This document shows, one piece after another, positions 1 to 24,666 of a stretch of DNA of 24,666 nucleotides. The DNA lies in contig NW_021836268.1 of assembly GCF_006345805.1 (NCBI RefSeq), positions 1 to 24,666 of the forward strand. The letters are read 5' to 3'. This stretch comes from Octopus sinensis. Lineage: Eukaryota. Under the pieces are notes generated by a model, which was not told the origin of the DNA, made no database searches, and saw only the letters and a list, made by a program, of their open reading frames with translations. Positions within the stretch are counted from its first letter, which is position 1, and every line of letters begins with the position of its first letter. A program made the translations under genes and the position numbers.

Positions 1-48
1 TTAGATAGTTATGTAGAAGTAATTTGAAGTAATTTGAAGTAAACGTAA

Positions 49-418
49 GCGCAGGCATCGCTGTGTGATTAAGAAAATCGTTTTGCAACGAGGTTTCGAG
101 TTCAGTCCTGGCCAAGTTACCTTTACTCTAACCCTGGACCGACCAAAGCCTTTTGAGAGAATTCGTGACGGTAAACTGTGTGGGAGCCATTGTGTATATG
201 TACACACACACACACACGCACGCACGCACACACACACACACATATGATGTCGGTTTGTTTACGTCTCCATAACAAGGCGGCTCGTTAAAAGAAACTGATA
301 AAATAAGTACCAGGTTTAAAAGAAAGCAAGTAATGGGGTCGATTTGTTCCACTAAATCCCTTCCAGGCAGTGCTGCAGAATGGACGCATTCCAATGATTG
401 AAACGCAGAAAATAAAGA
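49..418 (+). mobile_element. Degenerate tRNA-derived SINE, family A
   Basis: B-box-like GAGTTCAGTCC (99-109), body GACCGACCAAAGCC, internal (CA)n, and a tail (GGGGTCGATTTG...ATGATTGAAAC) homologous to 1311-1707. Confidence 0.8.
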
Positions 419-435
419 TTTCTCATTAATCAACT

Positions 436-588
436 CTCTTTTTACTCTTTTTACTTGTTTCAGTCATTTGACTGTGGTCATGCTGGAGCACCACCTTTAG
501 TCGAACAAATCGACTCCAGGACATATTCTTTTATAAGCCTAGTACTCATTCTATCATTCTCTTTTGCCGAACTGCTTCGTTACGGAGC
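436..588 (-). mobile_element. SINE family A, 3' half only
   Basis: Reverse complement matches 1560-1704 (about 85-90% by eye), including the terminal (GTAAAAAGA)n repeats. Confidence 0.85.
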
Positions 589-625
589 ACACCAAAAAAA
601 ACAAAAAAAAAAACAAAAAAAGAAC

Positions 626-980
626 ATGGCAATGAAAAATAACAAACTTTTGGAATGGGAGATCATACCGCCTAAAAAGTGGTTAAAAGACCGTGAAGAT
701 AGGACGGTGGTGTTGAGAACCTACTCCAAGGCACTCGACACCATCGCCCTATTCGAAAAGACGGCAATTGAAAAGGAGTTGGAAGACACAGGACCCCGAA
801 TGGCCTCTGCAGGTAGCTGTGGAGGTCGTGACGTTCGACGTGACGCTTGGGCTAAAGGAGCTCAAGGAAGACTATAACTTGGTCCCGGGCGACGCTGACT
901 CGGGACTTGATTACGTTCTGAGGGAGGCGTGGTTGATGGTGGAGGGCGCGGGCACAAGCGACTTCGCGGACGATATGTAA
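626..980 (+). pseudogene. GC-rich frameshifted ORF, about 117 aa, acidic, function unknown
   Basis: ATG at 626 after an A-rich leader. Frame 1 reads MAMKNNKLLEWEIIPPKKWL...EKELEDT; a +1 shift near 790 gives DPEWPLQVAVEVVTF...TSDFADDM* (TAA 978-980). 781-960 is 60% GC (108/180 counted). Confidence 0.4.
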
Positions 981-1001
981 TTATTGAACTGTTATTATTT
1001 G

Positions 1002-1135
1002 TAATGGACTGCTAAGTCCAAAAATTGAAAAATTGTAAGAGGTTTAATACCTCGTTTTGTATTTATTTTTATTAATAATGGACTGCTAAATCCAAAAATT
1101 GGAAAAATTGTAAGAGGTTTAATACCTCGTTTTGT
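1002..1135 (+). repeat. Two-copy ~74-bp tandem repeat, each unit with two small hairpins
   Basis: TAATGGACTGCTAAGTCCAAAAATTG...GAGGTTTAATACCTCGTTTTGT at 1002-1060 and 1076-1135. Confidence 0.9.
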
Positions 1136-1310
1136 GTTTATCCTTAAAAAGAACAATGTTTTAGAGAAGCGAAAGTCGGCGGGCGCTTTTTGTCTTCTCC
1201 CATCCTTATCATCTTTCTTTCATTATCATTCACTTCATTAATGTCCTCGTCCAGCCCGCAAAGCTAACTTAATCTGTGTACTGCCTTTATGGCAAATGTT
1301 TTGAAATAAA

Positions 1311-1707
1311 GTAGCTTGCTAACCAACCACATGGTTCCGGGTTCAGTCCCACTGCGTGGCATCTTGGGCAAGTGTCTTCTGCTATAGCCCCGGGCCGACC
1401 AATGCCTTGTGAGTGGATTTGGTAGACGGAAACTGAAAGAAGCCTGTCGTATATATGTATATATATATATGTATGCGTGTGTATGTGTTTGTGTGTCTGT
1501 GTTTGTCCCCGTAGCATTGCTTGACAACCGATGCTGGTGTGTTTACGTCCCCGTCACTTAGCGGTTCGGCAAAAGAGACCGATAGAATAAGTACTGGGCT
1601 TACAAAGAATAAGTCCTGGGGTCGATTTTCTCGACTAAAGGCGGTGCTCCAGCATGGCCGCAGTCAAATGACTGAAACAAGTAAAAGAGTAAAAGAGTAA
1701 AAGAGTA
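1311..1707 (+). mobile_element. SINE family A, near full length (5' end clipped)
   Basis: B-box-like GGTTCAGTCCC (1340-1350), TGGGCAAGTG core-like motif, internal (TA)/(TG)n, and a 3' (GTAAAAGA)3 tail at 1681-1704. Confidence 0.9.
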
Positions 1708-2023
1708 TAGAAGCTGTTACGGTAGGAAACCTTTGAACAATATTATGGTGTTGCATTCAACTTACGGCCAATAAAACCATTATTTCATCTTGTAACGCAG
1801 TTGAGCCTGCCTTGCTGTTTATAACATGTAACAAGTCATAACAATGGTCACATAAAACTATAATATTTGTGATGGAAACAGCTACCGTTGGATGCTTATC
1901 GAGTGATATTCTTCAATGACAAGGAAAGTCTAATCAGTGCATCAGCAACGCTTTCTTATTATTCAAATTATTAAAGCGAAGAAGAATGAAACAGAAAGAT
2001 AAATAGACAGATAAATAGATGGG

Positions 2024-2074
2024 GAGAGAGAGAGAGAGAGAGAGAGTGATAGAGAAAGAGAGAGAGAGAGAGAG
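2024..2074 (+). repeat. (GA)n microsatellite
   Basis: Direct reading. Confidence 0.95.
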
Positions 2075-2262
2075 GGGGAAGAGAAAGAAATGGAAAGCGA
2101 TAATCGAATGGTTGAGGTTATTCGATTGATGGCCATCACTGTGGAAAAGATTGTTGGGACGGTTGTCGTATTAGGTGGTAGAAGAGTGTGCCAAGAATGC
2201 AAACCTGTCAGAACATTGGACTAGAATTTCTTACGCTTTTTAAATAATTCCTTCACGTCTAA

Positions 2263-2330
2263 GGCTGTGAGCTGACAGAATGATTAGCGTGCCGGACCAA
2301 CTGCTTAGCGGCATTTCGTGCGTCTTTACA
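2263..2330 (+). mobile_element. SINE family B, 5' fragment
   Basis: GTGAGCTGACAGAATGATTAGCGTGCCGG...TGCTTAGCGGCATTTCGT matches the start of 11764-11998. Confidence 0.7.
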
Positions 2331-2344
2331 GCGCTTCAAACATT

Positions 2345-2455
2345 GAAAGCGTGTGGCTTGGTGGTTAGGGTATTATGATCACGATCGAAAGGTCATGAGT
2401 TCAATTCACGGGTGTGCGTTGTGTCTTTGAGGAAGATACTTTATTTCCCGTTGCT
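2345..2455 (+). mobile_element. tRNA-like SINE head, family C
   Basis: A-box TGGCTTGGTGG, B-box GAGTTCAATTC, then GTTGTGTCTTTGAG. Inverse-homologous to 2820-2908. Confidence 0.75.
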
Positions 2456-2625
2456 ATAGCAACCCCCGTTTATTGTTCCTTCACCTCATCTTTGTGCTTT
2501 CACTATTTTTGGACCATAACTACATAGAAGCTTCCTTGTTCAGTTTTAGTCTCAATCGTTGATATATATATAGAGTCGGTTCACGAAAGTCTTACCATCT
2601 GGCCCCGTAACAAGCATTTTACTTA

Positions 2626-2908
2626 AGTGGCACTCCAGCAGTCACCACGACGAAAGTTCAAGTTGATCCGATCAACGGAATAGCCTGCTCGTGAGATTAA
2701 CGTGCAACTGGCTGAGCACTTCACAGACACGCGTACCCTTAACGTAATTCTTAGGGAGATTTAGCGTTACACAGAATGTGACAAGGCTGGTCCCTTGAAA
2801 TACAGGTACTACTCATTTTGGACACTACTCAAGGACACGACGCGCCGCAGGATAGATAACCCACGACCATAAGGTCGTGAGCCGAATAACATAATCGTTA
2901 ATCTACGC
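2626..2908 (-). mobile_element. SINE family C (head plus tail shared with 9300-9484)
   Basis: 2628-2810 is the reverse complement of 9300-9484 (about 80%); tRNA-like head remnant at 2820-2908. Confidence 0.8.
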
Positions 2909-3244
2909 ACATTCACAGTATTATGCTTAATTTTACTTAAACTAACAAAACACAAAATGGATGCTACTTTGGCAAAAAGAGGGAATATTGGAAGAATATA
3001 GCTCGATTCTTGTACATTTGTACCTTCTCCATCAGATTCTAAAATCTGTTAAAGTTGGCTCCAACTTTGATTTATCTAGACGCAATAAAAATAAACTCTG
3101 TCGTTATCTGGCACCAGGACGCCTCTGCCCGAGTGATATGAAGATCGAAAGCGTTCTATCCTTGACCATTTGGTCGATTTCAGTATCTAGATTTACATTC
3201 CCAACTTAACTGTGTGTTTTCACTCTTCGTATGCTTCAAATACG

Positions 3245-3448
3245 GAAAAGCAGCAAGCCGGATAAGATACATTACGGCATTTCTTTCGGTTTTACCCTCT
3301 GTGAGTTCATATCCCACCGAGGTCAACTTTACCATTCATTCTTTCGAGGTTGATAAAATAAAATGACCAGTTAAATATTGACGCCGATTGTATCGACCTT
3401 AGTACTGTCTCCAAGATTGCTGACCGTGTAGCAAAATTTGAAACGATA
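3245..3448 (+). mobile_element. Degenerate SINE family B
   Basis: GTGAGTTCATATCCCACCGAGGTCAACTTT...CATTCTTTCGAGGTTGATAAAATAA and tail CAAAATTTGAAAC, as in the other B copies. Confidence 0.7.
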
Positions 3449-3527
3449 TTTCAGAAAACTGTACAGAGAATATGTGAATGGGGGAAATTTGCTGCTATTT
3501 CTAGCCGATCAAAAGTTGTGCATACAC

Positions 3528-3721
3528 CAGTGGTTCCAAAACTTTTTAATTTAAGGGTCAGATAGAAAATCTGGTTTCTTTTAGAGAACGGCACCAAAAT
3601 AAAACGCAAGACGATTGAAGAAAGATTTTTTTTATATTAATAGCGGAAAGACCATCGAGGGACGCTGGAAGGATGTTTGAGGGCCGCATGAGGCACTGGG
3701 AGTCGTAGTAGAGAAACACTG
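3528..3721. mobile_element. Putative hAT (Charlie-like) MITE
   Basis: Termini CAGTGGTTCCAAAACT / AGTAGAGAAACACTG and subterminal GAGGGCCGCATG, typical of Charlie-type MITEs. No intact 8-bp TSD seen. Confidence 0.55.
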
Positions 3722-4080
3722 GTATAAGTTCCCTCACTGTTATAAACTAAGGTCAAGCCAATCACCTACACAGATTCAGTGAGAAATCTATAGATCTACA
3801 GGGCTGGCATGGCTCCCTTGTCGTTCCCTATCTCTATGGTAATCTGCTATAACATATATTTGGTTGTTCCTCCCTTGACTTCCGCTGACACAGATCACTG
3901 CAAGTCTCCTGGAATTCAAGTCATTACATACAATTAAGAAATCAATACATCAATATATTAATGCTGGAACCGATAGTAAGTCGATAAAAACGTCAGCTTC
4001 TCATCTGAGATTAAATCCGCAGCAGCATGGCAGCAACAACAACAACAAAAGTAACAACAACAACAACAGTAATAATAGTC

Positions 4081-4296
4081 TTTTCCTCAATTGGCACGAG
4101 ACCTGAAATTTTTGGGGAAAGGGGAATAGTCGATTATATCGACCCTAGTGCTCGACTGGTACTTGATTTATCGACCTCGAAAGGATGAAAGACAAAGTTG
4201 ACTTCAGACCGAATTTGAAGTCTGAACGTAAATATGGACGAAATGCCGCTAAGCATTTTACCTGGGGTTGTAACGATTCCACCAGCTCGCTCACCT
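4081..4296 (-). mobile_element. SINE family B, flanked by (CAA/TAA)n
   Basis: Reverse-complement homology to 11764-11930 plus the GTGCCAA-type tail. Confidence 0.85.
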
Positions 4297-4304
4297 ATAT
4301 CATT

Positions 4305-4368
<64 letters not shown>

Positions 4369-4459
4369 TGATGATGATGTATTGGTATTGGATGAAGTCG
4401 TTAACCACTATCTTATAAGCGTCCGTTCAGGCTCTGCGATGGCCAAATGTTTCTAACTA

Positions 4460-4783
4460 GAGTAAAGATTATTTGCCAACATAACATGGCTGTCCTGGTT
4501 TAGGACGAATGTTGCTGTAATTTAGCCCCAGGAGACATTGTCTCCAGCTGGCTATGCGACACGATCTGTGTCATATTTTCAAACAAGAGGATCGAGCACC
4601 CCCACTCGCGACACAAAGATACTTTTTGAGGTGGGCGGGGGTGCTATATTCCCTTGTTCAAAAATATAAGGACACAGATCGTGTCGTATAGCCAACTGGA
4701 GACGATGTCTCATGGGGCTAAATTACAGCAACATTCGCCCTAAACCAGGACTGCCATGCTATGTTGGCAAATAATCTTTACTC
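4460..4783. repeat. 324-bp fold-back palindrome (MITE/foldback-like)
   Basis: The outer 113 bp of the arms differ at 7 positions. Pairing continues imperfectly to a 3-nt loop at 4619-4621. Confidence 0.9.
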
Positions 4784-5039
4784 CAAAGTACTGTTGCTGA
4801 ATATCTCTCTTTGTGAGATTTAGAAATATTAATTTTATAAGTTTCTAACTGAGCTACTAACGAGTGCAATAAGAGATACAGTAACGAAATCATTATTCTA
4901 TACCTAATAAATGGTTTATTGTAAGAGTGGAATGTGTGTAGCCATCTGTTAATAAATACGATCGATTTGTTATGGTGTTTCTTGTGGAGACAAAATATTG
5001 TAGTCTTATTGTTATTCGATAGACGTGTCACAACATAAC

Positions 5040-5081
<42 letters not shown>

Positions 5082-5158
5082 TCATGTATATTAAAATTAA
5101 CAGAATGAGATAAAAAAAAATCCAAGGCTGCGAAAGATTTCAAAGCATTTATAAAGAG

Positions 5159-5206
5159 GTCTTACAGCTGTTTCTGGGATATATTATATATCCCTTCATC
5201 AGAGAC
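5159..5206 (-). ncRNA. Minimal type I hammerhead ribozyme motif (Penelope/retrozyme type), within repeat ~5085-5235
   Basis: Minus strand: GUCU CUGAUGA A GGGAUAUAU-A-AUAUAUCCC A GAA ACAGCUGU A AGAC. Stem I GUCU/AGAC, palindromic stem III, GUA cleavage triplet. Confidence 0.7.
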
Positions 5207-5283
5207 AGTGCGAGAAAATGGTTAAGCAATAGATATGAAATATATATATACTCATAGATATGAAATATATATACACTCATATA

Positions 5284-5317
<34 letters not shown>

Positions 5318-5454
5318 TATATATATATATATACACATACACACACACATATTCATATATGATACACATACACGCACGTATATATACATGCATATAAATG
5401 CACACACACAGACATTCAATTTTAAAATAAGAACAGAAATGGAATTAGAAAATG

Positions 5455-5532
5455 TCACAACGGCTGTTTCAACAGCATTTTTATTGATAAATACTTCGAT
5501 TACATCTTGTAAAATCTGCCATCATCAGGTAA
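5455..5532 (-). ncRNA. Second hammerhead ribozyme motif, with long stem II
   Basis: Minus strand: UUAC CUGAUGA U GGCAGAUUUU...AAAAUGCUGUU GAA ACAGCCGU U GUGA. Core intact; stem III has one mismatch to the ACAGCUGU palindrome. Confidence 0.55.
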
Positions 5533-5571
5533 TTTTAATCAAATGATCATAAAGGTATGTAGAGAACTGGA

Positions 5572-5840
5572 ATGGACCAACTTGCTAAATGTTTAGCCAG
5601 ACAAGAGAAGTTGCTAGTAGAACATGAATTTGAAGGGTTGCCAGTATCAGTCTAAGGGTAGAGTTCATTCTTGCTGGTCGTAGAACGAATTTCTTTGTTC
5701 CGATAGGCAGTATAATTGCAGAAGAGTACGCGATGCTATGTATGGGTAGGAGGGAGTGCATAAAATTTATAGCATTGCTGGAGGTTAGAGGACTTGATAG
5801 TGGGGGATCGGACAGCGAAGCCTTTCGTCCCGGCAAGTAA
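5572..5840 (+). pseudogene. Frameshifted ORF remnant at the outer end of the left palindrome arm
   Basis: MDQLAKCLARQEKLLVEHEFEGLPVS, then a -1 shift, LRVEFILAGRRTNFFVPIGSIIAEEYAMLCMGRRECIKFIALLEVRGLDSGGSDSEAFRPGK*. The paralogous C-terminus is on the minus strand at ~8220-8344. Confidence 0.35.
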
Positions 5841-6870
5841 GTTAGAGTTACTTCCATTTATTTTTTAATACAATGCAACAAGAGTTTTGGGGTTAAATGT
5901 AAAATATAAGGCCATCCAGTTATTTATATATTTACTTATTTAGCAGCTTTTCTCTGCCTACTTTATTGCCAGAAGGATAAGTGATAGAGACACAAAGTCT
6001 GAGATTCTATTATGGGGAGGGAGTGACGAATAATAGCCGTCATCCAATCAATAAATAGATAAATAAAGAAGTAAAGAGAATGCAATAAAAAATATATGAA
6101 AGCAAAAAGGATAACAATAATAAGAGAAAGATCATAATAAAAATTTATAATAAAAAAAGGGGATATAATAAAAGAATATGGACAGTAATAAAAATGGAAT
6201 TGGTAAATAGTGACTTAGTAAATAATAGCATAGGAATTATAAAGATAATTAAAGAGTAGTCAGAAATAGCATAATCGAATGGAGTAAAGTAAAATAAAAT
6301 AAGGTAATATGATAGGATCAGGTACATTAGCAAGTAAAGGGGTGAAAAGGCAAAATAATAATGATGATAACGAAACAATTGTAGAAAGACAGAACATATA
6401 AGACCCAAAATATTCTAATATAAGAATATTAAAAAATGTATTTAAAAAAATATGACAATGAAGACACGTGTTAATCATAGTTTGTTGTAAATTCAAAGCA
6501 GTATTACTTACTACAGTAATATGATAAAAATATAAAAGTATTCATTAAATTTCCGAGTATGTAAGGCAATGTTCAAGATATATGAGAAAGGGAATCGGGT
6601 CCGTATCAATGACTTAGTTGCGAGGGTTGGGCAAGCATTTATTTATATTTATAGCTTCAGTTAATAAAAGTACAAGATAAGGACTGAGGGCTATGATAAG
6701 ACACCAACATATAATTCAATGTAGTGAAATATAACACTTATAATATATAATAAAGGTATGGTATGATGTCAATAGGGTTAGGCAATCTATTACATGATAG
6801 ATGCGTTTGAGGACCAATTACCATAGATATACAAGAGTTATAAAAGGTATATTAAATTTATCGAAGGTAT
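5716..6870. repeat. Left arm of large inverted repeat
   Basis: Reverse complement of 7025-8344, apart from three indels. Confidence 0.95.
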
Positions 6871-7024
6871 ATTATTGCTGCCATATAATTTTGCAACTTA
6901 CGATATACAATTATTTATATTATTACCATAATTGTAAATATTACTGCTGCATCAGTGCAGTACAGCTCCCAAAATTACTGCAGAGCTTAGGACCACCTGC
7001 ATCAATACCTTTACTGCTGCATCA

Positions 7025-8344
7025 ATACCTTTAATTAATTTAATATACCTTTTATAACTATTGCCTAACCCTATTGACATCATACCATACCTTTATTACA
7101 TCCGCCTTAGCGAACGAGAGGTTTTATTTCAGTGGTGTTTGTTGGTTTTCCGTGGACAAGGTATCTCAAGAACCGCTGGATGGAGGTGGATAATACTTTC
7201 AGGGATGTTTGGCTTCAGGACTGGCACGAAGTGATTAGATTTTGGGATCGATCCGGTACAGGACAAGGATTCTGGATTATTTTTTGTTGTTTTTTTCTTT
7301 TTGTTTTTTTTTTTTACTTAATTTTTGAGTGCGGTCGGGTTCATATTTAATATTCTTGTTTGTGAGAGAAGTCGAGTTTATTTCAGATATTCTCATTTTA
7401 AAAATCATCTTTGGCTAATCGATGAGAGGACATTGGTGTTGCCCGGGCGAAGGTTTGCTCTCTCTGAGTGCTCTTATTATATATTATTCCTATTATATTT
7501 CACTACATTGAATTATATGTAGGTGTCTTATCATAGCCCTCAGTCCTTATCTTGTACTTTTATTAACTGAAGCTATAAATATAAATAAATGCTTGCCCAA
7601 CCCTCGCAACTAAGTCATTGATACATTTTTTAATATTCTTATATTAGAATATTTTGGGTCTTATATGTTGTCTTCCTACAATTGTTTCGTTATCATCATT
7701 ATTATTTTGCCTTTTCACCCCTTTACTTGCTAATGTACATGATCCTATCATATTACCTTATTTTATTTGACTTTTCTCCATTCGATTATGCTATTTCTGA
7801 CTACTCTTTAATTATCTTTATAATTCCTATGCTATTATTTACTAAGTCACTACTTACCAATTCCATTTTTATTACTATCCATATTCTTTTATTATATCCC
7901 CTTTTTTTATTATAAATTTTTATTATGATCTTTCTCTTATTATTGTTATCCTTTTGCTTTCATATATTTTTTATTGCATTCTCTTTACTTCTTTATTTAT
8001 CTATTTATTGATTGGATGACGGCTATTATTCGTCACTCCCTCCCCATAATAGAATCCCAGACTTTGTGTCTCTATCACTTATCCCTCTGGCAATAAAGCG
8101 GTCAGATAAAAGGCTGCTACATAAGTAAATATATAAATAACTGGATGGCCTTATATTTTACATTTAACCCCAAAACTCTTGTTGCATTGTATTGAAAAAT
8201 AAATGGAAGTAACTCTAACTTAATTGCCGGGACGAAAGGCTTCGCCGTCCGATCCTCCACTATCAAGTCCTCTAACCTCCAGCAATGTTACCAATTTTAG
8301 TCACTCCCCCCTACCCATACATGACCTCGCGTAGTCTTTTGCAA
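7025..8344. repeat. Right arm of large inverted repeat (interrupted by an insertion at 7099-7473)
   Basis: For example 7621-7641 is the reverse complement of 6421-6441, and 7490-7624 is the reverse complement of ~6603-6735. Confidence 0.95.
7093..7475 (+). mobile_element. Non-autonomous Helentron-associated (HINE/DINE-1-like) element
   Basis: 5' TTATTACATCCGCC; subterminal inverted motif GGCGAAGGT (7446-7454); 3' hairpin GCTCTC-TCT-GAGTGC (7457-7471) ending in TT. Absent from the opposite palindrome arm. Confidence 0.55.
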
Positions 8345-9108
8345 GTAGTATTTAAGTGGACAATATGTATAGATATTAAACTATTTCTAGATAATTTCTT
8401 TTCCTCCCTCTATTAAGGTAAAAGTTTGGTATATACTCAAAAGTAGTCATATATTTCTATCGTTTTGTTATAATATAATTCTTCTTAATAATCCTCTGAA
8501 TAACCTTAAAACTTTAACTGCATACAATATAACAACTTTGTTTAAAATATCTAAATATAGTACTACATGCTAAGACTTCCCCTGTTTCATTATAAGCGGT
8601 CTGCTAGTAGGGGACCCCCTTAATTGTCAACTAACATTTTGTTTTAAGTTTTCCTTTACCAAACCTCATGATATTGCTACTAATAAATCTTGATTTTTAT
8701 GAATATACCAACTATGATGACTGTCTGCTCCCTCAGCCTCACTACTAACAGATTCTGCCCTCTGTTCTCTCAGTCTTGGGTATAAAAGGGATATGATAAA
8801 CTAGTCTATAAATTAAAGAGTCAGTAACAATGTATATCTTCTTCAAAAATCAGTAACTTCTATGCTGGAGTGAGACAGTATGTTCTTTGTCTATCTCCTT
8901 AACTTCTTGGAGATTTTCGGTATAATTATACTAATGTGTCCATCTGTTCTAACTTAATTAAATTCTATGTCTTTGTGCAGCTGAAGGTTGCTCTGCATTT
9001 TAAATTGATATAATGATTGCATTGTTCAATTAAATGGAGTTGCATGAAACGATCATACTGCATTACCTCTGTATATCCTTGTTGCTTATTTTGATATTTT
9101 ATTTTGTG

Positions 9109-9484
9109 TAGGCGCAATGGCTCAGTAGTTAGGGCAGCGGACTCGCGATCGTAGGTTCGCGGTTTCAATTCCCAGATCGGGTGTTTTGAGAGTTTATTGA
9201 GTGAAAACTCCTAAAATACCACGAGGCTCCAGCAGGGGTGGTGGCGAACCCTGCTGTACTGTTTCACCACAACTTTCTCTCACTCTTCCTGTTTCTCTTG
9301 TACCTGTATTTCAAAGTGCCGGCTTTGATACACTCTGTGTAACGCTGAATCTCCCCGAGAACTACGTTAAAGGTACACGTGTCTGTTGAGTGCTCAGTCA
9401 CTTGCACGTTAATTTCACGAGTAGGCTGTTCCGTTGAGCGGATTAAATGGAACCCTCGTGTTGTCGTAACCGAAGGATTGTCAC
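9109..9484 (+). mobile_element. tRNA-derived SINE (head D, tail shared with family C)
   Basis: A-box TGGCTCAGTAG, B-box GGTTTCAATTCC, tail homologous to the reverse complement of 2628-2810, followed by (CATA)n. Confidence 0.85.
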
Positions 9485-9840
9485 GATACATGCATACATA
9501 CATACATACATAATTATGTTTATAATTATACCATATTTTAAATATATATTATATCATGCCTTGACACTGTGTGGAGTAAGATCCCCGTTGACAGGCCCCT
9601 GGTATTTATAGAGTGTTAAACACTTTCGGTATGGAAATTAGGGACCCTTTATAGAGTTACTGCTGCATTTGTTGAGTATATAAACAGTTTGGCTGCTTTT
9701 TGCTCTGGGGACTGTCAGAATGATGTAGATGCCTCTGCTGAGAACCCAATAAGGTTTGAAAATCAATTAAGGCTATTTATCATTTTTTGCCCTGTTTATA
9801 ATTATACCATATGTGATATATATATATATATATATGTACC

Positions 9841-9921
<81 letters not shown>

Positions 9922-10099
9922 GCGCACGAATATATGACAAATGCATAATAAAAAGGGGAATATATGAAACAGAAAGAACGTAATATATGAGATAAATATA
10001 ATGCAGACTTATTGGTCTTTATGGTTTGATGTCGAATGACACTATGGCCATCTTTTCTTTCTCTCGGTGTCGGTTAAATAAAATAGCAGCCGAGAGCAT

Positions 10100-10320
10100 T
10101 GGAAATTCAGAACTGGTAGAAGTATTGGATAAAAGGCGTTTTCGTACTTGTTTTGATCTTTAGGTTCTGAGTTCGAATTCAGCTACAGTCACTCTTTCGG
10201 AGACGATTAAATAAATCAGTAATCGAGAGCACTGGATTTCCCAGACTGTCAGAACGTTGGACAAAATACCATTCGGTATTTGTTTTGGCTCTTTATGTTC
10301 TGAGTTCGAATTCCGTTATG
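10100..10320 (+). mobile_element. Two degraded SINE B-like fragments
   Basis: GTTCTGAGTTCGAATTC at ~10166 and ~10297, each with upstream CAGAAC...TTGGA.A.AA motifs. Confidence 0.55.
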
Positions 10321-10584
10321 GACATATTCTCCTGGGGTAGATTTGCAGAGCTGTTAAATCGTTCGACAAGATACCTCACATTATATTTGTGGTACTTCAC
10401 ATTCTCGAGAACTGTGACAGAGGAAGTGAAGATGTTTATAACAAAACGACAAATAGAATCTGACCGAAATACCCGCAGACAGGCCACAAAAAAGATCCTA
10501 GAAGAAATGCTGCTAAGCATTTTCTTCGATGCACTAAGGATTCAGCCAACTCGTTGCCATCAATATGGCGAATAATGTCCCAAA

Positions 10585-10797
10585 TATTGGTTTCAAATTT
10601 TAGCACAAGGCCAGCAATGTTGTGGGGAGGAGGTAAGTCGATTATATCCTCTCCAGTGCTTGACTGAAACTTATTTTATAGATCCTGAAAAAATGAAACG
10701 CAGTCAATTTCGGGAGGATTTGAACTCCAAACGGAAAGACGGACGAAATGCTGCTCCGCAATTCGCTCTGCGTGCTAACGATTCTGCCAGGTTGCCA
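10585..10797 (-). mobile_element. SINE family B, degenerate
   Basis: GTTTCAAATTTTAGCACAAGGCCAGCAA...GCTAACGATTCTGCCAG is the reverse complement of the B head and tail. Confidence 0.75.
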
Positions 10798-11083
10798 TCA
10801 TAGTCAACGGAAAAAAGGAACCCGCCATTGTGGTCTTCCATGAAAATGGCTTCTTGTGCATATAATGCAAAGTCATCAGGAACGGTTTGTCTATCTAACT
10901 GTGCAGGAAGTCCAATGTCATAAGAGTTTTTTTTGTTTTAGCTTTTGTGAAAAGCATTAATTAATTAATCAGATCGATTCGTGGCTGGATTTCTGATAAA
11001 AAGAAAAAAAAGGAAAAAAAAAACAAAACAAAACGAAATGCTATCAATCAGTTTGATCGCTTTTTAAAGACTGTTTTGCTACT

Positions 11084-11104
11084 TTGTCGTCGTCGTCGTC
11101 GTCG

Positions 11105-11175
<71 letters not shown>

Positions 11176-11359
11176 TTCTTCTTCTTCTTCTTCTTCTTCT
11201 TCATCATCATCATCATCATCATCTTCTTCTTCATCATCATCATCGTCGTCGTCGTCGTCGTCATCATCATCATCATCATCATCATCATCTACTTCATTAT
11301 CATCATCGTCGTCGTCGTTGTCATCATCATCTTCTTCTTTATCATCATCATCATCATCA

Positions 11360-11390
<31 letters not shown>

Positions 11391-11466
11391 CATCATCATC
11401 ATCATCATCATCATCTTCATCATCACCATCAACTTCTTCTTTATCATCATCATCATCATCATCGTC
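11084..11466 (+). repeat. Compound (TCG)/(TCA)/(TCT) trinucleotide microsatellite
   Basis: Direct reading. Confidence 0.95.
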
Positions 11467-11469
11467 ATA

Positions 11470-11725
11470 AACTCCTGGTCATTACCCCTCGACTCCTAGG
11501 ACTCATAGGTCCGGCTACCCGGTTTCCACAGTGCTTAAGTGACCGACATTCCTTCAGGACAAGACGCCATTTTGTTGCAGGGTTACTCATTTACAGTTGA
11601 GTAGAATGCAGCAATGTGAAATGCAGTTTTTTGCTCAAGAACAAACTGCACCGCTCGACCCGAGAATCAAAACATGATCACCTGATCCTGAGTGGAACAC
11701 ACTTACACTAGGCCGCGTGCCTTCA
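11470..11725 (-). mobile_element. SINE with C-type head and core, distinct tail
   Basis: Minus strand: TGAAGGCACGCGGCCTAGTG...TTCTTGAGCAAAAAACTGCATTTCAC...CAACTGTAAATGAGT. Confidence 0.75.
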
Positions 11726-11763
11726 TCTTCTCAGTATTTTTCATGAAAGGCATGTAGTCATCA

Positions 11764-11998
11764 GGACAGCGAGCTGGCAGAATCGTTAGAACGCCGGGCG
11801 AGATGCTTAGCAGTATTTCGTCTGCCGTTACGTTCTGAGTTCAAATTCCGCCGAGGTCGACTTTGCCTTTCATCCTTTCGGGGTTGATTAAATAAGTACC
11901 AGTTACGCACTGGGGTCGATATAATCGACTTAATCCGTTTGTCTGTCCTTGTTTGTCCTTTCTGAGTTTAGCCCCTTGTGGGTAGTAAAGAAATAGTT
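11764..11998 (+). mobile_element. Full-length SINE family B with 12-bp TSD
   Basis: ATGTAGTCATCA at 11752-11763 and 11999-12010; B-box-like GAGTTCAAATTCC. Confidence 0.92.
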
Positions 11999-13330
11999 AT
12001 GTAGTCATCACGATAAACTCTGTATTTGGTTGGAATTTTTTTATTGACACTGTAAAGATGAAACTAATGTGTACTCTTGTAGGATTTGAAATCAGAACGA
12101 ATAATGTGGTCAATAGATATTGCAAAATATAAACTTATCATTCTACTGTTTCTGTTGCACAACTGCATTCATTTACCAAATAATTAATGAATCGAGTGCC
12201 ATTACAACATACAGCAATACTGATGGAACTTCATTGTATTTAAAATTCAGCACCGAAAATAGTTTGTTTAGGAAACAATCAGACTGATGTTGAAAGACAT
12301 TAGAGAAGCTGGACAATATTTGGTTGAATTCTTAATATAAATGAACGTCATTAGATTTGAATAGAAAGCAAACGAGAGCAGACCACACGGATAGCTTCTC
12401 CTTAAGTAATGACAGCTTCCTTTTCAAAGATATTCAAAAGGTCGTTTAGCTTTTGTTATTCCGAACATTTGGTTATTATAATGGAGTTAATCATGTCAGT
12501 ATATAAGGAAAAAGCAGTAAAAATAGACTGCATCGAAAGCACATTTTTCAACGGAGAGCAGAAGGTATTCAAACCGAAATTAGAGAATATGGAATTTAGA
12601 TAAAGTTTGGAACAAATATGCCATCTGCTATGATTTATTATTCTACTTGAAGATTAAACTCTGTTTTACAGATGGTTATTTAAAACTGATAAACATAACA
12701 ATCTTTTAGTAGAATTGCCATTATTTTCTAGAATTTCGTTGTTTTTTAAATGGAAATTAAAATTTTCAGTTAAGAGAAAACAAAGAGAGAAAAATAGAAA
12801 GCTTGTGGAATATTTGTTATTTTTCTATTTTTTTGGAATTCCAAGTTTGAAATTGATTGACTTCTGGATGGGGGTGTGTGGAAAAGTTGCTACAAAGCGT
12901 GCGTTCAACTGCGAAGTGATTTATGTTCATAAGAACTCTAGCGCTGGCGGGATAGCCTTCGTCTGATCAATGACTAATGAACTGCAAAAGGCATAGCAAA
13001 ATGGGTGGTAGAAAAAGAAGAATAAGGAGAAGGAGAGAGAGAGAGAAAGAGGGAGAGAGAGATGTGAAGAGGATGTGCAACAAGCCTATTTACATGAAGT
13101 CAAGGAGATGACAGCGAACGTCTGGGAACTGTGATCGAAGCATGTTAATTACTGGGTCTTGGGCTACGATCCCTGGCAATTAAATCTGTCAATCATGTAT
13201 AATACTTCCTCGAATTTCTGTTGGTATTGATTAGCTATTGGCTAAAATCAGTGGTGTAGATTAATGATGAAAAATACCTCAGACTGACATCATCCCATCA
13301 ACATACTTTCAGGGCGATAAAATGTAACTT

Positions 13331-13603
13331 ACGTGATCACGTGATCGAGTTGTTATACATCGCTGTTCACAATGCGCTTAGCTTCTGAATGCTGCTACCC
13401 CGCTGTCTAGTGGAGCAGGCCAAGCATTCCTCCCGATCGGAAAACTAACCCGTTGCAGAGTGACCCATTTACAGCTGAGGGGACTGGAACAAAGTGAAAG
13501 TGTTTTGCTCAAGAACGCAACAGGCAGCCGGTCTGGGAATCGAACGCGATAATGTCACGATCGCGAGTGCAACGTGCCTAACCACTAGGCCAAGTGCCTT
13601 CAC
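13331..13603 (-). mobile_element. SINE with C-type head and core, third tail type
   Basis: Minus strand: GTGAAGGCACTTGGCCTAGTGGTTAGG...GTTCGATTCCCAGACC...CTTGAGCAAAACAC...CAGCTGTAAATGGGT; ends in GTGATCAC repeats. Confidence 0.75.
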
Positions 13604-13801
13604 CTAGGCCACGCGCAAACACAGAACCTATCTAGGGTCCCATCATTCAAAATGCTACTTTTGCTATAGAATGATGTGTGTAATTTCAGAGACATTTCTT
13701 GCAGACCAACTGACCATTCACAGGATCCTTTCTGATCCCAATCCTTCAAGAAAAGTTAAACCATGGAAATATTTTGGTTATATATTAAATATATTACCTT
13801 T

Positions 13802-14004
13802 CCTTTGTTTCAGACATTAGAATGCGGCCATGCTGGAGCTTTGAAGAATTTTCAGTCGAATGAAACAACCCGAGGACACACTATATTTTAAACCTCGGTA
13901 GTTATTGTAACGATCTCTTTTGCCGAGCCGTTAGGTTACAGGGAGGTAACACCAGTTGTCAAGCGATGGTGGTGTACAAAATCAGACGCAAGGACACACC
14001 CATC

Positions 14005-14099
<95 letters not shown>

Positions 14100-14263
14100 G
14101 ACGGGGTTCTTTCAGTTTCTGTCTACCAAATCCACTCACAAGGCCTTGGTCGGCCCGAGGCTATGGTAGAAAACACTTTCCCTAGGTGCCACGAAATGGG
14201 ATTGAACCCCGAACCATGTGGTTGGGAAGCAAGCTTCTTATAACACAGCCACTCCAGCACCTA
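13802..14263 (-). mobile_element. SINE family A, full length, with long internal (CA)n
   Basis: Head AGGTGCTGGAGTGGCTGTG...GGTTCAATCCC; body and tail homologous to 1311-1707. Confidence 0.9.
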
Positions 14264-14899
14264 TTTTACTCTTGTGTTCTTCGGTTTTGAAGCCAAATCT
14301 CCGAACAGAAGGAATTATTTCTCTTGCTTCCATCGGCCTTAAGGGTTTCTTGAATAGGAAGAGGCGTTGACCTTCTAAATTTGAGTTAGCCATGTTGAAA
14401 AAAAAACGTAGAAATAAAAACAAAAAAAATAAAACACGAGAAATCGCGGATAAGCTACATATTGAAGAAAACTTTGATTTGCAGATAGAAATTATAGGAG
14501 GAAGAACAAATTAGATATTATCCGTGGAAACTAAAACAAGGAAATATAGGAAGAAGTACATTAAAACAAAGTTTTAAAGAAATATAGTGAAAACTGAGGA
14601 ATAAATGACAGATTTGAAGTGAATAGAGCAAAACAGTTTAATACAAAGATTCTTTAGATAGGAACGAAGCCATAATTCTTCAAGAAATTGGCCAGACAGC
14701 AATATGTGTTGCTTTCAACACTTTACAACTAGTCTTTAATAGAAATGTTACTGATTGCTGCAAACATTGACAAAGTCTTTAATTATAACGGCGCTAAAAT
14801 TCCACATACCAAAATGGTATTCTATTAAGATGAAATATTTGAAATTGATAAGGTAGGCCTTTCATCTTCAAAGAAACAACCGTGAGCCAAAGAGGAACA

Positions 14900-15071
14900 A
14901 ATACACACATACATGCATATAAATGTGTGTATATATATATATATTATATATATATATATATCTACATACATATACAGCAAAGCAAACGCATATTATAATT
15001 ATGTATACAAATTAATACAATTATATATATGAAACATATGCGTATAATTATTATATGTATAGATATATGCA

Positions 15072-15128
<57 letters not shown>

Positions 15129-15271
15129 ATAATATGTATATAATATATAATATATATATATTATATATATATATATATATATGCATATGTATTATGTATA
15201 GATTTATATAATACATATATGTATGTAAATGTACATATATATACATATATATATATATATATATTATATAT

Positions 15272-15314
<43 letters not shown>

Positions 15315-15951
15315 GCATACACATATACATATATTTACATATACATACGTATACACATATACACATGCCAGTATCTATGTATTCACGTAACAAATTTACA
15401 CCGCTCCCCCTCGTATGACATAAATCAGGAAAGAATATAAGTTTGGTATCCTTATAAGAAAAAATAGTTCTTTTGAGCAAAAGAAATGTGCAGATATCTA
15501 AAATGATGTCAAATCAAAATGCTACATATGTGTATGTGCGTTTGTACGTGTGTGTGTGAATGTGCGCGCGTTTCTTTGTATGTATGTATGTACGTATGTA
15601 TGTATGTATGTATGTATGTATTTATGCATATATGCAAGGGTGAGAGTGTGTGAGTATGTTTGTTTTTGCCTATATATACTTATGTATATTTACGTATATA
15701 AAATATACATACACACATTTAATCATAAACACACACACATTCATGTACATATACTTGTAAAACCCTGTAGAAGTGTCTGTTGTGCATCTGTATAAACTAT
15801 AATTCACGCTCATTGTTCTGTGTATGCTTAAAATCTCTCACTCTGTACGTCGGAATTGAGGAAAATTGCGATCCATGCATTCATCCATCCCCCTCTTCCA
15901 CATATACATATATATATATATATATATACACATATATATACATATATATAT

Positions 15952-16002
<51 letters not shown>

Positions 16003-16230
16003 CACATATATATATACATATATATATACATATATATATACACACATGTATATATACATATATTTGACATCTCTACATTTATACACACATACCCCCCACA
16101 CATATATATAGATAACACTTACTTGGAAGAGGATGCGTGGCGTTCAGTCATATAAATGATATAAATAATATATATATATGCATATATGCATACGTATATG
16201 TACTTTCTTACATCTATGTATGCATATATA
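14900..16230. repeat. Extended (TA)n/(CA)n/(TATG)n microsatellite field
   Basis: Direct reading; interrupted by short unique segments. Confidence 0.9.
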
Positions 16231-16410
16231 TATATGAGATAATGGTGTCAATGAGACCCAAAACTGTCAGGTAATGCTGATTAAGTGCTATAGACAGACC
16301 GTAGTTAAGTTCCAGATTCGGTAATATTGCGAATAAAGTGTTCAACGTTGGTTTTATGTCAGCGTGTGTATATATGGATTTTTGGGTAATGAGATATAAA
16401 AAACAAGGCT

Positions 16411-16606
16411 GTTCATAAATCCGTTTTATTGGCATAATGGTATATATGTGTAATATTCCAAGATACTTTGAGTAAAATCCAAAAGTCCAACGGAGCTTAA
16501 TATGAGTCCATCCAAATGTAAAGTTTATAAGGAATGTAAGATTCTCTATTGTAGTAGCCTCTAATATATATATATAGCATTATGTCTATAAAACGGATTT
16601 ATGAAC
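16411..16606. repeat. ~37-bp inverted repeats around a 122-bp spacer (possible MITE)
   Basis: GTTCATAAATCCGTTTTATTGGCATAATG (16411) versus CATTATGTCTATAAAACGGATTTATGAAC (ending 16606). Confidence 0.75.
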
Positions 16607-16707
16607 TCAATATTCATACATATCTTACATCTATTTTCTTTCCTCCACCTCACTCTCTATTTGTATCACATCGAAACTAACTATGACTTAACTTTTCCTC
16701 TCACACC

Positions 16708-16762
16708 GTCTCCGATGAAGGGTTTTTATTATTAATTAATATTCTAGAAACTGCTGTAAGAC
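16708..16762 (+). ncRNA. Core-mutated hammerhead motif, paralog of 5159-5206
   Basis: GUCU CCGAUGA A GGG...UUCU A GAA ACUGCUGU A AGAC. The downstream flank 16770-16830 is homologous to the reverse complement of 5085-5155. Confidence 0.55.
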
Positions 16763-16865
16763 CTTCTATCTATAAATGCCCTAATATCTATACAGCCTTG
16801 ATTTTTTATCTTATTACGCAAAAATTCATATATATATATATATATGGTCTAGCCATGACCATCTC

Positions 16866-17068
16866 CTGCAAGAATCGTTTGCACACCGGGCCAAATGCTT
16901 AGCGAGTACTTACATTCTGAATTCAAATTCTGCGGAGATCGTTTAGGCAATCCATCATTTTGGGGTCGATAAAATAAGCACCAGCACCAGCTGAGCACTG
17001 CGGATCGCTATAACTACTTATCTCTTATCCCAAGCTTGCTGGCCTTGTGCCAAAATTTGAAACCAATA
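16866..17068 (+). mobile_element. Degenerate SINE family B
   Basis: AGAATCGTTTGCACACCGGGCCAAATGCTTAGCG...TTCTGAATTCAAATTC...GCTGGCCTTGTGCCAAAATTTGAAACC. Confidence 0.8.
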
Positions 17069-17140
17069 AAATCAAGACATAGAATATATATATACATTAT
17101 TTACATTGGACGGACATGTGTCCTCATTCTGTTTGTTGTT

Positions 17141-17187
17141 AACACAACGTTTCGGCTGATTTACTCTCCAGCCTTCATCAGGTGTCC
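17141..17187 (-). ncRNA. Minimal type I hammerhead ribozyme, within Penelope-LTR-like repeat ~17085-17232
   Basis: Minus strand: GGACAC CUGAUGA A GGCUG-GAGAGUAAAU-CAGCC GAA ACGU U GUGUU. Intact core, 5-bp stem II, ACGU palindromic stem III. Confidence 0.75.
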
Positions 17188-17544
17188 TGGTGGAATTTTG
17201 AACCCTACTCTGGCTTCTCATTCCTAAGGTACGTTTTGCTGCTGCTGCTGCTGCTGCTGTTGCTGCTGTTGCTGCTGCTGTTGTTGTTGTTGTTGTTGTT
17301 ATTATTCTTTTGCGATTTCAATTTGCAGATCTTTTCTAGTGAGAAACTTATGGTATTCCTTTCCAGAGACATTTTGATCTTGTGGGACAGACATATCTAT
17401 TAACAGACAAGTTCCTTACTATTATCATCATCATCATTATTATTATTATTATTATCTTAAATGCTTCCATCAGTAGAATAAGTATAATGGCACCAACGTC
17501 CTCGTTCATCATAATCTTGACCAATTATCTTGTGTTTTAGTTAG

Positions 17545-17818
<274 letters not shown>

Positions 17819-18209
17819 GTAGTATAGTATTTGTGATTCTGTAGTTAGAACTGCTACCTCCAATTTTCTTATCAGTAGTAAGCCTATTCTTAATAGCATT
17901 GAAATCGAATATTTCAACTTACACAAACAAAAACAAAAGCGAAGAATACCCCATCGACCCCGACAAAAGGAAAAAATAAAGAAAGAAAGAAAAAATAGAA
18001 GAAATATGTAGAAAAGCAAACCAAAAGAAAACAAGCGAAAAAAAATACAATAAAAAGAAAGTAAAATTCTATTGTCTTCATGTTTTATTCATCTTTCTAA
18101 TTGCAGAGATATCTTTGAATCATTCACGAAACACAAGGAGGCCTTAAAATTCGTCGCATTCTTACAGTCGGAATTCTTGCTAATAACCATAAATAATAGT
18201 TGTACTTAC

Positions 18210-18553
18210 AAAGACATGGCACTCAGATTTGCCTTGACCATTATTTCTATCGATGTCATGGCCAGCAATTTATATTCTGGAATCATTCTTCCAGAAATAG
18301 CTACAGCTCTTCGATTATGAAGCAAAAATCTGCCAGGCATATTAATGTTTCTTTTAAGACAAGTAAAAATATGGCGGAGATTTGGTATAAAACAGTCTAT
18401 TAGTTTTAAAACAGTCCGATTTCTTTGGAAGTACTCAGGAATGTATAAATTTCGCTTGTGTAGCTGTCTTAGTTGGAGAAAATGGTGGTGGGGATGGTGG
18501 TGATGGTGTTGTTGTTGGTGGTGGTGGGGTGATAGCGGGATGGTGGTGGTCAC
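18210..18553 (-). CDS. Candidate coding exon, product unknown
   Basis: Open frame VTTTIPLSPHHHQQQ...LRQLHKRNLYIPEYFQRN...MPGRFLLHNRRAVAISGRMIPEYKLLAM...AMS ends at a canonical GTAAGT donor (18209-18204, phase 2). The acceptor is uncertain (18553, 18467 or 18463). No recognisable domain. Confidence 0.4.
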
Positions 18554-18760
18554 CTGAGATTTTACCGGACATTCATTTATTTTATTGTTCAGTAAATTAT
18601 ATGTATATACGTATACACACACACAGACATAGAACATATACAGACGCATAGCGATATATAGATATTTATGAATATATACATATATACATATGTACACACA
18701 TACACACGTATATATACATGTATACCTTACACCCATATGAATTCATTTACATGTATAAAT

Positions 18761-18800
<40 letters not shown>

Positions 18801-19064
18801 GTATGTATATATGCATATATAGATACATATATATACATACATACATATATATATGTGTGTGTGTGTGTGTGTTTGAGTATGTGTGCGTCATACAGTGTTG
18901 TACAGTTTAAGTATCCTTGAACTTGATTCTAATATTCACTGCCGACAGCTTGATTACTTTGGTTTATTTATTTATTTAGTTATTCAGGCATTTTTGTCCG
19001 ATGCACTCAGTTCATGTGTGTATATGTGTGCATGCGCGCGTCCATGTACATATATAAGCATGTA

Positions 19065-19257
19065 CAGGGTGCAGCACAACTAACGCCCTTTTGCATTCGA
19101 GTTTTCTTATTTCTACGATTTTTTTTTCATTAGTCCATTATTCGTTTGCAATAAATGCAATACATTTGTGTTCAATGAAAAAACATAACTTAATAAACAT
19201 TTATATACTATAAAAAATTATAAAATGCGTAAAGGGCGTTACTTCTGCCGCATTCTT
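19065..19257. mobile_element. Putative Tc1/mariner-type MITE
   Basis: TA|CAGGGTGCAGCACAACTAACGCCCTTT at left; AAAGGGCGTTACTTCTGCCGCATTC at right (degenerate TIR); AT-rich interior. Confidence 0.6.
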
Positions 19258-19515
19258 TGTTTCCAAGCAACACTTTTATTAGGGCTGTTGACACCGCCGG
19301 ATTGAATGGTACTGCTCTGGGGCCGAAACCATAATGATAACCGTGGGGCAGCTGATGATGGAGGCATGTTGGAGTGTTGATGTGGCTGTTTTTGTATATG
19401 TGGATTGATATTACTGGATTGTTGCTATGGCTGTGGAATAGTATTGTAACACATCCTATTAATATATAAATTCATACATACATACATACATACATACATA
19501 CATACATACATACAA

Positions 19516-19596
<81 letters not shown>

Positions 19597-19614
19597 CATA
19601 TATATATGCAATAG

Positions 19615-19925
19615 CATGCATTGGCTCTCATGGCCGCTGATCTTAACTGACCGGAAGTGTTATCATGTACATTGTTTTGTCTTGGTATAAAAGATGCGCT
19701 ACAGCAAATATTCTGTTCAATACCACAGATTTGCTTGTCAGTTGTTTGACCTTAACCAGTTGAGCATGTCCTTTAGTGGCTGATGATATGTGCATCTCTG
19801 ATCACGAGCAGAAGTAGTGAGGTAGCATCGTAGCCATGTGTTGAGAGGAATTCTTTGGGGTTTTGATAATTCACCTCTGGAAAAATGGGGGTTTTGTTAA
19901 CATGCTTAAACAGCCCTTATTAGGG
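19615..19925 (+). repeat. Unclassified interspersed repeat; partial second copy at 23516-23588
   Basis: TGTTATCATGTACATTGTTTTGTCTTGGTATAAAAGATG...AATACCACAGATT is present at both sites. Confidence 0.75.
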
Positions 19926-20030
19926 TACATTTTGAGTGGGCTGGGCTACTAGACCTGAAGAAAAATCTAACCGGGCCCACTTTAATGGCATGCCCTGCTC
20001 TCTCACTCACTGAATAAAATGATAATGATG

Positions 20031-20106
<76 letters not shown>

Positions 20107-20139
20107 TAATAATAATAACAATAATCCTTATACTATATT

Positions 20140-20296
20140 TACAGGCCCTGAAATTGTGTGGGAGGACCAGGTCTATTACATCGACCCCAGTGCTCACCTG
20201 GTGCTTATTTCAGCGATGTGAAAGGATGAAAGGTAATGTCGACATTGGCGGAATTTGAACTCGCCGCTAAGCATTTGGCCCTGGCGTGCTAATACA
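20140..20296 (-). mobile_element. Internally deleted SINE family B between (TAA)n tracts
   Basis: ATCGACCCCAGTGC...AAAGGATGAAAGG...GGCGGAATTTGAACTC...GCTAAGCATTT. Confidence 0.75.
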
Positions 20297-20311
20297 ATAA
20301 TAATAATAATG

Positions 20312-20371
<60 letters not shown>

Positions 20372-20885
20372 TTCAGACAAAGAACATGCCTCCTCATTGA
20401 TATGACTGTCCCAATCGATATAAACGTATCTGTCAAGACCTACCAAAAACTGAGCAAATATAAAGATCTTGAAATAGAAATCAGCAAAATGTGGAAGTTG
20501 AAGACTAAAACAATACCTGTTGTCATAGGTGCCCTGGGAATGATAGCGAAAGGGACTGATTGCTACCTAACTCAGATACCAGGAAACCCCAAAATGGTAG
20601 AAATTCAAAAGATAGTGCTGATGGGAACTGCTCATATCCTACGCAAAATACTCTCTATGTAATCCCAAGGTTTAAAACAAAAGTTTAAAAAATTTTTTTT
20701 AATTTTTAAATTTTTAAATTTTTTTTATTATGTATTAGACATTCAGTAGTACAACACAAAAAACCCCCCAAATATATGGCACACTAGGCATAACAACAAC
20801 GTGAACTTCCAACCTGTTGTCTCTTGAGGTCTCTGGGTGAGATTTGGAGCCAACTTGTACAGACATAAAGCAAAAGTCAAACATA

Positions 20886-20886
<1 letters not shown>
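20372..20886 (+). mobile_element. 5'-truncated R4/Dong-type RLE LINE (end of endonuclease domain plus 3' UTR)
   Basis: CLLIDMTVPIDINVSVKTYQKLSKYKDLEIEISKMW...IPVVIGALG...GTAHILRKILSM* (20372-20662); flanked by (TAA)n on both sides. Confidence 0.85.
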
Positions 20887-20945
<59 letters not shown>

Positions 20946-21886
20946 CAACAATAATAATAATAATGATGATAATAGCTCCGCGCTAAATAACAACATGGAT
21001 ATGCTACACCGGGCTCTCCATTCAAAAACAAATCTAATCTAATAACAACGTTGTGACCTAGTTTTTTTCATTCGTAAAATATGCAATTTTGAAAAGGAAC
21101 TAAAAAGTCTGAAAGTCGGCTATAACAATGTAGTCTTCCAGTCTCATTGCTATGTAGGTATGATGTCGTGGAGAAAAATCAATTGGAGGAAAAAGTTACA
21201 GAGGTTTACAAATCGGTAAAACTCTCTATTTTTAGCCAATAGCATGACAGAAATTTTCTGCGTTTAGCGGAGTGGGGTCAATTTTAAGGTTGTACCCTGT
21301 GAAAATAGTTTAACGTCTGTGACATGACCTGTTCATTGTAGGTTTCTAAATAAACAGAAATACCTAATAAAATCAACAAAATCTTACTGTTTCTATTGTC
21401 TCGTCATAGATTTGTTTTTCTTATTTTTAAATTTGTTATATTAATATATTTGTCTGCTTGTGTTTACTTTATGAGTATTTCAATATTATGTATACCTGTC
21501 ATGCATTTGTGTACATCATTAATATATAAGTGCATGTGGATGTATGTATTTATATATAAGTTTATATGTACACTTATGCATTCACGTGCGTGTGTATGTG
21601 TGTGTATGTGAAGGGGGCGTCTGACTCCAAAACTCCAAAGTTGAGTAACGTTTTCAAGTTTGGATTTGTAAATTACGATGAATAACATATTAAATGAACA
21701 ATAGGTAAAAAATACTAACAGAAAAATCACAGAAAAATACTAACACACAGAAGTACAGACAGATATGTAATATACTAACACACAGAAAGATTAAATCAAA
21801 ACATACGGGTGAAAAGAATCTCTTGGTGTGAAGAATCAAGCGTGAAAAATCAACATAGAACAACGTGCGGCACCACGCAGCGTGCG

Positions 21887-21900
21887 GTTGTCATGGTAAC
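21887..21900. promoter_or_regulatory. RFX X-box motif
   Basis: GTTGTCATGGTAAC fits the consensus RTHNYYWTRRNRAC at all positions. It lies in a small CpG-containing unique patch next to the palindrome CACGCAGCGTG (21874-21884). Confidence 0.6.
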
Positions 21901-22221
21901 CAGCTGCTAATGTCACGCTGTCTGTTGATTGACTAAAATTATTACCCAAATTTCCCAACTTTCATTCCAAGTAACATCAGATTCTTTAATTTACGAGATA
22001 AAGTAATTGGTCGGTCGTAATCAAAATTCAACGTTGCAGCGATATACCAAAATTGAAAGCAAGCTGAGAAATGAAAGGGGGTTCATTTTAGGAATGAGAA
22101 AGACATGGGTGGAACGGGATAAAGGAACCCGTAGAATACTTGAAGGAAGCGGCCTTTTAACGAAAATAATGACAAAAACGAAATTTCATTGCCATACAAA
22201 GTATAGTTTATCTCATGCGCG

Positions 22222-22311
22222 ATGTCTCAGGGAAACATGTACGAAAGACACACGCGAAATCAACATCGGAATGTTACAAATTATAAAATACTAGATAAGT
22301 GGAACAAAACA
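22222..22311 (+). CDS. Candidate first coding exon (30 aa), unknown product
   Basis: ATG 22222 reads MSQGNMYERHTRNQHRNVTNYKILDKWNKT, ending in phase 0 at a GTAAGT donor (22312-22317). Confidence 0.3.
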
Positions 22312-22651
22312 GTAAGTACGTAAATTGATTAATTACGCATACATCGAACGCCTTCACAATCATACATACATTTTAATATCTACGGCACTACACATACATC
22401 CCATTATTTACACAGCTACGGGAAATTTGCTGGAAACACATACACACATATGAAAACACGTGTCAAAAACGAAACAAAAAAAAAACAAAACCAATACAAC
22501 TTTTTAAATTTTTCGCAGAGTGAACAATTCTTAAGTTTAAAAACACCACAAAAACTATGTCCGGGTATAAATCTATTTAAAAAAATAATTACGGGCAAAT
22601 ACACATCTGTTAGCCTTGGGATGTCGTGTAACGAGCAATGTTTTCCTTCAG

Positions 22652-22867
22652 AGCACTCGGAGGCGGTCTTGTCTCAAAAGATTATCCCAAAACAGACAGA
22701 TCCGTCTCCAAGCGCCAACGGCCAGGCTCCCAAGCTTGTCATGCCTCATTGATAATAAAGCAAAATACACACCGGATCGGCCGTCACCCGTATCACTAAA
22801 GGTCGTGTACCCCAGTCAAGAACCAGAGTGGGTGCGAAAAATCAGCTACTGGTTCAAATTTCTCTGA
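22652..22867 (+). CDS. Candidate second exon, in phase with 22222-22311
   Basis: Acceptor TTTTCCTTCAG (22641-22651); open frame STRRRSCLKRLSQNRQIRLQAP...FKFL*; locally GC-richer. Confidence 0.25.
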   Translation, partial: STRRRSCLKRLSQNRQIRLQAPTARLPSLSCLIDNKAKYTPDRPSPVSLKVVYPSQEPEWVRKISYWFKFL

Positions 22868-22871
22868 AACA

Positions 22872-23120
22872 CAGGAGTTGAAATTACTCCACAACCGGTA
22901 TATTAAACAATTCAGTGATGATATCAGGATGCAATTTGGCCTCGATAAATATCAAAAGCTACATTTATCAAAAGGAAAAACGACGGAAATATTTAACGTT
23001 AATCCCTCAGGGTAAAAGCAATACTTAAGACAGTGTTGAGTGCTAGAAACAGGATCGATTGAGATCTCTGGGTGAGACTTGTTGTCAACTTGTATAAATA
23101 CAAAGCAAATGTCAACATAA
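22872..23120 (+). mobile_element. R4/Dong-type LINE remnant: RT fragment joined to 3' end
   Basis: QFSDDIRMQFGLDKYQKLHLSKGK (22872-23015) resembles the FSxDIGMxFGLDKC motif. 23059-23120 matches the 3' UTR at 20824-20886 and is followed by (AAC)/(AAT)n. Confidence 0.75.
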
Positions 23121-23154
23121 CTACAACAACAATAATAATAATGATAATTGTTCG

Positions 23155-23340
23155 AACAGGAACCCGAAGTTATCATCGAAAAGGATAATGCGAAGACCCT
23201 ATGGGATTTTATGATTCAGTGTGACCGTGAGATGGAGAATAGAAAACCAGACATAGTGTTAATTGAGAAAGAAATCAAACGATGCCGGATCATAGATATA
23301 GCATGCCCAGCTGACAACAAGGTATGTGATAAGGAAGAAA
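23155..23340 (+). mobile_element. R4/Dong-type LINE, N-terminal half of RLE domain
   Basis: EPEVIIEKDNAKTLWDFMIQCDREMENRKPDIVLIEKEIKRCRIIDIACPAD, containing the PD of the PD-(D/E)xK nuclease motif. Confidence 0.85.
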
Positions 23341-23451
23341 GAAGAGTACTCAAAAGTACTCTTGTTACTCTTGGTCTCCGGAGGATACCCGCTACTAAAG
23401 CAGATGAAATAAAGTTATGCTGAGAGGAGGAAACCATAAATGATGATGATG

Positions 23452-23517
<66 letters not shown>

Positions 23518-23650
23518 TTATCATGTGCATTGTTTTGTCTTGGTATAAAAGATGGGCTGCAGCAAATATTCTGCTCAATACCACAGATTAATAATAACAA
23601 TAATATTAATATTAGTAATAATAATAATAATGATAATAATAATAATAATT

Positions 23651-23808
23651 GTTTCGACTATAGGCAGAAGGCCTGGACTAAATCAAATGTACCCAAGTAC
23701 GTGACGCATGTTTATTTTTATCAACCCTGAAAGCTCAGTTTGTAAGGACGGACGAAATATCACTAGGTAACTTGCCCGACTTGCGAACGATTCTGTCAGC
23801 TCCTTGCA
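23651..23808 (-). mobile_element. Degenerate SINE family B between (AAT)/(AAC) tracts
   Basis: GGACGGACGAAAT...GCGAACGATTCTGTCAGCTC is the reverse complement of the B head. Confidence 0.65.
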
Positions 23809-23859
23809 TCTATGGCAAGAACAACAACAACAACAACAACAATAATAATAATAATAATA

Positions 23860-24284
23860 TGGGATTTCCCAATCTAAACAAATGAGGTCCTAGAGCATAA
23901 GAGACCGGGCCTAGTTGTGGGGAACAAGGTGCACCACGTATACAGTTGACGTTGCATACTCGTTTGACACACGAATAGTCAAGAAGGAAGGCGAAAAGGT
24001 AAATAGATAGAACCCTTTTAAGTACGAAATATTCCGGCTATGGAAAATGAAGAAGGTGAAGATAGTGCCAATTATTGCTGGGTCTTTGGGAACTGTGTCA
24101 AAAAACATCAAGGGGAGTATAAAGGAAATCGGAATAGAGTGCCCAGTAGAACTGTTACAAAAGGTTTGCCTCCTTGGCACGGCCAGAATAATCAGGAAAG
24201 TATTAGACAGCTGTAAAGAACGAATGTAAGCCTGCTATGCATGGAAGAGTCCAGGAGTTTCAACAAAACCTGTGATAAAGCGAA

Positions 24285-24285
<1 letters not shown>
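23860..24285 (+). mobile_element. 5'-truncated, disrupted R4/Dong-type LINE (RLE domain plus short 3' UTR)
   Basis: WDFPI*TNEVLEHKRP / VDVAYSFDTRIVKKEGEK..*..YEIFRLWKMKKVKIVPIIAGSLG...LLGTARIIRKVLDS; (AAT)n on both sides. Confidence 0.85.
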
Positions 24286-24336
<51 letters not shown>

Positions 24337-24666
24337 GTGTCAAAAAGCAGCGCTAACTTCTCTACTTCCTCAAACGTGCGCACGCACACAAATATAACTA
24401 TATGTTTTTTTATCAATGATTGCTTATAAAACATTACTCACATAGACACGGATACACTCATACAAAACTACAAACAGCGACATATGTGCGTAAAAACAAA
24501 TTGATAGAAATACACGAACATGATGATGTAAACATAATCCGGGTAGAAACATAGAAAAGAATATATGCAAGCCAACAGCTAGGAATAAAAGGTAGTTTAC
24601 ATATGACAAATTATACATGACAAATTGAAAGGGAAAAAAATGTTTAATCTCGTTTTTATTATTTAT

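What the first reader, a model, noticed from the sequence alone, without database searches (positions are those of the whole stretch)
5716..8344. ~2.6-kb interrupted palindrome whose arm identity falls from centre to edge
Seen: the arms 5716-6870 and 7025-8344 face each other across a ~150-bp spacer that contains short CTGCATCAATACCTTTA repeats. Hand counts give about 98% identity at 6061-6441, about 93% at 5840-6060 and about 80% at 5716-5840, then no clear alignment. ORF remnants at both outer ends point inward (tail-to-tail). Inference: two old paralogous elements being homogenised by arm-to-arm conversion, a foldback element, or a tail-to-tail junction as made by Penelope-like elements or hairpin-ended replicons.
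Basis: partly seen in the sequence, partly recalled or inferred. Interest (0 to 1): 0.7.

Follow-up and report, generated by a model that had tools for sequence, protein, structure and literature searches.

The report
Decaying non-coding palindrome in octopus DNA
The 2.6-kb stretch is a real but ordinary long inverted repeat, with no genes, in a repeat-rich octopus genome; it is slowly decaying and is not a Penelope-like junction, a hairpin-ended replicon or an assembly error.

Summary
The palindrome is real. Window 5716-6870 pairs with 8344-7025 across a 154-bp spacer (blastn 95.6% over 727 columns, E=0). Four pieces interrupt the pairing: a 161-bp and a 45-bp left-only block, a 375-bp right-only block with a 6-9-bp target-site duplication, and the spacer.

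The identity "gradient" exists only as a step. The outermost 57 bp are 81% identical and the ~960-bp body about 97-98% (permutation p=0.002). The innermost ~90 columns dip again to about 91% (p=0.07). The profile is U-shaped, not a slope from centre to edge.

Nothing in the arms codes. Twenty ORFs have no Pfam match, the "ORF remnants" have no real homologue among 1.84 billion proteins, and Rfam finds no hammerhead or other RNA family.

The window is octopus DNA: a retroelement ORF elsewhere in it is 82-91% identical to Octopus bimaculoides proteins. That genome is known to be rich in long inverted repeats that can form dsRNA.

Most likely the two arms arose in one event, as a foldback-type element or a local inverted duplication. 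Indels, a transposon hit and substitutions have eroded them since. I could not rule out two independent insertions, because the tools gave no access to octopus genome DNA. Interest is low.

The parts
5716..6870 (+). Left arm (1155 bp). It is purine-rich on the + strand (A 42%, purines 62%) and non-coding.
   Evidence: pairing with 8344-7025; composition; no Pfam match.
5716..5772 (.). Outermost 57 bp of the left arm, mirrored at 8288-8344. This edge is 80.7% identical between arms, against about 97% for the rest.
   Evidence: change point, permutation p=0.002.
6442..6602 (.). Left-only block of 161 bp, bounded by a 4-bp microhomology (GTAT). It is either a deletion from the right arm or an insertion into the left arm.
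   Evidence: adjacent blocks overlap by 4 nt on the right arm, 7621-7624; sequence; no target-site duplication above chance.
6787..6831 (.). Left-only block of 45 bp, bounded by a 3-4-bp microhomology (CAA).
   Evidence: blocks overlap at 7060-7063.
6871..7024 (.). Central spacer of 154 bp. The left part is a decayed ATT-type microsatellite. The right part holds short direct duplications, including the 20-bp tandem duplication carrying the 17-nt repeat at 6997-7013 and 7017-7033.
   Evidence: direct repeat families D1-D6; similarity of 6870-6943 to the window's ATT/AAT microsatellites.
7025..8344 (-). Right arm (1320 bp including the nested 375-bp block). It is the reverse complement of the left arm.
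7099..7473 (.). Right-only block of 375 bp, flanked by a 6-9-bp direct repeat (7093-7101 and 7474-7482, 8 of 9 identical). The left arm carries that site once, uninterrupted, so this is a later insertion of another mobile element. It has an internal T-rich run at 7280-7315 and its family is not identified.
   Evidence: left-arm blocks overlap by 6 nt at 6748-6753; no protein homologue; no RNA family.

Best explanation
This is a non-coding quasi-palindrome of single origin in an octopus genome.

How it arose (inferred): the two ~1.1-kb arms were created together. Either they are the long terminal inverted repeats of one foldback-type non-autonomous element, or they come from a local inverted duplication. 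Over about 5773-6870 the arms were once identical.

What happened since (shown):
- The body has accumulated about 2-3% substitutions.
- One arm differs from the other by two microhomology-bounded blocks (161 and 45 bp).
- The right arm took a 375-bp insertion of another mobile element, which carries its own target-site duplication.
- The centre carries short local duplications and a 154-bp spacer.

The divergent outer edge (inferred): the 57-bp outer edge (81% identical) is either an older, short, imperfect terminal repeat onto which the longer inverted repeat was later extended, or the part that the last arm-to-arm conversion did not reach.

What it does (inferred): the element has no gene. 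Its only foreseeable activity is structural. At the DNA level it has hairpin or cruciform potential, which the long spacer damps. If it is transcribed, it would form a ~900-bp double-stranded RNA stem of the kind that is hyper-edited by ADAR in octopus.
For: - The palindrome, its blocks and its spacer are as described.
- The arms run to within ~75 bp of the symmetry centre on both sides and stop at the same outer position. One event explains this without any coincidence.
- The divergence is substitution-dominated: 37 substitutions (19 transitions, 18 transversions) against 4 gap columns in 950.
- One arm carries a private insertion with a target-site duplication, and the other arm shows the matching empty site. 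The arms have therefore evolved separately in a real genome.
- The identity profile is a step: 19.3% substituted, then 2.9% (p=0.002).
- Nothing codes. There is no RNA family and no tRNA-like head.
- The predicted stem has 905 arm-to-arm pairs and a z-score of -68.
- The host is Octopus: a retroelement ORF at 20372-20659 is 82-91% identical to O. bimaculoides proteins.
- O. bimaculoides has an exceptionally high fraction of loci able to form long, near-perfect dsRNA, and the strongest hyper-editing signal among 19 species (PMC5625713).
- Longer spacers make palindromes more stable (PMC7999016).
Against: - No target-site duplication of the whole unit stands above chance. The best candidate is 6 of 7 bases, and 42% of random place pairs score as well. 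Transposition as one unit is therefore not shown.
- No second copy was found in the window or in any reachable collection. Those collections hold almost no octopus DNA, so this says nothing about copy number.
- The arms lack the tandem sub-repeats of classical Foldback elements.
- In a working cut-and-paste element the termini are usually the best-conserved part. Here they are the worst.
- Transcription, editing and any small RNAs are untested.
Confidence: 0.5

Rival explanations
1. Two independent insertions of one ~1.15-kb dispersed repeat. This would be a SINE-like or other non-autonomous retroposon whose A-rich sense strand runs from the outer end towards the centre. The two copies landed 154 bp apart, tail to tail. 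The divergent outer 57 bp would then be a subfamily difference at the 5' ends.
For: - The window is packed with dispersed repeats and retroelement fragments.
- The arms have the strand asymmetry typical of retroposon sense strands (62% purine).
- A step in identity at one end is what subfamily modules give.
- A decayed ATT-type microsatellite lies between the arms, and microsatellite tails follow other repeats in this window.
- Windows are picked because something odd is in them, so a rare coincidence is not strong counter-evidence.
Against: - Neither arm has its own target-site duplication above chance.
- No solo copy occurs in the 24.7-kb window.
- Both copies would have to be complete at both ends and lie within 154 bp of each other.
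- The microsatellite is in the wrong orientation to be the tail of the left arm, and the right arm has no tail next to 7025.
- The arms' inner ends share nothing with the 3' ends of the window's other retroposons.
Confidence: 0.27
2. Arm-to-arm gene conversion has shaped the identity profile. On this view the arms are as old as their edges suggest (about 10-20% diverged), and the ~960-bp body was reset by one or more conversion events that could not reach the edges of homology.
For: - The profile is U-shaped: 19.3% substituted at the outer edge, 2.3% in the body and 8.8% at the inner edge.
- Composition does not explain it.
- There are long runs of perfect identity, 157 and 179 columns.
- A lower conversion rate near the borders of homology is an established expectation for duplicated sequences (my own knowledge, not checked here).
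Against: - Only 37 substitutions carry the signal, and the inner-edge rise is not significant (p=0.07).
- The large indels and the 375-bp insertion have not been erased, so any conversion has stopped or works in short tracts.
- At 97% the body is far below the >99.9% identity of palindromes known to be kept alike by conversion.
- A single step fits a secondary extension of a short old inverted repeat equally well.
Confidence: 0.3
3. A tail-to-tail junction of Penelope-like retroelements, or the terminal hairpin or integrated remnant of a hairpin-ended replicon.
For: Only the geometry (inverted arms meeting at a short spacer) and a retroelement-rich neighbourhood.
Against: - No reverse transcriptase, GIY-YIG nuclease or replication-protein remnant in any open frame of 55 codons or more in 5588-8570.
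- The mirrored outer ORFs have no true homologue among 1.84 billion proteins.
- No hammerhead ribozyme, even at E<=10.
- No match in viral contigs.
Confidence: 0.02
4. An assembly artefact, such as a chimeric long read with a missed adapter or a haplotig joined in inverted orientation.
For: Short-spacer palindromes are a known product of such errors (my own knowledge).
Against: - The arms differ by 37 substitutions but only 4 gap columns.
- They also differ by two microhomology-bounded blocks and by a 375-bp insertion with its own target-site duplication, for which the other arm shows the empty site.
- Copies of one molecule would not differ in these ways.
Confidence: 0.03

Closest known systems
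Foldback-like transposons with kilobase-long terminal inverted repeats (Drosophila FB; Galileo of the P superfamily). From my own knowledge.
   Same: Arms of about 1 kb facing each other across a short middle. Most copies of such families have no coding capacity. The arms differ in length through indels.
   Different: No tandem sub-repeat architecture along the arms. No target-site duplication above chance. No transposase and no second copy found. The termini are the least conserved part.
Neighbouring inverted repeats and palindromic repeats that form long dsRNA and are hyper-edited by ADAR, including in Octopus bimaculoides (PMC5625713)
   Same: A long, nearly perfect intramolecular stem is predicted (905 pairs). 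The host genus is the one reported to have the most such loci.
   Different: Transcription and editing of this locus are untested. The palindromic frog Harbinger repeat described there is ~200 bp, not 2.6 kb.
Large sex-chromosome palindromes kept alike by arm-to-arm gene conversion (primate X and Y; PMC8327919)
   Same: Arms plus a unique spacer. The spacer and edges are less conserved than the arm body.
   Different: Those arms are tens of kilobases to megabases long, more than 99.9% identical (my own knowledge) and carry genes. These arms are 1.1 kb, 97% identical in the body, and gene-free.
Penelope-like elements with inverted pseudo-LTR arrangements (PMC8557442 for the family)
   Same: Inverted partial copies abutting each other.
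   Different: No RT/GIY-YIG ORF remnant and no hammerhead ribozyme motif.

Membership tests
Penelope-like elements | An ORF or ORF remnant with a Penelope-type reverse transcriptase and (in EN+ forms) a GIY-YIG endonuclease | tested here: not met
   Pfam scan at E<=1 of 15 open frames (55 codons or more) lying within 5588-8570, among 20 frames scanned across the window: no RVT or GIY-YIG match. phmmer of the outer ORF against 1.84 billion proteins: only spurious hits.
Penelope-like elements | A hammerhead ribozyme motif in the terminal repeats | tested here: not met
   Rfam at gathering score over the whole window, and at E<=10 over 4300-9000: no hammerhead. The only hits are microsatellite-driven miRNA noise.
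Foldback (FB-type) elements | Long terminal inverted repeats built of tandem sub-repeats | tested here: not met
   Long inverted arms are present. Tandem Repeats Finder finds no array along the arms, apart from an 18-bp x2.6 stretch and the 20-bp units next to the spacer.
Foldback-like or non-autonomous cut-and-paste elements in general | A target-site duplication flanking the whole unit | tested here: inconclusive
   The best candidate is 6 of 7 bases beside 5714 and 8344; 42% of random place pairs score as well.
Foldback-like or non-autonomous cut-and-paste elements in general | Multiple dispersed copies with the same ends | not testable with these tools
   No octopus genome DNA is reachable. 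There are no copies in the window. Scans of metagenome, viral and prokaryote contigs were empty or gave one chance hit.
Hairpin-ended replicons (parvovirus-like, linear plasmids) | Replication-initiator or structural genes between or beside the terminal hairpins | tested here: not met
   No protein family match in or beside the palindrome. No viral contig carries the arm 26-mer.
Palindromes maintained by arm-to-arm gene conversion | Near-identity of the arms (>99.9%) despite old age, with polymorphisms shared between arms | tested here: not met
   Arm identity is 95.6% overall and about 97-98% in the body. Shared polymorphism cannot be tested from one sequence.
dsRNA-forming inverted repeats (ADAR or hairpin-RNA substrates) | A long, nearly perfect intramolecular duplex | tested here: met
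   MFE -1589 kcal/mol against -570 +/- 15 for shuffles; 905 arm-to-arm pairs.
dsRNA-forming inverted repeats (ADAR or hairpin-RNA substrates) | Transcription through both arms, with A-to-G clusters or small RNAs mapping to them | not testable with these tools
   No expression data are available here.

The most novel reading that the evidence does not exclude
The clean body between two diverged edges records kilobase-scale arm-to-arm gene conversion in a cephalopod autosomal palindrome. The locus would be kept as a long hairpin because its transcript is used, as an ADAR sponge or substrate or as a source of hairpin-derived small RNAs. It would then be functional, not a dead repeat.
Probability: 0.07. 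Interest if true: 0.5.

Novelty: new member of a known kind. Interest (0 to 1): 0.18.

Why it matters
It matters little on its own. Long inverted repeats are common in octopus genomes, and this one has no gene and no sign of activity. Its modest value is as a worked example. An apparent identity gradient in a palindrome turned out to be a step at the edges. A private transposon insertion in one arm gives an internal proof that such a structure is genomic and not an assembly error. If expression data showed it to be transcribed, it would be one more of the dsRNA substrates behind the heavy non-coding RNA editing of cephalopods.

Tried and rejected
- I first guessed a penaeid shrimp from the microsatellite load. 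That was wrong: one search points to Octopus.
- Searches for other copies all failed:
  - arm ORF 7634-7912 against the 5.8-billion protein set (nothing);
  - insert ORF 7111-7347 (nothing);
  - a 26-mer and a 22-mer from the arms against metagenome contigs (the single hit lies in a 62% G+C bacterial contig and matches only 25 bases);
  - viral contigs and prokaryote genome contigs;
  - exact look-ups of two window ORFs and of P0001, none on record.
- Locus L001, fetched through P0038, comes from an unrelated organism.
- Sensitive blastn of both flanks, both private blocks and the spacer against the window found only low-complexity matches.
- Target-site duplication scans for the whole unit and for each arm alone were at chance level.
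- The 3' ends of the window's microsatellite-tailed repeats share nothing with the arms' inner ends.
- A logistic model with linear distance from the centre was weak (p=0.075-0.17), because the profile is not monotonic. My first definition of G/C sites was biased, and I replaced it.
  - One search printed arm-to-arm differences by position. They lie in non-coding DNA, are not gene breaks, and are not repeated here.
  - The four homologous blocks were aligned apart and only their match/mismatch indicators were pooled.

Full report
**What the window is.** It has no long open reading frame, G+C of 23-44%, 68 Tandem Repeats Finder rows of microsatellites and many dispersed repeats. It has no Rfam family at gathering score and no tRNA. 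A retroelement tail ORF at 20372-20659 finds 773 relatives. The best are Octopus bimaculoides 'uncharacterized proteins' at 82-91% identity; everything else is at 79% identity or lower, mostly under 72%. The window is therefore octopus nuclear DNA. My first guess of a shrimp was wrong.

**The observation.**
Blastn of the left half against the right half gives four blocks:
  - 5716-6441 with 8344-7621 (95.6% over 727 columns, 28 mismatches, 3 gaps, E=0);
  - 6603-6753 with 7624-7474 (96.7%);
  - 6748-6786 with 7098-7060 (100%);
  - 6832-6870 with 7063-7025 (89.7%).
- Beyond 5716 and 8344 identity is at the random level.
- The spacer is 6871-7024. The 17-nt repeat named in the finding is there twice, as a 20-bp tandem duplication straddling the spacer/right-arm border.
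- Folded as one strand, the 2629 bases give -1589 kcal/mol against -570 +/- 15 for dinucleotide shuffles, with 905 arm-to-arm pairs.

**What interrupts the symmetry.**
- Two blocks are present only in the left arm: 6442-6602 (161 bp) and 6787-6831 (45 bp). Each is bounded by 3-4 bases of microhomology. These look like deletions from the right arm or insertions into the left.
- One block is present only in the right arm: 7099-7473 (375 bp). It is flanked by a direct repeat of 6-9 bases, and the left arm carries that site once, uninterrupted. This is a filled-site/empty-site pair inside the palindrome itself. Another mobile element inserted into one arm after the arms existed.
- The left part of the spacer resembles the window's decayed ATT/AAT microsatellites. 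Its right part is a set of short direct duplications.

**The identity profile.** I aligned the four blocks apart and pooled only their match/mismatch indicators.
- There are 946 ungapped columns, 37 substitutions (19 transitions, 18 transversions) and 4 gap columns.
The direction is right; the amplitude was overstated.
- A change-point scan with permutation places the one significant break after the outermost 57 columns (5716-5772: 19.3% substituted; the rest 2.9%; p=0.002).
- In the remainder there is no outward trend. The best further cut is near the inner end (about 6735), where divergence rises again (8.8% against 2.3%, p=0.07).
- The higher outer rate holds for A/T and G/C sites separately, so composition does not explain it.
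- The profile is a clean ~960-bp body between two rougher edges, not a slope from centre to edge.

**Coding and RNA content.**
- Twenty open frames in and around the structure have no Pfam match at E<=1, apart from noise.
- The left one, searched with phmmer against 1.84 billion representatives, gives three weak hits. They are to long, internally repetitive proteins, at 24-44% identity over 18-45 residues. I take them as spurious.
- An arm ORF and the insert ORF have no relatives in the 5.8-billion set.
- Rfam at E<=10 over 4300-9000 shows only microsatellite-driven miRNA noise and no hammerhead.

**Other copies.** This is the weak point.
- The window holds no second copy of the arm, the flanks, the private blocks or the spacer.
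- The public collections reachable here contain essentially no octopus DNA. Scans with conserved arm words were empty or gave one chance match, and exact protein look-ups found nothing.
- Copy number, and whether copies elsewhere are solo or paired, therefore remain unknown.

**Interpretation.**
- *Not an artefact.* The arms have separate histories: substitutions rather than indels, two microhomology-bounded blocks, and a private insertion with a target-site duplication.
- *Not a Penelope-like junction or hairpin-ended replicon.* Every defining feature that could be tested failed.
- *Single origin favoured (confidence about 0.5).* Both arms stop at the same outer position and run to within ~75 bp of the symmetry centre. 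One event explains this without coincidence.
  - The event could be a foldback-type non-autonomous element. In that case the 57-bp, 81%-identical edge may be an older, short, imperfect terminal repeat, and the body a later extension of it.
  - It could equally be a local inverted duplication.
- *Main rival (about 0.27).* Two independent insertions of one ~1.15-kb retroposon-like repeat, tail to tail, with the edge as a 5' subfamily difference. The purine-rich strand asymmetry (62%) fits this. The lack of any per-arm target-site duplication, of a tail in the right place and of a solo copy in the window speaks against it.
- *Gene conversion (about 0.3).* Arm-to-arm conversion is compatible with either origin and would explain the U-shaped profile. 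It rests on 37 substitutions and cannot be shown from one sequence.

**What it does.**
- Probably nothing by design.
- At the DNA level a 1.1-kb inverted repeat is a hairpin or cruciform risk. A spacer of 154 bp plus the arm indels makes it much more stable (PMC7999016). The scarred centre is what one expects of a palindrome that has survived; that is my inference.
- If the region is transcribed, it would form a ~900-bp dsRNA stem.
- O. bimaculoides is reported to have an exceptionally high fraction of loci able to form such stems, and the strongest hyper-editing signal among the animals compared (PMC5625713). Structures like this one are therefore a known, common feature of this genome.

**Verdict.**
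- Observation: partly confirmed.
- Novelty: a new member of a known kind (a long inverted repeat or foldback-like structure).
- Interest: low.
- Decisive evidence: purely descriptive, and listed under next steps.

Noticed in passing
window 4460-4783: A second, smaller palindrome lies 0.9 kb upstream. It is ~324 bp, with arms about 86% alike (93% in the outer 73 bp), almost no spacer, and termini AGTAAAGATTATTTGCC.../...GGCAAATAATCTTTACT. It looks like a MITE-type foldback and is unrelated in sequence to the large one.
   Followed up: partly
window 20372-20659, 23148-23420, 24011-24226 (+ strand): Short ORF fragments of a retroelement tail. The first was searched and is 82-91% identical to many O. 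bimaculoides 'uncharacterized proteins', with 773 relatives in all. None of the three has a Pfam family. In locus L001 a relative of this tail lies ~1.1 kb downstream of an ORF with an RVT_1 hit, so it is probably the C-terminal part of a non-LTR retrotransposon protein. The other two fragments are similar by eye only and were not searched.
   Followed up: partly
window 4128-4291, 10634-10790, 11768-11932 (-), 20171-20262: A ~160-bp dispersed repeat family, 77-82% alike between copies. In two cases an (AAT)n microsatellite follows directly, which fits a SINE-like element with a microsatellite tail.
   Followed up: no
window 246-585, 1309-1697, 13805-14239: Another dispersed repeat family occurs in both orientations, 74-87% alike, with AC-microsatellites beside it. 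Examples are 436-585 against 1697-1551 and 1309-1506 against 14239-14042.
   Followed up: no
window 11105-11468 and 17546-17815: Very long trinucleotide arrays: (TCA) x121 and (ATT) x91. There are 68 tandem-repeat rows in 24.7 kb overall. The resulting poly-Ser, poly-Asp and poly-Ile 'ORFs' are artefacts of these arrays.
   Followed up: no
protein P0015: A UniRef 'hypothetical protein' attributed to Escherichia coli is 79% identical to the octopus retroelement ORF. This probably reflects cephalopod DNA contamination in a bacterial assembly record.
   Followed up: no
window 995-1141: A 75-bp unit is duplicated in tandem (2.0 copies, 93% identical).
   Followed up: no
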